64,000 nucleotides of DNA from a virus. Both the position numbers and the translations under genes were made by a program. Under the pieces are notes generated by a model, which saw only the letters and a list, made by a program, of their open reading frames with translations, was not told the origin of the DNA and did no database searches. The stretch spans positions 40,015-104,014 of the IMG/VR virus record IMGVR_UViG_3300018080_000009. One strand, 5' to 3'. Below, piece by piece: positions 1 through 64,000 of this stretch. Every line of letters starts with the position of its first letter. Within the stretch, counting starts at the first letter, position 1.

Positions 1-277
1 CCGAATCTGTTATTAGCTGCAAAGAGGAGAGCAGTTACCCAGAGAGATCCTGCCATAGCTTCCAAAGCAGGAGCTTTATTGACCAGAGTTACAGGAAAGA
101 AGTAATTTTTCGATAATTCTTGTGTTAGACTATCTTGTAGTGGATACTAGGTGTGTCCTGAAGATTTGAGTGGGCCAATGATTACCAGCCGATTTGGAAT
201 AATCTTGATGAGTCCTCATCGCCCCAAGAAGGATTGTTCTGTCACTTAAATCTTCGGGATAGCTTTTAAAGGAGGAA

Positions 278-652
278 ATGATGGAAGAGACATGGACGTT
301 CGTACAAGAGAAGTTGTTGGTTCATTGGCCATTTTTGGCATTCGTCATTGTGAATTCAGTTCTTGCCCAGATTTTGAAGACACAAGTTCTGACTAAGGAC
401 CTCGCAGCCAAAAGCAAGACCGTCTTCTGGCTCCGTAGAGTCATGCCTTTACTTCTCATACTCCTGGGCCTAATAGTCGGGGTACTGTGGCCTGGAAGCC
501 CGTCTCCAGGGGTTACAGAGCCCATGCACAAGGCTTGGTACTTCATGGGAGCTGCTTGTGTGTCGATAGCTGGGTACAATGCTTTCCGAAATTGGATAAA
601 AAGGAAGTACGACATTGATCTTGGAAGTAATACTGAACCACCTAAGGGTTAG
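278..652 (+). CDS. small 3-TM membrane protein, possible holin
   Basis: Three hydrophobic segments, charged C-terminus, GGAGG RBS; holin role is inference. Confidence 0.45.
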   Translation: MMEETWTFVQEKLLVHWPFLAFVIVNSVLAQILKTQVLTKDLAAKSKTVFWLRRVMPLLLILLGLIVGVLWPGSPSPGVTEPMHKAWYFMGAACVSIAGYNAFRNWIKRKYDIDLGSNTEPPKG

Positions 653-659
653 TCACTGC

Positions 660-688
660 TTGACAAAACCTTAAGTATATATTAATTT
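660..688 (+). promoter_or_regulatory. sigma70-type promoter, TTGACAAAAC family
   Basis: TTGACA at 660-665 then AAAC and an AT-rich -10 region; same extended motif at five other intergenic sites. Confidence 0.6.
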
Positions 689-739
689 CTCCTCATGCCT
701 TATTTTCGGGGCAAATTTTCCATAGAAGTAGGTATGTAA

Positions 740-1219
740 ATGGTGACGAAAGCCCTAAGAGGTGCACCGGTACCACGTGACAAGGCTGAGAATATTGGCC
801 AAGATTTCATGATCAATTGCCCAACGTCTTGGTCTTTTGCTGGTTCCATTCGAAGGAAGAAAGAAGAAGTAGGGAATATTGATATTGTGGCAATCCGTGG
901 AGATTGGATACTTGAGTGGTTACTCATAAAGTTTGGCATGTCAGTAAAGGATACTCCAAAGACTTATGGAAAAGTAGAGGGTGTGTACATAGATGTCTAT
1001 TTGGCTGAAGATGAAGATTGGGGATCTCAGATCCTACGATGGACAGGACCAAGATCTTTCAATTCCAAATTACAGCTTAGAGCCAAGCATAGGGATCTTG
1101 TTTTAAATCAATATGGTCTGTTTAGCATCCGTGACAGGAAAATGATTGCCGGCCAGACTGAAGAAGGAATATTCCAAGCATTAGGGATGTCTTGGATCCG
1201 ACCAGAGGATAGGGAATAA
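740..1219 (+). CDS. minimal DNA polymerase X family protein (palm+thumb only)
   Basis: AGSIRRKKEEVGNIDI, YIDV, WTGPRSFN, LNQYGLF and EEGIFQALGMSWIRPEDRE are PolX motifs; first Asp of DxD is Asn. Confidence 0.85.
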   Translation: MVTKALRGAPVPRDKAENIGQDFMINCPTSWSFAGSIRRKKEEVGNIDIVAIRGDWILEWLLIKFGMSVKDTPKTYGKVEGVYIDVYLAEDEDWGSQILRWTGPRSFNSKLQLRAKHRDLVLNQYGLFSIRDRKMIAGQTEEGIFQALGMSWIRPEDRE

Positions 1220-1653
1220 TGAGATTATGGCATCAGTCATTGATACCTTTTCTTCCTAGACAGCAGCTTTTAGGGCAGCATAGAGAATGCTGTGCTCTTA
1301 GGGGAAATGGGTGGGACAAGAAACATTCGACTGTAGATTATGCTTTTAAGTATTCTCCGTTTCGGTTGTTTGAGTTTCATCTTGTTGTCATGTATGAGAT
1401 GTTGAATCGTAATTATAATGTTGAAGCTGCTTGGTTCAGTCCATATTACCGCGGAAAGAATTGTTATCCGTGGTTACCCAGAGAATGTTGGGCTGCTGAT
1501 GGTGCTTGGATAGGGCCAGGTAAAACGGTTTATTTAGAACATGATGATGAGTACCTTAAAGAATGTTTAGAGAATCTTAAAGGTAAAGGGATAAATATTT
1601 GTGCTGCTGAATTAGAGGACAATAATGAGATCCAGATTCAGGATGTGGGATAA
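1219..1653 (+). CDS. TIGR02328-type protein, pyrimidine-dimer glycosylase/endonuclease V-like
   Basis: MRLWHQSLIPFLPRQQLLGQHRECCALRGNGW...HSTVDY and C-terminal EHDDEYLKECLENLKGKGI. Confidence 0.85.
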   Translation: MRLWHQSLIPFLPRQQLLGQHRECCALRGNGWDKKHSTVDYAFKYSPFRLFEFHLVVMYEMLNRNYNVEAAWFSPYYRGKNCYPWLPRECWAADGAWIGPGKTVYLEHDDEYLKECLENLKGKGINICAAELEDNNEIQIQDVG

Positions 1654-1927
1654 GACCTTTGGTATCAAAGCTGCTGATAAGACTCCTTTGCAGAAGGAGC
1701 ATCGAGCACAGCTTAGAATTCCTTATTGGGATTGTGAAGAAAACTATGAATTCAATTTTTTACCGAAACCCAAGGAGAGGGAGAAGATTCGGTGTGAAAT
1801 AGAAGTTATTTATACCAGTAGAATTGAATATGTTTCAGAAACAAATTCCAGTACAGTACCAACATGTACAGAGGGATATCCGATTTATAGGTATGCCCAA
1901 GATGTGACTATTGGAGCAACAGTGTAG
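1625..1927 (+). CDS. hypothetical protein
   Basis: ORF with GAGG RBS, overlapping upstream gene. Confidence 0.55.
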   Translation: MRSRFRMWDKTFGIKAADKTPLQKEHRAQLRIPYWDCEENYEFNFLPKPKEREKIRCEIEVIYTSRIEYVSETNSSTVPTCTEGYPIYRYAQDVTIGATV

Positions 1928-1935
1928 GAGTAGAT

Positions 1936-2256
1936 ATGAATTTATTTGAGTTGCAGGTTCGTATTCATGATATTGCCAAAGCTCATGGGTGGTGGGAAGA
2001 ACCCTGTGAAGATGGTACGCTTATATCTCTAATGCATGCTGAACTTTCTGAAGCTCTTGAGTGGCTGAGGAAAGACCCAGAAGCTAAGTCAGATCACATC
2101 CCAGAATTTTTAGGTGTAGAGGAGGAATTAGCTGACTGTATTATTCGTATTTTAGACTTCGCTGGAGCCAAGAGGCTAAAGGTTATTGGAGCTATGTTGG
2201 CTAAGATACAGTTCAATGATACACGTTCTTATAGGCATGGTGAGAAGAGATTTTAA
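1936..2256 (+). CDS. MazG-like NTP pyrophosphohydrolase
   Basis: ELSEALE...EEELADCIIRILD...AKIQFNDTR pattern of all-alpha NTP-PPases. Confidence 0.85.
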   Translation: MNLFELQVRIHDIAKAHGWWEEPCEDGTLISLMHAELSEALEWLRKDPEAKSDHIPEFLGVEEELADCIIRILDFAGAKRLKVIGAMLAKIQFNDTRSYRHGEKRF

Positions 2257-2368
2257 CTGATTTCTTTACATCAAGGATTTAATACTCTATTATCACCGAA
2301 TCATTTCATTCTAAGAGCAATAAGAATGATGTGGTTGCAAGGAAGAGGAAACATGTTATTATCTCCAG

Positions 2369-2442
2369 ACCCTATCGTATCTGTTAATAGTTTATCCATT
2401 CCTTTTCCGCTATTAATAGATGATGCTCCGGTAGGGTTTTTT
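2369..2442 (+). terminator. long hairpin with U-tract (terminator/attenuator) upstream of initiator
   Basis: ACCCTATCG-TATCTGTTAATAG pairs with CTATTAATAGATG..CGGTAGGGT, followed by a T run; TTGCAA-N16-TATTAT at 2335-2362 upstream. Confidence 0.5.
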
Positions 2443-2465
2443 ATTCTCAAAATTCGGAGGATATC

Positions 2466-3404
2466 GTGTCAGATCTAGAGATGATCTTGTCGAATCCACA
2501 GCTCAATGACCGAGAAGTCAGGATATTGATGATCATATATTTGAGGCAAGAAGATGGAGAGTTTGTCACCAGATCTCAGATTTCAGAGAAAACAGGGATC
2601 AGCATTTCAACTGTTCAGAGATGTATCAAGTCACTTCGTGAGAGAGATTTGATTCATGTAACTAGGTGTAGCTCACAGAATTGGTTCCACGATCTAGGCC
2701 CAGTACTGGAGAGAATACGTTCTGTGCCCATTCAACATGGTGACCGGGCAGAACCGATGGAAAAATCTTGTCTGACCATTCAACATGGTGACCATTCACA
2801 GCCTATTAGAGATATATCTATTATTAAGAACATTGAGAGTGGAGAAATAAACTATAGAGATAACGTATGTTTCTCCGAAGGAGAAACCCCCATGCGCGTG
2901 AAGAATAAGAATAAAAATCTAAGAAAAATCATTTCGGATGAAGAGACTTCTTTCCAGAAAAAGAAAGAAGAGAAGCAGAAAAAGAGGATTGTTGAAGGTG
3001 GGGGTAAAGAACGTACAGTAGCCAAGAGTAACCAGAAGATCAGCTTTGAATCCAAAGAACCTTCGGAATACAATGGCAACGATTTGTATTATCTTATCCA
3101 GAAATTATGGAGGAGAAACAGATGGAGGGGGAATCCTACGCCATTCACCAGGAAAGATAGAAAACAAGCCAAAGGATTAATAGAGGAGCAGAGCCCAGAA
3201 ATAGTTGTGGAGTATTTTCAGTATGTGTTCAATAATTGGAATGACATCAGCCGGAGGTACAGATTTAAGGGCATGCCCAGTTTAGGACTGCTATATGGAT
3301 TCAGACGACAGCTTCTTCCAGAGGCTTTGAATCAAACTGAAGTAGCAGTAGGTTGGGGAGCAGAATACACAGGTTCCCAGGAAGATCCTGACGCTTGGGA
3401 ATAG
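2466..3404 (+). CDS. winged-HTH phage replication initiator
   Basis: N-terminal wHTH (TRSQISEKTGISISTVQRCIKSLRERDLI), low-complexity middle with internal DNA repeats, DnaC-like gene downstream. Confidence 0.7.
   Translation: MSDLEMILSNPQLNDREVRILMIIYLRQEDGEFVTRSQISEKTGISISTVQRCIKSLRERDLIHVTRCSSQNWFHDLGPVLERIRSVPIQHGDRAEPMEKSCLTIQHGDHSQPIRDISIIKNIESGEINYRDNVCFSEGETPMRVKNKNKNLRKIISDEETSFQKKKEEKQKKRIVEGGGKERTVAKSNQKISFESKEPSEYNGNDLYYLIQKLWRRNRWRGNPTPFTRKDRKQAKGLIEEQSPEIVVEYFQYVFNNWNDISRRYRFKGMPSLGLLYGFRRQLLPEALNQTEVAVGWGAEYTGSQEDPDAWE
2728..2798 (+). repeat. iteron-like direct repeats inside initiator gene
   Basis: CCATTCAACATGGTGACC at 2728-2745 and 2776-2793; TGACCATTCA at 2773 and 2789. Confidence 0.7.
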
Positions 3405-3417
3405 AAAGGCAAGAGAA

Positions 3418-3855
3418 ATGGGATTGAGTAAAGCTACGCTAGAAAGATGCAAGCATCTGACTATTGTTACAAACGAGGATGGAAGCTTTCAGATCACCGT
3501 TACAGATCCGAGATTTGATCACAGGGTTATGGATACTTATCGTGCACGTACACCGGTAGACTGTGAGAGAGTAAAACGTGCATGGACAGTTAAGTTCAAT
3601 ATTCCGAAGGAACTTGTTTTTGACAAGACCAAGGAAGATCCCTCAGAATACGAGAACATGAAAGATACATCTCCAGGAATTAAGAGACCAAGCCAAGTTC
3701 CAGATGAGAATTCAGATGATACATTGAATATTAAGTTACCGAAATCTGGTGAAGGGGGGATGTCAACGCCCACAAATGTTGATTATGAGAAAGGTACGGT
3801 TGAAGAAGTAGTTGAGGTTGAAGATGAAGCCGATATTCGGAGTGAGACTGAATAA
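3418..3855 (+). CDS. hypothetical acidic protein
   Basis: ORF in operon context. Confidence 0.65.
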   Translation: MGLSKATLERCKHLTIVTNEDGSFQITVTDPRFDHRVMDTYRARTPVDCERVKRAWTVKFNIPKELVFDKTKEDPSEYENMKDTSPGIKRPSQVPDENSDDTLNIKLPKSGEGGMSTPTNVDYEKGTVEEVVEVEDEADIRSETE

Positions 3856-3930
3856 GTTTGGTCTAAGTTGGAAGGAATATTTGGTTCTAGGTGGAGTAGT
3901 CATAATACTAGTCCTTTTATGGAGGAAAGA

Positions 3931-4305
3931 ATGGCAGAAGTCCATTGGTCAATCAAAGAATTAGATGATCAACTTTATACCTATAAGGCCAATGTTGTTC
4001 GTGTTGTAGATGGAGATACTTTAGTACTCGACATAGATTTAGGCCGACATATTTGGGACCATGGTGTGAGGTTGAGAGTATTGAATATCAATACTCCAGA
4101 ACCTCGTGGTGATACTAAGGCTGAGGGTTTAGCTGCTAGTGAGCGTACAAGACAATTGGTGGAGTCTTCGAATAACAAGGTATATGTGAAGACTCGTAAG
4201 GACGACAGCTTTGGTAGAGGATTGGGAGAGGTCATTCTCAGCAATGGAATGAGTCTAGGTGAGGTTCTTTTAGAAGAGGGATTTGCAGTCCCGTATATGA
4301 AGTAA
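3931..4305 (+). CDS. thermonuclease (SNase) family nuclease
   Basis: VVRVVDGDT, RLRVLNINTPE, DSFGRGL; start moved to the ATG behind GGAGG. Confidence 0.9.
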   Translation: MAEVHWSIKELDDQLYTYKANVVRVVDGDTLVLDIDLGRHIWDHGVRLRVLNINTPEPRGDTKAEGLAASERTRQLVESSNNKVYVKTRKDDSFGRGLGEVILSNGMSLGEVLLEEGFAVPYMK

Positions 4306-4307
4306 AC

Positions 4308-4895
4308 ATGCCAATAGAACTAAGTAAGAAGCATCTTTTGTACATGAATATCGGAGAGAACTTCTGGGGAGCTTCTCTTGAGAAGTTTAATCATGCCCAG
4401 AATGATGCAGTAAAAGTTTATTTGTCTGATATTGAGCAGAATATTTCCAAAGGTAAGGGATTGTTTATCTGGGGGAATAATAGCGTTGGGAAGAGTTTTG
4501 TTTCTGCAGCAGTGTGCAAACATGTTTGGAAAGAGTTTCGAGTAGCTTCATATTGTGTTTTGTCCACAGAATTGGCGGAAGCATGGCTTCCGAATTCATT
4601 CTTTCCAGCACACGAAGATTCAGATGAGCTGATGGTTGATAGAATAGAAGACATTAGGTTTTTGGTTATTGATGACATTGGCAAGGAACACAGGGCAGGA
4701 ACCGGATATTTTGAGACGAAGCTTGGAGCTTTGTTGAGATATAGAGCTCGGCATAAGAGGGTAACGTTTCTTACAGCCAATATGGGTCCAATAGATTTTG
4801 GCAAGATTTATGGAGCTTCAGCAGCGCAATTGGCAATGGAATGTATGAGGCCACGTGAATTAAAAGGACCTAACATGAGAAAAGGCAGAATCTAG
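4308..4895 (+). CDS. DnaC/IstB-like ATPase (helicase loader)
   Basis: Walker A GNNSVGKS, Walker B LVIDDIGKE, FLTAN, GPNMR. Confidence 0.85.
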   Translation: MPIELSKKHLLYMNIGENFWGASLEKFNHAQNDAVKVYLSDIEQNISKGKGLFIWGNNSVGKSFVSAAVCKHVWKEFRVASYCVLSTELAEAWLPNSFFPAHEDSDELMVDRIEDIRFLVIDDIGKEHRAGTGYFETKLGALLRYRARHKRVTFLTANMGPIDFGKIYGASAAQLAMECMRPRELKGPNMRKGRI

Positions 4896-4906
4896 AAGGA
4901 GATGAC

Positions 4907-5782
4907 ATGGAAGAATTTGCTACATTGAAATTGACACGACCCTATATGCACGGATCAGCAGTAAAACGACTTCAAGAATTCGGGGATCAACTTGGATTTG
5001 ATTATGGAGATAATGACGGAATTTTCGGTTCAGATACCAAGGATTCTGTTGTTGCCATGCAGGAGAATTTTGGTCTAGAGGCAGATGGGGTATGTGGACC
5101 GAAAACGTGGAAGGCAATACTGAATGCTTTAGACAGCAATTACACTGGTTTTGATGAGAATGATTCAAATGCTCTGATAGTAGATATTCGTGGTATGCAT
5201 CCGCATCCGAAGTTGTACAAGTGTTCCAGGGAATGGAGTGATATTGAGGGGGTTGTCATTCATCAGACTGGATGCAAAATGCCTCTGAACCCAGAGAAAT
5301 GGGGCCGACTCAATGCTCATATAGGAGTAACCAGGGAAGGGCGTGTTGTTTTAGTAAATGATTTTAAGGATTGGATTTGGCATGCTCAAGGTTTAAGTAA
5401 GAGGAGTATTGGTATTGAGATAGCAGGAAATTTCCCAGGTATTGAGGGAAATATGAAAACACTGTGGAAGGGCGGTGGAGGTCCCCATGCTTTGACAGCA
5501 GGTCAGATGGAAGGTCTTGAAACAGTCCTTCATTTGATTAAGGCTGAGTTCATGCTGGCAAGGGTTCCCTGGAAATATGTCAATGTTCATAGGCAGAGTG
5601 CACCGTCTAGGGTAGCTGATCCAGGCAGTGAGATTTACAAGAAGATTGTCATTCCTTGGATGGAATTTTTAGGTGCTACAGACGGAGGTCCTGATTTCTT
5701 TACAGGCAAAAAGAAGAAAGGAAATCCGGTTCCGAAGGAATGGAACCCTAATTACAAATATGGATACTTTCAGAGATTATAG
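4907..5782 (+). CDS. endolysin: peptidoglycan-binding domain + amidase_2
   Basis: DGIFGSDT/DGVCGPKTW PG-binding repeats; IHQT, AH, WHA, SIGIEIAG, HRQ, DPG amidase motifs. Confidence 0.88.
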   Translation: MEEFATLKLTRPYMHGSAVKRLQEFGDQLGFDYGDNDGIFGSDTKDSVVAMQENFGLEADGVCGPKTWKAILNALDSNYTGFDENDSNALIVDIRGMHPHPKLYKCSREWSDIEGVVIHQTGCKMPLNPEKWGRLNAHIGVTREGRVVLVNDFKDWIWHAQGLSKRSIGIEIAGNFPGIEGNMKTLWKGGGGPHALTAGQMEGLETVLHLIKAEFMLARVPWKYVNVHRQSAPSRVADPGSEIYKKIVIPWMEFLGATDGGPDFFTGKKKKGNPVPKEWNPNYKYGYFQRL

Positions 5783-5789
5783 GTGAAAC

Positions 5790-6356
5790 ATGTCCAATTT
5801 ATTACAGCTAAATAGTGAACATTTTGATAACGAGATTCAGATGGATCTTGTTGAGATAGGTTGTGCCCATAAGATTGGTGCATTTTCTATGGAGAGGATG
5901 AGGTATGAGAAGACCAAGTCTGCTATAGGAGATGAGATTATTTATCGATTAGTTACTCAGATGGTTGCAGAAGCTTTGACTCCTAAGACTGAGACAAATA
6001 CCTTGGTTGAGTTTGATAAGACTGTAGAGGTAGACCTCCATATGGAAACTGTTGTACCCTTGTCTTGGTGGCAGCATTTTAAGAGGGATTGTTTTCCCCA
6101 ATGGATGCTGAAAATTTGGCCAGTGAAATGGGAAGTGAAGAATTCTGTTGAAAGGAAGAAGTTCATATTCAAAGGCAGAAAGAAAGTAGATGTGAAAGTG
6201 TTAGCAACGTATCCCAAGTTCAATCAAGTAGTTCCGGATTTAGGTCATTCTGTAATAAAGGCACATGTTTTAGGCTGTAGTGATGTTCCGATGAATGGAA
6301 CGTGTGATGTCGAGGTCACAGAAATAAAAGAAGGAGAGACAAATGGCAAAGAGTGA
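5790..6356 (+). CDS. hypothetical protein
   Basis: ORF with RBS; WWQHFK motif common in phage proteins. Confidence 0.7.
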   Translation: MSNLLQLNSEHFDNEIQMDLVEIGCAHKIGAFSMERMRYEKTKSAIGDEIIYRLVTQMVAEALTPKTETNTLVEFDKTVEVDLHMETVVPLSWWQHFKRDCFPQWMLKIWPVKWEVKNSVERKKFIFKGRKKVDVKVLATYPKFNQVVPDLGHSVIKAHVLGCSDVPMNGTCDVEVTEIKEGETNGKE

Positions 6357-6657
6357 GAAGAAAGCACCAGTAACGGTTAATAGAAATGTATCCCTGACTT
6401 ACGTCGAGGGTAAGGGATACGACATCGACATGGGGAGCATGAGTACTATGGACTTTATTAAGTTCATAGGTACCGCTTCTGCCTCGATAGTTAAGATCAA
6501 GGATCTAGCCGAAGCCGAGAGAGAGTTAGTGCTTTCTTTCCAGAAGGCCAGGGCAAATGCTCTAGAGGAAAAAGAGAAGGATTCTGCTTCCCGCTCTGCA
6601 AAACCGAAGGCAAAGGTTACAGAGAATTCTGGCAAGGATACTCCGAAGAATGACTAG
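6343..6657 (+). CDS. hypothetical protein
   Basis: ORF with AAGGAG RBS. Confidence 0.65.
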   Translation: MAKSEKKAPVTVNRNVSLTYVEGKGYDIDMGSMSTMDFIKFIGTASASIVKIKDLAEAERELVLSFQKARANALEEKEKDSASRSAKPKAKVTENSGKDTPKND

Positions 6658-7231
6658 ACCTAAACGCTACCTATTGACCTACTTGTGGACGATTCCTTGT
6701 GATGTCATCGTGTGGCTTATGCTTCTGATCATGTGGGGTTTATGGGGAACGAGGTTGCACTGGCTTGAAGGTGTTTGGTTTGAATTTAAAAGCAATTCAT
6801 GGCCTACCAGAACATGGTACAGAAAACGTGACAAGAATAGCCACTTTCAGACCAATCCGGTAGAGGATCAGCCCCTATTAGGTCGATGGAAAACTTGGGG
6901 AGGTACGACACTAGGCCACGGAGGATTTTTAGGCCCTGGCAGAGCTGGAGGTGAAGGCATAGATACCAAGATAGAGGGTCATGAACATACTCATACAGAA
7001 CAGTATGAGGTGGCTATGCTTGTGAACTTTCTTACCCAGCTCATATTGGTTTCTGCACTTCTGATTACAAAGCAAGATCCGGTTTGGATAGTACATCTTG
7101 TTTTGTGGATCTCTGGTGGGATATTTTCCTATGTGTGCAGCATGTTCCAAGCAGTGCTTCGTGGAGAGGATGCGTATCGGGGTAATATCAATGAGGAGTC
7201 GGCATATGCTCAATGGAGAGATAACCAATGA
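6650..7231 (+). CDS. membrane protein with HExxH (zincin-like)
   Basis: Hydrophobic segments, GTTLGH, HEHTHTEQ, AYRGNINEESAY. Confidence 0.6.
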   Translation: MTRPKRYLLTYLWTIPCDVIVWLMLLIMWGLWGTRLHWLEGVWFEFKSNSWPTRTWYRKRDKNSHFQTNPVEDQPLLGRWKTWGGTTLGHGGFLGPGRAGGEGIDTKIEGHEHTHTEQYEVAMLVNFLTQLILVSALLITKQDPVWIVHLVLWISGGIFSYVCSMFQAVLRGEDAYRGNINEESAYAQWRDNQ

Positions 7232-7577
7232 GCCAGCCCCGATATTCTTAGTTGATTACAGACTTCTGCTTGAGACGAAGACTCGGTTCTTTTTTTCGAG
7301 AAAGCTCACTTTGCATCCAGAAACTCCTGCTTGGAGCAGAAGAAATTGGGAACACAATATTGTAATTTTTTCTGTAGGGTCTAAGGACAAAGATGTTGTC
7401 GAAAGATTATTGAGTCCATACTTCAGAGAATTCATGCATTTTAGGTCGAGCACAGAATTTTTTGTTTGGGTTCAGCTATCTAAGTATATCCGTAGAGTCA
7501 TCACTGATGATCCAGCTTTATTGGGCTTGGATAATGTTTACAAGAGTTTTGGTGGTTGGAGGGAGAGAATAATCTAA
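7206..7577 (+). CDS. conserved phage protein preceding DnaB
   Basis: Start MLNGEITNE behind GAGGAG; stop overlaps DnaB start (TAATG). Confidence 0.6.
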   Translation: MLNGEITNEPAPIFLVDYRLLLETKTRFFFSRKLTLHPETPAWSRRNWEHNIVIFSVGSKDKDVVERLLSPYFREFMHFRSSTEFFVWVQLSKYIRRVITDDPALLGLDNVYKSFGGWRERII

Positions 7578-8824
7578 TGGACTTGGAACGAGCACTGATC
7601 TCTAAAGTTCTTTTTGATAAATGTTATTCAGATGCAGTTGACGAACATATTGTAGAGGAATTGTTCGTAGAACATAGGGAAGTATGGAAATGGGTAGTTG
7701 AAGAATACAAGAAACATGGAGATGAACCTCCGGTAGACTTCCTAGAAGAAAGATGGCCCCAATTTGAATTTGGTATGTCAGAAGGTTCAGTTCCTTTTCT
7801 AGTGGAGGAATTGAAGAAGAGACGTGTTAAAAGTCTTATTATTGACAGTATTCGTAAGCAAGGTGATTTGATAAAGGCTAAAGACCCGATGGCTGCCCTT
7901 GATGAAGTCAGGACTTTGCTTATCAAAGCCGATATGGAGACCAGACCATCGAGAGATGTAAATTTGACTGAGAATCCCCTTGATAGAAGGAAGAAGTATG
8001 ATGAGATAGTCAATGCTGGTGGTGTTACGGGAATGCCTTCACCGTGGCCGCCTTTAGACGAAGAGACGCAAGGATTTCACCCGGAAGACTTGATTATGTT
8101 TGCTGGTAGAGCTGGAGTTGGTAAGACATTTACAGAAATGGTTCTTGCCAGGTATCATTGGTCTTTAGGATATGTACCTCTTGTGTTTTCTCGTGAGATG
8201 GCAGTTTGGCAAATTATTCGTAGAATTGATGCGATAAATGCAGAACTGCCTTACAAGAGATTTAGAGGAGGCCAGCTATCTTCAGATGAGCTTGAGAGAT
8301 GGATGCAGGCCCTGAAAGATATGGAAGGAGGTACTCCATTCTGGGTCAGTGGAGATGATGATGTTTTAGGGGTATCGGGAATTGAGGCCAAGATAAAGAA
8401 ATACCGTCCACATGGTGTGTACATTGATGGAGCTTACTTAATTGGTGACGAACGAGGAGCCAAGGCGGTTTGGGAGAAGTTTCTAAATGTCTGTTGGGAT
8501 TTGAAGAAATTGGCCCGTCGAGTAAAGCTACCGATATTTGTTACTCATCAATTTAATTTATCGGGTTTAGGTGAGAAGGGAACGGCAGACACCATGAAAT
8601 TTGGTGATGTCAAGATGTGGTTCGATTTAATGATAGGTCAGTACCAAGATGAGAGCATGAAATTGAATAAGGAAATGCTCTTCAAGATTATAAAACAGAG
8701 AGAGGGTGACGAGGTTCAGTGGGTATCTGAATGGGACTTAGACAGGATGTGTTTTGGCCATAAGAAATCAGGGCATGATGACATCCCAGATGAAGCAGAA
8801 GAAGATCCGGCAGTAAGATATTAG
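7577..8824 (+). CDS. dnaB: replicative DnaB-family helicase
   Basis: AGRAGVGKT Walker A, FSREM, YIDGAYL, THQFN, KQREG. Confidence 0.92.
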   Translation: MDLERALISKVLFDKCYSDAVDEHIVEELFVEHREVWKWVVEEYKKHGDEPPVDFLEERWPQFEFGMSEGSVPFLVEELKKRRVKSLIIDSIRKQGDLIKAKDPMAALDEVRTLLIKADMETRPSRDVNLTENPLDRRKKYDEIVNAGGVTGMPSPWPPLDEETQGFHPEDLIMFAGRAGVGKTFTEMVLARYHWSLGYVPLVFSREMAVWQIIRRIDAINAELPYKRFRGGQLSSDELERWMQALKDMEGGTPFWVSGDDDVLGVSGIEAKIKKYRPHGVYIDGAYLIGDERGAKAVWEKFLNVCWDLKKLARRVKLPIFVTHQFNLSGLGEKGTADTMKFGDVKMWFDLMIGQYQDESMKLNKEMLFKIIKQREGDEVQWVSEWDLDRMCFGHKKSGHDDIPDEAEEDPAVRY

Positions 8825-8832
8825 GAGGAGCT

Positions 8833-9102
8833 ATGGGACGTGTGATAGATAAACGGTTAGAGTATTTGTCGAGAATAGGTCCGGCCGAGGTAAAGAGATC
8901 TCAAATTCTAGAGATAGGCATGTATGATCCTGTTGTAGACGAGGCTTTAAGTGTGTGGAGAAGAGGAAGTGCAACATGGGATCAAGTCATGTCTTGGTTA
9001 GTTTTGGTGATTACTAGGGAAAATACTGTTTTGTCAGACAGGTTGTTGAGGGCATTGAAGATGGTTAATGAAGATCAGTATAAAGAAATCATGGGTGAGT
9101 GA
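8833..9102 (+). CDS. hypothetical protein
   Basis: AGGAGG RBS. Confidence 0.65.
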   Translation: MGRVIDKRLEYLSRIGPAEVKRSQILEIGMYDPVVDEALSVWRRGSATWDQVMSWLVLVITRENTVLSDRLLRALKMVNEDQYKEIMGE

Positions 9103-9341
9103 TGGCTAAGTATGTAGAAGTAGAAGAAAAAGATCTGCAGATTCTCATAGAGTGTATCGAGTATGTGATAACTCGATATGAAAATGATGATCCAGAGATG
9201 TGTGAATATCTCAAGGAACAGTTAAGTGAAGTCTTGCGGCATGTCGATAATGAGACTCGTGGAGGTAAAGTTGCTTCAGAGATCGATGTGGTTCTAGGTG
9301 TTATTGGAGGACATGTAGATGGAGAAGGAGAACGTGATTGA
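9099..9341 (+). CDS. hypothetical protein
   Basis: ORF coupled to neighbours. Confidence 0.55.
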   Translation: MMAKYVEVEEKDLQILIECIEYVITRYENDDPEMCEYLKEQLSEVLRHVDNETRGGKVASEIDVVLGVIGGHVDGEGERD

Positions 9342-10290
9342 GGTTCTCAGACGTTTAGGCGTGTCTAATATCCAAGTTCATTCGAAAAATATTCAGTGTT
9401 CATGTTTCTTGGCTAGGTGGAAGGCCGGACACGATTCCAATGCTTCTGGGAATAAGTCTTCAATGGGTATATCTATATCGGAAGGTGATGTGTCAGTAGT
9501 ACATTGTTTTAGTTGTGGCTTTAGTGGGACTTTGCTCCATGCAATTACTATGTATGGAGCTTATTCTGGTGAAGACATTAAGGAATTGGCCAAGTATGTA
9601 GTCTCTTTGGAAAAGGGAGACATTGATGCAGTACTTGATAAGATAGATCGATTAGAGGAGGAGAAGAAAATTCAGATAGAGGTATTAGATGAGTCATTTT
9701 TAGATGATTGGCCTCCGATGGCTCATAAGTACTTAGTGAATAGGGGTATTTCAGTAGAAACCCAAAAAGCATGGGGTTCTAGATGGGATACTAATCAGAA
9801 GAGAGTAGTCATTCCAGTAAGGCTGTATGATGGTGCTCTTATTGGGGCCGTAGGACGACAAGTAGTGAAAAGAGGGCCGAAATATTGGAATTATGGGAAC
9901 TTCAAAAAGGCTCAAGTATTGTTTGGAGAGCATTTGGCTAGGAAAGGGGATCCCTTAGTCATAGTAGAAGGGCCTCTGGATGCCGTTACAGTGTGGCAAA
10001 GCTTGAGAGGAACTGAGTATAGCGTTGTAGGTTTGATGGGGTCTGAGGCTTCACGAGTGCAGGTTCAGCGTATAATGGACCTGACTGATGAGGCTCTGCT
10101 GTTTTTTGATAATGATCCAGCAGGGATTACGGGTACGAGGAAGCTGTCTAAGGTCTTGGAGAAGAGAATAGATGTACGATATGTAAGATATGGTCGGGAT
10201 GAATATTCAGCAGATCCGGCCTCGCTGATTTTGTCAGGATGTAGTATTATAGACCGATTAAAACAGGCTTCTGTTGTGGTATGGAGGTGA
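9319..10290 (+). CDS. dnaG: DNA primase (Zn finger + TOPRIM)
   Basis: C..H..CFSC Zn finger, IVEGPLDA, FFDNDPAG, DPA. Confidence 0.92.
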   Translation: MEKENVIEVLRRLGVSNIQVHSKNIQCSCFLARWKAGHDSNASGNKSSMGISISEGDVSVVHCFSCGFSGTLLHAITMYGAYSGEDIKELAKYVVSLEKGDIDAVLDKIDRLEEEKKIQIEVLDESFLDDWPPMAHKYLVNRGISVETQKAWGSRWDTNQKRVVIPVRLYDGALIGAVGRQVVKRGPKYWNYGNFKKAQVLFGEHLARKGDPLVIVEGPLDAVTVWQSLRGTEYSVVGLMGSEASRVQVQRIMDLTDEALLFFDNDPAGITGTRKLSKVLEKRIDVRYVRYGRDEYSADPASLILSGCSIIDRLKQASVVVWR

Positions 10291-10294
10291 AATT

Positions 10295-11278
10295 ATGAAA
10301 GTACCAACTGTCTTGATGATCTTGACTGTGCTGTTGCTTTGTCTAGCAGCATATACAGCCTGGGGTGAAGGTAGGAGGAAGACTATGATTGATCTGGTCT
10401 TCGATGGAGCTCAGATTGAGTCAAGGGAAAAAGCCAAAGAGGAGGTAAAAGACGTAGACATCAGATCTATAGTGGATCTCGAAAATTTATGGTCAAAAGA
10501 TGATGGGGATACAGATCTTTGGATACGATTTGTTAGAGGGATTTTGAGATCCCGTCAGAAGGAGAGGATAAACGGAACAAAGTACATTGATTGGGAAGCG
10601 TGTGGAGAGGACATTCCAGATGAAGAGCTATACGATAGAGCTACCACATGGGCATTGTCCATAGTGACTTCTTTAAAGGAAGTTGAGGAGCAGTTTGGAG
10701 TAAAGATTAATCCTTGGGGAGCATTTGCAACTACGGCCAATGAAGGTGGATTTAATGAATGTAGTTTGAACTATGCAGCCAGAAAATGGGCTTCTCAGCA
10801 TGTAGGCCGAGAATTAATTGAGGAAACGTGGAAGGGAAAAACGGTAAAAAGAAAGGTCAATAAGAAAGTAGTAGAGAGATTTCGATTGACCTATGACCGA
10901 GATACAGTCTGGAAGATTATCAATCATGAGGATTATGCGGATGCTTATGTTTGGATAACGACTAAAGGCAATATCAGAAAAAAGGTCTATCTGAAGAATA
11001 AGTTTGATGGTGGTCCGTATCAAATGAGGTTTTCAGTTAAGACAGTTTCGAGAGAGCAATTTGATTACCTGCTGTCGATACATCCTGGAGTATATTTGGG
11101 TTTGAAGGAGATGGCCCGTAGAGCAGCAGAAGCTCAGAGATGGCATAGATTAGATGATCCTCATGCAAGACCGTGGGCTATGTGGCCAGGATATAAGTCA
11201 CCAGCAATAAGTCATAGGTATGACAGAAAAATCAGAAGTGTAGCAAGATGGCTTGGTGCCAGAAAAAATGAGATCTAG
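10295..11278 (+). CDS. N-terminally anchored protein, possible lytic transglycosylase (SLT-like)
   Basis: Signal/TM N-terminus; NEGGF and DGGPYQM resemble lysozyme-fold ES.F and D.G..Q motifs. Confidence 0.4.
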   Translation: MKVPTVLMILTVLLLCLAAYTAWGEGRRKTMIDLVFDGAQIESREKAKEEVKDVDIRSIVDLENLWSKDDGDTDLWIRFVRGILRSRQKERINGTKYIDWEACGEDIPDEELYDRATTWALSIVTSLKEVEEQFGVKINPWGAFATTANEGGFNECSLNYAARKWASQHVGRELIEETWKGKTVKRKVNKKVVERFRLTYDRDTVWKIINHEDYADAYVWITTKGNIRKKVYLKNKFDGGPYQMRFSVKTVSREQFDYLLSIHPGVYLGLKEMARRAAEAQRWHRLDDPHARPWAMWPGYKSPAISHRYDRKIRSVARWLGARKNEI

Positions 11279-11289
11279 AATAACCTTGC

Positions 11290-11318
11290 TTGACAAAACT
11301 CTTTAGATCTATTACCTT
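11290..11318 (+). promoter_or_regulatory. sigma70-type promoter
   Basis: TTGACA-AAACTCTTTAGATCTAT(17)-TACCTT. Confidence 0.7.
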
Positions 11319-11378
11319 TGATGTATCCCTAGTATACTATTGTAGGGACAAGAAGCGGAATACCCGCAGGAGGAAACA

Positions 11379-12092
11379 ATGCCTGATTGGTGTAACACAG
11401 GAAAAGATGGAGAAGCAGCTTTAGAAGAGGCACAGAAGAAGGCCGCAGCAGCTAGAGAAGGTCTCTTGAGGAGACTATATCTACCAGCAGATGCGTCATG
11501 CTACATAACCATGTTGGATGATCTAGTATCACCGTATGATTATGAAATGCCTTTTACATTTTGGGAGCATCAGCTTTACCGAAATGGTAGTTGGAAGAAT
11601 TGGTATACTTGTATTCAGGGAATGAAACATCCTGATACAGGTAAGTCGATGTCATGCCCATTGTGTGAGAGTGGTGACAAGCCTGCTTTTATGGCAGCTT
11701 ACACGGTGATTGATCATTCCAAGTGGTCGGATAAGCAGGGCAATGAACATGAGCATGAGGTGAAGTTGTTTGTTGCCAAGTCTGCTGTACAGAAAATACT
11801 CCTTCGTAGAAAAGAGAAGTTTGGGGCTTGGAAGGGTTGGTATGGGGAAGTTATGAGATTAAGTTCAGATTCTCCCAATACTGGAGATCAATTTGAGTGG
11901 GAAAAGCAATTGAAACCTGCTGATCTCAAGAAATTGACCGGGGGTAAGTTCAAAGACTTTCCAGAACCTCCAAATTACATCGATGTTTTTGCTCCGAAGA
12001 CTTTCGAAGAACTACAGAAGGTAGTCAGTGGTCAGCCAGAAGAAGATTTTGGTGATGGTGGAGAGGCTGACGACGATACGATTCGATACTAA
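11379..12092 (+). CDS. single-stranded DNA-binding protein (gp32-like)
   Basis: EH...C...CPLC Zn motif, acidic C-terminal tail, directly upstream of polymerase. Confidence 0.75.
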   Translation: MPDWCNTGKDGEAALEEAQKKAAAAREGLLRRLYLPADASCYITMLDDLVSPYDYEMPFTFWEHQLYRNGSWKNWYTCIQGMKHPDTGKSMSCPLCESGDKPAFMAAYTVIDHSKWSDKQGNEHEHEVKLFVAKSAVQKILLRRKEKFGAWKGWYGEVMRLSSDSPNTGDQFEWEKQLKPADLKKLTGGKFKDFPEPPNYIDVFAPKTFEELQKVVSGQPEEDFGDGGEADDDTIRY

Positions 12093-12105
12093 GTAAGGAG
12101 AAATA

Positions 12106-13953
12106 GTGTCCGATTTTGTACTCAAGAAGGAAGAGTTGCGTCCTTTGATTGAGAGAGTAGTCAATTCACAAGAATTGGGACTTGATTATGAAACGACTTC
12201 TGTTCATCCGAGTGAAGAAGCTCCGAAGCATCATGACAAATTGATGGCCACGGGGTTTGGTGTAGCTTTTTCTGATGGGTACAGAAAATATGTTCCGATG
12301 ATGCATGTTGATAGTGAGTGTTTCACTAGGGAGGAAGTAGATTCACTGTTGAGAGCAATTCTGATGGATAAAGATAAGCAAGTTTGGGCACATAATGCCA
12401 AATTTGAGCAGATGGTATCGAGATCCCTTGGATATGATTCAGAAGCAGCGTGGAGATGTTCCATGCTTCTGCAATTTGGTGTTGGGTGGAAGCTTCCTGG
12501 CAATGATGGATTGAAATTGAAGTCTGCTGTAAAGCATTATCTGAATCATGACATGAAATTGTTGAAGGATGTGATTCCTCTAGGTCTCAGGGCTCATGAT
12601 ATTCCAGCTAGAAATATTGCTGACTATTGTAGCGATGATGCTTTTCAGTGTTTGAGATTAGGCCATAAGGCTATGGAACGTGCAGAAGAATTGAATGTAG
12701 TAAAGCCATTTATTGATCTAGAGTGTGCGTTTACTCCAGTTCTTGTTCATATGTTGGAAGTCGGAATAGGTTTGGATCAGTCTATGTTGGATGAGATGCA
12801 TATTAGACTGAAGACTAGAGTAGATGAGATTTCAGAACTGTTTCTTCAGTTGACTGGTGCTGAAGTTGGTTCGAACAAACAGGTTTCTAAGAGATTGTAT
12901 GAGGAGTTGAAATGGTGGCCGAGTCATGGGTTCAAAAAGGGTAAAGGTGGTTGTTACAGTGTAGATGTAGGTCATAGGGAGAAAGTTAGAAAATGGTTAA
13001 GGCCAGGAGATGGTCTAGCAGCTATGGATCTCAAGGATGAGCATGCAGAGCTTTCTAAATTGGTTTCGACTTTTACTGGCAAATTGAATGGACATGCTCT
13101 GAAATATGATGATGGAAGAATAAGAACAGATATTCGTCAAGTTGGTGGTGACACAGGAAGAATGTCATCATCGAATCCGAATCTTCAGCAGATACCCAGT
13201 CATGGTTTAGGATTTGAAGTTCGTAGAGCATTTGTTTCAGAAGAAGGGTGGACGATAATAGATGCTGATTATTCTCAGATGGAATTGGTGTTGATGGGGC
13301 ATCTCTCTAGGGATGAGAATTTACTCAAGGCATATCGTGAAGGGTTAGATCTTCACCAGATGACAGCAGATGCTTGTGGAGTAGCCAGACCAGCAGGAAA
13401 AGTCATAAATCTTGGTTTGATTTATGAGATGGGTCCACGGACTTTAGCCCAGAATTTGAAAGTATCTTCTTTTGAGGGGAAGAGAATATGGACTGCGTGG
13501 CATGCAAAATATCCAAGGGTAAGGCAGTACTGTAATAGGATGCACGCATATGCCAGGAAGCATGGCTTTGTTAGGACTATTACAGGAAGGATACGGATGA
13601 TTCCGCAAATTGATTCTAATGTTCCAGCAATACGAGCATATGGTGAGAGACAAGCTAGCAATAGTCCAGACCAAGGTTCAGGAGTAGACATTTTGAAATT
13701 GGCTATGAGAAATCTATATCGTGAATGGAAAGAACGAGGAGTTCTATTCGATTATTGGACTGGTGAAGGTAAGGTGAAGATACCGTTGTCAGTACATGAT
13801 GAGATTCTTCTAGAAGCAAGAGATGATTTCAAAGAAGAAGCCAAAGCAGATCTCAAACGTCATATGGAGAATGTTGTTGAGTTAAGGGCTCCTTTAACAG
13901 CTGAAGTAGGAGAGGGTCCGAATTGGGCATTTGCGAAGGAGATAGCAGCCTAG
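12106..13953 (+). CDS. polA: family A DNA polymerase with 3'-5' exonuclease
   Basis: DYETT, HNAKFE, YCSDDA; TGRMSSSNPNLQQIP, DYSQME, KVINLGLIY, VHDE. Confidence 0.96.
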   Translation: MSDFVLKKEELRPLIERVVNSQELGLDYETTSVHPSEEAPKHHDKLMATGFGVAFSDGYRKYVPMMHVDSECFTREEVDSLLRAILMDKDKQVWAHNAKFEQMVSRSLGYDSEAAWRCSMLLQFGVGWKLPGNDGLKLKSAVKHYLNHDMKLLKDVIPLGLRAHDIPARNIADYCSDDAFQCLRLGHKAMERAEELNVVKPFIDLECAFTPVLVHMLEVGIGLDQSMLDEMHIRLKTRVDEISELFLQLTGAEVGSNKQVSKRLYEELKWWPSHGFKKGKGGCYSVDVGHREKVRKWLRPGDGLAAMDLKDEHAELSKLVSTFTGKLNGHALKYDDGRIRTDIRQVGGDTGRMSSSNPNLQQIPSHGLGFEVRRAFVSEEGWTIIDADYSQMELVLMGHLSRDENLLKAYREGLDLHQMTADACGVARPAGKVINLGLIYEMGPRTLAQNLKVSSFEGKRIWTAWHAKYPRVRQYCNRMHAYARKHGFVRTITGRIRMIPQIDSNVPAIRAYGERQASNSPDQGSGVDILKLAMRNLYREWKERGVLFDYWTGEGKVKIPLSVHDEILLEARDDFKEEAKADLKRHMENVVELRAPLTAEVGEGPNWAFAKEIAA

Positions 13954-13959
13954 GAGGTT

Positions 13960-14166
13960 TTGATGGCCAAATGTAAGACATGTAAAGCACCAATAATTTG
14001 GGCAGTAACTGATAAAGGTAAGTCTATTCCTTTGGATATGAAGGGTGAGAAGAGATATGTATTGGTTCCAGCACAAGGTGATAGAGATCCAGTAGTTGAA
14101 TTGAGAACTACGTATGCAAGCCATTTTGTTACGTGTCCTGATGCCAAAGAACACAGGAAGAAATAA
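13960..14166 (+). CDS. small Zn-binding phage protein
   Basis: CKTC...SHFVTCP. Confidence 0.75.
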   Translation: MMAKCKTCKAPIIWAVTDKGKSIPLDMKGEKRYVLVPAQGDRDPVVELRTTYASHFVTCPDAKEHRKK

Positions 14167-14345
14167 TGAAGACTTGGTACAAAACAGGTAAGGAAGCTGA
14201 GGAGGAGTTATGGTCTCTTATAGCCAAAAGATTGAAGCGACAGCAGGAGTATTGGAATATGCTGGAAGATTCTGCCTATAGTTGTCCACCGCAAGGCTAC
14301 GATGATTTAGATATTGATGATGATTATTGGTATGGGAGTTTATAG
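14166..14345 (+). CDS. 59-aa hypothetical protein (not in ORF track)
   Basis: MKTWYKTGKEAEEEL...WYGSL fills the gap with overlapping stop/start. Confidence 0.55.
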   Translation: MKTWYKTGKEAEEELWSLIAKRLKRQQEYWNMLEDSAYSCPPQGYDDLDIDDDYWYGSL

Positions 14346-15677
14346 ATGGTTTGGACTCTAGATAGTACGTTGAATGTACCAGAATCTTTTATGACTCCCG
14401 ATCTGTTGGAGAAGTTTCAAATAGGTAGGGGAAAAGACAAGGTACTTTTGTACGATCACGATGAAGAAAGGGAAGAATATAGACTTGCAAGAGCAAGGGG
14501 ACTGAGTGTTTTAGGGCATTTTGGATATGAAAATAGGAGTACTTTGGGAAGGGATATTCAGTCGAGCTCTAGCTTCAGTCCAAGAACTGGCCAAGAAGAT
14601 TCTGTTAATGGGATATTGAGGAGTGTCCATGAATATGGAGGAGGAATCTTAGTTGCTCCTTGTGGTCAGGGTAAGACAGTAATTCTTGCCGAGACGATAC
14701 TTCGTATAGGCAAAGCAGCTTGTATCCTAGTCCATAAGAATTTCTTAGCACAGCAATGGGAAGAAGCTTTCAAGATGCTTGATTCAGGGGTGCGTGTAGG
14801 AAGATTACAAGGGGATAGATGTGATACTGGTGAGACGCATGATGTAGTAGTAGCTATGGTACAGAGTTTGACATCTTCCGCACGAGAATATCCTGACGAG
14901 CATTTCAAGTCATTTGGTGTACTGGGATTAGATGAGGTGCACAGATATGGAGCAGATGTATGGAAAACAGCTATAGTTAAGTATCCCTCTAAATTGAGAA
15001 TAGGTCTGACAGCTACTCCACGTAGGTCAGATGGGATGTGGGATATGATGGAAGCCCATATTGGTCCAATACTTCACACGATGCAGGGGGAGAAGATGTC
15101 TCTCAAGATCTATATGGTGTCTACAGACGCTTGGGTAGATCCGAAGAAGTACAATCATAAATGGCTTGATGATCATGGTAAGAGAGCTAAGTTGATAACT
15201 GCTCTGTCTGAGTTACGTGGAAGGAATAAAGTTCTTATAAGAAATATTCGTAGAGCTTGGGATGCTGCTAGAAAGATCTTGGTGATTTCTGAAAGAAGAA
15301 AACACTTAGATACTTTATGCAAAGGACTATTGGATACAGGAGTACCCGAATCAGATATAGGGTTTTATGTAGGTGGTATGAAACAAAAAGCTTTAGATGA
15401 TGCTGCAATGAAAGATGTCATATTCAGTACTTACCAGATGGTGAAGGAAGGTCTTGACATTCCAGCTTTAGATACTCTGATGATGGCTACGCCTCAGTAC
15501 TCGATACAGCAATCTATTGGAAGACTTCTTAGAAAATACGAAGGCAAGTCTGATCTAGTTGTTTTAGATTTAGTAGACAAAGAAATTGGTATGTTTCTAG
15601 GCATGTCGAAGGGAAGAAGGAAACAATACAGAAGTTTGGGATATGATGTGGCCATAAATGACAACATAAAGAAATAG
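14346..15677 (+). CDS. superfamily 2 DExH helicase
   Basis: PCGQGKT, DEVH, LTATP, EGLDIP, QSIGRLLR. Confidence 0.92.
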   Translation: MVWTLDSTLNVPESFMTPDLLEKFQIGRGKDKVLLYDHDEEREEYRLARARGLSVLGHFGYENRSTLGRDIQSSSSFSPRTGQEDSVNGILRSVHEYGGGILVAPCGQGKTVILAETILRIGKAACILVHKNFLAQQWEEAFKMLDSGVRVGRLQGDRCDTGETHDVVVAMVQSLTSSAREYPDEHFKSFGVLGLDEVHRYGADVWKTAIVKYPSKLRIGLTATPRRSDGMWDMMEAHIGPILHTMQGEKMSLKIYMVSTDAWVDPKKYNHKWLDDHGKRAKLITALSELRGRNKVLIRNIRRAWDAARKILVISERRKHLDTLCKGLLDTGVPESDIGFYVGGMKQKALDDAAMKDVIFSTYQMVKEGLDIPALDTLMMATPQYSIQQSIGRLLRKYEGKSDLVVLDLVDKEIGMFLGMSKGRRKQYRSLGYDVAINDNIKK

Positions 15678-15686
15678 GAGAAAGAC

Positions 15687-16316
15687 ATGTCAGAAAAATC
15701 AATGGTGTTGATGAGTGCCGAGAATCTAGTTGATTCGGATTTGATACTAAGGACTCCACCGGAAGAAATGTTGGAGTCTGATGTGATTGCGGTATGGAGT
15801 TTTTTAGACCTGGTTGAGAAGGAGATGGTCAAGAAGAGGAAGGTAAAGCTTCGTGATCATCTGATGAAATTGGCAGAAGAGAAGGGTACTGTAAACAAGA
15901 ATGGATCTTTTGTCTGGAAATCAAAGGATTCAGATGCCAAGGTTACGAAGCAGCGTAGAGAAGCCAAGCCTTCTTTAGATGCAGACAAATTTGTAGAGAG
16001 ATTCGAAGATATACCAGGGGTTTGTGGGAAGGCTTTGCGTCGCCAAGTATTCCTTACGGAGAGGGATTACCGCCTTTTGATAGATTTGTTTAATACTTTG
16101 ATTTCTGAAGATCCCGAGGATGTCTTTGTTTCAAGTCTGTTGGAGAAAGTCAAAGATGCTTCGATTACTGTAGATGAAGATGTAGTCGAGGGAATGGTGA
16201 AACTCGGTATGATTGATCTAGAAGATCTTAGGGAGATAAGTACTCCAGGGAAAGTGTCATGGGCTTTGACTGTTAAGAAGCCTTCAGAAATCGAGGAATT
16301 AAAGAAGAGGATGTAG
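15687..16316 (+). CDS. hypothetical protein
   Basis: AGGAG RBS. Confidence 0.7.
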   Translation: MSEKSMVLMSAENLVDSDLILRTPPEEMLESDVIAVWSFLDLVEKEMVKKRKVKLRDHLMKLAEEKGTVNKNGSFVWKSKDSDAKVTKQRREAKPSLDADKFVERFEDIPGVCGKALRRQVFLTERDYRLLIDLFNTLISEDPEDVFVSSLLEKVKDASITVDEDVVEGMVKLGMIDLEDLREISTPGKVSWALTVKKPSEIEELKKRM

Positions 16317-16904
16317 ATGGCAAGGCCAAAGTTACCAGAAGATGAGAAAGCCGTAAGAGATCCGATCAAGCAGTCAGAATATAATCGGCAATACTACGAG
16401 AGAAACAAAGAGAGGATCCAGGCTAGGAAGAAGAAGCGGTACCATAATGATGCTGGTGTTAAGGAAGCCTATATCACTCGTGCAGTCGAGAGAAAACGAC
16501 GACTGTCTAAGGAAAAGGCTGCTCTAAAGAGAATGGGTAAGCTTCCTTTGAAACGGGAGTGGGCAGAATACAACGTCCAGCACAATGGGAGATGGTTTGT
16601 AGTTGAGATGACTACGGCTGGAATACTTGCCAGAATGTTTAGTAGATCTATTCAGACTCTACGTATTTGGGAGAGTCGATGCATACTTCCGAAATGCGTA
16701 TGGAGGTCTCCAGCAAGTGATCGATTGTATACTCGTCTTCAGGTAGAAGGTTTGATGAAGATCTACAAGGATCAGATCAGGAAATACGGCAAGCATATAG
16801 TAAATACCCGTATTGGAAGTACGGAATTCTCGTCCAGAGCCCATGAATTATGGGTCCAATATCCATTGGGGTTTGATCTATCGAAGGTCAGGAAAGAGGT
16901 TTAG
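16317..16904 (+). CDS. DNA-binding protein with MerR-like HTH
   Basis: ILARMFSRSIQTLRIWE...RLYT; basic N-terminus. Confidence 0.7.
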   Translation: MARPKLPEDEKAVRDPIKQSEYNRQYYERNKERIQARKKKRYHNDAGVKEAYITRAVERKRRLSKEKAALKRMGKLPLKREWAEYNVQHNGRWFVVEMTTAGILARMFSRSIQTLRIWESRCILPKCVWRSPASDRLYTRLQVEGLMKIYKDQIRKYGKHIVNTRIGSTEFSSRAHELWVQYPLGFDLSKVRKEV

Positions 16905-16908
16905 GGAC

Positions 16909-17220
16909 ATGGTAGAGAAAAAGAAAAAGGCTAAGATTTCAGGTCAAGGCAAGCTTTGGGTATCGAGGAGGTATCCCGATAAGTCTGAGGATAGTGAAGA
17001 ATACAAGCTTGGAGTTCGTGAGTTTGAAGTAGAGCCTGCTTATGTGAAAGCAGGATATGCTTTGACTTTGAATCTTGGGAACTACGAGAGTGCCAAATGT
17101 GAAGCTGGGGTTACGCTTCCCTGTTATGTTGAGGAGATCAAGGAAGCGTTTGATGAAGCATGGAGAATTGCTGAAGAGGAGATTCAGGAGCAAGTAGCCA
17201 AGGTACGTAAAGGAAAGTAG
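16909..17220 (+). CDS. conserved phage protein
   Basis: TLNLGNYESAK motif. Confidence 0.7.
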   Translation: MVEKKKKAKISGQGKLWVSRRYPDKSEDSEEYKLGVREFEVEPAYVKAGYALTLNLGNYESAKCEAGVTLPCYVEEIKEAFDEAWRIAEEEIQEQVAKVRKGK

Positions 17221-17221
17221 T

Positions 17222-17413
17222 TTGCCAAAAAGAAGCAAGAGAAAGAAGGTTTGGTATCCAGAAAATCTGTTTCATGAGGTTATGGAATATGATGAGCCTG
17301 AGTTCGAACGAGCTGTGTACAGGTACAATGAGAAATTTAATTCAAATTTTTTACCTGAAGAAGTAGCCAGGGCTCTTAAGAGATGGAAGAAAGTGCAGGG
17401 TAAGAATGAGTAA
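17222..17413 (+). CDS. hypothetical protein
   Basis: TTG-start ORF filling the gap. Confidence 0.45.
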   Translation: MPKRSKRKKVWYPENLFHEVMEYDEPEFERAVYRYNEKFNSNFLPEEVARALKRWKKVQGKNE

Positions 17414-18551
17414 AATCGACAAGATCCTTGCTGATGTTAATAAGATGTTTGGTAAGGGTACGATGCTCCGTGCAGCCGAGGCAGATAGTTTAGTTGTAGA
17501 CAGAATTCCTACGGGTATTTTTGATTTGGATATGAAGATTGGTGGTGGGATACCTCGTGGACGTATTACCATGTTTAAGGGTGAATACAGTACAGGTAAG
17601 TCTTCAGTAGCTCAGAAGGTAGTAGTCAATGCTCAGAATACATGCAGATTTTGTGGCGAAATGTTTGAATGGGTAGACTTGTTGGGTGAGGTACACGAGA
17701 AGAAATGTTCCTGTGGAAAGAGGGAGCCCATGAGGGTAGGTTGGTTTGATGTAGAGCATTGTTATGATCCAGTTTGGGCTTCCAAGTGGGGGGTTAGAGT
17801 AGAGGATCTGATTCTATCTCAGCCAGAATCTGCTGAGATGGCTGTTGATATATTTGAGAGGTGTTTAGATTCTCAGGAATTCGATTTGTTGGTTTTGGAT
17901 TCAGTAGCAGCATTGACCCCGATTTTAGAAATTGAATCCTCCGCTATGGATGCGAATGTTGGAGTCATGGCTAGATTGATGAATAGAGCTTTACGTAGTT
18001 GGACTTCCCGCATGAATGCTCAAGGACTTTTGTCCAAAATTAAGACAACGATAATTCTTATCAATCAGATGCGTGTAGGTATTGGTCCGTATTCTGGAGT
18101 AACTTCACCAGGGGGAAAGGGTTTAGATTTTTTTGAGTCTTTAGAAATTCGGTTCAAGAAGAAAAAGGTGTTGCTGTCTAAAGATAAGCCCATAGGTAAT
18201 TTGGTTGAGTTTACTATTAAGAAGAACAAGACAGCCCCGCCATCGTCTGGTGGAATGTTCAATATGTATCTTGTTCCGGTTCCAGGCAAATACAGTATTG
18301 GGGATACAGACTTAGATACTCAGGTTTTGAGAGCCGCCATTGCTTGGGGAGCAATCCGTAGGGGAGGAGCGTGGTATTATTTTCCAGATGATACGAAAGC
18401 ACAGGGTGAAGAGAAGGCTTCAGAGATATTGAGGAATAATCCCAAGATGTTTGAAGAGCTAAAGAAGATGGTTATTGCTAGAGAGCTTGCTTGGCAAGAT
18501 ACAGGGGAGGGTCTAGATACAGAAGAATCTGATGAAGAGGAAAGTGAATAA
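17406..18551 (+). CDS. recA: RecA/UvsX recombinase with Cys-rich insertion
   Basis: GGGIPRGRI, GEYSTGKS, DVEH, LDSVAAL, INQMR, GGKGLDF, GGAWY. Confidence 0.95.
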   Translation: MSKIDKILADVNKMFGKGTMLRAAEADSLVVDRIPTGIFDLDMKIGGGIPRGRITMFKGEYSTGKSSVAQKVVVNAQNTCRFCGEMFEWVDLLGEVHEKKCSCGKREPMRVGWFDVEHCYDPVWASKWGVRVEDLILSQPESAEMAVDIFERCLDSQEFDLLVLDSVAALTPILEIESSAMDANVGVMARLMNRALRSWTSRMNAQGLLSKIKTTIILINQMRVGIGPYSGVTSPGGKGLDFFESLEIRFKKKKVLLSKDKPIGNLVEFTIKKNKTAPPSSGGMFNMYLVPVPGKYSIGDTDLDTQVLRAAIAWGAIRRGGAWYYFPDDTKAQGEEKASEILRNNPKMFEELKKMVIARELAWQDTGEGLDTEESDEEESE

Positions 18552-18931
18552 TGTCTAACTGGAAGCCGAAGATGTGGGATAAGGAGGAAGATTCCGTATC
18601 GATGAAGTCCAGAAAGAACGAAAAGAGATTGTCTAAAGAGGTAGGATTTCAGCTTACCAAAGGGTCTGGAAATCAGCCCTGGGTGTCAGATAAGGGGGAT
18701 GGTAAATCAGATGATTTTGTATTTGAACTTAAGGAAACGAAGCATAAGAAGATCTCAGTCAATTCGAGAGTGATTGAGAAAATTTGTAAAGAAGCTGCTG
18801 CAGTAGGCAAGTCTCCTGTTTTGATACTCTCAGCTTATGGGTTGCCCGAGTATTTACCCAATGAATGGGCAGTGATGCCTGTTGAAGTATTTACAGAATT
18901 GTTTGAAGTATGGAAGAAGTGTAGATCATGA
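18551..18931 (+). CDS. PD-(D/E)XK nuclease, Holliday-junction resolvase-like
   Basis: E..L, GSG, KGD, FELKET. Confidence 0.75.
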   Translation: MSNWKPKMWDKEEDSVSMKSRKNEKRLSKEVGFQLTKGSGNQPWVSDKGDGKSDDFVFELKETKHKKISVNSRVIEKICKEAAAVGKSPVLILSAYGLPEYLPNEWAVMPVEVFTELFEVWKKCRS

Positions 18932-19087
18932 TAGTGGATTTCATTTTAGATCTTCCGTATTGGACAGCTAGACTATTCATCCCGGAGTGTATTTGGGAAG
19001 ATTGGTTGTGCGACTGTGAATTGAAAAAGGCTTCTTGGATTGTGAGATATTTCATTAAGCATAGATGGCCGTTGAGTTGTAGATGGG

Positions 19088-19468
19088 ATGAGTACGATGC
19101 ATGATTCTGAGACAGCTGTCCTGATGGAGTCTTTTGATAAGCATATAGCTGAAAAGAAATTAGGTATTAAGAAAAGTGTTGGTAATGCCTTCATGAATAT
19201 AGAAGCTTTGTGTTTTGATATAGTCAGTGAAATAAATGATCAGATTGAATCTGAATTGATTAAGAAATTTCCTACGGATTTAGAACAGGCCGAGGCTAAG
19301 TTTGGTGGCATGTATATTGAAGTGCTCAGACCAGAATTTAAGGTAGAAGTTACAAAGATGATGGTATTTCAGGGTTTTAAGTATAGATACCAGGATGAAG
19401 GCCATCCGAATATGTTTGTAGAAGACAACATTAGATTCAGGGAAGTCTATGGATACGAAAACTATTAG
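19088..19468 (+). CDS. hypothetical protein
   Basis: ORF in operon context. Confidence 0.55.
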   Translation: MSTMHDSETAVLMESFDKHIAEKKLGIKKSVGNAFMNIEALCFDIVSEINDQIESELIKKFPTDLEQAEAKFGGMYIEVLRPEFKVEVTKMMVFQGFKYRYQDEGHPNMFVEDNIRFREVYGYENY

Positions 19469-19787
19469 AAAATGGTCTACTGATAGGAAGTTGCTTCGTA
19501 TAAAGGAGATCTCTGGAGCTTTTGATTCCTATGAAGAACGGAAGAAGAATGAAGTTCTTGATGAGCTTGTAATACTTCTGCTTGAGATATTGGCTGCAGT
19601 AATAAAGGAGAAGAAGTGTAAATATACTCCTCTAGAATTATTTGAGGGAGTATTCAAGGATTTAGTTGGGGGTCCTATATATAAGAGGTTTTTGGAAACC
19701 AAGGAACTGGTAGGCAGATATAAGTCCAGTAATTCCTCAGATAGATCTCGTCTCCGGCCCAAGTTGGTAGCCAGAGGCATGATTTAG
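19449..19787 (+). CDS. hypothetical protein
   Basis: ORF in operon context. Confidence 0.55.
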   Translation: MDTKTIRKWSTDRKLLRIKEISGAFDSYEERKKNEVLDELVILLLEILAAVIKEKKCKYTPLELFEGVFKDLVGGPIYKRFLETKELVGRYKSSNSSDRSRLRPKLVARGMI

Positions 19788-19817
19788 CTCTATTCTGAAA
19801 TTATAAGGAGGTGTTCT

Positions 19818-20522
19818 ATGAAAACTTTAATGCATTTGTGTCTTTTGTTTCTTTTGGTTTTGTTTCAGTGTTCAGAAGGAGAAATAGATAGAGATTCCGA
19901 TACTGATACGGACACAGATACCTATACAGGAGGTGATGTAGATGGAGACTCTGATACTGATACCGATAATGATACTGATAGCGATTCAGATATGGACACA
20001 GATACTGATACCGATTCCGACTCCGACACGGATACAGATACTGACGCAGATATTGATACTGATAGCGACAGTGACAGTGACACGGATGTAGACGGAGATA
20101 CTTGGGTAGATCCAGATACAGGTTTGATGTGGATAACAAGTCCTTGGAATGCTCTTCCGTCACTTTCTCAAGATGATGCCATCTTGTATTGTCAAAATTT
20201 GGATTATGCTGGAAATACAGATTGGAGACTTCCTGATATTGAAGAAATGAGGACGGTAGTAGTAGATTGTCCAGATATTGAGCCAGAAGGTGATTGTGGA
20301 GTGACTGAAGACTGTCTAGAATCTTATTGTGTAGAAGGATGCATTTTTTGTGACGACGGGAATTCTCATCAAGAAGAAGTTTTTGGAGGACCGTTTATGT
20401 ACTTGTGGTCTTCGTCTCCAATTCCCGATTGGCCAGAATATGGTTGGACTATGAGCTATGCAAATGCTGGTATTGTTGCTGTAATTTCTGAGAACCCTTG
20501 GTACGTGAGATGTGTCCGTTAA
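19818..20522 (+). CDS. lipoprotein with (DT/DS)n linker and DUF1566/Lcl C-type-lectin-fold domain
   Basis: Signal peptide ending in Cys, DTDTDS repeat, DPDTGLMW, DWRLPDIEEMR, WSSS, YVRCVR-stop. Confidence 0.88.
   Translation: MKTLMHLCLLFLLVLFQCSEGEIDRDSDTDTDTDTYTGGDVDGDSDTDTDNDTDSDSDMDTDTDTDSDSDTDTDTDADIDTDSDSDSDTDVDGDTWVDPDTGLMWITSPWNALPSLSQDDAILYCQNLDYAGNTDWRLPDIEEMRTVVVDCPDIEPEGDCGVTEDCLESYCVEGCIFCDDGNSHQEEVFGGPFMYLWSSSPIPDWPEYGWTMSYANAGIVAVISENPWYVRCVR
19890..20100 (+). repeat. Asp-Thr/Ser dipeptide (6-bp period) coding repeat
   Basis: gatact/gatacc/gacagt-type hexamers encoding DTDTDSDS. Confidence 0.85.
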
Positions 20523-20541
20523 AAACAATTGGATAAAAAGT

Positions 20542-20569
20542 TTGACAAAACTCTAGTATATAATATACT
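20542..20569 (+). promoter_or_regulatory. sigma70-type promoter
   Basis: TTGACA-AAACTCTAGTATATAA(16)-TATACT. Confidence 0.72.
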
Positions 20570-20630
20570 TGCCGTATGAACTGTAACCGTAAAATTCTCA
20601 GTCCAAATGACGGAAGGAGATTCAGTAGAC

Positions 20631-21377
20631 ATGCCAAAGACACAGCAGTCAGACAAAGAAAAATTTGGGGTTACGAAGGAGATGAGAGAAACATATGAAC
20701 GCATAATGCGTCGAAGACTCTCTAGTCCTACATTCCATTACAGAGTTGATGAAAACGGTGAAGAGGTGAAAGTCTATCATCGAGACAGATCAACGAATTG
20801 GAATGATTCCAATGAAGGCACTGTCCGAAGAAAACAGCCGTATATGATGGGAGAGGGATTAGGTAACAATCTAGGGATTGATAAGCCTAAGTATACGTAT
20901 TCTGAACGAGTCGAGGAGGTAGATGAAGAAGAAAGAGATTTCCAGAGGAAGGTACGTAGACTCAAGACTCAGTTGACTCGTAGGAAAAATAAGGTAAGAG
21001 TTGAATCCCAGAAGAAGGCTGAAGAGGACGGAAGGTGGATGACAGGACAACGTATTTTTGCTCTCAAGCGTACGTATGATCAGAATTTGAATCATGGTCG
21101 TGATTTTGAGACTCGTTCAAAACGCTTGAAGATACAGATTCCCGATGGAGTAGATGTTGCCCAGACAGAATTTGGTATGCTCCTCATTATTCCAGTAATA
21201 GAAGCAGAAGAGGGTTGGAGCAAAGGTTTAGGCAATCCGAAGAAAGATCCATATGGCAGGAATTTTTGGGTCAGTACCGAAGTCAAAGAGGCAGTCCAGA
21301 ATTTATTTGGATATGTTAATTGGGAACGACCCCTAACTATTCCAGAAGCAGAGCAGTTTGGAGTAAAGGTGTTGTAA
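20631..21377 (+). CDS. hypothetical basic protein
   Basis: First ORF after promoter, AAGGAG RBS. Confidence 0.7.
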   Translation: MPKTQQSDKEKFGVTKEMRETYERIMRRRLSSPTFHYRVDENGEEVKVYHRDRSTNWNDSNEGTVRRKQPYMMGEGLGNNLGIDKPKYTYSERVEEVDEEERDFQRKVRRLKTQLTRRKNKVRVESQKKAEEDGRWMTGQRIFALKRTYDQNLNHGRDFETRSKRLKIQIPDGVDVAQTEFGMLLIIPVIEAEEGWSKGLGNPKKDPYGRNFWVSTEVKEAVQNLFGYVNWERPLTIPEAEQFGVKVL

Positions 21378-22090
21378 TGATAAGGCATGTAGTTTTGATG
21401 TCTGGCGGACCAGATTCTTTGATTACGCTTCAGTTTGTGAAGAATAATTATTTGCCTGGGTTAGTGATTCCGATACATGTGAGCATGAATCATCTGTATG
21501 ATACTGCTGAGAAGAAAGCTCTAGGCAAGATAGAAGCCTTGATGCAGATTGAGATTCAAGAATTCAAGGGTAGATTTGATTTCTCCAGGATAGAAGAGTC
21601 AGATGCCAATATCTATGGCAGGAATGCGTACTTATGTATCGCAGCAGCTTCAGTAGTACCAAAAGGTGACGATGCCTATATTTGGTTGTCGGTTCAAAAA
21701 GACGAGAGATCTATTCCAGATAGAAGTGATGCGTTTTTTGATAAGATGAGTAGGGTTTTGGCAGTTTTGAATAAGCCAAATGAGTTGGTAGTGAGTACTC
21801 CGTGGACGAATAAAGACAAAACAGATATGGTGAGGTATTTCCTGAATGAAGGAGGGAGTACAGGAGTACTTAGGTCTAGTTGGTCTTGTTACAAGGATAC
21901 GTCAGTACAGTGTGGAAATTGTCCAGCTTGTATTCGAAGATACATAGCATTCAGTTTGAATGGGATTGAAGAAGAGTATTTAGAAAATCCGAAGAATTCA
22001 GCTACTGCACTGGATTACATTAATAGAGCTAGAGTTGGTGAGTATTATTCAGAAGAACGTAACCAAAGGATTTTGGCTGCGTTGACATAG
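21377..22090 (+). CDS. queC: 7-cyano-7-deazaguanine synthase
   Basis: PP-loop SGGPDS, GRNAY, PD, SWSCY...CGNCPACIRR Zn site. Confidence 0.9.
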   Translation: MIRHVVLMSGGPDSLITLQFVKNNYLPGLVIPIHVSMNHLYDTAEKKALGKIEALMQIEIQEFKGRFDFSRIEESDANIYGRNAYLCIAAASVVPKGDDAYIWLSVQKDERSIPDRSDAFFDKMSRVLAVLNKPNELVVSTPWTNKDKTDMVRYFLNEGGSTGVLRSSWSCYKDTSVQCGNCPACIRRYIAFSLNGIEEEYLENPKNSATALDYINRARVGEYYSEERNQRILAALT

Positions 22091-22158
22091 GTCAATAAAC
22101 AAGGGCAGTATGCCCACGATGTGTGAAGCTAAAATGGCTGAGGACACAGGAGGAAGAT

Positions 22159-23244
22159 ATGTCAATAAAAGTCGAAGAAGTGAGTATTGATAACTGTCGA
22201 GTAGATCCGGAGTTCAATACTCGTACACATGGTTTGGGAGATCTCACAGGATTGATTGAGAGCATCAAGTCCGGTGGTATTGAGCAGCCGTTGTCAGGCA
22301 AAGTCAGTGACTCAGGTATGGTTGATATTTTTGTCGGATTCAGACGATTTGCTGCTGCACAAGAAGCCGGTCTGTCCAAGATTCCGATAAAGCTGTATCC
22401 CCGAAGGAAAGTGACGTTGAAGCAGATGCTCTTGAAGAATGTCATTGAGAACGTTCATAGGGAGAATTTGAACCCAGTTGATGAAGCGCTTGCTTTCCAG
22501 AGGATGCAGACAGATCATAAGATGTCCACGGACGAAATATGTGGGGAATTAGGTCTAAAGAAGTCTTATATCCAGAATAGATTTAGGCTTTTAAAGCTTG
22601 AGGAGATAGTACGGGATGCAGTGCATCGAGGACGTATTTCAATTACTTCGGCTTTGGATATAGATCGTCTTCCAAAAGATAAGCAGAAGAGATTCGTGGA
22701 CATTGCTGAAGACATGGGGGGCCAGAAATTAACCGATTTGATAGACAAGGAATTGAACAAGATTCAGAAGAAGATTGATACGAAAGATGGCCCTGAAGAT
22801 ACATCGCCAGAGAGTCCAGTAGACCCGAATGATGTTGCAGAATGTGTCAGAAGCTCTAAGAGGTATGTCTCCCATTTGACTGATGCATTGAAATATTCTT
22901 CAGAGGAAAGTGAAGGCATCAAGGGAGTGAACCTTCGGGTTTTAGAACTAGATGATCTCAAAGCAGTGACCAAGTTCTACGGAGATCTCTGTGACATTGT
23001 TGAGCCAGAGATTGAATTCAATGAAAAGGCTCAGAAGGAGATCATTTCCACAGTCGAAGGTCAGTTGAATGTAGAGTTGGATCTTGAGGCTCCGGTAGTA
23101 AGGCAGTCTTTGATTCGTTCAGTAAGTGAACGAGCTCAAGAGATAGCCAGGGTTCAAGCTGGAGAGGGAAAGCGTCCTAGAGTTACGTATCAAATTGCCA
23201 AAGAAGCAATTGATGAGTTCTACGATCCAATAGAGTCCGAATAA
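22159..23244 (+). CDS. ParB/Spo0J-like protein
   Basis: SIKSGGIEQP, GFRRFAAA, ENVHRENLNPVDEA, HTH. Confidence 0.88.
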   Translation: MSIKVEEVSIDNCRVDPEFNTRTHGLGDLTGLIESIKSGGIEQPLSGKVSDSGMVDIFVGFRRFAAAQEAGLSKIPIKLYPRRKVTLKQMLLKNVIENVHRENLNPVDEALAFQRMQTDHKMSTDEICGELGLKKSYIQNRFRLLKLEEIVRDAVHRGRISITSALDIDRLPKDKQKRFVDIAEDMGGQKLTDLIDKELNKIQKKIDTKDGPEDTSPESPVDPNDVAECVRSSKRYVSHLTDALKYSSEESEGIKGVNLRVLELDDLKAVTKFYGDLCDIVEPEIEFNEKAQKEIISTVEGQLNVELDLEAPVVRQSLIRSVSERAQEIARVQAGEGKRPRVTYQIAKEAIDEFYDPIESE

Positions 23245-23317
23245 TACACTCATACAGGGAAGATTGGCGCTGTCCAGATAAGATGTCTGGTAGTAGTCGA
23301 TAGAAATAGGAGGAGAT

Positions 23318-23791
23318 ATGGATAAGACAGACAAAGAGATAGTTTGGCTTCCTATTGATTTAGCTAAGAAAGTTAAAGATGCTGAATCAACGAAGGAATT
23401 AGATGCTTTGATTATCGGCTATCTTGATGAGTCCAGAGGAGAAGTTAAAGCAAATCTTGAGAGTTTGGATGCGGATTTGTTGCAGTATCGTGCAATGATG
23501 ACCAAGGCTAAAGTTGCTTTTAGAGAAGCCAAGGATGAGCAATGTACTGCATCCTATGAGCTTTGGGAGAATTTCGATAAGGAATTGCCTAAAGTAAAGG
23601 AGAAGATTATGAGGATTGTTCGTATCTTGAATCCTTTGTCCAAGCAACTTAAGGAAATTGACGATCTCATGAGGAAGATAAACACATATCAGTTAGAGAA
23701 AGTAGCTGAATTGCTTTCCAGGATTGAGAATGCGAGTCCAGCTCTTTTGAAGGCCATAGGTCTTTTTGTCAGTGAAGAAAGGGGAGAGTAG
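23318..23791 (+). CDS. hypothetical coiled-coil protein
   Basis: AGGAGG RBS. Confidence 0.7.
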   Translation: MDKTDKEIVWLPIDLAKKVKDAESTKELDALIIGYLDESRGEVKANLESLDADLLQYRAMMTKAKVAFREAKDEQCTASYELWENFDKELPKVKEKIMRIVRILNPLSKQLKEIDDLMRKINTYQLEKVAELLSRIENASPALLKAIGLFVSEERGE

Positions 23792-23792
23792 T

Positions 23793-25826
23793 ATGGAGTT
23801 CAAGGAATTTAATGCTTTATTGAAAAGACATTTTCATGAAATGTCGAGTGGAGAGCAGTATCTGTTTGTAACGGATGTGACTCCAGACGATATGTGGGAT
23901 GTTTATATGGAGAGCTTTCCCCCAGGAACGAATGAAGTTTTCAGGGAGAGGAGAGAATTTGATTGTGCCTGTTGCAAGCAATTCATTCGAGCATTTGGCA
24001 ATGTTGTTGCTATCAAGGGATTGAAAGCGGTGTCGATTTGGGATTTTGATGTCTTGGAGCCTAAGTACAAGGCTGTAACAGAATCAATGTCTGAGTTCGT
24101 CAAGTCCAAACCGGTTCGAGATGTATTTCTTCCGATAGCCAGAGCCTATGGTACTGAAAAGAATCTTGAAACAAAGGACAGTAAAAATATTCTGACATGG
24201 CATCATTTTCAGATTCAGATACCGGAATCGGTAAAGAGGTTTAAGGAGATCGATGTTGGTACTGTTCGTGGACGAATGAGAGATGTACGGAATGTGCTCA
24301 AACGTTCTTTCAAAGAACTGTCCACAGATTCCATTGATACTGTTCTGGATTTGATAGCTCAGAAGTCCTTGTACAAGGGTGAAGAGTGGCAGAAGCCTTT
24401 GCAGAAGTTTCGTTTGATGCATGAGGAATTTCATCAGATGGAATTCGAGTCAGATCAGGAGAATTATTGCTGGGTAGCTTCAATAGAAGCTGGTGAAGCC
24501 ATAAGTAAGATCAAGAATCATTCAATAGGTGTTTTGCTTACGGATCTTTCTGGAGATATGGATCTGAATGATGCTGTCAGGAGGTATGAAAGTATTGTAG
24601 CTCCGACCAACTACAAACGACCAAAGGCTATCTTCACTAAGAAGATGGTTGAGAAGGCAAAAGCCACGGTAGAGAAGATGGGATTTGGAGATTCTTTAGG
24701 AAGGAGATTCGCTACCCTAGAAGATATTACAGTAAACAATATTCTTTTTGCTAATCGAGATGCGATGAAGCAGATGTCGGGGGATGTTTTCGAAGATCTA
24801 ACAGATTCAGTTCCAGATAAACCAAAGAACTTCGAGAAGGTTGAGGAAGTAGCTATTGAGACGTTTATTAAAGATGTACTTCCAACGGCCAAAGAAATAG
24901 AAGTACTGTTGGAGAACAGCCATAAGTCCAATATGATGTCGTTATTGGCACCAAAAGTTCCTGATAGTAAGACTATGTTCAAATGGAATAATGGTTTTTC
25001 ATGGGCTTATGCTGGGAATATTACTGACAGCATGAAGGAAAGGGTGAAGTCTTTTGGTGGTAAAGTAGATGGAGTACTTAGGTTCTCTATTCAGTGGAAT
25101 GACAATGATGATAATCCAGATGATCTGGATGCTCACTGTGTAGAGCCGAATAGGAACAGAATTTATTTCAGCAATAAGAGAAGTCCAGTTTCTGGTGGTG
25201 AGCTTGATGTGGACATCATTAGTCCCGATGGAGTAGCGGTGGAGAACATAACATGGCAAGAAACACGTCGTATGACCAAAGGAAAGTATGAGTTTATGGT
25301 TCATTGCTACACCAGTAGAGGAGCGAAATCAGGATTCACTGCCGAGATTGAATTTAATAATAGAATATTCTCTTTTGCTTATCCTAGGCCATTAAGACAA
25401 GGGGAGTACATCAATGTTGCAGATGTTTCTTTCGATGGCAAGGAATTCAAGATGGTTAAAGAGCATCTGACCTCGTCTGAAACTTCTGTCGAGATCTGGA
25501 ATTTGTATTCGAATAAGTTTCATCCGGTATCGGCGTGTATGTATTCCCCCAATTATTGGGATGATCAAAAGGGTATCGGACATCGACACTACTTCTTCTT
25601 GCTCAAAGGATGCAGAAACGATGAGAATCCAAATGGGTTTTTCAATGAGTTTTTGAATGAGGAGTTGATGCCCCATAAGAGAGTGTTTGAAGCTCTAGGT
25701 TCTAAGATGAGAGTAGAGGATTCTGAGAATCAGCTCTCTGGTCTTGGATTTAGTTCAACGAAACGTGCTTCCCTTGTTTGTAGAGTGAAGGGAAGTTTTG
25801 AAAGAGTCATCAGACTCACTTTTTAG
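23793..25826 (+). CDS. large conserved phage protein with DUF2135/YfaP-like C-terminal motif
   Basis: DCACCKQFI; DLDAHCVEP...GELDVD...ENITW. Confidence 0.75.
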   Translation: MEFKEFNALLKRHFHEMSSGEQYLFVTDVTPDDMWDVYMESFPPGTNEVFRERREFDCACCKQFIRAFGNVVAIKGLKAVSIWDFDVLEPKYKAVTESMSEFVKSKPVRDVFLPIARAYGTEKNLETKDSKNILTWHHFQIQIPESVKRFKEIDVGTVRGRMRDVRNVLKRSFKELSTDSIDTVLDLIAQKSLYKGEEWQKPLQKFRLMHEEFHQMEFESDQENYCWVASIEAGEAISKIKNHSIGVLLTDLSGDMDLNDAVRRYESIVAPTNYKRPKAIFTKKMVEKAKATVEKMGFGDSLGRRFATLEDITVNNILFANRDAMKQMSGDVFEDLTDSVPDKPKNFEKVEEVAIETFIKDVLPTAKEIEVLLENSHKSNMMSLLAPKVPDSKTMFKWNNGFSWAYAGNITDSMKERVKSFGGKVDGVLRFSIQWNDNDDNPDDLDAHCVEPNRNRIYFSNKRSPVSGGELDVDIISPDGVAVENITWQETRRMTKGKYEFMVHCYTSRGAKSGFTAEIEFNNRIFSFAYPRPLRQGEYINVADVSFDGKEFKMVKEHLTSSETSVEIWNLYSNKFHPVSACMYSPNYWDDQKGIGHRHYFFLLKGCRNDENPNGFFNEFLNEELMPHKRVFEALGSKMRVEDSENQLSGLGFSSTKRASLVCRVKGSFERVIRLTF

Positions 25827-25835
25827 GAGGAAGCA

Positions 25836-26207
25836 ATGTTTGAGAAAGCATCGAGAATGAAATTACGGTTTGCCTATAAAGGGCAGTGTTCGGTCGAGGA
25901 TTTGTGGGATCTGTCTGTGGAGGAGTTGGATAGCATCTATCAGGAGATGCGGAAGAAGCAAAGGGAAAGTAATACCGATTCCTTACTGGAGAAGAGGGAC
26001 GAAGGGGATAGGCTTCTAGATCTTCAGGTCAATATCGTGAAGCACATTGTTCAGGTGAAATTGGCTGAAGCAGAAGCCCGTGAGAGAGCTGCTGAGAACA
26101 AGTTGCGTAGAGAGAAAATCGCAGCAATAATGGCCGAGAAGCAGGATGAGGGTCTGAAGAATATGTCTCTAGAAGAGCTTCAGGAGGAGATGGAAAAAAC
26201 GGTTTAA
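25836..26207 (+). CDS. conserved phage protein
   Basis: FEKASRMKLRF...SVEDLWDL family. Confidence 0.8.
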   Translation: MFEKASRMKLRFAYKGQCSVEDLWDLSVEELDSIYQEMRKKQRESNTDSLLEKRDEGDRLLDLQVNIVKHIVQVKLAEAEARERAAENKLRREKIAAIMAEKQDEGLKNMSLEELQEEMEKTV

Positions 26208-26258
26208 TTTTCGTTCATTGACACAACAATTTTTATGACTAAGAAATAGGAGAAAGAT

Positions 26259-27413
26259 ATGCAAGAGTCAAATTCGGCTGCGGCAAGAGTAGCCAGACAA
26301 AAATTCGAATCCAGAATAGAAAGAGGTAGAGCTTCAGGAGCCCGCATTATCCAGAAGATCATGGAGGAAGTTCCTACGGACTATATAGCCAAGGGAAAAA
26401 TTCTTAATTTCAATGGTAATGAGGAAGAACGTGAACCAGGATCTCCCTGGGGTCTTCTGATGTCTGTTCCGTCCATATTGGTAGGGGAGGAATCTTCGGT
26501 ATTTTCGGTCCATAAGTGGGCAGAACAGCAGATTTGTGGAAGAGCTAGTCTCCCCTGGAAATATGCTCAGTACTTGGAGCAAGGAGATATTCGTTCCTGG
26601 GGCCTGCCTTTATTGGCCACGAATCTAAATACCCTCTATTCGAAAAGTAGGTCTAAGTACCTCCTGCGTACGTACAAGGGTACTGTTAGAGGGTTTTTAT
26701 CCGATCGATACAAGAGATTGGATTCACGGCCTCTGATAGAGTCCTTTTCAGGTGCTTGCAAGGATGTAGGGGCTGTACCCATAGATGGATTTGGAACAGA
26801 TACCAAAGTGGGTTTGACTGCTGTTTTGCCTAAGATCTACGAACCGGTTGAGAATGAGCCAATTTCTATGGGGGTAACTTGGGAAAATTCGGATTATGGC
26901 AATGGTCGGCACATGATAAACGGGTTCATAGATAGAGCTTGGTGTGCCAATGGAATCATCATGTCTATGGGATTTGCCCAGGTACACTTAGGCAAGCGTC
27001 TGACTGATGACATTGTTCTTTCGGAACGTACACATCAATTGGATACGATGGCTACAGCCAGTGCTATTGATGATGTTGTGAGAAAGTCCTTGAGTCAGGA
27101 AATGGTGGATCTTTTCTGTGAGACAGTGAAAACAGCCCACGAAGAGAAGATCGATGTAGAAAAAGCTCTGAAGAACATACGGAAGCAATTGACCAAGGGT
27201 GAAGTAGAGTTGATAAAGAACAAGTTCAATTCACCAGATGTAGAAATGCTTCCTCCAGGGAATACCTCATGGAGACTGTCCAACGCTATAAGCTGGGTGG
27301 CCGGCAATGATATTGAAGATGAAGAGAGAAAGAATGATCTCCAGAAAGTTGCTGGACAGGTAATTGCTGCAACGATGGCAGTAGTTCAGAGAAGGAGAAG
27401 TAGATTACTCTAA
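26259..27413 (+). CDS. DUF932/DUF945-like protein
   Basis: RGFLSDRY, NSDYG, RAWCANG, HLG, WRLSNAIS. Confidence 0.75.
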   Translation: MQESNSAAARVARQKFESRIERGRASGARIIQKIMEEVPTDYIAKGKILNFNGNEEEREPGSPWGLLMSVPSILVGEESSVFSVHKWAEQQICGRASLPWKYAQYLEQGDIRSWGLPLLATNLNTLYSKSRSKYLLRTYKGTVRGFLSDRYKRLDSRPLIESFSGACKDVGAVPIDGFGTDTKVGLTAVLPKIYEPVENEPISMGVTWENSDYGNGRHMINGFIDRAWCANGIIMSMGFAQVHLGKRLTDDIVLSERTHQLDTMATASAIDDVVRKSLSQEMVDLFCETVKTAHEEKIDVEKALKNIRKQLTKGEVELIKNKFNSPDVEMLPPGNTSWRLSNAISWVAGNDIEDEERKNDLQKVAGQVIAATMAVVQRRRSRLL

Positions 27414-27513
27414 GCTGATTTTGGAGTAATTAAGTTATTTGCATAAAAATGGGTAGACCGGTATTTTAGGTGTAGTGATGAGATTGCTGTTTCACATCTT
27501 GTCCCTGTATATT

Positions 27514-27586
27514 GCCTCTGTAGCTCAGTTGGTAGAGCACCTGACTTGTAATCAGGGGACCGAGGGTTCGATTCCTTCCAGAGGCT
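27514..27586 (+). tRNA. tRNA-Thr(TGT)
   Basis: Acceptor GCCTCTG/CAGAGGC, anticodon arm CCTGA-CTTGTAA-TCAGG, T loop TTCGATT. Confidence 0.95.
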
Positions 27587-27773
27587 TTGGGGTCATACCA
27601 GTGAGTGGACCTCTAGATGCATTTATGATTTATCGTGAACCCGAGCCTAGAGGTATTCCTCCTTGAGGTGGGTTATTGATTGTTGATGCATTTTAGAACT
27701 TTTCGGTAGGTTTGGTATGCGCAGGGTTGAAAATTACCCTAATTGCCGATGACAGCCGGGAAAGACCGGCATT

Positions 27774-27844
27774 GGGACATTAGCCATCGGGGAAGGCACC
27801 AGATTGTCGATCTGGCAAGGTGAGTTCGAGTCTCATATGTCCCG
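27774..27844 (+). tRNA. tRNA-Asp(GTC)
   Basis: Acceptor GGGACAT/ATGTCCC, G73, CCAGA-TTGTCGA-TCTGG, T loop TTCGAGT. Confidence 0.88.
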
Positions 27845-27846
27845 CA

Positions 27847-27984
27847 GGAAATGTTTCTGAGGTGGAGGTAAATCCAGGATGAGATTCCTGGGAAAAACTT
27901 GGAGGCAGAGGGGCGATGAATGTACTAAGGTCGCTGTGTAAGAAGCATTTTCTATTAGGACGTGGGATGTCCGAAAACATTTCC
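27847..27984 (+). ncRNA. unassigned structured RNA
   Basis: Closing stem GGAAATGTTT/AAACATTTCC around hairpins CCAGGA/TCCTGG, GCGAT/GTCGC and GGACGT/ATGTCC. Confidence 0.55.
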
Positions 27985-28080
27985 CGACCTGTGACCAGTA
28001 ATTTAGGGGGTCTTTAACAGGGATCGAAACCTTGCAGGTGATGCAACCTGGGCATGTTCTAAAAAGGCCCACGCTTATAT

Positions 28081-28160
28081 GGACCGATAGCTCAGTCTGG
28101 CAGAGCACTCCCACCAGTTACACGCGGGAGAGGTCGTATGTTCAAATCGTACTCGGTCCA
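28081..28160 (+). tRNA. tRNA-Val(TAC)-like with enlarged 13-nt anticodon loop
   Basis: Acceptor GGACCGA/TCGGTCC, A73, normal D and T arms, CTCCC-ACCAGTTACACGC-GGGAG. Confidence 0.8.
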
Positions 28161-28173
28161 CTAGGGAGGAGTA

Positions 28174-28431
28174 ATGTTTACAGCATATCCTAAATGTAAA
28201 GATTGTGGGGGTCAGATGCATCCGATGGCTGGTCCTGGCAGTAATCCTATTTGTTATGATTGTGCTCGTAAGGAAAGAGAAAAGCTTGAGGAGGAAGTTA
28301 AGGAGATATTGAAGGCGCTTACGATAGAGAAGAGATTGTCTATTGTTGAGGCTACTTTGGTACGTAAGGCTGATGACTATTGGCTTTATGATTTTGTTCA
28401 GGGGTATCGTGCAGAAGATGATAACTCATAA
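28174..28431 (+). CDS. Zn-finger hypothetical protein
   Basis: CKDC...CYDC, GGAGGAG RBS. Confidence 0.65.
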   Translation: MFTAYPKCKDCGGQMHPMAGPGSNPICYDCARKEREKLEEEVKEILKALTIEKRLSIVEATLVRKADDYWLYDFVQGYRAEDDNS

Positions 28432-29233
28432 TGAATTAAAGAAATCTCTTAGGAATAAGTATCCTTGGTCTCATTGGATTTTGTTGAATGAGGTAAGGGA
28501 TGCTTCTGGGTATGAAGGTAATAGGTCAATAGATGCAGTGGCTTTTGGTCTTTATGCAAGCCGTGGGTATGAAGTTCATGCTTTTGAGTGCAAAGCTCAT
28601 CGTACAGATTGGTTGAGTGAACTTAGACAACCAGATAAAGCAGATGAATTTGCAACAATAGCCGATAAGTTTTGGATAGTAGCGAGTAAGGGAGTGGTGA
28701 AGAAAGAAGAATTGCCGAAGGGGTGGGGATTAATACTTGTATCTAGGAAGGGAGATGATTTTGTTACTCGAATAGTTGTCCAAGCTGAAATGAGTGAGCA
28801 AAGGGATTTGCCCAGACCATTTGTAGCCTCGATGTTAACTAAGCTTAGAAAGAAGATTGAGAAGTATCAAAGGGAATCCGTTTTAAAATCAGAGATCTAT
28901 GACCAGATTAAGGAAGCCCAAGAGCAAGGTAGAGAATGGGGTAAACGGTCTTCTGATTGGGATAAGAAAGATTATGATGTGCTCAAGAAAATAGTAGAAG
29001 ATTTCGAGGAAGCTAGTGGTATACGTTTGAATACTTTTAAAGGAGCCGATGTGATTGGGAAGGAAGTAGCTCTAGCCAGGTCTTTATTCAGTATTGGAAA
29101 GGATCAGGGATTAATTAATAGAGCCAAGGGTTTTGCAGGTAAGCTAAGAGGATTTGCGGATTCTATTGAGGAAAAAGCAGAGAAATTGTCCATTGTATGT
29201 GAAGAGATGACTAATACAGATGAAGAACTCTGA
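28418..29233 (+). CDS. MmcB-like PD-(D/E)XK nuclease with coiled-coil tail
   Basis: NEV, IDAVA, FECKAHRTDWLSEL..PDK, LPKGWGLI. Confidence 0.75.
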   Translation: MITHNELKKSLRNKYPWSHWILLNEVRDASGYEGNRSIDAVAFGLYASRGYEVHAFECKAHRTDWLSELRQPDKADEFATIADKFWIVASKGVVKKEELPKGWGLILVSRKGDDFVTRIVVQAEMSEQRDLPRPFVASMLTKLRKKIEKYQRESVLKSEIYDQIKEAQEQGREWGKRSSDWDKKDYDVLKKIVEDFEEASGIRLNTFKGADVIGKEVALARSLFSIGKDQGLINRAKGFAGKLRGFADSIEEKAEKLSIVCEEMTNTDEEL

Positions 29234-29438
29234 GAAGCTTCACATAGTTTATCGTTCTCCAAAGGGAAGAGTTGTAGGATATAATGGATACGGGATTAGA
29301 CTTTTTCTAGAGGAGAATGGCCCTAAGGCATATTGGTTATGGTCTATGAATGTAGATAAGGATGTGAATTCAGATAAAAAAGCTGAATGGGTTGACGATA
29401 TAGAGAATGCAGATGCCCAGAACCCTGACACTGATTAA
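29220..29438 (+). CDS. hypothetical protein
   Basis: ORF overlap pattern. Confidence 0.5.
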   Translation: MKNSEKLHIVYRSPKGRVVGYNGYGIRLFLEENGPKAYWLWSMNVDKDVNSDKKAEWVDDIENADAQNPDTD

Positions 29439-29808
29439 TGTTGATTCGAAGATTTCTCGTAGTGGAGAATCTGTTGGTGTTGTTATTAAGGTTGATTTAA
29501 AAGGTAAAGTCGATAGGTATGATATGACTGCCAGTCAATTGGTTCAGTTTCTTGAACCTTACGAGATATTGGGTATTGCACCCCAAGAAAATGGTCAGAT
29601 TGTTATTGTTGGCAGGAAGAAGTTGCGATGTGTTAATTGTGATTTTTGGGTTCGTGACAGTGTTCATGGTGGTGAGTGTATTAATGATAATTTTCGAAAT
29701 GCTAGGACTTTAGGTGATCCTGACAAAGAATACTGTCATTTGACCAGTGAATACAGTGGAGAGAATTGTAACTTTCATTCCTATTATAAGACGGGAAAGA
29801 GGGGTTGA
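29407..29808 (+). CDS. hypothetical protein with Cys cluster
   Basis: CVNC...C...C. Confidence 0.6.
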   Translation: MQMPRTLTLINVDSKISRSGESVGVVIKVDLKGKVDRYDMTASQLVQFLEPYEILGIAPQENGQIVIVGRKKLRCVNCDFWVRDSVHGGECINDNFRNARTLGDPDKEYCHLTSEYSGENCNFHSYYKTGKRG

Positions 29809-29811
29809 AGT

Positions 29812-30321
29812 ATGCTGAATAAACGTGTGTTGAATGCATTGATAAAATGTCGTGAGGAATGTCATCAGAGGATGAAGGACATTGAGAAGGATAGGGTTTC
29901 TTTGAGAGAAGAGGAATTAGCCCTCGGTGAGAAGTTGGAACAGCTTAATAGGACGATTAGCTTATTTGCTTATGATGAAGATACTCCAAAGAAACGTAAG
30001 GGCAGGAAACGTGGTCCAAAAGGTATTAGATTCAAGAATACCGATCCGTTAGACATCCCGATTGAGATGTTCGCTTCTGTACGGAATCCGAGTCAAGCTG
30101 CAAAAATATGTCAAGATGTCAGGAGTATTTTGGGAAGTCAAAAAGGATACCTTACATTAGATGATATAATTCCCCTGCTGGCAGCCAAGCATTCGTATGC
30201 TAAGGGGATAGCGTTTAAAAGTACCCTTTCTAGGGTTATGAAAGCAGCCAGAGAAGCTGGAGGAAAGAACTGGCTAGTCTACAGTAAGGAAGGACAGAAG
30301 AACCTGTATAAGCACATTTAG
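29812..30321 (+). CDS. hypothetical protein, coiled coil + basic region (putative DNA binding)
   Basis: KKRKGRKRGPKG. Confidence 0.6.
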   Translation: MLNKRVLNALIKCREECHQRMKDIEKDRVSLREEELALGEKLEQLNRTISLFAYDEDTPKKRKGRKRGPKGIRFKNTDPLDIPIEMFASVRNPSQAAKICQDVRSILGSQKGYLTLDDIIPLLAAKHSYAKGIAFKSTLSRVMKAAREAGGKNWLVYSKEGQKNLYKHI

Positions 30322-30329
30322 GGTTTGAA

Positions 30330-31091
30330 ATGGGAAAAAAGAATCTGTATGTGGAGTTGAGGGAGTTGGAGGAGGAACGTTGGAGACATGTACTGGCTAT
30401 GGGATATTTTGTTTCTTCGAATGGATATGATGCTTCAAAATTATGGGAAATAGATTCGAGCAAAAATATAATCAATGAGATTCTGATGGAGAGAAGCGAT
30501 TTTGTTTTAGACCAGTTGTCCAAAAAGATTCAAATTATCAGAGATGCTTTGGTGGTAAAGAATCAAGGTCTTGTATATAGAATAGTCAAGCATAGGGTTA
30601 AGAGATCAGTGGGAATATTGGATTTAGAGGATTTTCAGATTTATGGTACTCTAGGTCTTATGGTGGCTCTGGATAGATTTGATGTGAATAGGAAACTTCA
30701 GTTCAGTACTTATGCTTCGTCTTGGATTGTAGCTTATGTTCTAAGAGCACTTGGAAAACATGGTTCAGCAGTCAGGAATCCATTGCGTAAAGGTGTTTTG
30801 GCCAAGGTCATTTCGATAGAAGAACGTGTCAATGATGTTCAGACTATTAAAGATACTTTGGTATTGGAAGAGAAAGAGGATACAAGTCATCATTCAGGTA
30901 TAAGCGAAGATCAGGTACGAAAAGCAATGCTCAAGCTACCCAGCAGACATAAGAAAATATTGATGGAGAGATTCTATGAGGACAAGACGTTGAAGCAAGT
31001 TGGAGAAGAGATGGATCTTAGTAGAGAGAGAATCCGACAGTTGCAAAATGATGCTTTAAATGAACTGAGATATGACTTGGGGGTGAATTGA
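30330..31091 (+). CDS. sigma70-family RNA polymerase sigma factor
   Basis: Region 2 NQGLV..GLMVALDRFD..FSTYASSWI; region 4 TLKQVGEEMDLSRERIRQLQNDAL. Confidence 0.93.
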   Translation: MGKKNLYVELRELEEERWRHVLAMGYFVSSNGYDASKLWEIDSSKNIINEILMERSDFVLDQLSKKIQIIRDALVVKNQGLVYRIVKHRVKRSVGILDLEDFQIYGTLGLMVALDRFDVNRKLQFSTYASSWIVAYVLRALGKHGSAVRNPLRKGVLAKVISIEERVNDVQTIKDTLVLEEKEDTSHHSGISEDQVRKAMLKLPSRHKKILMERFYEDKTLKQVGEEMDLSRERIRQLQNDALNELRYDLGVN

Positions 31092-31459
31092 TGATTATCG
31101 ATGAGAAATTACGTGAGATTCAGGCTAAGGTTTTGGAAGAGTCTTTATGTACTGCTACTGAAGGAGAATCTTGGGAAACAGACTCAAGGAGTTTGGCTGA
31201 GGTAATAAAGGAGCTTGAGTCTCTGATGACTAGGAGGAGTAATCTAGAGAAATACTTACGCGAATATGTTAAGACCAATCCCAAGGGGTATTTCTTGTTA
31301 GAGCATTATGGATTTAATCCGTTTCCGTTAGAGATGCAGGAAATTAAATTAGAACCGTCTGAGTGGAAGAATTCATTGTTTCCGATGTTTGTTCTTCCAG
31401 GTCCAATAGGAGTAGACGATGATAAAGAGAGAGAAGGGTGGATATGTAGTGTACTCTGA
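31088..31459 (+). CDS. hypothetical protein
   Basis: ORF in operon context. Confidence 0.55.
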   Translation: MMIIDEKLREIQAKVLEESLCTATEGESWETDSRSLAEVIKELESLMTRRSNLEKYLREYVKTNPKGYFLLEHYGFNPFPLEMQEIKLEPSEWKNSLFPMFVLPGPIGVDDDKEREGWICSVL

Positions 31460-31556
31460 TGATGGCAAGAAGAAGTTATCGAAAGTGTACAAGAAAAAAT
31501 CCGAAGCTGATAAGAGACTCAAGCAGATCGAATGGTTCAAAAACAAAGGTAAGTAG
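31419..31556 (+). CDS. 45-aa basic phage protein (not in ORF track)
   Basis: MIKREKGGYVVYSDDGKK...KRLKQIEWFK with AGGAG RBS. Confidence 0.6.
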   Translation: MIKREKGGYVVYSDDGKKKLSKVYKKKSEADKRLKQIEWFKNKGK

Positions 31557-31571
31557 TAGAAAGGATAGGCC

Positions 31572-32471
31572 ATGGCGCTTGCGGACTTATTGAAGAAAGT
31601 CCATGGGCCAGATAAGTTGTCTCCGTCTCTAGATCTTTTCATTCATAGGAGAGATGCAGATTATAGAGAACCTGGATGGCATCCGTCTAGCTTTTGTGGA
31701 GTATGTGTACGTCGATTGGTTTTAGAAAGACTTTTGGGTAATGCAATTAAGTCAAAGAAAACAGATCCAAAAAAGCAACGTATTTTCGATGTAGGTAAGG
31801 CTCTGCATAGGTGGTATCAGGAGGAATACTTTGGGAAGATGGGAATTCTCTGGGGTATGTGGAAATGTTCAGTTTGTGGGTATGTTTCTTGGGGGTTTCA
31901 GCCAAAGGAATCGTGTGATTGTGTAAAGCGCATATCTCAGATGTCTAAGTTTCCACCGATGAAAATGGTATGGGAATATAAGGAAGTGCCTGTTAGAGGA
32001 AACTTGCCCGGGTTTGAAGAGAGGGTAGTGGGTCATGGTGATGGTTTAGTTTTTCTGAAGAATAAATGGTATCTATTGGAATTGAAGACAATTAACTCAT
32101 GGGGATTCGGTAAGCTTCAAGGTCCTATGCACAGTCATTTTCTTCAGTCTCAGATATATGGTGAATTGATAACACAAGGCATGGTTCCAGTACCGGTAGG
32201 AATTACGATTCCGAGGCCGAGTGGTATTATTGTCTTTTATATCGACAAGAATACTTCCAGTGAGAAAGAATACCTTGTTGAATTGGATTCTAAGATAGGT
32301 ATTCAGGAACTTTCCCGACCTTTGAGAGTAGAGCAGGCTATGGCTAGCAGATTGTTTCCAGAAAGAGAAGAAGCATGTGTAAATGCTTTGAAAAATCCAG
32401 CCAAGTCATGTCCAGTTGGTTCATACTGTTTTGGGTCTAAGACTTGGGATGAATTAGAACACGTAGTATAG
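31572..32471 (+). CDS. Cas4-like PD-(D/E)XK exonuclease
   Basis: HPSS..C.R, G..LH, GHGDG, ELKT, Q..IY, terminal C..CP...C. Confidence 0.85.
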   Translation: MALADLLKKVHGPDKLSPSLDLFIHRRDADYREPGWHPSSFCGVCVRRLVLERLLGNAIKSKKTDPKKQRIFDVGKALHRWYQEEYFGKMGILWGMWKCSVCGYVSWGFQPKESCDCVKRISQMSKFPPMKMVWEYKEVPVRGNLPGFEERVVGHGDGLVFLKNKWYLLELKTINSWGFGKLQGPMHSHFLQSQIYGELITQGMVPVPVGITIPRPSGIIVFYIDKNTSSEKEYLVELDSKIGIQELSRPLRVEQAMASRLFPEREEACVNALKNPAKSCPVGSYCFGSKTWDELEHVV

Positions 32472-32480
32472 GAGGAGAAA

Positions 32481-32672
32481 ATGCATAGTGATCCTATCAC
32501 TTTGAACGAGAAATTGAGTAAAATGGGATATACTCACAAACGAGCTGAGAACCACAATAAAACGGGTAAGCATGACATCCTGGATAAGGATGAGAAGATT
32601 TTGTTCACCGGTACAGCCTCCCAAGTTTGGGAATGGTTGAAGGGGTTAGAGATTAAGAAGAAACAGGAGTAA
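32481..32672 (+). CDS. hypothetical protein
   Basis: AGGAGG RBS. Confidence 0.6.
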   Translation: MHSDPITLNEKLSKMGYTHKRAENHNKTGKHDILDKDEKILFTGTASQVWEWLKGLEIKKKQE

Positions 32673-32675
32673 GAC

Positions 32676-33182
32676 ATGTCAGAATCGGTTGTGAAGGATT
32701 CGAAGACTCTGAAGAGAGCTCGTACAAAAATGAAGGAATTGGGGATTCCTTTGCCCGAGAAGGGCGATCCAAAAGCACATGTTTCATGGCCAGGGAATGT
32801 CGGGGACTTGAGTTCTGAAGAAATTGCTCAGCATATGACTTGGTGGACTGCATGGTCGGGATTTGTTCGATATGAGTTGGCTGAGGTTGAGACAAACGTT
32901 GCTGCCCTAACTGCTGAGTTAGAGTTGGTCAAAGGTGAAGCCATGCATAAGTCTGAAGGAGATTACAAAACAGTTACTGAGTTGAAGGCTGCTGTAGCAC
33001 AGATGTCTTCGGTCCAGACTGCTGAGGCTATGGTATTAGAAGCTTCGGCCACGAAGAGGATGCTGAAGGCATTGTTGGTAGGGTACGAGGAGAAATATCA
33101 GACGATCTCCAGAGAAGTATCCAGGAGGCAGGGAGACAGGGAAGAAGCGAATTCTGGCAACAGCAGAAGGTTTCAAAGATGA
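32676..33182 (+). CDS. coiled-coil protein, UvsY-like recombination mediator candidate
   Basis: Helical, ends ISREVSRR, lies between exonuclease and resolvase. Confidence 0.45.
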   Translation: MSESVVKDSKTLKRARTKMKELGIPLPEKGDPKAHVSWPGNVGDLSSEEIAQHMTWWTAWSGFVRYELAEVETNVAALTAELELVKGEAMHKSEGDYKTVTELKAAVAQMSSVQTAEAMVLEASATKRMLKALLVGYEEKYQTISREVSRRQGDREEANSGNSRRFQR

Positions 33183-33616
33183 AGTATTATCTAGGAATAG
33201 ATCCAGGATATTCTGGGGCAATGGCAATAGTCAATGAAGAGGGTATAGCTACTGCTTCAATTAAGCTCTCGGAAACTGAGACGGATCTGTATGATTGGTT
33301 GAAGTATAGGATTAAGGAACATGGCATTCGGTTTGCTTACCTTGAAAAAGTTCATTCAATGCCACGTCAGGGAGTATCTTCAAGCTTCAAGTTTGGCAAG
33401 TCTTTTGGATTTTGTATCGGTCTGATTACTGCCATGTGTGTTTCTTGGGATTTTGTATCTCCTCAGAAATGGCAGAAAGAATTGGGATGCCTGACTAAAG
33501 GAGATAAGAACGTGACCAAGAAATTAGCCCAGAGATTGTGGCCAGATATGAAAATAACTCATGCCATTGCAGATGCTTTGTTAATAGCCGAATATACAAG
33601 ACGAACAAGAGCTTGA
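33179..33616 (+). CDS. ruvC: RuvC-like Holliday junction resolvase
   Basis: GIDPG, LEKV, PQKWQK, ADALLIA. Confidence 0.88.
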   Translation: MKYYLGIDPGYSGAMAIVNEEGIATASIKLSETETDLYDWLKYRIKEHGIRFAYLEKVHSMPRQGVSSSFKFGKSFGFCIGLITAMCVSWDFVSPQKWQKELGCLTKGDKNVTKKLAQRLWPDMKITHAIADALLIAEYTRRTRA

Positions 33617-33689
33617 TTAGTTTCGGTTCCTGTTTTAGGATAGATCAGATACTAAGTAGACAGGGAATTGACACAGGAGGAGCTAAAAC

Positions 33690-33971
33690 ATGGACCAACA
33701 ACAAGAGAAATTTATTTCTTTGAAGGTTGCCGGTAAGTCTGAAGCCGCTAAAGTAGCGGGATCAATCGTCAAGAATATGCAGGAAGGCAAGAGGGTAGAG
33801 CTTTTGGCTATGGGAGCTGGTGCAGTGAATCAAGCTGTAAAGGCGATTTGTATAGCCAGGGGTATGGTAGGATCTCACGGGTGGAATTTGTATACAATTC
33901 CGGGATTCAAAGACGAGGTAGTGAAGGGGATTTCCAAGACAGCTATCCGATTCAGTATTGTAAAGGAATAG
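33690..33971 (+). CDS. spoVS: SpoVS family (Alba-like) protein
   Basis: LKVAGKS..KVAGSI, AMGAGAVNQAVKAICIARG, PGF, TAIRF. Confidence 0.92.
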   Translation: MDQQQEKFISLKVAGKSEAAKVAGSIVKNMQEGKRVELLAMGAGAVNQAVKAICIARGMVGSHGWNLYTIPGFKDEVVKGISKTAIRFSIVKE

Positions 33972-33973
33972 TC

Positions 33974-34426
33974 ATGGGGAAGTGGAGAGTAACAAAGCGT
34001 ATCGAATTTGATGCTGCACACAGGCTTTGTAATTATGTAGGAAAATGTTCAAATGTTCATGGACACCGGTATGCAGCAGAATTCACTTTTTCTAGTGATA
34101 GGTTAACTGATCAGGGTTTTGTCGTAGATTTTGGTGACATCAAGAGATTGATTGGTAATTGGATCGATGAGTATTGGGATCATGCTTTGATACTTAAAGA
34201 AGGTGATGAGGCTGTGAATATATCTTTGTCAGATGCCAAAGTTTATTACATGGATAAGTCTAATCCTACGGCTGAAAATATGGCTGAATATCTGTGGAAT
34301 AAAGCTTTCGAGCTTTTTGATAAGGAGAGCATAATCGACTATACGCGTGAGCATGAGTATAGAATTCGGTTAGAGAAGGTTCGGGTATATGAGACTCCTA
34401 CGAGTTGGGCGGAGTATATGAGATGA
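33974..34426 (+). CDS. queD: 6-carboxy-5,6,7,8-tetrahydropterin synthase
   Basis: FDAAHRL, C..VHGH, VDFG, DH, PTAEN, VYET. Confidence 0.93.
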   Translation: MGKWRVTKRIEFDAAHRLCNYVGKCSNVHGHRYAAEFTFSSDRLTDQGFVVDFGDIKRLIGNWIDEYWDHALILKEGDEAVNISLSDAKVYYMDKSNPTAENMAEYLWNKAFELFDKESIIDYTREHEYRIRLEKVRVYETPTSWAEYMR

Positions 34427-35124
34427 AGACATATAACGTAAGTGAGATATTTCTGTCCATTCAGGGTGAAGGTAGATCCGTAGGGTCTCCCGCAGTATTT
34501 GTTCGATTAGCTGGTTGCAACAGAAAATGTGAATTTTGCGATACTGATCATATGGTTCAGGAAGAAATGTCTTCAATGACTATCCGAAGGCGTGTCAGAG
34601 AATTAATTGAAGATTGTGAAGACATGTTGATAGTTCTGACTGGTGGAGAACCTCTGATGCAGATGGATCAGGAATTGCTGCATTATTTGTCAGGCATGGG
34701 CAAGGTATGTCTTGAGACAAATGGCGAGCTATGTGAAAATTTTTCAAAAAGGTTTGATGCCAAGTTTTATGACATTGTATTAAGCCCTAAGTCTCAGAAG
34801 ATAGATTCAGAATTTTTGCAAATGGTGGATACATTTAAGTTACTTGTCCCGTATCCGAAGGAGTTGGATGAGGAGAAGGTCAGAGCCATGATTACGATGG
34901 CTCAAAGGGGTGGTCCCAAAGAATTAATACTCCAGCCTCAAACGCATCCAGGATTGTTTCAGCTGGACGATACGAGGTCTATTCGTCTAGTAGGTGGAGA
35001 TGTCTTGGTTAAGTGGAGAATGAACTGTGAAAAGGCACTGAAGCTGTCTCTCAGGTGGAGACGACAGTACAATGAAAATTGGAGAGTAATACCTCAAACA
35101 CATCGATTCATGGAAATGAGATAA
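34423..35124 (+). CDS. queE: 7-carboxy-7-deazaguanine synthase (radical SAM)
   Basis: EIFLSIQGEG, RLAGCNRKCEFCDT, TGGEP, ETNG, SPK, QTH. Confidence 0.93.
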   Translation: MKTYNVSEIFLSIQGEGRSVGSPAVFVRLAGCNRKCEFCDTDHMVQEEMSSMTIRRRVRELIEDCEDMLIVLTGGEPLMQMDQELLHYLSGMGKVCLETNGELCENFSKRFDAKFYDIVLSPKSQKIDSEFLQMVDTFKLLVPYPKELDEEKVRAMITMAQRGGPKELILQPQTHPGLFQLDDTRSIRLVGGDVLVKWRMNCEKALKLSLRWRRQYNENWRVIPQTHRFMEMR

Positions 35125-35133
35125 GGAGAAGTC

Positions 35134-35520
35134 ATGACAGATGAGAAGATCATGGTAGATACGTATAGAGAAGGAGATGAGGAACCGACTCAAGCTCAAG
35201 AACCTAAGCTAACAGACGTTTCAGAAGAGGAGCAACAGGAAGAAGAGATTCCTTTGTCGGCAGTATTACTTCTCAAGTACAAGGATCGGGTAGAAATAGC
35301 CCCAAAAGGATTGGGAATCGAAGTAGATCATGAGGCATCTGCACGGGAGATCCGTGACATAGTTCATTCAGTGTACTGTGATTTCGATACCATGATTAAG
35401 GGCAAGGAAGCAGCTAAGGCTATGGCAACGACTCTTGTCCAGGCTTCGAGGGTTATTCAGCCTCCGAAAATGGCTATGACTAACTTGATGAAAGGTATGC
35501 CAGGAGGGAGACCAAGATGA
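35134..35520 (+). CDS. hypothetical acidic protein
   Basis: AAGGAG RBS. Confidence 0.65.
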   Translation: MTDEKIMVDTYREGDEEPTQAQEPKLTDVSEEEQQEEEIPLSAVLLLKYKDRVEIAPKGLGIEVDHEASAREIRDIVHSVYCDFDTMIKGKEAAKAMATTLVQASRVIQPPKMAMTNLMKGMPGGRPR

Positions 35521-36077
35521 ATGAAGCCAAGCCACTGGTTGAGCTTTCGAAAGCCGTTGATATGATTCTGGAATCTGTTGGTGAGAATACGGTTAGAGAG
35601 GGTTTAAGAGAAACTCCAGCTCGAGTAGCAAACATGTATCTGGATTTGACCAGGGGATTGAGAGATCCAGCTCCAGAAATGACTACCTTTGATAAAGGGG
35701 ATAACGATCAGATGGTGACCATTATGGGCATAGATTATTGGTCTATGTGTGAGCATCATTTGATTCCTTTTTATGGACAGGTTCATATTGGGTATTTGCC
35801 TAACGATAGAATAGCTGGATTGTCTAAGTTTGCCAGAATAACAGATTGGTATGCAAAAAGACCACAGATTCAGGAACAGATGACGGCCCAGATTGCTGGA
35901 CATCTGATGAGACAATTAGAACCCAAGGGTGTGATAGTGGTAGTAGAGGGTACGCATTTGTGTATGGCAATGCGTGGGGTTAGGAAGCCCAATCATGTTA
36001 CGATGACTTCAGCTATCCGAGGAAACATACCTAAGTCTGAGTTTCTTGATCTGCTCAAGATTCATAAAGGTAAATAA
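35517..36077 (+). CDS. folE: GTP cyclohydrolase I
   Basis: GLRETPARVA, CEHHLIPF, GLSKFAR, QIQE, HLCMAMRG. Confidence 0.95.
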   Translation: MNEAKPLVELSKAVDMILESVGENTVREGLRETPARVANMYLDLTRGLRDPAPEMTTFDKGDNDQMVTIMGIDYWSMCEHHLIPFYGQVHIGYLPNDRIAGLSKFARITDWYAKRPQIQEQMTAQIAGHLMRQLEPKGVIVVVEGTHLCMAMRGVRKPNHVTMTSAIRGNIPKSEFLDLLKIHKGK

Positions 36078-36478
36078 TGCGTGATTGGGGAGGCAAGAAG
36101 CCGATAGCTGTCGTAGATATCGATGGAGTATTGGCTACAGGCACAGTGGAAGATGTTTATTCAGAAGATGCTGGATGGGCATTTGGTAAATGTAGTCCAA
36201 TTTTTGAAGGGATCGAAATCTTGAATAGGCTTCGTGAGCAAGATGTGAAAATAGTGCTTCATACGGCCAGATGGGAAGATGACAGAGCAGTTACCGAGCA
36301 TTGGTTGAGTTCACATGAAGTAGCTTATGATGAGTTGATAATGGGCAAGCCTAGTGCAGACATCTATATTGATGACAAGAACTTTCCAGTTCCTTTCATT
36401 CCGGAGGATTGGGATTTAGATCGGGCCATTAATTACATTTTAGATGAAATCGAAAGCAATCGTGGGAAGAGAACATAA
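36077..36478 (+). CDS. HAD-superfamily phosphatase
   Basis: DIDGVL, HTAR, GKP, YIDDK. Confidence 0.85.
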   Translation: MRDWGGKKPIAVVDIDGVLATGTVEDVYSEDAGWAFGKCSPIFEGIEILNRLREQDVKIVLHTARWEDDRAVTEHWLSSHEVAYDELIMGKPSADIYIDDKNFPVPFIPEDWDLDRAINYILDEIESNRGKRT

Positions 36479-37623
36479 TGGAGAGAACAGTTCCAGACGT
36501 TTCTAAGCAGGAAGGTAAGTTCGAGAAGAGGTGGTCTAAGAGTTTTGAGAAGATGCAAGTACTCAAGGCAGAATGGCTTATTACCAGAAAATGCGATTTG
36601 AAATGTTCTTACTGTAGGATTATAGATTCGTCTTCTTTGCATGGTAGGCCGGAATTGACTACTCAGCAATTGATCGATGTAGTCAAGATGTTTGCAGATC
36701 AATGGCCTGGGGCACCGCTGGTAGTTTATGGTGGAGAACCTTGTACTAGGGATGATTTGCCTGAGTTGATTAGTGCTGGTAGGGAGTATGGTGTAAAGCT
36801 TCCTGTCATTTCGAATTCTCTGAGGATTATGAGGGATGAAGATTTTCGTGAGAGGCTAGTACGTTCTGGCCTAGAAAATTGGTCTGTTTCGTTTGATGGA
36901 GCTTGGGAAGATCAAACTGTGGATAAGGCTTCGTTTTTGAAATCTGATAAGGGATTCAAGGCTCTTCAGATGTTCAGAGATAAGTATGGTATTAGGGATT
37001 TGGTAGCATGTGTTACAGTGACAAATAGGAATATAGATAATCTTCCTCAGATTCTTCAGTATCTGACGAGGGAAGGTATTCATGCCATATTTACTCCCTT
37101 ACATATTGGGGGCCCAGAGTATGAATATGGTCAAGGAAATCCAGATGACTTGCCTTCTCAGAAACAATTAGATGAAGTGTCTCCACAACTTTATTCGATG
37201 GTGAAGTCGGGTAGGTATCTTTGTTCTAATGATGCAGCGTGGTTTAATGTGTAGCCAGAGCATTTTCGGAAACAAGATTGGATGTGTAATGATAAAGGTC
37301 TGGTGACCATAGATGCCGATGGTTCGTTGAAGTATTGTGTAGACATTGCATTTAGGGAAGAGGATACGATGTTTGTCTGGGAGCTTTCTACGGAAGAAGG
37401 TCAGAGAAAGTTTCTGAAGACCATTCAAAAAGGTCCTGTGTGTAAAGGGTGTTTGTGGAATCCAGCTTACGAATGTATTAAGAGAGCAAGGGATCCTGAA
37501 ATAGGTATCGATGAAGGGAGAAAGCGTTCACGACATTACGTTGATGAAAAGAGGATAGATATTTTATATGGGGGTGCTGGTAAGTATTTCAAAGGTAATC
37601 CTGAGTTGAAAGTATGTAGATGA
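36478..37623 (+). pseudogene. radical SAM + SPASM protein interrupted by one in-frame TAG (37252-37254)
   Basis: CDLKCSYC, GGEP; same frame continues after TAG into C...IDADGSLKYC...CKGC...C. Confidence 0.8.
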
Positions 37624-37841
37624 GTGAGAAGGACGATAAAAAAGTTTTTAATCTAGTTAAAGGTGGTGGAAAACCAAATAAGCTCAAAAAGCTTCTGGAG
37701 GATTTCAAGGAAAATTTACCTATCTTGATTGAATATTCAGAACCGAATGCAAAATTATGTATGGCTAGGTATAAAGCTTTCTTGGCCGAAGGATTTGATT
37801 CTGTCCAAGCACTGTCCTTAACCATGAAAATGTTAGAGTAG
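37620..37841 (+). CDS. conserved small phage protein
   Basis: YKAFLAEGF..QAL motif. Confidence 0.65.
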   Translation: MSEKDDKKVFNLVKGGGKPNKLKKLLEDFKENLPILIEYSEPNAKLCMARYKAFLAEGFDSVQALSLTMKMLE

Positions 37842-37854
37842 TTTAGGAGAGATT

Positions 37855-38694
37855 ATGCCCAAGAAAAAGACATTGTCGTCTGTCGTTGTTGAGGAGCCAG
37901 GCATTACAGTTGCGATTCCAACGATAGGTAGGGTAGAAACGCTTCCTGCTGTAATAACGTCGGTGTGTTTCCAGACGTATTCTGTCGGTGAAATAATCAT
38001 TCTTGATGAAGCTAAGACTCCAATTATGGAATCGTATGCAGTGAATCAAGCGTTAGACGTATTGTCTATCAGGAATGGTGTAGAGATAAAGGTCATTCGA
38101 AGTCGTAGAAGGGGAGGTATTGGTGCAGCTAGATTGAAGTTGGCTGAAGAAGCTTTGAATGATCGTATTATGATGATTGATGATGATGTGGTTTTGAATC
38201 CGGCATGTATAGAACATTTGTATAATGCACTTCAGGATTATGAGGTTCCGTGGGCAGTACCGACCTGTTTCTTAGTACCGGCTAATTTAGAGTTGGATGG
38301 ATACATAGATACTTTGGTTGATGCTGAAGATCCGAAGGTGGTATCATGGACAGAAAAGTATCCGTGGTTTGTTCCGTATTTTCGATATTTGGGATCCATA
38401 GAGAGGAAGATACCTGTAGCTGGTACGCAAAGCATTATGCTTTCTAAAAGAGAATTGCTTTCTAAAGCTGGGGATATGTGGAAGCTAGGCAATCTTCCGA
38501 GAGAAGATACCTATATGACTAAGAAGATGGGTCCAGGCATGTTTATTTCGAGAGCAGAATGTCTACATTATGAACACCCTTCTCAATTGGATAGAGGAAA
38601 TTGGGGTAAGTCTACGTTTTATCGTCTACATGAAGCTATAATGACAGATCCAGATGGGTTTCTGTCCATGATGAAGAAGAATGGTGTAGATTAG
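37855..38694 (+). CDS. glycosyltransferase, GT-A/GT2 family
   Basis: VAIPT, IILDE, G.GAAR, MIDDDV, RED. Confidence 0.85.
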   Translation: MPKKKTLSSVVVEEPGITVAIPTIGRVETLPAVITSVCFQTYSVGEIIILDEAKTPIMESYAVNQALDVLSIRNGVEIKVIRSRRRGGIGAARLKLAEEALNDRIMMIDDDVVLNPACIEHLYNALQDYEVPWAVPTCFLVPANLELDGYIDTLVDAEDPKVVSWTEKYPWFVPYFRYLGSIERKIPVAGTQSIMLSKRELLSKAGDMWKLGNLPREDTYMTKKMGPGMFISRAECLHYEHPSQLDRGNWGKSTFYRLHEAIMTDPDGFLSMMKKNGVD

Positions 38695-38703
38695 GAGAGA
38701 TTC

Positions 38704-39819
38704 ATGAAGGTAGCCCTGATAGCAGATGAGTATCGTACTTCTTATAGTAGGTTTGAAGACTATTATTTGAATTATTCTGCTATGGGCTATGTTGAAGGAC
38801 TAAGCAGAGCTCTAGTTGAAGCAGGCCATGAGGTATTGGTCATAGCCCATAAGCCAGAATCTGAGTTTAATAATGGTAGATTTACTGCCTTGGGATTAGG
38901 GATGCAGTCTGATATTGAATTCTCTCAGTCAGTGCATCATATTTTGTGTGAGAAGCCTGTCGATGTTGTTGAGGCTCCGTCTTTCAAGTATCCCCTGTTG
39001 ATTGAGCAGCTTGTTGGAGGGACTCCCACGGTAGTACGTGTTGACATTGGTACAATGGATTTGGTTGAGAAGGGTAGATGGGCTGATGATGTAAAATATG
39101 CTTCAAGGCATAAGTCCTGGTCTAGGCATCTACTTGAATTGAAAACAGTGTCTATGGCTTCTGGAATCATAGCTCCGAAGTCGGTCCATAGAAGCAGGGC
39201 ATCTTTGATTACAGATGCTCCGATTTCTGGGATTTCAAATGGGGTAGATATTCTGATAGACAGGGAAGATCTGTTTGAGAATAGAGAAGGTTTTATTATT
39301 CCAGTGTTAGATGTTTCTAGGGAGATGTCTGCTTTAGTCAAAGGGATCTGTTCAGTACTCCAGGGTGAGAAAGTTACTTTGGTAGGGCATCCGAATATCG
39401 GCAGTTTGTTTGATGGGGCTTTTTTGAATACAGTTACTTTAGAGATGGATATAGGACTTCATTGTTGGACTAAGAGATTGCTTTCTTGTGAAGCTGTAAT
39501 TCTCCCAGGCATGTTGTCGGAGTATACTCCTATGGTTATGGATGCAATGGTTCATGCATGTCCGACTATTTGTTTCAACTGTGGACCAGATACAGCTTCT
39601 TGGCCTTTATATTTCATGGGTGAGCAAAATATTCTCTCGGTCAGGAATCTTCCGAAGATTTTGGATTTTATGCGTAAGGAAAAGAGGGAAGATCAGGTGA
39701 ATAAGTTCTATGAATTTGCTGAGAAGCATTTGTGGAGTAAATTAATCCCTGAGTACGAGGAAATATATCTCGATGCTATGGCTTATTCGGCTAATAGAGG
39801 ACGTACACGAGGATGGTAG
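38704..39819 (+). CDS. glycosyltransferase, GT-B/GT4-like (divergent)
   Basis: MKVALI, L...GHEV.V, ISNGVD, DAMVHACP, W......YEEIY. Confidence 0.75.
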   Translation: MKVALIADEYRTSYSRFEDYYLNYSAMGYVEGLSRALVEAGHEVLVIAHKPESEFNNGRFTALGLGMQSDIEFSQSVHHILCEKPVDVVEAPSFKYPLLIEQLVGGTPTVVRVDIGTMDLVEKGRWADDVKYASRHKSWSRHLLELKTVSMASGIIAPKSVHRSRASLITDAPISGISNGVDILIDREDLFENREGFIIPVLDVSREMSALVKGICSVLQGEKVTLVGHPNIGSLFDGAFLNTVTLEMDIGLHCWTKRLLSCEAVILPGMLSEYTPMVMDAMVHACPTICFNCGPDTASWPLYFMGEQNILSVRNLPKILDFMRKEKREDQVNKFYEFAEKHLWSKLIPEYEEIYLDAMAYSANRGRTRGW

Positions 39820-41459
39820 ACAAAGGCACAGGGCAGGAAAACATTGTCGTCGATGACGATGAAGAGTTTCCATATTGTGGTAGGGAAGGTGATATAGAAG
39901 AGCCACCTGAAGATGAGGAGGATCTTCCTGAGACATTAGAATTGTCTCCAGTTCCAGAGAATACGTCTGAAGATTCTTTAGACTCTCGTATAGAAGTAGT
40001 GAAGAATCCGGCTTTAGAATCATTCTTGAAACGATGTGATAGAGATTTACCTCCAGATAGAAGGTGCTATGGAATAAAGCTTTGTTTTGCTGGTTGTGAA
40101 TCAAAAGCTGTAAGGGATGGATTGTATCGAATAGGAGTACGTCAGATTCTGGTTTCGTATTTTTATTTTAGGAAGTATCTCAAGAGGACGTCCCTTCAGG
40201 AGCTTGCCGAAGACCTAGGTAGATTTGATTTTGTGTTTCTTGATTCTGGTGGATTTACTCTGATGCAGGCTTTGCAGAAGAATAAGGCTACAGAGAATTT
40301 GAAGGATTATGCAGAGGAATACTACCGTGAATTGCCTAAGATACATCATTTGTTCTCGATATGTGCTGAAGTTGACGTAGAAGAATTAGGCATAGCCTAT
40401 ATGGAGGAGAAGAAGCGTCAGATGCTAGATGCAGGAGTAAATATAGCTCCAGTCATCCAGCAAAAGCCAATATCTCAGTATGAGAGCTATGGTTGGTTTG
40501 ATTTGTTTCCCTACATAGCTTTGGGTTCTATTACAGCCAGTGATCCTAAATATGTTTCGTACATTAATCAGCTGTATGAAATCGGTAAGGAAAAGGGAAT
40601 TGTCTATCATGGTTTTGGTGTGACCAGAGCTAACACGATTCTTCGTTCTCGATACTATTCAGTCGATTCTACGTCGTGGACTTCTGGAGCTCGATTTGGC
40701 GTGACTATGATTTTTCAGAATGGTCGTATACGTCACTATGACAAAAAGAAAAAAGATGTTCGTAAGAGGTATAAGAGAAGGTTTGAAGAGGCTGGATTGA
40801 TCTGGAGTGATTTGGAGCAGGATAAGAACTTCGAGATCAATATGATGAATGCTTTGGCTTGGAAACAATGGGCAGACTATATCAAGTATTCCGCACATAA
40901 ATGTTACTGGTTGACACCGAAGGAGTGGGATGAAGCTCTGACCATGAAATCCAAGGCTTTTAATGCCGAAGGTCTGATGGATAGAAGTGCATCTATTCAG
41001 AGGACTATGAGTAGGAGATTAGCTCAGGTAGATGATGCGAGGAAGGATGATAGGACTCAAGAACCCCTGCTATGTAACAATTGCAATATGTCTGGTAGGT
41101 GTCCCAGATATAAGCCAGAACAACCGTGTGGATATGACATCAATATTCGATTAGAGACTCAAGCTGATCTGAAGAGAGCTATTCAGATAGTGTTGGAGTC
41201 TCAATTAGGTAGAGTGAATACAGGGATTTTATTTGAAAAGCTGGAGGGAGGTACTTTTGATATGAATCTTTCTCTAGAGGTCCAGAGATTTATGAACATG
41301 GTTGCCCAGGCAAAGAGTATTTTTGAAATACGTGACGATGAGATAGAAATAAAGGCTAAGGGTGGTGGAGCTGTATCCAAGATGATGGAAGCTTTGTTTA
41401 AAGATTCAGATTCCAAAAAAGAAAAGGGTCCGGTAATTAATATTACGAAAGAAGATTAG
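39813..41459 (+). CDS. dpdA: DpdA/TGT-like 7-deazaguanine DNA transglycosylase with C-terminal Cys domain
   Basis: FLDSGGFT, YHGFG, SVDSTSW TGT-barrel motifs; queD/queE/folE context. Confidence 0.72.
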   Translation: MVDKGTGQENIVVDDDEEFPYCGREGDIEEPPEDEEDLPETLELSPVPENTSEDSLDSRIEVVKNPALESFLKRCDRDLPPDRRCYGIKLCFAGCESKAVRDGLYRIGVRQILVSYFYFRKYLKRTSLQELAEDLGRFDFVFLDSGGFTLMQALQKNKATENLKDYAEEYYRELPKIHHLFSICAEVDVEELGIAYMEEKKRQMLDAGVNIAPVIQQKPISQYESYGWFDLFPYIALGSITASDPKYVSYINQLYEIGKEKGIVYHGFGVTRANTILRSRYYSVDSTSWTSGARFGVTMIFQNGRIRHYDKKKKDVRKRYKRRFEEAGLIWSDLEQDKNFEINMMNALAWKQWADYIKYSAHKCYWLTPKEWDEALTMKSKAFNAEGLMDRSASIQRTMSRRLAQVDDARKDDRTQEPLLCNNCNMSGRCPRYKPEQPCGYDINIRLETQADLKRAIQIVLESQLGRVNTGILFEKLEGGTFDMNLSLEVQRFMNMVAQAKSIFEIRDDEIEIKAKGGGAVSKMMEALFKDSDSKKEKGPVINITKED

Positions 41460-41471
41460 CTGTTTAAATGT

Positions 41472-41499
41472 TTGACAAAACCCCTAAGTATACTACAAT
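41472..41499 (+). promoter_or_regulatory. sigma70-type promoter
   Basis: TTGACA-AAACCCCTAAGTATAC(16)-TACAAT. Confidence 0.72.
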
Positions 41500-41542
41500 G
41501 CAGTGAATCAACAGGAATGAAGCTCTGCATTCAAAAGGAGAT

Positions 41543-41944
41543 ATGTTTATGACAAACGAGAAGAATTTTAGCATCCAAGCATGGCATGATGAGGGTGAGA
41601 AGCACTATGTCAAGCTTGAGACTGAGGTTAATGAATTGAGGGCACAGCTTGAGGCCAAGGAGAAAGAAAAACAAGAACTCGGTATTCTTTTGGGTAAAGA
41701 TCAGCCCAGTAATGTCACTAGGATACAGGTAAAAAGACCTGTCATGAGTGCATACAGATCATTGCATTTGAAGGGAGATGATCATGCCGAGGTTAGGGAT
41801 TTTGTCCAGGCTGTAATGAAGAACAACAGCGATCTGGATGAGAAGAGGATCATGACATGTTTGCGAGATCTATCTCGATCAGGTGAGATTGGTTTAGATG
41901 TGACTAATAATCGTCTGACTGCTCTTAAGAGTCAAAAGAAATAG
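41543..41944 (+). CDS. coiled coil + putative wHTH protein
   Basis: AAGGAG RBS, first gene after promoter. Confidence 0.65.
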   Translation: MFMTNEKNFSIQAWHDEGEKHYVKLETEVNELRAQLEAKEKEKQELGILLGKDQPSNVTRIQVKRPVMSAYRSLHLKGDDHAEVRDFVQAVMKNNSDLDEKRIMTCLRDLSRSGEIGLDVTNNRLTALKSQKK

Positions 41945-42008
41945 GGTACGATAAGCTTAGAATTACAGTGTAGTTGCACATAAGACAAGGAATGGTTATA
42001 CTAGATAT

Positions 42009-42218
42009 GTGGAAAGTGGAATTGAAATGTTTGGATCGAGTACAAAAAGCACTGTTGCAATGCAGAAGCTCTATTCTGAAATTGAGTGGACACTTGTGCA
42101 ATGCTCAGAGTGTAGCTATGAATGGCGAAGTACTGCTGTCGCCATACATGGAGTGCTTTGTCCCGTTTGCAGTTCCCCGGTTGAAGTCAAAGAAGATCTG
42201 GATCTCGAACTCGTCTAG
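42009..42218 (+). CDS. Zn-ribbon hypothetical protein
   Basis: CSEC...CPVC; overlaps alternative ORF 41974-42321. Confidence 0.4.
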   Translation: MESGIEMFGSSTKSTVAMQKLYSEIEWTLVQCSECSYEWRSTAVAIHGVLCPVCSSPVEVKEDLDLELV

Positions 42219-42331
42219 TTCACAGATTCTAGGTACTGATTGGCTGAAGCTTCTGGCTATCTTTGTCCTTATTGGCAATTTTGTTTGGATCATTTTTGCT
42301 CTAATCCGGTCGGTTTTGTAAGGAGAATTCT

Positions 42332-42715
42332 ATGTATTGGTTGAGCTTTTCTTTTGTCGGAATGTTTAAGAATCTTCCGTGGAGAAAGATATTAGAATGG
42401 ACTATAGCTATTGGCATAGTGTTGTCCTTAGTATTTTGGATCAATCGATGCAGGGATTCAGGGGATTTGTCTGGTATTGATGCAGTACTTGAACATACTA
42501 AGAGAGTCGATGAGTCTTTGAAGAAGTCCATGGATAAGATCGATAGGTTGGAGCAAGAATTGAAGACAATCCGTGGAGCATTAGAGATTTTGGCTGAGAG
42601 AGAGCTTGAGAGTATAGAAGCTCGGGAAGGTATCGAAAATGAACTTCGTGACGCCGGTACGATTTCTGATATCGATTGTCTTGTGTATGGGGATTGTGTT
42701 ACCAGCATACGCTGA
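42332..42715 (+). CDS. TM + coiled-coil protein, i-spanin-like
   Basis: Single TM then coiled coil; overlaps next membrane ORF. Confidence 0.5.
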   Translation: MYWLSFSFVGMFKNLPWRKILEWTIAIGIVLSLVFWINRCRDSGDLSGIDAVLEHTKRVDESLKKSMDKIDRLEQELKTIRGALEILAERELESIEAREGIENELRDAGTISDIDCLVYGDCVTSIR

Positions 42716-43127
42716 TGATCCAAGGCCAGAGGAACAGTACGAACCTCCGAGGGGTATTACCAAGAAATTTAGTGGTGAAGAGTATAAATGTTTCAATACG
42801 TCTGAGTGGAGAACTCTTGGGATAATCATCAATGACTACAGATGGTTTTGGGTATGGTCAGGCATTGTCCTAGATAGGGAGAATGAGAGGCTGAAGGAGA
42901 TAAGTATTCTTACTCAGCAAAAAGAAGAATTGAAGATTGCTCTAGATCGAGTGAATGATAATCGTCAGTTGCTGAAAGATTCTGTTGTGGGCCAGCAAAA
43001 GGCATTGTCTAAAATAAATCAAGATTTTAAGAAGCTTCAGAAGAAGGAATGGATTCGTTGGGGGGTGACTGCAGTAGTTGCTGTTTTGTTCGGTGTTTAT
43101 GTGGTAGTAGATAAGTCTAAGGAGTGA
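42639..43127 (+). CDS. signal peptide, coiled coil and C-terminal TM; spanin-like
   Basis: Hydrophobic ends, overlapping gene pair. Confidence 0.5.
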   Translation: MNFVTPVRFLISIVLCMGIVLPAYADDPRPEEQYEPPRGITKKFSGEEYKCFNTSEWRTLGIIINDYRWFWVWSGIVLDRENERLKEISILTQQKEELKIALDRVNDNRQLLKDSVVGQQKALSKINQDFKKLQKKEWIRWGVTAVVAVLFGVYVVVDKSKE

Positions 43128-43130
43128 CTG

Positions 43131-43433
43131 ATGTCTACGTATAGTGATTTAGTAGCCAAGATAAAAGCTGCAGCAGACAGTAGTACTGATGTAGTCAAGG
43201 TAGCCATTGGAAGCACGGGCAACACAGTTACGATAGATGATGTAGAGATGTCTACAGGTAAGGCTTGGCAAGACCCTTCGTTTATTGCTGTTTTACAAGA
43301 AGGTTTGTCGGATTGGTTAGATGATCCGTTGATATCCAAGCTCAATGAATTAATTGGTCAGTACAATCAGCTGAGATCCGATTATAACAGTATGACAGTA
43401 CCTACTTCTGCAAACTCAGTGAGTACGCTTTAG
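43131..43433 (+). CDS. hypothetical protein
   Basis: AAGGAG RBS. Confidence 0.65.
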   Translation: MSTYSDLVAKIKAAADSSTDVVKVAIGSTGNTVTIDDVEMSTGKAWQDPSFIAVLQEGLSDWLDDPLISKLNELIGQYNQLRSDYNSMTVPTSANSVSTL

Positions 43434-43614
43434 TTTGAATTGAATCAGGGATAGTTTCAGCGAGCCTAAATCGACACCTGACGAGGTAATGTTCGTAACG
43501 CTGTGGTATTTAGTGCACTGAATACCAGAGAGAGTAGGTGGGAGCGGTAGAAGGCCGTATAAGTGATACGTCGCATCAGCCTGTAAACTCAAACTATCTC
43601 TGATTGAATTCAAA
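43434..43614 (+). ncRNA. unassigned ~180-nt structured RNA
   Basis: TTTGAATT-G-AATCAGGGATAGTTT pairs with AAACTATCTCTGATT-G-AATTCAAA, enclosing three or more hairpins. Confidence 0.65.
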
Positions 43615-43626
43615 AAGGAGTGTAAA

Positions 43627-44548
43627 ATGATACCGCCGTTAGTGAAGAAAGCTATCGATAGGCATGTTTCTCAAGGAATGGTTTGTGGAAAGTTTGTGAC
43701 CTCTGTTTTGGAAAATAATCTGCTCATGGCATTTATTCATGCAGATGAGAATAGCCTTGATGCTTTGAGAGAAATTGTAGATTATTTGTATTATGAAGTT
43801 CCTGCTCCAGCCTGGGGATGTAAAGAGAATGTCAAGAAGTGGAGGGAGCAAGGAGGATTAGATGGACTCAGTTAATGAGGGAATAATCGATCTGAGGATT
43901 TATAGACAGAATGATGTAGTTGGGGTTTCAGCCGATATTAAAGATGGAGCTACTTTGTTCGATGTTCTGAGTGGACTGGCCTTTGCTGCTGCTGTATTGA
44001 TCGTGAATGCAGAGGAAGATTTGAAGGATTTAGATTCTGTTGTAAAGAATTACTGTGGGATTTTTCAGAGTAATGTCAGAGAACTGAAATCCGAAAAGGA
44101 TAGAATAGGTACCGGTAAACCTAATTAGGAGGAGTTATGGTTGAGAAGATAGGTCCAGAACTAGTGCATTTGGGAAATCCATGTATATATTGCTTGAAGG
44201 AGCATGATGGCAGTAATGAAGAAGCTTGTCCGGTACGTTTGAGGGCTAAAGAAGAAGCTGAGAACAGGATTACGAAGGCCAAGAATTTAGAGAAGGTGAC
44301 TAATGACTAAGGTGAAGAAAATACAGAAGGATGAAGATTCCTGTCTTCCTTTAGAGGGTGGTGGATGGGGAATGCTGACTCCAGCAGTAGGGGGAATTCT
44401 AGTTACACTAGATTTAAGAGGAGTATTCATTTCTGATTCGGATTTAAAGAAGCTTGGGTACATTCGTATGCTAGATGTTGATGTGGAAACAAAGGTTACG
44501 ATTGGCGAGAAAGAGAAAGAAGATGAGTTGGAAGTCGAATCTTCGTAA
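43627..44548 (+). CDS. run of small hypothetical ORFs (43627-43875, 43862-44128, 44303-44548)
   Basis: RBS-led short ORFs. Confidence 0.6.
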
Positions 44549-45206
44549 GAATCTTGAGGCTATGAAGTGGTTGTATTCTAAGGTTGATGAGACCATGGAG
44601 AAAGCTGCTAAGAAGTACAATGCTCCGTGTAAGAGTGGATGCTATGATTGTTGCCATCAATTAGTAACCATGACTCTAGCTGAAGGGGTATGTATCATAG
44701 ATGGAATCTATAGATCTTTACCTCGTGGAGGATCTTTGAAGTCTGTTTTGAATCCTATTTTAAAAGAATCTAGCAATCAGTTTAAGCTCTTGGTTGAAGA
44801 CCCAGGAATGAATGTAGAAAGATGGTTTTCTAAGAAAACAAGATGTGTTCTCCTGGATTCAGAGGGTAGGTGTAGGGTATACGAAAATCGTCCAGTAGCT
44901 TGTAGAAGCCATATGGTTACTGAAGGGTCTGACTGTAGCGTGAATAGCATAGGTGCGATGAATCCGCATGTGAATAATCACGATATGATTCAGGCTTCTT
45001 TAGAGGCTGGAAGACGATTCTCAGATGCGATTAATATTCCTTTGGGGTATGCTCCTTTGCCAGCAGCATTAGTTTGGGCTTCTATCTTGTACTTGGAGAG
45101 TCGTGATGGTTTGATGAGAAAACTGAAGGGTACAGTTTTTGAAGATGATAAAGCTGGAATGTCATTTTGGGTTTTGAAGCTGAAAACCATGCAAGAAATT
45201 CAATAG
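44523..45206 (+). CDS. YkgJ-family cysteine-cluster protein
   Basis: CKSGCYDCC...CVLL....CRVYENRPVACR. Confidence 0.88.
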   Translation: MSWKSNLRKNLEAMKWLYSKVDETMEKAAKKYNAPCKSGCYDCCHQLVTMTLAEGVCIIDGIYRSLPRGGSLKSVLNPILKESSNQFKLLVEDPGMNVERWFSKKTRCVLLDSEGRCRVYENRPVACRSHMVTEGSDCSVNSIGAMNPHVNNHDMIQASLEAGRRFSDAINIPLGYAPLPAALVWASILYLESRDGLMRKLKGTVFEDDKAGMSFWVLKLKTMQEIQ

Positions 45207-45237
45207 ACGTGGTAAAGTAACTCAAAGGAGGTAGAGC

Positions 45238-45648
45238 ATGAGATTTCAAATGAGTGCAAAATTTGAGCAAGGAGTTGCTGATGTAGATCCAGTAACTGCT
45301 CCTCAAAATATACTTGTAGAGCATTTCTGTGATCCGGGTGTAAAGGCACCGGATGATCCAGAGGCTTTGTATCTAGCTTTAATGGGTACTGGTGCAGAGA
45401 CAGTTACTCTCGATTTGTACCTTTTGATTGAGAGCAAAAATGTAGATGCTAAGGCTGCGGATTACAAAGAGGCAGGAACGAGATGGTTCCAATTTGCAAC
45501 AGGTCTAGTAGTAACCAATGGTACATTGGCTTCAGTAACGGCTAATTTGCCTGCTGGTGGAATAATTTATGCTCGTAGAACAGCGGATGCAATTACTGTG
45601 GGTCAAACTAGATCACTGTTAATGAGCTGGAATCCTGCTGTCCAATAA
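45238..45648 (+). CDS. hypothetical beta-rich protein, possibly virion-associated
   Basis: GGAGG RBS, A/T/G-rich composition. Confidence 0.55.
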   Translation: MRFQMSAKFEQGVADVDPVTAPQNILVEHFCDPGVKAPDDPEALYLALMGTGAETVTLDLYLLIESKNVDAKAADYKEAGTRWFQFATGLVVTNGTLASVTANLPAGGIIYARRTADAITVGQTRSLLMSWNPAVQ

Positions 45649-45673
45649 ATTCAGAAATGTACAAATTCACTGC

Positions 45674-45701
45674 TTGACAAAACTCTGAAGTATATTACCT
45701 T
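45674..45701 (+). promoter_or_regulatory. sigma70-type promoter
   Basis: CACTGC-TTGACA-AAACTCTGAAGTATAT(16)-TACCTT. Confidence 0.72.
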
Positions 45702-45757
45702 TATATGTAGACATAGAACAAAGGGTCGTTAGACCCCGTAAGACACAGGAGTAAGAC

Positions 45758-46408
45758 ATGGCAACCACAAAGAAGAAAACCGTCAAGAAAACCACAGCAA
45801 AGAAATCAGTCAAAAAGACTGTAGCCAAGAAACCAACTGACAAGAAAGTGTCTTCCGAGAAGACAACAGCCAAGAAGGCTGATCCTAAGAAACCCGTCAA
45901 AGAAAAGGTGGCTCCGGTGAAGATCGATATTTTTGCCAAGCACCATTTATTTTCGGTAAAGCTGCCGAAGGGTACAGAGGTTACCAGAAGAAGCAGAAGG
46001 CCGGTAGTAGCCGTTGTTGCTTTGGTTCATGCTGACGGCCATCAAGGAGTTGTTCAGTGGACCAGCAACCTGTCCAGAGCCCGTTTTGTGGCTAAGGAAC
46101 ATGAGGATCGATCCAAGGATGGCGGAAAAGGTTACGCCAAGGCTTTTGGCAAGAAACCCCCGAAATGGTTTCAAGAGCATGGTGCACCGGTTGAGGTGAA
46201 GATCCTGACTGAGGTTAAGGATCTCGGTGAAGCTCCAGAGGAAGTTAAGGAGAAAGCTCCGAGAGCAAAGAAAAATAAGAAATCAGTTCCAGTCGATGAC
46301 ATCTTCAAGACCAAAATTCAAGCCGAGAAAGCAGCAAAGGCTCTGAAGCTGAATCCGGAAAAAGTCATTTCCAAAGTAGACGAGGGTTGGAAGGTATCTT
46401 TGCCCTAG
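45758..46408 (+). CDS. Lys-rich histone-H1-like protein
   Basis: KKTVKKTTAKKSVKKTVAKK repeats at the N-terminus. Confidence 0.7.
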   Translation: MATTKKKTVKKTTAKKSVKKTVAKKPTDKKVSSEKTTAKKADPKKPVKEKVAPVKIDIFAKHHLFSVKLPKGTEVTRRSRRPVVAVVALVHADGHQGVVQWTSNLSRARFVAKEHEDRSKDGGKGYAKAFGKKPPKWFQEHGAPVEVKILTEVKDLGEAPEEVKEKAPRAKKNKKSVPVDDIFKTKIQAEKAAKALKLNPEKVISKVDEGWKVSLP

Positions 46409-46436
46409 GTTTATCCGTCTATATAGGAGTTAGAAC

Positions 46437-47163
46437 ATGAAAACATGGGTGTATACTAAGCCTACATACGGAAAAGACAAACCTGGTTACGTGTATTTTT
46501 CTGAAGATCTTAGACCTAAGCTTATTTGGGTTGGTGATGTTCCTCATTTGCTTAGAGCAGGAGATATGATTCAAGTTGTAGAAGGGTTTTGCGTAGAGAC
46601 TGTTGATTATGTTTATTATGATTTGAATGAGGACAGTCAAGAAGTCCATTTAGTAACGATGGATTCTGGCAATGAATATGAAGAGTGTGAGGAAGCAGAC
46701 TAAGGTATGATTTGTGAATTCTGTAAGAGGGATCAGATGAAGGATCTTACCCAGGGATTGGGTGAGACAAGGAATCTCTATTGTTCTAGATGCAGAGCTC
46801 ATTTTTATCTAGGTAGGTGGTATTCCAAAAAAGAATGGGATGAGTATGTGGAGGATATAGATGTGGATTGAGAAAGATAGAGAAGCTGCTGAAAAGAGGA
46901 TAGCTGAGCTCATCGAAGAAAGAGATGAGTATGACAAGCGTCGTAGAGAAACGATGGAAATATCTGAGAGATGGAGGACTGCATATCATAGTCTTGCAGA
47001 GTTAGAGGGGAAGCCGATAATATCTCCAGATGTTGATGTAGTAGTTAAGAATTCTTTGTCTTCAGGAGATCTCTATTTAGTTCGAGCCCATACTTATGAG
47101 ATGGATAGTGCATTGAATGAGCTGACAATACGATTCAAAGTTTTGGATATAGGGAAGTATTGA
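46437..47163 (+). CDS. small hypothetical ORFs (46437-46703, 46861-47163)
   Basis: RBS-led ORFs. Confidence 0.6.
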
Positions 47164-47512
47164 TGATCCCTCTTACAGGAAAATTGCCTCCAGATGGGAA
47201 CTAGTTGAGACAAGGGCAGACGGGTCTTCTTGGATAAATCGCAAGAAGAAGCTTTATGTCATTGGTTCAATTGCAGTTGAGCAAGATGGAAAGAGATGGT
47301 TGCACTTGTCGATGTCTCATCAGAAGAGAATTACGAATTATGAAGAGCTTACGTATCTAAAGAGACATTGGGCAGGAGATGACAGAAAATGTATAATGGT
47401 ACTTCCAGCTAAGAAAGAGCATGTGAATATCCATCCAAATGTACTGCATTTGTTCTGTTGTCTAGATGAAGACCCATTACCAGATTTTACTCGTGGATTG
47501 GGTATGATCTGA
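47163..47512 (+). pseudogene. conserved phage protein with apparent 1-nt frameshift near 47193
   Basis: MIPLTGKLPPD then frame change to WELVETRADG...WLHLSMSH...HVNIHPNVLHLF. Confidence 0.6.
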
Positions 47513-47540
47513 AAATAGCAGAAAGACAAAGGAGAAAGAC

Positions 47541-48188
47541 ATGAAAGTAAGACTTACATTGGTAGAAGAAATGCTGGGAACCTCGTGTTCGAATCCCGAG
47601 GTGCATGAGGAATTCATTGCCAGCAAGAGTGCAGACAAGGTGAAAATCAAAGAGGAGCTTGAAGCTCTTCCAGCCGAAGTGTTGATAGAGAAATCCTTGA
47701 CGATTTTTCCACGAGATGAAAATGGAAATCCATTCCTCTATGATTATCAGATCAGGGGATTCTTGAAGAATTTCCTAGGAACGAAGGTTGAGTTTGGACC
47801 ATTGGTGCTGAAGGTAGGTAAGAAGGATTATAAGTTTTCGAAATGGACCTACAAACGTCTTGTTGATAACTATGTCTTTGTCAAGCCGCGGAGGATCAAG
47901 TTGAACATGCCAGAAGGAAGTGAAGTTAGTTTCTGTACACGTCCACTAAGAGCTGAGACAATGAAGGGTGAGAGGGTGGCTTTAGCTACATCAGAAGCTG
48001 TCCCAGCAGGAACGACATTTGAATTCGAGATAAGGTGTCTTCAGCCAGAACTGTATGATTTGATGCCAGAAGCTCTAGACTACGGTGAATTCAATGGATT
48101 GCTTCAATGGAGGAATTCGGGAAAAGGTACCTTCACTTGGGAGGATCTAGATGAGCAAAAAGTCGAGGAAAGCAAGAAATCGGCGTAA
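47541..48188 (+). CDS. stand-alone Cas7/RAMP-fold (Csm3-like) protein
   Basis: MKVRLTLVEEMLGT, PFLYDYQIRGFLK (cf. P.IPGSSLKG.LR), EAVPAGTTFEFEI, G-rich loop GLLQWRNSGKGTF; no adjacent cas genes. Confidence 0.8.
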   Translation: MKVRLTLVEEMLGTSCSNPEVHEEFIASKSADKVKIKEELEALPAEVLIEKSLTIFPRDENGNPFLYDYQIRGFLKNFLGTKVEFGPLVLKVGKKDYKFSKWTYKRLVDNYVFVKPRRIKLNMPEGSEVSFCTRPLRAETMKGERVALATSEAVPAGTTFEFEIRCLQPELYDLMPEALDYGEFNGLLQWRNSGKGTFTWEDLDEQKVEESKKSA

Positions 48189-48321
48189 AAGAAGACAAGA
48201 AAAGGATTTTCTCAAGAATGGTTCCAAACCCAGACACAAATCGAAAAGTGGACGTACTGGAAAGATTCAAAGTACTAAGAACAAGTCCCTGAATGATAGA
48301 GCACAACGAAAAAAGAAGTAA
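48151..48321 (+). CDS. 56-aa Arg/Lys-rich peptide (not in ORF track)
   Basis: GGAGG RBS; MSKKSRKARNRRKRRQEK...RAQRKKK. Confidence 0.55.
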   Translation: MSKKSRKARNRRKRRQEKDFLKNGSKPRHKSKSGRTGKIQSTKNKSLNDRAQRKKK

Positions 48322-48322
48322 A

Positions 48323-48867
48323 AGAGAAGTTATGTGCAGTTCTGTAAGGGAACGGTGCTGAATCATCAAGTATGATTCCGTAATGGTAATGAAAGGAAGA
48401 GCATATCAACGTCTTGTATCGGAAGGGTACTGTTCAGCTTAGTTATGAAGTGTATAGGTACTGATGAGTCTTGTGTGATTTTGTAGGGGAAGAGTACAGA
48501 TGCGTATTTATGAGAGGGGTAACGTCCAGGTGTAGTTGAGCAGTTTGGAGTTATGGAGTGGCGCGGTAAAGTTGCGTTCTGGTATGGTCCTGTGAAGTCA
48601 TGTAAAGGATACGTATTGAACTGTTATATAGGGTCCAGATATGGTCTGGTATGGTGACGAGAATATCCGTAGAGGATGTGAGGCGTTTGGTAAAGTTATG
48701 TCACGTCAAGGAACTGAAAAGTCATGTTTGATTTAGTAGTGGCGTGGTCGGGTCTGGTGCTGGCATGTACGATGGGGTCTAGTGGAGGCGCTGTGTTATT
48801 CGGTAGTGAAGTGTCCCGTTGGGCACAGGAAGAGTGCTGCGTTGAAGTGTGAGAAAGGGACTTGTGG
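48323..48867 (+). repeat. non-coding 5-nt-periodic array (NGW-NN pentamers, DGG-NNN hexamers); putative guide-RNA array
   Basis: Manual parse tiles the interval with 91 pentamers (79 with G at position 2) and 15 DGG-initiated hexamers; no ORF of 60 aa or more spans it. Confidence 0.85.
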
Positions 48868-48969
48868 TTCAATACAGACGTTCCGTGGGAGGAACAAGGC
48901 TTCTGTCTTGTCTCAATTAAAGAAGTCTAGCAAACAAAAGGAGGTAGCAGGGGATAAATAGGTGTGTCC

Positions 48970-49019
48970 GGCATCTGTCTGTGGAGAGTCAGTAGGTTCG
49001 AATCCTACCAGATGCCCCA
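48970..49019 (+). ncRNA. minimal tRNA-His-like RNA (acceptor + T arm, G-1:C73, CCA)
   Basis: G-GCATCTG...GTAGG-TTCGAAT-CCTAC-CAGATGC-C-CCA; 14-nt linker TCTGTGGAGAGTCA contains GTG. Confidence 0.75.
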
Positions 49020-49037
49020 GTCAAAAAGGAGAAGACA

Positions 49038-49775
49038 ATGAAATACAGTCCAAGGGATAGGTGTACAGAAGAAGAATTGGCAATAACCAGTATTGATAAT
49101 GATACTGTCTTTACTGATGCAGTAGTATCGAAAGTGCTTCCTAATGATGTGAAATTTGTAGATGGCTTTCATTTGTTTGTTGAAGATGCTGAAAAGTATG
49201 TTCAGCCAGATGATACGCTTCGATTATATGGCCAAGGTATTGGTCATGTTGTAAGAGGAGTGGCGGTAGTCAAAGAAAATGGGAAGATAGAAGTATTGAG
49301 ATATAAAACTCCTCTAGAGTCTGCCACAGAAGACTGTAAACGGTTTGAGGAAAACGATAGAAAGCGTGAAGAACAAGCTGAGAAGATACGTAAACAAGTT
49401 GATGTTGATCAGCCTCCCAAGTTTAAGTGTAAGGATCTAGATGCTTGGAAGACCTGGGTGAAGAATAATCTTGAGCCCTATGGTCGTGCAGTAATTGTGT
49501 ATGCTGAAAGATGGGCTGTACTGATGGAAAAGAAGATGGCTGAGGGTGCGACTCTAAAAGACATTGCCAAAGATACAAGTCACGAAGCAGACACAGATGG
49601 GATCACTGGATTCATGTATGGTGCAGCCATAGCTACACTTGTTGGAACGTGGGAACATGGAGAAGAGCTGAGAAAATGGCATAATCTAGATATGCAGATG
49701 GGAGACGAGGGTGAGAAAGCCAATGAAGAAGGTGGAGTATTGAATCCTGCTTGTTTGAGTATCAGCAGTTACTAA
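49038..49775 (+). CDS. conserved phage hypothetical protein
   Basis: GITGFMYGAA...WEHGEELRKWHN motif, AAGGAG RBS. Confidence 0.75.
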   Translation: MKYSPRDRCTEEELAITSIDNDTVFTDAVVSKVLPNDVKFVDGFHLFVEDAEKYVQPDDTLRLYGQGIGHVVRGVAVVKENGKIEVLRYKTPLESATEDCKRFEENDRKREEQAEKIRKQVDVDQPPKFKCKDLDAWKTWVKNNLEPYGRAVIVYAERWAVLMEKKMAEGATLKDIAKDTSHEADTDGITGFMYGAAIATLVGTWEHGEELRKWHNLDMQMGDEGEKANEEGGVLNPACLSISSY

Positions 49776-49784
49776 GAGGTAGTC

Positions 49785-52196
49785 ATGACCAGTGGTGAAA
49801 AGATGGTATGGGCAGCAGCTTTTTTAAAGTCTTTTGATCTGAGATTGAATGAGAATCATTTTCGTGATCCGTCAAAGAAAGCAGCATTGGCTACAGTAGA
49901 TGCAATGCATACTGTGAAGAGCCTTAGAGAAGCTGAGGACTATATAATTAAAAGTTGGGGAATAGACAGTGAAGTCTATTCCATGTACTGCCAAATGTTC
50001 GATAAATAAGGAGAGTAAAATGCAAGATCTTAGAGGAAAAGGAATAACAAAAATAGCTCTGCCCAGTGAGGTAGAAGAACTTAGTAGACAGGGGTATGAG
50101 TTGATAGGCATGTACCAGAATCTGGAGGGTACTGCTATCAGATGTGAAGTTCCAAATGAAACCAGGCCATATGAGACGTATTTTGTTGATAAGCCTGGAG
50201 TTAGTGCTGTCTCATATTTCATCATGAGATTGGATGAGGATTCTGCTATCAAGAAATTAAATGATCAATTGGAATCTAGTGAGAAAGAATTAAGGCAGTA
50301 CAAGAAAAACTTTGAAGATGCGCATGAGAGTCTTATTCGTATGAGTAAACATACTGAACAGCAAGAGCTTGTTATTCAGTCATTGAATGAGGAGAGAAAC
50401 AAACTGAAGAAGGATATCACGTCGATTCAGGAGGGTACTTTTAAAGTAGAAGAAGATTTGGGAAAGGTTCGAGAAGCCCTGGGAACTGAGAAGATGAATC
50501 AGATACTTGCTGGTAAGTAGATATGGATTTCAAGAAATTCATAGATGCGTTTAATGAAAACTTTGGAGACAATGTGTTTCCAAAAGGATTCATTGAAGCT
50601 AGGTTCAGAGGAAGTGATGTCTATATCCGTATTGGTGATAGAGATCTTACTCTGTCTCCAGATGGAGAGTTTTTGGAAGCAAGTAGAGTCGAATTTGGTG
50701 TGAGTGATTGGATAATCAGAGAAAATCATGCTGGGTGTTAGGAGCAGTCATGGAAGACAAGAAAAAAGAAATAGTGAGTAAAATGAGAGAATCCTTAGCC
50801 ATAGCTGGATATGATACCTCTGTAATGACTGATGAAGAGGTATTTCAATGGGGATTGGGATTTTTCGATAAGTTGGCCAAGATTGGTGAAGGACTTGTAG
50901 AGGCATTGTCTAAGATATTCGAAGCTGTAGCAGAATGTGGATGTTCACTGAGTGAATTTGGTGAAGGGTGAGATTGAGTGGGTAGATAAAGAGTTGGAAT
51001 TGTATGTAGTTCATTTTACTGAATCTGAAGACAATGTTTTGTACAGAATATCTGATGATTCCAGAGGATATTCAGTAGACTTGTGGAAAAAGGTTCTAGT
51101 AGATATGAAATCCAGGTATGAACCGCCAGAGATAGATGAATTTCCTACAGGGACTAAGTACATAGTAAAGAGCTTTACAGAAGAACAAAATAACGATTCT
51201 GATCAGGTGTAGTTTGTACTTAGCGATGTGGAGTATCAAAGGAGTAGATATGAAAGAAGATGTTGATTACAGTAAAATGAAGGACGAAGAATTTCAGGAA
51301 ATCCTTGAAGAGATTGTCAATGAGGAGGGGGCCAATATTCTTTCGATTGGCGATGTGTACTCTGAGTTAAGTGAGCATTTTAATAATGATGTATTGGATA
51401 GATGGGCAGAGAGGAATCCAGATAAAGCCTATCCAGATGCTTCTAAGGACTAGATTATGTGCAAAGATAATTCGATACCGTTGTCTGAGTTTATCAGCAA
51501 GCAAGTAGCTGGGATGGAGAAGGTAATAGAAAATTACGAACATATCTTGGGAGAAGTTTTAGCTACGCTGAAAGTCAATATGGAGAGGGGTTCTCTAAAG
51601 GTAGTTGGAGAAGGTACTGAAGAGATCTTCATTCAGTTGATAGCTAATTGGGAGAAGCAGTATAAGCTCTTGAAAGGTAAGTAATCATGACTGTTTGGTA
51701 TCAGTTGGTTTTGCTTGAGTTTAAGACTCAATTTTTTCCGAAGATGCTTCTGAACGAAATGATGGAGAAGTATGGTAAGGAGAAAGAAGCTTATAAGATA
51801 GAAAAGCTCAAAGAAGTTCCTGAAATATTCCTTGATTATGGTGGAATGTGTCAGGAGGGTATGGTTGACATGGAATTTGAGCTTCCGGGATGTATCTTGA
51901 AGATACCGGCCAGAGATGTAGAATTGTTTTTCAGGCAATTGAATAGTGTAGAGCCCAGGAATGATTTTTCAGTACTTTATTATAAGTACATAAGTCATTG
52001 GACGTGCATTATTTTGCTCCCAAGTCAGAGAGATATTCTATTGCCGTTGGTAGCTGATAAACTTCAAGAAGCTTGTGAAATAGCGGAGAAAGAGTGGGCA
52101 GATCTACGCAAAGCTACGGAGGATATTAATAAGAAGGCGGGAAGGATTGCAGTAATTCCTCCGTCTAGAGCTTTGAGGGAAGAAGACATTAATTAG
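49785..52196 (+). CDS. run of about eight short hypothetical ORFs
   Basis: Contiguous RBS-led ORFs, no recognisable motifs. Confidence 0.6.
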
Positions 52197-52207
52197 AGGA
52201 GAACACG

Positions 52208-52810
52208 ATGGATAGGGATGATGCAGTGACTCTGAATAGAGAACATTTGAAGAGAATGGGTGAAGTAGACTCCAAATTGACTGAGGAGGAGCAGAAGCAT
52301 CTTGATGATCTCGATGATGATCAGTCTGAGTTTTTAGCCTATACAATGTATAATTTGGGCCAGATAGGATTGGTGGGAGGAAATATTCTAGATATTGGTG
52401 CTGGGAATGCTTTTAGAAGAGATCTCCTGCTAGAGGTATTCAAAGGGACCTATACTGGTATTGAGATGATACCCGAGGTAGCCTTTGCAGGACGACGTAA
52501 GGGGATTGTTCATGGGTTCATAGAGGACTTGTCAGAGAGCCGTCTGGGGCCGTTTGAGTGGGGGTTTGCATATCACGTTATGGAGCACGTCAGGAACCCG
52601 AGGAGAGCCTTGGAAGCAGTCCATGCTGTTTTGGTGCCCGGTGGAACATATGGCCAAGCCACACCTGCTGAGATACCAGATGATGAGCCTGCCCATATAA
52701 CGGAATTGCACTCGTATGAATGGGCTGCTTTGTTAGAGGAATGTGGATTTGAGGTTTTGTTTTCAGGTATTCATCTGAAATCGAGCATTGTTGTAGGGAG
52801 GGCTAAGTAG
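52208..52810 (+). CDS. class I SAM-dependent methyltransferase
   Basis: ILDIGAG, GIE, HVMEHVRNP, LVPGG. Confidence 0.88.
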   Translation: MDRDDAVTLNREHLKRMGEVDSKLTEEEQKHLDDLDDDQSEFLAYTMYNLGQIGLVGGNILDIGAGNAFRRDLLLEVFKGTYTGIEMIPEVAFAGRRKGIVHGFIEDLSESRLGPFEWGFAYHVMEHVRNPRRALEAVHAVLVPGGTYGQATPAEIPDDEPAHITELHSYEWAALLEECGFEVLFSGIHLKSSIVVGRAK

Positions 52811-52812
52811 AG

Positions 52813-53289
52813 ATGAGGTTCATAGCCAATACTGTTGGAATTATTTGTACTTGTGAAGACAATCAGGTTGAAGAGGCTTTGGAGAAGATTGGTAAAAAGA
52901 ACAATGAATTTTGGGATAAGTATGAAGAAAAGTATGGTCCAGGCAATAAGCCTTATGGAGCATTGCATTTTAGAGTAATTCCGACGTTGGAAGAGTATTT
53001 AGATCAATATGAAGACTTTGGTTTATTTGATAAGGAGTAGAAAATGGCAGGGTCATTGAGTCATATTGTGGGTAGTGATGGCAAGTTCACGATGGATCTT
53101 CTCGATCATATGGGAGATGCCAGGGAAGCTTTGGAAGAGTGTTTTGAAATAATCTACGGCTTGGCCAAAGGAAATAGCAAGAAGATCTCCAAAATATGTA
53201 AGAAATTAGGTTATCCAGATCCATGGAGAGATAGGTATGGAGATGATCCTACGGAGCCAATGAAGAGTTCTAGAAAGATCAAGTGGTAG
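52813..53289 (+). CDS. two hypothetical ORFs (52813-53040, 53044-53289)
   Basis: RBS-led ORFs. Confidence 0.6.
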
Positions 53290-53342
53290 ATTTGGAGGGA
53301 TCTGATGGAGTGTAATAGGGGATCAAGAAAGGGGCAAAGGCA

Positions 53343-54308
53343 ATGAAGATCGAGAATGTTTTGCATCTTCCTAGTGGAAGGATCTTTTTGTTGCGTACAG
53401 ATGATGGCTATCTAATTGAATCAACTGAGATGAGAGATGTTTCAGTAGGTGGAAAAGAACATCAAGAAGTACGTCAATCCAATGATCCTCATGTTATTTG
53501 GAAGCACCTTGTTCCATTTAGTGAAAAGTGGCTCCTGACTGTAAGTACACAGAAGGGATGTACCCATAAGTGTAGGTTTTGTGATGTTGCTGCATTGCCT
53601 TTTAAAGGAAACATTTCTCAGTATGAGATTGAGAAGCAGGTGACAGAGATTCTGAAAAGTACTCCGTATGTGAAGAAATGCCAAAAGGTCAAAATAGGGT
53701 TTGCCAGAATGGGAGAGCCTGCATGGAATCTTAATGCAGTATTGTCAACGATACGTAGGTTGCCAGACATAGCTGAAAGTCTTTCCAGAGAATTTAGATG
53801 GCTTCCGTGTTTCAATACGATTTTGCCGAAAAAAGCACCATGTTTAAATCAGGTGATAGAACTTAAAGAAAAAGACTACAAAGGATTTCTGCATTTGCAG
53901 ATAAGCTGTAATTCTACTGATGAAGAGATGAGGTTAGAGCTGTTCGGGGGAGCATCTGTTCTTAGTTTAGAAGATGTTATTAATGAGGTATCGAAACACA
54001 AGATTACCAATAGAACAGTAACACTCAATTTTATTGTCATGAAGGGGGTAGAAGTCAGTATTGACAAGTTGAAGAAAATGGGTCTGAACAAAGATAAGTT
54101 TATGGTCAAGCTGATTCCCCTTAACGATACTCTAAATGCACGTGAGCATGATTTGGAAACAGTTGCTAACTACAGTAATTATGAGGATCTGCTCGAGCTC
54201 AAAAATGAATTCGAAAAAGCAGATGTCCCGGTAGTTGTAGATGTAATTGCTAAGTGTGAGGAGGCTGGTTTATGTTGCGGACAGCTAGCCCAAATATTTC
54301 AGTCATAA
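53343..54308 (+). CDS. RlmN/Cfr-like radical SAM methyltransferase
   Basis: STQKGCTHKCRFC, RMGEP, LIPLN, C-terminal CCGQL. Confidence 0.82.
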   Translation: MKIENVLHLPSGRIFLLRTDDGYLIESTEMRDVSVGGKEHQEVRQSNDPHVIWKHLVPFSEKWLLTVSTQKGCTHKCRFCDVAALPFKGNISQYEIEKQVTEILKSTPYVKKCQKVKIGFARMGEPAWNLNAVLSTIRRLPDIAESLSREFRWLPCFNTILPKKAPCLNQVIELKEKDYKGFLHLQISCNSTDEEMRLELFGGASVLSLEDVINEVSKHKITNRTVTLNFIVMKGVEVSIDKLKKMGLNKDKFMVKLIPLNDTLNAREHDLETVANYSNYEDLLELKNEFEKADVPVVVDVIAKCEEAGLCCGQLAQIFQS

Positions 54309-54934
54309 CTAATTTTGGATGTGGAGCAGGGTGTTGGTATTGTATTTGGAAAGGACATCCGTTAGAGAACGTTCGATTAGAGACTGACTGGGATAAGTTA
54401 GATTCTTTCTTATATGAATACAAGGACAGGGAGAAGGTTTCTGTTTCTGGTGGTGGTGATTGTCTGTATAAGTACGATCAGTATGTTGGATGGTGGATAA
54501 AGTTCTTTGAACTGACAGAGCATCATGGGTTATTGGTAGATGTCCATACGAGGGAGCAATTTACGCATCAGTCTTTTTGGAGAAAGCATATCAATAGATG
54601 TGTTTTCAGTTCAGATAGGTTGTCAGAAGATATTAAGTTTCTGAGATATGTCTCAAAATTGTGTAAGGTCAGAATAACTCATTTGGTAACAGCCGATACT
54701 ACGATGGAAATGATTGAGGAATATCTTGAGTTTCAGGGAGAAATTAGCTGTCAGTTTACAATAAAAGAACTGATAGGATTCAGTGATAATGGGATGTACG
54801 GACGTATTCGAGAGAAGTATCCAGAGATATTCAGTTTAGATGCTGGGGATTACAATGTGTATTACATGCCAGATAATACAATAAAAGAGCAGTTTTATTT
54901 GAGCATTAATTTGTCTCTATTGAAGGTGGAGTGA
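54272..54934 (+). CDS. radical SAM-like protein
   Basis: CGAGCWYC, SGGGD, HT; start uncertain. Confidence 0.72.
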   Translation: MLRTASPNISVITNFGCGAGCWYCIWKGHPLENVRLETDWDKLDSFLYEYKDREKVSVSGGGDCLYKYDQYVGWWIKFFELTEHHGLLVDVHTREQFTHQSFWRKHINRCVFSSDRLSEDIKFLRYVSKLCKVRITHLVTADTTMEMIEEYLEFQGEISCQFTIKELIGFSDNGMYGRIREKYPEIFSLDAGDYNVYYMPDNTIKEQFYLSINLSLLKVE

Positions 54935-57900
54935 TGAGACCATGTGATTGTAAAGAACGTTATACCGCCATGACTCAATTAAACGAGCAAGGCATCCGAT
55001 TAGCTGATGCGGGTATTGGTCTAAGTGTAGAACCGGCAGTTGTCATTTTGGAAGTTGGCTCATGTACATTGAAAATACCCATGAGGCATTTTAAACGATT
55101 AGCCGAGTGGTACTTAGAAGACCAGGAGAAACCATTGAAAAAGTTAGTGCCGCCAAAGATTTTTGAATGTGAAGAATGTGGCACACAATACGAAACAGAT
55201 CAAGAGCAGTGTTTGATTTGTGGATGCGAATATATCATTGAAATAAATGAGGAAACCGATGATTGAAAAAATACCCAAGTGGAGACGTCGGATACAGTCT
55301 GAATATAGTGTTGTAGATAGAGAAGGTGAAATTGTTACCGCCAGAGAATTGATAGAAACCCGTGAATCACTCCAAACCGAGCTGGCAAAGTACAAGAGGG
55401 AAAACAAGCGGTTGAGAAAAGATCTGGAAGAGTGGAAAAAACCCTCAGTAGTGGTACGGGAGGAGAATGGGAAGAAGATGTTGGAGAAACACGAAAATGA
55501 TTTCTAAGCCTGAAAGATGTTGTCCGGTTGGTTCTACTGAACATCAGGTGCCTATGGCTGTTAGCGGTAAGAGAGTAGATGTTGATTTTTGTATTGCTGA
55601 CATAGTAGCAGCTCTCAATGCGGCTGGTATTTACACAGCTATGAGCTGTTGTGGTCATGGAGAGAAACAAGGATGGGTGACGTTGCGAGATGGGCGATTG
55701 TTGAACGTTAATTATCCACAGAAGACACATGATCAATATACGGTTTGCAAGACTATCAGTAGTGAAGAACTTGCTCGACAAGGGTATTGGAAATGTAACT
55801 CTTGTGGAGTTATTAGAGATCGCGAAGAAGAATTGTGGTGTTGGCGATGTGGTAGAGGACAAATGATTTATCATAAGATATTGGAGAAAACCAATGAGTG
55901 ACACCACCGAAAGTAAACTCTTTTTGTTCTATTGGAAAATTAGGTGGGCGTTGCGTAGATTACGACGTAGATTGAAGCCATCGATACTGTTTCGCGATTT
56001 GTTTTGGGAATATGAATCGTGTGTGGATTGTGGAAGCTGTTATAGAGAGATGTATTGGTTGAAGAACGATGTTTGGATGCATATCGTAAAGTCCGAAACT
56101 CCATGTTTATGTGTTTGTTGTCTTCATAATAGAGCCAGAAATGGCGGAATAGTTTTATCGGTCAGTGATTTTGAACGGTACGAAATATTTCTTCCAGAAG
56201 AACTAGAGGAGAAACCGATGAGTGAGAAGGAGAAATTATTATCAGGTGATTTATTGACTGTCATCATTAGGGATGATGGGCCAATGATTTTTGTCGGTGG
56301 TAGTCCGTCTTATCGGCGTGTGACGCTAAGATTAACCAGGGAACAACAAAAAAAACTAAGGTTGTACTACGTTGGCCATAGTGGCGGAAATGAATACTAC
56401 GAAACCGTCGATAGGTGTTTTATCGAGAAATTGGAAGACACTTTTTGTGAGTGTCATAAAGAGGCAACCGATGAGTGAGAGAATACCGTGCAACGTCTGC
56501 CTGGGTCGGCCATTACCGAACAAGAAAAAATGCATCTGTGGTGGTATAGGCACAGAGAGCGCAGAACTAACGGGTATACGTGAGGAATGGGCAACGTGTG
56601 TGATAAAAAATAGTCAACTAGAAGCTGAGCTTGCAGAGTGCAAGACTCAATTGGCCGAGTTTGAACAACACGAAAAACAGACCCATGAAGCAATGGAAAG
56701 TATAGTGGGTAACAGTGATAATTTTATCAAGTTAACTAAGCAATTGAAGGCAGAAAACGAGCGGTTGAAAAACGACAAGTCTCCAGACTCGCCAAGAGAG
56801 GAGGAATGATGAGCAATGAAACATATGATGAAATTCGAAACGAACGAAAAAAACAGGATAAAAAATGGGGTGGTATTGACCATGATGATAAACACTCTAG
56901 TCACGATTGGGTTGCCTATATTGTCAGGCATACAGGCATGGCGGTTCATTGGCCCTGGGATACTAATATTTTTAGGCAACAAATGATCCGAGTTGCCGCT
57001 CTTGCTGTAGCGGCAATCGAATGGACAGACCGGAAAAACAAAGGAGAAAACCGATGAGTAAAAAATATCATCAATGGACAGACGACGATGACAAAAAACT
57101 CAAAATAGCGATTGAAGAGTGTGAGGTTTTATTTGAGCACTACAAAAACCAAAACAAATCATACAATGACGGTAATGTTTGGGACGCTATTGCAGGGCGA
57201 TTGGTGCCAGACCTATGTGTGACGGGGGCTGCGTGTCGCCGCCGATGGGAGGTGCTCAACCAGCGCAAAAATGACGCATGGGAAAAAACATCCGAAATGG
57301 TGCGGACATACGAACGCGATCTGGCAGAGACAACGTTTGATGGTGTGTCGGAAATACTTGGAAACGTTGACGCGCTCTTTGATAAATTTGTCAACCTGGA
57401 AACGAAAATAGATAAGCTCCTAGGTATTTGGGAGGCGTAAAACGATTGCCATGTAAAGAGGAGAAAACCAATGAGTAATGAACAGCTTTTTAATCCAAGA
57501 TTTACAGCGTATTCGGCTGCATCAAATCGAAGCGAGTTAGCCCAAATAGAATTTGATAGTGTTAGGTGGCCAGGCGGAAAGATGGCGGGCTTTATGCTGT
57601 GGGTAAGTAGTATGTGGCACAAGTGGTCAAGGGAAACAGGTGAGAAGCCAGAATGGGGTTCTAGCTGGAGCGACCGTCAGCATAAGCTGTTTGATCGATG
57701 GTTACTAGATCAAACAAGCTGAGGAGAAAACCGATGAGTGAGATTAGGCCGAAATATGTGGACGGTGAGCCAGTGTGTAGTGGTAAGAATTGCCCTGCTT
57801 GGATTGAGTACCCAGAATTATGCGATGATGCCGAACGAGGTGGCCCCTGTGTCCCCGCCCTCCGTCGAGACCGTGACAAATACTGCCTAGCTTTAGAGTC

Positions 57901-58502
57901 GTTAACTCCAGGGGGTTCGGAGTTTGTAAACGATGAAAAAGCATGTGTTGAGTTTGTACGCAATGAACGTTCTCGAAAGATGGAAGCGATTATGAATTTC
58001 AGCAGCAACGTGACAAGTTTGAAGCCGAGCTGGCAGAGTGCAAGCAGGAGCGTGATGAGGCTAGGCGGGGACTGTGTAATTTTGAAGCAGCTCTACTGAA
58101 TTTAAAACGAAGATTTCCAGGACCAAGGGTGATGCCCAAAAATGTTGCCGAAAAACTCAAATGGGATTGTTTTGATGAGAAAAACCGATGAGTGAAAGAG
58201 AATCATTTACTAACCAGCGGCCTTTTACTGTCACGGACAGAGATGTAGTTGCTTCTTGGTGTGGTGTTCCAAATGGCAAAAATTTCCGATGTGCGTGGTG
58301 TGGCTATAAATTTCGGATAGGTGATACTGCTAGGTGGGTTTTTACAAACAATCAGGGTGCTGTTTCTGGTATACACGGGAATCCCTTTATCTGTGCGAGT
58401 TGTGATAACGGTGAGGATATATTGGGGCAGTTAGAAAAAATGGCAATAGAGGCTAAGACTAAATATTGGTGGTTTTGTAGGCATAAGGGAAAAGACCGAT
58501 GA
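54931..58502 (+). CDS. array of short Cys-rich/coiled-coil ORFs incl. MazG-like (56806-57057) and Myb/SANT-like (57054-57440)
   Basis: Most start at a shared GAGGAGAAAACCGATGAGT motif; QDKKWG..VAALAVAAIE; WTDDDD...AACRRRW. Confidence 0.65.
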
Positions 58503-58504
58503 AA
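55249..58504 (+). repeat. dispersed ~19-bp junction repeat GAGGAGAAAACC(G/A)ATGAGT, about 9 copies
   Basis: Near 55249, 55882, 56206, 56461, 57043, 57458, 57721, 58177, 58488. Confidence 0.8.
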
Positions 58505-59362
58505 TCTAATGATTTTAATAAATCATTATTCCTAATTAAAAAGGGTCTTCGTACTTTTGGTATAGGAGTAATGGAAACGAAAAGGGGTAAAATGACAACT
58601 AAAGAAATATTACACAAATTGCGTAATCCATACGGGTTGAGCGAGGAAGAAAAACGAGCTGTACAACTGAAGGCAGCTAAGGAGAAGTATGTGCATGTTC
58701 TGTTGCTCGATTACAAGCCTATGGGAAGGGGCAAGAATTTTTCCAGTGAAAGTACAGTAGGTTGGTTAGATATAGTGAAGGAATTCGATTCGAGGGTTTC
58801 GATAGATTCTTTTCTGGCCAAGAGGTTGGTGGAGCTTGATCCAGATAAGAAATGGGTACATCCGGCAAGTTATGATCCAGATTCTGATGGCCATGTTTCA
58901 ATGTACTTGGATTTAGTTGAGGGGAAGTTTGCCAAGCATTCTTTTGTTCCCAAGAATGAGCAGAAAGAATGGTCTATTATGAAAACTTATGGGTCTCATG
59001 AGATGAATATCGATGAGATGTGGGCTGAGCTAGGTAAGGTATAGGAGAAATTTGTGTTTGATAAGAAAACAGAGGAAATGATACCAGCATTGAGGAAGTA
59101 CATTGTTTTTGACTACAGTGGACGTCAATTAACGGTTTTGAGTAGGGATTCGGTACTTTCTAGGGAAAAATTCTTAAGAGAGAGGTATCTATCTGAAAAG
59201 AGAAGAGCAGATGAGTTTGAGTCCATTAATGTAAGACTAAGACATGATGAGCAATTAGCTACCAAGGCACTGACTTATTTGGCTGGTAAATTGTCTACGG
59301 ATGAAAAGATTTCCAGTGATTGGATTCAAGAAGCTTTGAAACGATGTAAAGCAAAACAGTAG
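58499..59362 (+). CDS. apparent chimeric ORF (58499-59044) and hypothetical ORF (59054-59362)
   Basis: C-half LLLDYKPMGRG...SMYLDLVEGKFAKHSF resembles a radical SAM C-terminus without CxxxCxxC. Confidence 0.5.
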
Positions 59363-59375
59363 AAAAATGCAAATA

Positions 59376-59510
59376 GGAGCAGTAGCGAAATGGCAGATGC
59401 TAGTGCATACATGGTATTAGTAAGAGGTGTCTCGACTAATATTGTACAGGGCTCTTATCTAGTTTGAGTATGCAGGACTAGATGTGCAGATTCGAATCCT
59501 GACTGCTCCA
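59376..59510 (+). ncRNA. tRNA-like RNA with ~72-nt structured insert in place of the anticodon loop
   Basis: Acceptor GGAGCAG/CTGCTCC-A, D arm GCGAAATGGCAGATGC, TAGT/ACTA stem, TTCGAAT loop with imperfect T stem. Confidence 0.72.
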
Positions 59511-59552
59511 CCGTTCATGTAAGTTTGTTCTGACATATTTAAGGAGGTAGTT

Positions 59553-61762
59553 ATGACCCTGAAAGATAGAGTTTATAGGGTTTCGGAGGAACACTTTGAG
59601 AAGTTCGCTAAGTTGAAAAAACGATTTGGAGTTTCTTTCAAAGATTTAGATGCATTTGGAACCAAGGAACAGCTTCAGAAGCTTTTTGATGAGGATGAGC
59701 ATCTGAATCAGATACCTCTTAAAAAATTTGATGCCTATGCTCCTTGGTATCAGAGATGGGACATGGGTGATGGTACGTCTATGTCTTTGGCTGAAGTCAC
59801 TTGTTTAATAAAGCATTGTTTAATAACGGAAGTTATTGGAGCCAGATTTGAGTGCAAGTAGAAAGAAAAAGATAATGTCAAACGTGTATGTAGAAATGAA
59901 GAATGGTGAGAAGAAAGAATTTTTGCATCGGGGAAGAGCTGGGGGCTCTTATACAGTGAGTTTGAGGCTGGTAGAAGGGTGGGCCATTATAGAGGATGAA
60001 TGGGGTAAGACAACAGCTATTCCCAGGGAGGACATAAAGGAGATTCGAACAGAACCTCACAGAAGGGGCTGGTAGCCATGTGTCAGTATAATTGGTGTGA
60101 GATTTGTCAGTTAGATTTTTCTCAATGGGTAGATCCGTTTACTTATGCTTGTAAGCCGAAGCCAGAGAACTATGCTGAGATGCTGGTAAAGGCTGCGGAG
60201 AGATATGAGGAGAATCGTAAGAGATTTTGTCCGATTGAAAAGTATTGGCCTCCAAGGAAATTGGGAGCAGAAGAATCATTGCTTAGGGCTGCACGAGGGA
60301 CAGGAGTATGCCCAGATGAATTAGCGTTTTATATAAACAGTGATCAGTATCAGACTGAACGTCTTGAAGAGGAATATGCAGACTACATTTCTGCACAGTA
60401 GTAGAAGACAAGTGGTAGCTATGGTTGCTGCCGAGGAAAGGAAAAGGATATGAGCGAGGAAACAAAAAGGATAATTGAAATTAATGGCGTAAAGCTCGAA
60501 GTAGATCTCAGAAATGCCAAGCAGATCAATCAGTTCAAAATAGGGGATAAAGTCAAGGTTTTAGTACCAGGCTATAATGATCAGATTGAAATTTGGCCTG
60601 GGATGATAGTTGGTTTCGATGATTTCAAAAGTCGTCCAGCAATTGTGGTAGCCTATTTGGAAACGAGTTACAATTCTGCTTCAATTAAGATAGTTTACGT
60701 CAGTAACGATTCTAAAATAGAAATAACGGCAGCGGACGAATTCTGGATACCGATAACCAAGTCGAATGTTATCGATATTATGGACAGGGAGATTAACAAA
60801 AAAGAACTCGAACTTATTGATCTGCAAAATAAGAAGGAATTTTTTCTCAAGCGATTTGGGAAATATTTTCCGGCAGAATCGGAGTAAGCCATGGAAATAA
60901 CATGCAAAATAGAGTGGATTCATGAGGATGAAGGTTTAGATGAAGGCATTCAACGCAGAATCATTGATAGAGTTGTCGAAAAGATTTCGAAGGAAGCTTT
61001 AGACCAGTTGATGGAGAAGATTTCTGCTCAAATGGCGGAAAGAGTAGATGAGATGATAAACTCTATTCTAGAGAAGTTTATGTCCAAGGAGATCATGGTC
61101 ACGGACAATTGGGGAGATATTCAAGAAAAATATGAGAGTGTGAATGAGCTTTTGAAAGCTAAGTTTGACGACTACATGACAGTTGGTGTGGACTTGAATG
61201 GTAGACCAGTTAAGGGTAGATCATGTGGTGGGAAGCCTAGAATAGAGTATGTTTTAGACAGAAAAATAAGCGAAGCTCTAGTCAGTATGGAGAATTTAAT
61301 AACTCGAGAAGTAGATAAAAAGCTCAAGATAATGAAGGAAGAGGCTACGAAAGAAGCTGCTGTAAAGATAGTTGAGAAAATGAATCTCTAGGTTCCTTAG
61401 ATACTGAAAATCATTAAGACATTTCGTCTAATTCAGATATTGACAAAATGGAGTAAAAGATGAGTTACACAGAACTATTGGGTTTTAAGAAGGGTGAAGT
61501 GGTTGTACTGAAGCGGTACACGAATTCGTACGGATCTGCTCCAATGATTTGGACTGCGTTGTGGGACAAGTACGTGAGAACTCCAGACATGGCTGAATGG
61601 GATACGTGGTTGACTGGAGATGACAGCAAGCTTTGGGCTTTGGCGGATGACGATAGGCTTTCCTCGATGGAGAAGGTGGTCTTGGTAGCGACCTTTGACA
61701 ACCATGTGGTCAAGATAGAGGATGCCAAGAAGCTAGCCAGGTGTTTTGAGGAATTTGAATAG
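59553..61762 (+). CDS. six hypothetical ORFs
   Basis: RBS-led contiguous ORFs. Confidence 0.65.
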
Positions 61763-61770
61763 GAGGAAAC

Positions 61771-62082
61771 ATGGTAAATATAGGACCATGCCCATTTTGT
61801 AAATGCACCAATGTATTGGCCACTGTTCACCAGGGATTGTACTTTGTATTTTGTAATGGATGCCGGGCTAAGGGTCCAAAGTCTGAGACTGAGGAGTTGG
61901 CTGTAGAACTCTGGAATAACGGTTCTCAGGATGAAGAGAAGTCGTTGTTAGAGAGTCGAGTGAAGAAAATAGATGAGCTTAAAGAGCAGATAACAAGGCG
62001 ATATGAAATGCCTCCGCTCGGTTGTAGAATGTATGGAAGAGCATTTTTCTATGCTGAGATTAAAGCGCTTCTAGAAATATAG
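61771..62082 (+). CDS. Lar-family (restriction alleviation-like) Zn-finger protein
   Basis: PCPFC...CNGCRAKGP...AVELWN. Confidence 0.75.
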   Translation: MVNIGPCPFCKCTNVLATVHQGLYFVFCNGCRAKGPKSETEELAVELWNNGSQDEEKSLLESRVKKIDELKEQITRRYEMPPLGCRMYGRAFFYAEIKALLEI

Positions 62083-62091
62083 GAGGAAAAG

Positions 62092-62738
62092 ATGCAGGTA
62101 TTTAATGAAGAAACCCTGGGTAAGAGAAAGGGCAAGCACATGCTTCTTCTAGATTCTAAGGAAGCAAGAATATTCATAGAAATGGCTGAAGAAGCTTGTA
62201 AGCACAATAAAAGGAAGGGAACTTGGAAGAAGGTATTTAAAGGTCTGGAAGATAAATTGTACTGTTATTATCTGACCAGTAGGAGGAACTGAGTATTATG
62301 AGTGATTTAGAAAGAATAGTAGAGTTTGAGCCTGCTTTTGACAAGAGACACAAAGATCCGTCCAAGAATTACGGTATTCATGGTGTGACTTTGAAGATGC
62401 TCTTAAAAGGTGAGAAAGGGGCAGTTCAATTCGTAGTGTACACGAATTGGCAATTGCCTCATGTGACTGAAGAGCAATTGAGAAAGCCTGCAGATCTTGT
62501 CTCTAAGAGAGTTCTGTTTCTGCCAATGCCAGCAGATCTTGGGTATCATTCTCCAAAGCCCATGTATGAGGATCAGTCTCCAATTACAGAGGAGTGTCCG
62601 TATTTAGATGGGAAGAGATGTTACTATGATGGGAGTGGTTTAAATGCGGAGAGAATATTTGATGTCCTAGTAAAAGAGGGTGATAAAGGAGTGTGGAGGG
62701 AATTGGAAAAGTACTATAAGGACACGTTTTCTGAATAA
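62092..62738 (+). CDS. two hypothetical ORFs (62092-62292, 62298-62738)
   Basis: AGGAGG RBS; ADLGYHSP..CYYDGSGL motif. Confidence 0.7.
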
Positions 62739-63489
62739 TAGAGTATTGTCTGAGTATCTGGTCACGAATAAGGGTTTTGAAATTGACAAAGCACAATAAG
62801 TCTAAAATCCCGAAAATTGCGGCGAGAATAAAAAGGTCTTGTCAACTAATAAGAAATAACTAACTAAATACACCATAAGAATACCTGTAAACCATTGGAA
62901 TCCAAGTAACTACTTTTCTAGACCTATCCTACATATATCGCCATAATCCAATCTGGCCCTTAGCCTATCTTTGAATGTTGCCATATGACCATGTTACCCG
63001 ATACTGCCTTACAACGTATGTGTAGCATTTTCGTCTAGTATAGAAAGACTAATGATTTGGCGTAGTTATGGACCCCTTGATTTAGCAAATAATTCTCTGG
63101 AGGGAGTTATTTGTGGGTGGTTTAGGGCTGATATTTTCAAAAGTGAAAGGTAAATAGTGGGTGGTTACTTGATATAGGTTATGGATTTATATTTTTCATG
63201 ATTTGTCTATTTTCTGGGCAGGTTTGGTGATTTTTGAGGGTCTTTTTAAGGTATTATTCATTTATTCGGGTATTGAGGGTTTATTCCGAACGGATCTGGA
63301 AAAATGGCGATACTTTCTAAGGGGGTGCATTCGACTTTGGGGGCCAAAAATTCGAATAATGTTAGTTATGGTAAGCAAAAATAGGGCTGAGAAGTATATA
63401 AGACCAGAAATGTGAAAGAAAAGTTGACCGATTTCTAAAAGCTTAATGATTACTTAAGTTACGAGAGCAAGAAATGTGGGTAGCAATGC

Positions 63490-63519
63490 TTGACAAAACT
63501 TTTTTGGATTATTATGCTG
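63490..63519 (+). promoter_or_regulatory. sigma70-type promoter
   Basis: TTGACA-AAACTTTTTTTGGATTAT(18)-TATGCT. Confidence 0.65.
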
Positions 63520-63554
63520 TATATATGGACGGAACAACAAATAAGGAGGCTAAG

Positions 63555-63893
63555 ATGGCTAGGAAGCACTTGGACAAAAGATGGAGTCAATTAGAGGATA
63601 AGCTCTCAGAGGTCTTGGGGCAGGAAGTCAGATTTAGCGTGAAATACGAAGATCATAATCTGAGCAAGAAGATAAGTCTCAATGGTGAGGATTTGATTGA
63701 GCACGCCGGTATTTTCCAAAGGGTTTTCAGTAAAGCTTGGATTGAGGGTTATGGTCGGGAGGATATAGGACGGACGGTAGTGATTCTGAATCTTAAGTGG
63801 AGTCAAATCAGTGGTGGTCGGAATGGTACAGAGCTGATGTCGGGAGTTTACCAAAGAGGCGAATGGGAATTTACAGTAGTAGGGGAGGAATAA
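63555..63893 (+). CDS. hypothetical protein
   Basis: MARKHL start behind AAGGAGG, downstream of promoter. Confidence 0.65.
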   Translation: MARKHLDKRWSQLEDKLSEVLGQEVRFSVKYEDHNLSKKISLNGEDLIEHAGIFQRVFSKAWIEGYGREDIGRTVVILNLKWSQISGGRNGTELMSGVYQRGEWEFTVVGEE

Positions 63894-64000
63894 GATGAAA
63901 TTCAGGAAAGAAATTGATGAAAATGGTGAATTCTGGGGGGTAGCAACTATTCCGATGAATTGGGGAAGCTGCGAAATTTGTAAGAAGCCAATTCCGAGAG

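What the first reader, a model, noticed from the sequence alone, without database searches (positions are those of the whole stretch)
47541..49019. Solo Cas7/RAMP protein plus a non-CRISPR periodic RNA array: candidate phage RNA-guided system
Seen: a 215-aa ORF with Cas7/Csm3-type motifs in the expected order (N-terminal strand+G, P..Y..QIRG.LK, E.VPAG..FEF.I, G-rich loop GLLQWRNSGKGTF). There is no adjacent cas1/2/5/6/8/10 and no direct-repeat array. Directly downstream is ~550 nt of non-coding DNA with 5-nt periodicity, then hairpins and a tRNA mimic. Known: Cas7 subunits polymerise along guide RNA with a fixed nucleotide step per subunit. Inference: each subunit clamps the conserved NG(T/A) triplet and displays the variable NN, so the dinucleotides spell a gapped target (rival phage or host DNA), probably for silencing since no nuclease is linked. 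I recall a recent report of viral Cas7-ancestral proteins with alternating GGY/NN RNAs (VIPR), not verified here. If related, this locus is a variant with an NGW consensus and hexamer punctuation.
Basis: partly seen in the sequence, partly recalled or inferred. Interest (0 to 1): 0.96.

Follow-up and report, generated by a model that had tools for sequence, protein, structure and literature searches.

The report
Phage VIPR system with punctuated guide array
This 104-kb uncultured phage carries a lone Cas7-like protein gene followed by a 550-base array of five-letter RNA repeats. This is a real example of the CRISPR-related VIPR guide-RNA systems first described in 2026, so it is a new member of a known kind, in a little-studied format whose targets are still unknown.

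Summary
ORF 47541-48188 (215 aa) has no Pfam or PHROG match but folds as a single-domain RAMP (VIA Z 12.7 to type VII Cas7, 12.6 to Csm3). The non-coding stretch 48318-48866 is the only 5-nt-periodic region in the 104-kb phage (lag-5 z = 6.4). It reads as G-W-N-N-N pentamers in about 15 modules of 4-9 units, each opened by an extra G ("GGW" hexamer).

The link between gene and array is family-wide. In 79 of 80 viral homologue loci a same-strand G-anchored pentamer array lies near the gene, abutting it in about 76. Phase slips are +1 in 1266 cases and -1 in 70, and 89% of hexamers start GG. Close relatives differ by indels of one unit or of whole modules. The genome has no Cas1, no second RAMP and no CRISPR array, and no accessory gene is conserved.

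This matches the VIPR systems of the 2026 bioRxiv preprints, which list non-canonical YNNNG, NNNNG and WGT/NN repeats and "staggered" arrays. Sequence homology to SUSP1 Vipr is weak and limited to the G-loop. I found no convincing target and no RNA data. A tRNA-like minihelix with an encoded CCA (48970-49019) closes the locus, but only one of the 80 relatives shows something similar.

This scan has already noted more than 100 VIPR loci on other DNA.

The parts
47541..48188 (+). vipr-like gene: 215-aa single-domain RAMP (RRM core, thumb hairpin about residues 130-154, G-loop G186-F198)
   Evidence: ORF. No Pfam or PHROG match. AF2 model pLDDT 78.5. Foldseek and VIA-align: all top hits are Cas7/Csm3, Z 12.7. 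The family profile matches the type VII Cas7 G-loop, E 9.5e-5. The family holds 1,932 clusters at 50% identity.
48151..48321 (+). possible 56-aa, extremely basic (K/R-rich) ORF that overlaps the end of the gene and fills the A-rich spacer; doubtful
   Evidence: ORF list. A GGAGG lies 6 nt before its ATG, but that sequence comes from the conserved W-E-D/E codons of the RAMP gene (sequence). No Pfam or PHROG match. No counterpart in 80 related loci, where the array usually starts right after the stop codon.
48318..48866 (+). vrRNA-type array: about 100 pentamers G-W-N-N-N in about 15 modules
   Evidence: Lag-5 z = 6.4. Register and modules from Viterbi parsing. Clear modules start at 48354, 48385, 48426, 48457, 48488, 48529, 48565, 48586, 48607, 48653, 48674, 48710, 48756, 48787 and 48828. 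Each opens with a GG[T/A/C]NNN hexamer. Lengths are 21-46 nt (5n+1). A few boundaries are ambiguous where GGT recurs.
48867..48969 (+). linker between array and tRNA-like element; periodicity fades; weak hairpins
   Evidence: Fold z = -0.98, not better than shuffles. No + strand terminator-like site.
48970..49019 (+). tRNA-like minihelix: G-1, 7-bp acceptor stem (48971-48977 paired with 49009-49015), 14-nt connector, T arm with GGTTCGAATCC, discriminator C49016, encoded CCA
   Evidence: Rfam tRNA 23.3 bits, with the D and anticodon arms deleted. MFE -18.2, z -2.5. Not called by ARAGORN. Not conserved in the clade: only L011 has a comparable element.
49038..49775 (+). context: downstream gene with a Tad4 (type I Thoeris inhibitor) domain
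   Evidence: PF25186, E 1.1e-32, residues 130-231; phrog_9822.

Best explanation
The locus is a VIPR-type RNA-guided system of a phage. The array is transcribed with, or just behind, the RAMP gene.

One Vipr-like protomer binds each pentamer. It holds the fixed G, and the W/H that follows it, through the G-loop and thumb. It presents the free bases so that they pair discontinuously with double-stranded DNA of a rival mobile element or a host gene. No nuclease or other partner gene is linked, so the likely outcome is binding and transcriptional silencing rather than cutting.

In this clade the array has no structured tails. It is cut up by a +1 'GG' punctuation into short modules of 4-9 units, which are the likely individual guides.

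My best guess for the register follows the published YNNNG form: fixed G = G2 of the canonical GGY, next base = Y3, the next two bases = the guide NN, and the last base = the relaxed G1 position.

Shown here: the fold, the array grammar, the gene-array linkage across the family, and turnover of units and modules.

Inferred: transcription, filament formation, DNA silencing, the register, and processing at GG.
For: RAMP fold over residues 1-205: VIA Z 12.7 (type VII Cas7) and 12.6 (Csm3). In the unfiltered search of 48,161 chains, all 50 listed entries are CRISPR RAMPs.

The G-loop aligns with the SUSP1 Vipr family: GlGQWRNSGKGrF against GlgDWRPRFGRF. W190 and R191 are invariant here and match W178 and R179, which contact the GGY motif in the cryo-EM paper.

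H17 and D177, which read G1 in SUSP1, are T14 and Q189 here. This fits the loss of one fixed G (inference).

A G-anchored, same-strand pentamer array lies near the gene in 79 of 80 viral homologue loci and abuts it in about 76.

Family-wide grammar: +1 slips 1266 against -1 slips 70. Module size peaks at 5-7 units. Hexamers are G-G-[C/A]-A-n-[A/T] (n = 1211).

Among phages 94-99% identical in the gene, the flanks are 95-100% identical but the arrays differ by 5-nt and 5n+1-nt indels (26, 41, 21 nt). Longer indels leave a remainder that fits 3-4 modules (119, 144, 164 nt). Substitutions hit G at 4.5%, the next base at 9%, and the three free bases at 18-20%.

The record is a complete virus without Cas1, a second RAMP or a CRISPR array.

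The published VIPR papers describe exactly this kind of locus, including the YNNNG, NNNNG and WGT/NN variants and 'staggered' arrays.

I re-identified the reference SUSP1 locus, so the comparison is to the real system.
Against: There is no RNA evidence for this phage.

Sequence homology to SUSP1 Vipr is weak. hhalign gives 66% probability (E 5.7e-5) over 54 columns. With a more diverse alignment this drops to 28% (E 6.4e-4). A HMMER profile search does not reach PDB 36pp at all.

The canonical GGY/NN consensus, the 3' tail and the vap gene of the characterised type II system are all absent.

No natural target was found, so neither DNA targeting nor the reading rule is demonstrated for this clade.

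The nearest solved structures are RNA-targeting Cas7 proteins.
Confidence: 0.85

Rival explanations
1. The same ribonucleoprotein filament forms, but it targets RNA (transcripts of a rival phage or the host) rather than double-stranded DNA. It would act like the type III and type VII Cas7 backbones that are its closest solved structural relatives.
For: The top structural matches are Csm3 and type VII Cas7, both RNA-targeting. The sequence link to the DNA-binding SUSP1 Vipr is weak. A conserved acidic residue (D32) lies in the low-confidence N-terminal region.
Against: All characterised VIPR systems bind dsDNA. The pentamer architecture, with fixed bases flipped out every 5 nt, is the VIPR hallmark and not the 6-nt Cas7 step. 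No Cas10, Cas14 or other effector is present.
Confidence: 0.07
2. The period-5 tract acts at the DNA level, for example as a protein-binding or bent-DNA array, an origin-like element or a recombination hotspot. The RAMP-fold protein would then be an unrelated or DNA-binding neighbour.
For: There is no transcript evidence. The arrays are recombinogenic, with frequent unit and module indels.
Against: The fixed G is on the gene's coding strand in every one of the 80 loci, whether the array lies upstream or downstream. That strand rule is expected for an RNA. The protein has the RNA-binding RAMP fold and G-loop. A 5-nt period does not fit DNA helical phasing of about 10.5 bp.
Confidence: 0.03
3. 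The locus is a decayed remnant of a phage-borne CRISPR-Cas system: a leftover Cas7 with the other cas genes and the array lost.
For: The fold is Cas7. A UniProt homologue is named 'Cas system-associated RAMP superfamily protein'.
Against: The family is huge (1,932 clusters at 50% identity). It is consistently solo and consistently paired with pentamer arrays. The gene is intact, with invariant residues. The genome has no cas1 and no CRISPR repeats.
Confidence: 0.02

Closest known systems
VIPR systems with non-canonical repeats (YNNNG, NNNNG, WGT/NN) and 'staggered' vrRNA arrays: bioRxiv 10.64898/2026.04.26.720920 (methods, figs S17-S18) and 10.64898/2026.10.21.760802 (fig. S10)
   Same: Phage-borne solo RAMP of about 200 aa. 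Adjacent same-strand pentamer array with one or two fixed bases and free bases. Continuous arrays without per-guide tails. No CRISPR components.
   Different: I could not see the figures or tables, so I cannot confirm that this clade is one of the seven published types. I also cannot confirm that the +1 'GG' punctuation is what the paper calls staggering. The second fixed base here is T/A; in the family it is mostly C/A. No vap gene is conserved. This locus has a tRNA-like cap.
Type II VIPR of Escherichia phage SUSP1 (KT454805: Vipr 28474-29061, vap1 28031-28471; PDB 36pp)
   Same: Same overall logic and protein size. The G-loop W-R pair is shared. The array is on the coding strand. The context is a phage.
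   Different: SUSP1 has GGY/NN units in uninterrupted runs of 9-16. Each vrRNA ends in a tail of about 40 nt with a pseudoknot, and a vap1 gene is present. The window has one strongly fixed G per unit, modules of 4-9 units separated by one extra G, no tails and no vap. Sequence similarity is confined to the G-loop.
Cas7 backbone subunits of type III (Csm3/Cmr4) and type VII CRISPR-Cas
   Same: Same RRM, thumb and G-loop fold (Z 12-12.7, 11-20% identity). They polymerise on guide RNA with a fixed step.
   Different: Those use a 6-nt step on CRISPR-derived crRNA. They sit in multi-gene cas operons and target RNA. None of that context is present here.

Membership tests
VIPR (Vipr protein + vrRNA) | Small single-domain RAMP with RRM core, thumb and glycine-rich loop | tested here: met
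   AF2 model pLDDT 78.5. Z 12.7 and 12.6 to Cas7 and Csm3 over residues 1-205. All 50 listed entries of the wide search are RAMPs. G-loop profile match, E 9.5e-5.
VIPR (Vipr protein + vrRNA) | Detectable homology to an experimentally characterised Vipr (SUSP1, PDB 36pp) | tested here: inconclusive
   hhalign of the family against the SUSP1 family gives 66% probability, E 5.7e-5, over the G-loop only. A broader alignment gives 28%, E 6.4e-4. The HMMER profile does not reach 36pp. 36pp is not in the fold libraries.
VIPR (Vipr protein + vrRNA) | Tandem pentanucleotide repeats with fixed and free positions, next to the gene and on its strand | tested here: met
   Window. Family: 79 of 80 loci, always G on the coding strand.
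VIPR (Vipr protein + vrRNA) | Canonical GGY/NN repeat consensus | tested here: not met
   Phase composition is G 81%, then T/A 77%, then three free bases. GG occurs only at module starts. The papers accept 'a related consensus' (YNNNG, NNNNG, WGT/NN), which this array fits.
VIPR (Vipr protein + vrRNA) | Free positions hypervariable between close relatives while fixed positions are kept | tested here: met
   Tested in relatives, not in this phage. Substitutions hit G at 4.5%, the next base at 9% and the free bases at 18-20%. Unit and module indels occur while the flanks stay 95-100% identical. No near-identical copy of the window itself was available.
VIPR (Vipr protein + vrRNA) | Outside CRISPR context, mostly viral | tested here: met
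   Complete 104-kb virus record with terminal repeats. No Cas1, no PF03787 RAMP, no CRISPR-like repeats.
VIPR (Vipr protein + vrRNA) | Accessory vap gene (typical, not universal) | tested here: not met
   Apart from the RAMP, no + strand neighbour ORF family is shared by more than 14 of 81 loci, and none of these includes the window. Minus-strand ORFs were not clustered.
VIPR (Vipr protein + vrRNA) | vrRNAs expressed and co-purifying with the protein | not testable with these tools
   Needs small-RNA sequencing and a protein pull-down.
VIPR (Vipr protein + vrRNA) | Natural targets found by the 1-nt-skip (NNx) rule | tested here: inconclusive
   Seven pattern scans of IMG/VR and a local search under nine rules gave no convergent target. 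Only exact matches could be scanned.
CRISPR-Cas type III / VII effector | Cas7 encoded with partner cas genes and a CRISPR array | tested here: not met
tRNA (for 48970-49019) | Full cloverleaf that passes the Rfam or ARAGORN threshold | tested here: not met
   23.3 bits against a gathering score of 29, with the D and anticodon arms missing. ARAGORN gives no call. It is a tRNA-like minihelix, not a tRNA gene.

The most novel reading that the evidence does not exclude
This very large clade (about 1,900 clusters at 50% identity) may use a VIPR code that differs from the published GGY/NN one. It would have two fixed and three free bases per protomer. Guides would be delimited only by a one-base 'GG' stagger, with no tails or ribozymes, giving 21-46-nt mini-guides of about one helical turn. 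The reading rule may not be the 1-nt-skip dinucleotide rule. In this phage the array transcript may also be finished by a tRNA-His-like minihelix that recruits RNase P, the CCA enzyme or HisRS.
Probability: 0.2. Interest if true: 0.65.

Novelty: new member of a known kind. Interest (0 to 1): 0.4.

Why it matters
VIPR is a newly described RNA-guided DNA-recognition class, proposed as the ancestor of the CRISPR RAMPs. Only the GGY/NN type II form has been characterised.

This locus belongs to a much larger branch found in sediment, gut and rumen samples. In this branch the arrays keep one strongly fixed G per unit, are punctuated every 5-7 units by one extra G, and have no tails and no partner gene.

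Working out how such arrays are cut into guides, and which bases are read, would show how flexible the gapped code is. It would also give a shorter, denser guide format. As a single locus, however, it does not change the picture already published.

Tried and rejected
**Target search, exact scans of IMG/VR**
- Module 48674 read as NNN with 0 or 1 skipped base: 0 hits each.
- Three 9-unit modules read with the last two free bases plus 1 skip (18 fixed bases): 0, 1 and 0 hits. The single hit lies in a portal-like gene with the skipped base at codon position 2, so it is probably chance.
- Two 8-unit modules read in the YNNNG register (16 fixed bases): 15 and 25 hits. The apparent frame bias and the recurring peptides (VHGLL[D/E]TA, STWIWGNP) are forced by the pattern itself. 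The flanking proteins are unrelated apart from near-duplicate contigs, so there is no convergent target.

**Target search, local**
- A hash search of 1,373 modules against 1.46 million positions (both strands counted: own genome plus all loci) under nine rules found nothing except the arrays themselves. There is no self-targeting.

**Inferring the reading rule from guide statistics**
- Stop-codon and CTA/TAG depletion within the free triplets looked suggestive.
- After per-locus normalisation, the junction dinucleotides do not carry the genomic signature. The within-unit signal is explained by simple adjacency in the DNA. I rejected this line.

**Other attempts**
The metagenome scan returned only relatives at 59% identity or less.
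- RNA evidence: no RNA holder is listed. One DNA run, from a sediment metagenome, is probably the source.
- Self-assembly: complex prediction with three copies gave no verdict.
- Hairpins at 48790-48970 are not better than shuffles.
- No hammerhead or other Rfam family is in the locus.
- A more diverse family alignment did not improve the link to SUSP1 Vipr.

Full report
**1. What is in the sequence**

The window is bases 40015-104014 of a complete 104,014-bp virus record with direct terminal repeats. A sediment metagenome is the only public run that holds the stretch.

ORF 47541-48188 (+) encodes 215 aa behind an AGGAG site. The protein matches no Pfam or PHROG family.

The gene is followed by four stretches:
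- An A-rich spacer of about 130 nt.
- A 550-nt tract with no credible ORF.
- A linker of about 100 nt.
- A 50-nt tRNA-like element that ends 18 nt before the next gene.

**2. The periodicity is real and unique**

Identity at lag 5 over 48322-48900 is 0.39, against 0.274 +/- 0.018 in shuffles (z = 6.4). Lags 10, 11, 15, 16 and 21 are also raised, which signals a 5-nt unit with occasional +1 steps. No other part of the 104-kb genome reaches the same excess.

A phase-tracking Viterbi parse gives about 100 pentamers with G at phase 0 (81%) and T/A at phase 1 (77%), followed by three free positions. There are 15 +1 slips. With an insertion state that has no base preference, the slips fall at hexamers that read GG[T/A/C]NNN. 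This divides the array into modules of 21-46 nt, that is 4-9 units. A few boundaries are ambiguous where GGT recurs.

**3. The protein is a RAMP**

An AlphaFold2 model built on 42 homologues has mean pLDDT 78.5. Only residues 17-51, a helical insert, fall below 50.

- Foldseek against the PDB returns only Cas7, Csm3, Cmr4 and Cas7-11 chains at the top. The best is type VII Cas7, E 2.6e-7.
- VIA-align gives Z 12.7 (8yhd, rmsd 4.9 over 162 residues) and Z 12.6 (Csm3 of 9ash).
- An unfiltered comparison with 48,161 chains lists only CRISPR RAMPs among the 50 best entries.
- The family profile matches the G-loop of type VII Cas7 by sequence, E 9.5e-5.
- In BFVD the best match (44% identity) is already named 'Cas system-associated RAMP superfamily protein'.

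**4. The gene and the array belong together**

The family is large:
- 980 clusters at 90% identity in the word-indexed search.
- 1,932 clusters at 50% identity with E at or below 1e-3 in the exhaustive search.
- 206 IMG/VR contigs.

I fetched 80 viral loci. In 79 of them a period-5 signal lies beside the gene. With a stricter detector, 78 show an array of 250-1,780 nt. Its periodic base is always G on the coding strand. In about 76 loci the array abuts the gene, either directly downstream or directly upstream.

The grammar seen in the window holds for the whole clade:
- Phase slips are +1 in 1,266 cases and -1 in 70.
- Module size peaks at 5-7 units.
- The 1,211 six-base units read G-G-[C/A]-A-n-[A/T], with 89% G at the second position. 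Ordinary units read G-[C>A>G,T]-N-N-N.

The base after the fixed G depends on the lineage: T/A here, C/A or C/T elsewhere.

**5. The arrays evolve like guide arrays**

Six phages are 94-99% identical in the gene (L024-L034), and their flanks are 95-100% identical. Their arrays differ in three ways:
- Single-pentamer indels.
- Indels of 26, 41 or 21 nt, that is 5n+1, or one module.
- Longer indels whose remainder modulo 5 fits the loss of 3-4 modules (119, 144, 164 nt).

One pair (L034 and L026) differs by a single substitution in 836 aligned bases, yet by one 164-nt deletion.

In columns without gaps, substitutions hit the fixed G at 4.5%, the next base at 9%, and each of the three free bases at 18-20%.

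**6. No CRISPR context and no partner gene**

The genome has no Cas1 and no Pfam RAMPs match. The region has no CRISPR-like repeats. Clustering of + strand neighbour ORFs across 81 loci finds nothing shared by more than 14 loci, and nothing shared with the window.

The 56-aa, very basic ORF at 48151-48321 has no counterpart elsewhere. Its apparent ribosome site comes from conserved RAMP codons, so I regard it as doubtful.

**7. Comparison with what is known**

VIPR systems are described in bioRxiv 10.64898/2026.04.26.720920 and its structural companion .720927. Their main points are:
- A phage-borne ancestral RAMP (Vipr) binds vrRNAs built of YNNGG repeats.
- One protomer binds per repeat. It flips out GGY and presents NN, which pairs with dsDNA while skipping every third target base.
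- The outcome is transcriptional silencing of rival elements.

The paper defines seven types. It mentions alternative NNNGG, YNNNG and NNNNG repeats, 'staggered arrays' of vrRNAs that overlap by 1 nt, and ribozyme-interspersed arrays. A later preprint (10.64898/2026.10.21.760802) lists 21 clusters with non-canonical units such as WGT/NN and TGH/NN.

I located the reference locus in phage SUSP1 (KT454805). The 195-aa gene at 28474-29061 is the protein of PDB entry 36pp, 'SUSP1 Vipr protein' (E 1e-128). Its flanking intergenic regions carry uninterrupted GGY/NN runs, each followed by a tail.

A profile-profile comparison of the two families aligns only the G-loop. It gives 66% probability and E 5.7e-5, falling to 28% with a more diverse alignment. 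The papers themselves stress that RAMPs share little sequence.

In that alignment W190 and R191 (invariant here) match SUSP1 W178 and R179. The G1-reading residues H17 and D177 are T14 and Q189 here. From this I infer that the fixed G of this clade corresponds to G2 and the following base to Y3. That gives the published YNNNG form, with the former G1 position relaxed. This is an inference, not a test.

I could not see the paper's figures or tables, because no supplements are held. So I cannot say which of the seven types this is, or whether the +1 GG punctuation equals 'staggering'.

**8. Mechanism**

The most likely mechanism is that of VIPR: co-transcribed array, one protomer per pentamer, gapped pairing with dsDNA, and silencing because no nuclease is linked.

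The modules are the probable guides. They are the units of gain and loss, and each begins with a more constrained hexamer. The binary SUSP1 filament has six subunits per turn, close to the modal module size here. That may be coincidence.

**9. Targets**

I could not find a target. Exact-match scans of IMG/VR under four reading rules gave either nothing or hits that do not converge on a gene family. A local search of all 1,373 modules under nine rules found nothing, and found no self-targets.

Statistical attempts to infer the rule from the guides alone did not survive a per-locus control. Scans could use exact matches only, so this is a weak negative.

**10. The tRNA-like cap**

Positions 48970-49019 fold into these parts:
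- A 7-bp acceptor stem and a T arm with GGTTCGAATCC.
- Discriminator C, an encoded CCA, and a G at position -1.
- A 14-nt connector in place of the D and anticodon arms.

It resembles an RNase P substrate. As another first-stage note points out, it also carries the G-1:C73 mark of tRNA-His.

It is not a conserved part of the system. A T-loop motif search of all loci, and ARAGORN on 15 of them, found nothing comparable except in L011. L010 has a genuine tmRNA and a tRNA after its array. It could define the 3' end of the array transcript, or it could be an independent element that happens to lie there.

**11. Verdict**

The locus is a genuine member of the VIPR class published in 2026, from a very large non-canonical branch. 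It is not a new kind of system. This scan has already recorded more than 100 VIPR loci on other DNA, including this branch with its modules of about 31 nt.

What remains open, and of moderate interest, is the reading rule, how guides are processed at the GG step, the targets, and the tRNA-like cap.

Noticed in passing
window 49038-49775 (+): The gene directly after the locus has a Tad4 (type I Thoeris inhibitor) domain: PF25186, E 1.1e-32, residues 130-231. A counter-defence gene therefore sits next to the guide system.
   Followed up: partly
window 48970-49019 (+): The tRNA-like minihelix has G-1 opposite discriminator C, an encoded CCA and a perfect T arm. The 14-nt connector contains CTGTGGA, a possible tRNA-His mimic. 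I did not test charging or RNase P cleavage.
   Followed up: partly
window 48151-48321 (+): A 56-aa ORF made almost only of K, R, S and N overlaps the end of the RAMP gene. It has no homologue in related loci. It may be a by-product of the A-rich spacer or a small nucleic-acid-binding peptide.
   Followed up: partly
L010:5329-5645 and 5866-5939; L011:4900-4995: Two relatives carry tRNA-type genes just after their arrays. L010 has a full tmRNA (118 bits) plus a tRNA. L011 has an acceptor and T-arm element with a long insert and a CCA.
   Followed up: partly
proteins P0242 (458 aa) and P0249 (432 aa): Some family members are twice the normal length and match the profile in two stretches. These may be tandem-fused Vipr-like proteins.
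   Followed up: no
window 47300-47512 (+): The upstream neighbour has a DUF7694 domain (E 5.9e-16; phrog_7839). Its function is unknown.
   Followed up: no
window 45758-46408 (+): A 216-aa protein has a lysine-rich N-terminus with a weak, sub-threshold histone H1-like (HC2) match. It may be a DNA-coating protein.
   Followed up: no
window 27514-27586 and 27774-27845 (+): The phage encodes tRNA-Thr(TGT) and tRNA-Asp(GTC).
   Followed up: no
whole window / genome: Base composition is strongly strand-asymmetric: C makes up only 14.5% of the + strand, and nearly all genes lie on one strand. Another first-stage note reports a 7-deazaguanine DNA-modification cluster at about 33974-41459 of the window.
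   Followed up: no

What the first reader, a model, noticed from the sequence alone, without database searches (positions are those of the whole stretch)
48323..48867. Grammar of the array: 91 pentamers in blocks of 3-8 separated by 15 DGG-NNN hexamers
Seen, e.g. from 48425: gggtac|tgt-tc agc-tt agt-ta tga-ag tgt-at|aggtac|tga-tg agt-ct tgt-gt gat-tt tgt-ag|gggaag; and from 48709: aggaac|tga-aa agt-ca tgt-tt gat-tt agt-ag tgg-cg tgg-tc ggg-tc|tggtgc. The interval tiles with no leftover bases. By hand, 79 of 91 pentamers have G at position 2, position 3 is mostly T/A, and positions 4-5 are free. Every 1-nt phase shift can be placed on a hexamer starting [A/G/T]GG. No block repeats another, so tandem-repeat and CRISPR finders would miss it. 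Inference: hexamers mark unit or processing boundaries and each block is one guide with about 6-16 informative nt. The parse is manual and some hexamer placements are ambiguous.
Basis: partly seen in the sequence, partly recalled or inferred. Interest (0 to 1): 0.88.

Follow-up and report, generated by a model that had tools for sequence, protein, structure and literature searches.

The report
Phage VIPR guide-RNA array, staggered type
The five-base rhythm with regular one-base slips is real, but it is the guide-RNA array of a VIPR system, a CRISPR-related phage DNA silencer first described in 2026 preprints, so this is a clean new example of a known kind.

Summary
Observation confirmed in full. 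An independent dynamic-programming tiling of 48323-48867 gives 91 pentamers (79 with G at position 2) and 15 hexamers, all NGG. The G rhythm peaks at period 5.155, about 24 sd above dinucleotide shuffles, and occurs nowhere else in the 104-kb genome.

The upstream 215-aa gene (47541-48188) has a Cas7/Csm3-like RAMP fold. It belongs to a family of about 1000 unannotated proteins. About 150 of 164 related loci carry the same period-5.1-5.2 G array beside the gene.

This matches VIPR (Vipr RAMP plus vrRNA pentamer repeats; bioRxiv 10.64898/2026.04.26.720920 and .720927). The preprints already list relaxed repeats (YNNNG, NNNNG; WGT/NN, TGH/NN) and "staggered" arrays offset by 1 nt.

New detail from 48 dereplicated arrays:
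- Hexamers recur every 5-7 units (mode 31 nt) as statistically independent blocks.
- They read best as one linker base plus a canonical GG-(C/A)-A start unit, preceded by NGCAA.
- The periodic G changes about 5 times more slowly than the other positions.
- The protein residues that read the first G in the SUSP1 structure are replaced here, which fits the single-G repeat.

Expression, processing at hexamers and targets were not shown. The scan has reported this same grammar on many other genomes.

The parts
47541..48188 (+). vipr-like gene: 215-aa lone RAMP (Cas7/Csm3-like) protein
   Evidence: No Pfam, PHROG or NCBIfam hit. AF2 model has pLDDT 79. The top 50 Foldseek PDB hits are all Csm3, type VII Cas7 or Cas7-11, with probability 1.0 and E from 3e-7. 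A profile hit to type VII Cas7 covers the G-loop region at E 2.6e-5. hhalign to SUSP1 Vipr is collinear over 170 columns at E 0.007. The family has 980 proteins with E<=1e-3.
48323..48867 (+). vrRNA-type array: 91 pentamers N-G-W-N-N and 15 NGG hexamers, 16 blocks
   Evidence: See for the rhythm and tiling. The RNA is no more structured than shuffles (z = -1.1). It holds no repeats of 12 nt or more and has no Rfam match.
47369..47397 (+). promoter-like site (TGGGCA-17-TATAAT) 145 nt upstream of the gene; possible start of a gene-plus-array transcript
   Evidence: Consensus scan, 10 of 12 matches. The number of such sites in the region is not above shuffles, so this is only a candidate.
48353..48358 (+). 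junction hexamer CGGTGC
48384..48389 (+). junction hexamer TGGTAA
48425..48430 (+). junction hexamer GGGTAC
48456..48461 (+). junction hexamer AGGTAC
48487..48492 (+). junction hexamer GGGAAG
48528..48533 (+). junction hexamer AGGTGT
48564..48569 (+). junction hexamer CGGTAA (placement ambiguous by one unit)
48585..48590 (+). junction hexamer TGGTCC (placement ambiguous by one unit)
48606..48611 (+). junction hexamer AGGATA
48652..48657 (+). junction hexamer TGGTGA (placement ambiguous by one unit)
48673..48678 (+). junction hexamer AGGATG
48709..48714 (+). junction hexamer AGGAAC
48755..48760 (+). junction hexamer TGGTGC (placement ambiguous within a run of GG units)
48786..48791 (+). junction hexamer AGGCGC
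48827..48832 (+). junction hexamer AGGAAG
48970..49019 (+). tRNA-like minihelix (7-bp acceptor stem, T arm, CCA) about 100 nt after the array; possible 3' end or processing signal of the array transcript
   Evidence: Read directly. Its reverse strand gives a weak Rfam match to a tRNA-derived model. ARAGORN does not call it. A longer tRNA-like element with the same T loop and CCA follows the short array of relative L011.

Best explanation
The interval is the guide-RNA (vrRNA) array of a VIPR system, and the 215-aa RAMP gene just upstream is its Vipr protein.

Mechanism, inferred by analogy with the solved SUSP1 complex:
- The array is transcribed on the + strand.
- One protomer binds each 5-nt unit. 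The periodic G (the G2 of GGY) and the following non-G base are held in protein pockets.
- The last two bases of each unit are left exposed to read double-stranded DNA at two of every three target bases. Binding silences genes of rival mobile elements.

This clade reads only one G. The two residues that recognise the first G in SUSP1 Vipr (H17 and D177) appear here as T14 and Q189. The residues for the second G and the pyrimidine (R138/W178/R179) are kept as R134/W190/R191.

The hexamers are junctions between short, independently evolving units of about 6 repeats (mode 31 nt). Each is best read as one linker base followed by a full GG-(Y/A)-A start unit that resets the register by +1. This is the 'staggered' vrRNA architecture.

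Status of each step:
- Shown here: the rhythm, its grammar, its link to the RAMP gene, and selection on the G.
- Inferred: transcription, protomer binding, cutting or filament breaks at junctions, and DNA targeting.
For: Rhythm and tiling are far beyond chance and unique in the genome.

Protein:
- RAMP fold.
- Sequence match to Cas7 over the G-loop.
- Collinear though weak profile match to SUSP1 Vipr, with the G-loop QWR aligned to DWR. I located the SUSP1 locus myself.

Co-occurrence. About 80 of 84 IMG/VR loci and 73 of 80 prokaryote-genome loci that encode a relative (42-61% identity) carry a G array of period 5.05-5.25 beside the gene and on the gene's strand, upstream, downstream or both. 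No other neighbouring gene is shared.

Grammar from 48 dereplicated arrays (23.7 kb):
- 81.5% pentamers N-G-(C55/A24/T17/G4)-N-N.
- 16% hexamers N-G-G-(C/A)-A-N.
- About 1% each of 4- and 7-mers.
- The unit before a hexamer is N-G-C-A-A.

Block structure:
- Hexamer gaps are peaked at 5-7 units.
- Gaps are mutually independent.

Evolution:
- In aligned relatives the periodic G and the GG change at 3%, other positions at 12-22%.
- The variable positions change at least as fast as 4-fold synonymous sites of the adjacent gene.
- Conserved-to-divergent breakpoints are enriched at hexamers, 30% against 15%.

The RNA has no stable fold and no ribozymes or repeats.

Literature:
- VIPR definition, 1-nt skip rule, YNNNG/NNNNG repeats and staggered arrays.
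- One protomer per repeat and the residues reading G1, G2 and Y3.
- WGT/NN and TGH/NN variants.
Against: - No expression or RNA-end data could be obtained.
- No accessory (vap) gene is conserved next to this family. The 56-aa basic ORF between gene and array has no relative in 84 loci.
- There is no per-unit 3' tail or pseudoknot as in type II.
- Sequence similarity to SUSP1 Vipr is weak (hhalign probability 5%). The T14/H17 and R134/R138 equivalences rest on a low-confidence alignment and on motif resemblance (T-R-P against Y-R-P).
- Blocks are short, 4-9 units or 8-18 informative nt under the NN rule. The shortest cannot be specific.
- The breakpoint and substitution statistics use overlapping, non-independent pairs of loci.
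- The legend of the 'staggered array' figure was read, but the figure itself was not available.
Confidence: 0.8

Rival explanations
1. It is a VIPR array, but the hexamers are not guide boundaries. The transcript works as a few long guides, or as one filament. The extra base is an in-guide register slip, for instance a strain relief or a break once per helical turn (SUSP1 binary filaments have six subunits per turn). Target reading would then continue across the slips.
For: - Blocks are too short for specificity under the NN rule. Four-unit blocks match the own genome perfectly by chance.
- The modal block of 6 units equals the six-subunit helical repeat reported for the binary complex.
- No processing signal such as a ribozyme or hairpin lies at the junctions.
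Against: - Block lengths vary from 4 to 9 units and behave as independent draws.
- A conserved junction motif includes a fixed A at a supposed guide position.
- Divergence between relatives tends to start at hexamers.
- The preprint describes contiguous, 1-nt offset vrRNAs as separately processed species.
Confidence: 0.12
2. It is a decoy or sponge RNA rather than a guide. Only the periodic G would matter. The RNA would soak up Vipr protein (its own or a rival's), or another G-binding RNA-binding protein, in the manner of the solo vrRNAs of satellites.
For: - Non-G positions drift at or above the synonymous rate, as expected if they carry no information.
- Solo vrRNAs that redirect a rival's Vipr are documented.
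- The locus sits next to a Tad4-domain anti-defence gene.
Against: - The array is always linked to its own vipr gene, as in guide-bearing systems.
- Fast change of guide positions is also what the published systems show.
- Position 3 avoids G, and the junction motif is conserved. A plain G ladder would not require either.
Confidence: 0.05
3. It is a DNA-level element. A protein-binding ladder on double-stranded DNA would have sites every half helical turn (5.15 x 2 = 10.3 bp). Possible roles are a replication origin or a packaging or partition site near the recombination genes.
For: - The mean period of 5.15 equals half a B-DNA turn.
- Relatives place the module among SSB, RecT, ERF and ATPase genes.
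Against: - A helical lattice would force compensating long and short gaps. Successive gaps are uncorrelated (r = -0.04) and the variance of summed gaps grows linearly.
- The G is always on the gene's sense strand.
- The partner protein has an RNA-binding RAMP fold.
- SUSP1 arrays have period exactly 5.0.
Confidence: 0.02

Closest known systems
VIPR type II of Escherichia phage SUSP1 (Vipr + vap1 + four vrRNAs; bioRxiv 10.64898/2026.04.26.720920, structures in 10.64898/2026.04.26.720927)
   Same: - A lone small RAMP gene flanked by long non-coding arrays of 5-nt units on the gene strand.
- Fixed G-containing positions alternate with fast-changing ones.
- The G-loop W and R that hold G2 and Y3 are conserved (ours W190, R191).
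- No CRISPR repeats and no other cas genes.
   Different: - SUSP1 units are strict GGY/NN with period exactly 5.0. There are 9-16 per vrRNA, each followed by a roughly 40-nt pseudoknot tail, and a vap1 gene.
- Here only one G is fixed (N-G-W-N-N).
- Here the array is continuous, with a +1 slip about every 6 units, and has no tails.
- Here no conserved accessory gene is found.
- Here the G1-reading residues are replaced (D177 to Q189; H17 to T14, tentative).
- Protein identity is about 24% over a weak alignment.
VIPR 'staggered' vrRNA arrays and relaxed repeats YNNNG / NNNNG (same preprint, methods and legend of fig. S18); WGT/NN and TGH/NN clusters (bioRxiv 10.64898/2026.10.21.760802)
   Same: - Contiguous units whose registers are offset by 1 nt, with the end of one marking the start of the next.
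- A single conserved G.
- The W-G-T flavour of this C-poor phage.
   Different: The preprints, as far as their text goes, give none of the following:
- block-length statistics;
- a junction motif;
- evolutionary rates;
- the residue changes that go with loss of the first G.

I could not see the figures, and could not assign this family to one of the seven published types.
Class 1 CRISPR backbones (Csm3/Cmr4/Cas7 filaments on crRNA); type IV-B Csf on non-CRISPR RNA (PMC7937560)
   Same: - RAMP fold with G-loop and thumb.
- One protomer per short RNA segment, with bases flipped at a fixed step.
- Best structural matches in the PDB.
   Different: - CRISPR filaments step by 6 nt, do not read the flipped base, and need repeat-derived handles, Cas5/Cas6 and other subunits.
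- Here the step is 5 nt with a sequence-specific G.
- Here there are no repeats of 12 nt or more and no other cas genes.

Membership tests
VIPR | Lone RAMP-fold Vipr protein (RRM core, G-loop, thumb, helical bundle) | tested here: met
   - Foldseek hits are Csm3/Cas7 only, probability 1.0.
- The G-loop GxGQWRNSGKGRF is invariant.
- Profile hit to Cas7 at E 2.6e-5.
- Weak collinear hhalign to SUSP1 Vipr.
- A helical insert at residues 17-51 is modelled at low confidence.
VIPR | Non-coding array of tandem 5-nt units beside the gene, on its strand | tested here: met
   for the window. About 153 of 164 related loci also carry one.
VIPR | Fixed motif positions conserved, other positions hypervariable among relatives | tested here: met
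   The periodic G changes at 3%, against 12-17.5% at other positions. Variable positions change at or above the 4-fold synonymous rate. Only one position is strongly fixed, not three.
VIPR | Canonical GGY/NN repeat | tested here: not met
   Position 1 is free (A24 C13 G15 T39 in the window). Position 3 is T/A here and C/A/T in the family. The pattern falls under the relaxed YNNNG/NNNNG and WGT/NN classes that the preprints accept.
VIPR | vrRNA expressed and bound by Vipr | not testable with these tools
VIPR | Invariant structured 3' tail after each repeat tract (type II) | tested here: not met
   - The array is continuous.
- It has no conserved tail, ribozyme or stable fold.
- A single tRNA-like element follows the whole array.
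VIPR | Accessory vap gene in the locus | tested here: not met
   No second gene is shared across 85 loci (ORFs of 70 aa or more on the gene strand). The 56-aa ORF is not conserved. Small or opposite-strand genes were not examined exhaustively.
VIPR | Natural targets under the 1-nt skip rule, none in the own genome | tested here: inconclusive
   - No self match above shuffles.
- No excess in a 1.7-Mb local set.
- Four exact-pattern scans of IMG/VR gave 0 to 43 hits, which is chance level.
VIPR, staggered array architecture | Adjacent units contiguous and offset by 1 nt | tested here: met
   All 15 slips are +1 and sit on GG. Across the family, 16% of units are hexamers and about 1% each are 4- or 7-mers. 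Separate processing of the units was not tested.
CRISPR-Cas | Direct repeats of about 20-40 nt separated by spacers, with cas operon | tested here: not met
   There are no repeats of 12 nt or more. Neighbouring genes are unrelated to cas.
TRAP-type RNA target (considered early) | 9-11 (G/U)AG triplets with 2-3 nt spacers, bound by an 11-mer TRAP ring | tested here: not met
   The array has 106 units, the fixed base is a single G followed by a non-G, and the linked protein is a RAMP, not TRAP.

The most novel reading that the evidence does not exclude
This very large, mostly gut-phage clade may run a VIPR code that differs from the characterised type II in three ways.
- Only one G is anchored, because the G1-reading residues are lost. 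That frees a third base per unit to take part in target reading.
- Guides are only about one helical turn long (about 6 protomers). They are delimited without tails by a GCAA-N-GG(C/A)A junction, which nucleates or stops filament growth or is cut by the RAMP itself.
- No vap partner is needed.
Probability: 0.2. Interest if true: 0.55.

Novelty: new member of a known kind. Interest (0 to 1): 0.3.

Why it matters
VIPR is a months-old discovery, and only type II has been worked out. This locus belongs to a clade with roughly a thousand members in gut Clostridia, Coriobacteriia and Bacteroidales phages and in environmental MAGs.

The clade combines the least specified repeat (a single G) with the most compact array layout: about 31-nt tail-less units. 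Three results here give concrete, testable handles on how Vipr filaments start, stop and read sequence:
- the block statistics;
- the junction motif;
- the residue swaps D177 to Q and H17 to T, which track loss of the first G.

They also bear on how short a noncontiguous guide can be. For the scan itself, the value is a firm reclassification: a striking grammar that is real but already explained.

Tried and rejected
- Fourier test at exactly period 5.0. Not significant. The slips move the peak to 5.155.
- Half-helical-turn DNA lattice. Rejected because gaps are uncorrelated and their variance grows linearly.
- TRAP-like or other ring-protein target. Rejected once the RAMP fold and the VIPR literature were in hand.
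- Rfam. No family matches the array. No hammerheads or tRNAs lie beside arrays of 20-30 relatives.
- Structured RNA. The fold is no better than shuffles.
- Target searches:
  - Exact gapped 16-18-nt words of all family arrays under skip 0-3, and NNN variants, against 0.6 Mb of loci. No excess over shuffles except period-5 array-to-array matches.
  - 12-unit windows with up to 3 mismatches against 1.7 Mb. 17 hits against 15 in the control. The best hit was an A-rich low-complexity coincidence.
  - Own genome. None above shuffles.
  - IMG/VR scans of four window blocks gave 25, 43, 0 and 15 hits.
    - The 30-contig cluster on the ribonucleotide reductase NLCxEI motif has the skipped base at codon position 2. 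It is one chance match multiplied by an abundant gene family.
    - One in-frame, wobble-skipped 8/8 match lies in an HNH-domain gene of three related contigs. It is not above chance.
- Codon-likeness of the NN dinucleotides. r = 0.63 with codon positions 1-2, driven by A-richness. The stop-triplet depletion test was not diagnostic.
- The 56-aa basic ORF as an accessory protein. No relative in 84 loci.
- SUSP1 Vipr could not be folded here, because the tools refuse proteins known only from an annotated record. No structure-to-structure comparison with a true Vipr was therefore made.

Full report
**1. The observation**

The stretch 48323-48867 lies between a 215-aa ORF (47541-48188) and a 245-aa ORF (49038-49775). 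It holds no ORF of note.

Its G positions autocorrelate at lags 5, 10, 15/16, 21 and 26. The spectrum has one sharp peak at period 5.155 with power 7.9. The maximum over all periods in 500 dinucleotide-preserving shuffles averages 1.15 (sd 0.28, highest 2.85). In a sliding scan of the whole 104-kb genome, only this place exceeds the threshold.

A dynamic-programming tiling rewards nothing but G at the second position and penalises 6-mers.
- 91 pentamers, 79 of them with G2;
- 15 hexamers;
- blocks of 3-8 pentamers, with no leftover base.

The tiling score is 86.5, against 57.1 +/- 2.3 for shuffles.

All 15 hexamers carry GG at positions 2-3, against 11 of 91 pentamers with G at position 3 (p = 1e-11). 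Two hexamers start with C in my parse, and five placements shift by one unit under a trained model. No repeat of 12 nt or more exists in the array.

**2. What it belongs to**

The upstream protein has no Pfam, PHROG or NCBIfam match. It does have 980 relatives in metagenomes.

An AF2 model built on 23 sequences has pLDDT 79. Its PDB matches are exclusively Csm3, type VII Cas7 and Cas7-11, at probability 1.0 and E from 3e-7. A sequence profile also reaches type VII Cas7 across the glycine-rich loop, at E 2.6e-5.

I fetched loci that encode relatives at 42-61% identity. About 80 of 84 IMG/VR loci and 73 of 80 loci from prokaryote genomes carry a G rhythm of period 5.05-5.25 next to the gene. The prokaryote loci come mostly from gut Clostridia, Coriobacteriia and Bacteroidales MAGs, with a few environmental bacteria and archaea.
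- The rhythm is always on the gene's strand.
- It lies upstream, downstream or on both sides.
- Arrays reach 1.8 kb.

No other gene is shared. Neighbours are often SSB, RecT, ERF or SMC-like ATPases, that is, the early recombination region.

**3. The literature**

A full-text search, and in the same turn a look-up of earlier scan notes, led to three 2026 preprints.

The first is bioRxiv 10.64898/2026.04.26.720920. It defines VIPR systems:
- a phage-borne ancestral RAMP (Vipr) plus vrRNAs made of GGY/NN pentamers;
- the NN pairs read double-stranded DNA with one target base skipped per unit;
- seven types;
- relaxed repeats NNNGG, YNNNG and NNNNG;

The second is 10.64898/2026.04.26.720927. It shows:
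- one protomer per repeat in a right-handed filament of six subunits per turn;
- G1 read by H17 and D177;
- G2 read by R138 and W178;
- Y3 held by R179 and neighbouring residues of the next protomer.

The third is 10.64898/2026.10.21.760802. It lists non-canonical motifs, including WGT/NN and TGH/NN.

I located the SUSP1 locus in KT454805.2: vipr at 28474-29061 and vap1 at 28031-28471, both on the minus strand. Its arrays are strict GGT/NN with period 5.0 and structured tails.

A profile comparison of my family with SUSP1 Vipr is weak but collinear: E 0.007 over 170 columns. It aligns the G-loops: ours Q189-W190-R191 against D177-W178-R179. T14 falls opposite H17. The invariant T-R-P of our thumb (R134) resembles the Y-R-P that holds R138.
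- The contacts for G2 and Y3 are therefore kept.
- Both contacts for G1 are lost.

This is what the array shows: one strongly fixed G, a following base that avoids G, and a free first position. The inference rests on a low-confidence alignment and needs a structure.

**4. The grammar, measured on 48 dereplicated arrays (23.7 kb)**

Unit composition:
- Pentamers are 81.5% of units: N-G-(C 55, A 24, T 17, G 4)-N-N.
- Hexamers are 16%: N-G-G-(C 57/A 34)-A(70)-N.
- 4- and 7-mers are about 1% each.

In this C-poor phage, T stands where the family has C.

G is nearly excluded from pentamer position 3. The hexamer is therefore best read as one linker base plus a canonical G-G-(Y/A)-A-N unit in the downstream register. 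The unit before it is itself constrained (N-G96-C80-A59-A67), which gives a junction of about GCAA-N-GG(C/A)A.

Hexamer spacing:
- Gaps of 5, 6 and 7 units make up 504 of 681. The mode is 31 nt and the CV is 0.32, against about 0.9 for random placement.
- Successive gaps are uncorrelated (r = -0.04), and the variance of summed gaps grows linearly.

The array is thus a string of independent blocks. It is not a ladder locked to an outside period such as half a DNA turn, which I had considered because 2 x 5.15 = 10.3.

**5. Evolution**

Between related arrays, the periodic G and the junction GG differ at about 3%. The other positions differ at 12-22%, with position 1 the fastest. The variable positions change at least as fast as 4-fold degenerate sites of the adjacent gene, and faster in close pairs.

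Transitions from conserved to divergent runs fall on a hexamer in 30% of cases, against 15% expected. These counts come from overlapping pairs of loci and are indicative only.

G is conserved. NN is variable. N1 and W3 are variable too.

**6. What I could not show**

The array RNA has no fold better than shuffles. No ribozymes or tRNAs punctuate arrays in relatives.

Target searches were negative or at chance level:
- local sets;
- the phage's own genome, which agrees with the preprint's finding of no self-targets;
- four exact-pattern scans of IMG/VR.

With 8-18 informative bases per block, exact-match scans of so large a collection cannot separate signal from noise. A mismatch-tolerant, control-calibrated search is needed.

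No vap-like partner is conserved.

**7. Verdict**

The system is nevertheless known since April 2026. Its relaxed single-G repeats and staggered layout are mentioned in the preprints. This scan has already reported the same 5n+1 block grammar on many other genomes.

What this report adds:
- quantitative grammar for a very large clade;
- the junction motif;
- evidence that blocks are independent;
- selection on the G;
- a residue-level rationale for the single-G repeat.

Classification: new member of a known kind. Interest: modest.

Noticed in passing
window 48970-49019 (+); L011 3903-3989 (+): A 50-nt tRNA-like minihelix lies about 100 nt after the array and just before the next gene's ribosome-binding site. 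It has a 7-bp acceptor stem, a perfect T arm with GGTTCGAATCC, and a CCA end. ARAGORN does not call it. A longer tRNA-like element with the same T loop and CCA sits in the same place after the short array of relative L011. It may set the 3' end of the array transcript through RNase P or RNase Z.
   Followed up: partly
window 49038-49775 (+); L043 4973-5263: The gene after the array carries a Tad4 domain (type I Thoeris inhibitor, PF25186, E 1e-32) behind a 130-aa N-terminal extension. A 49%-identical Tad4-like stretch lies about 1 kb after the VIPR array of L043.
   Followed up: partly
window 48151-48321 (+): A 56-aa, extremely basic ORF (K/R-rich) overlaps the 3' end of the RAMP gene and stops 2 nt before the array. 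It has no relative in 84 related loci (tblastn E<=0.01) and no family match, so it may not be a gene.
   Followed up: yes
whole genome (G000, 104,014 bases): Strand composition is strongly skewed: G 26.8% against C 15.5% on the + strand throughout, with nearly all long ORFs on that strand. The C-poverty explains why this array uses G-T where relatives use G-C.
   Followed up: no
L013 1606-1836 (-): A FuFi-1 sRNA (RF02986, 64.7 bits, above the gathering score) lies about 1 kb upstream of a gut-phage VIPR locus.
   Followed up: no
L023 796-2115, L026 321-1650, L054 3371-5150: Some relatives carry arrays of 1.3-1.8 kb (about 250-350 units). Many gut-phage loci have arrays on both sides of the gene.
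   Followed up: partly
L111-L153 (IMG/VR hits of one block pattern): Thirty marine-phage contigs share an invariant 23-nt stretch that encodes the ribonucleotide reductase active-site motif (NLCxEI-TLPTDPI). It matched one block's NNx pattern with the skipped base at codon position 2. I judge this a chance match multiplied by an abundant gene family.
   Followed up: yes
window 27514-27586 and 27774-27845 (+): The phage encodes tRNA-Thr(TGT) and tRNA-Asp(GTC).
   Followed up: no
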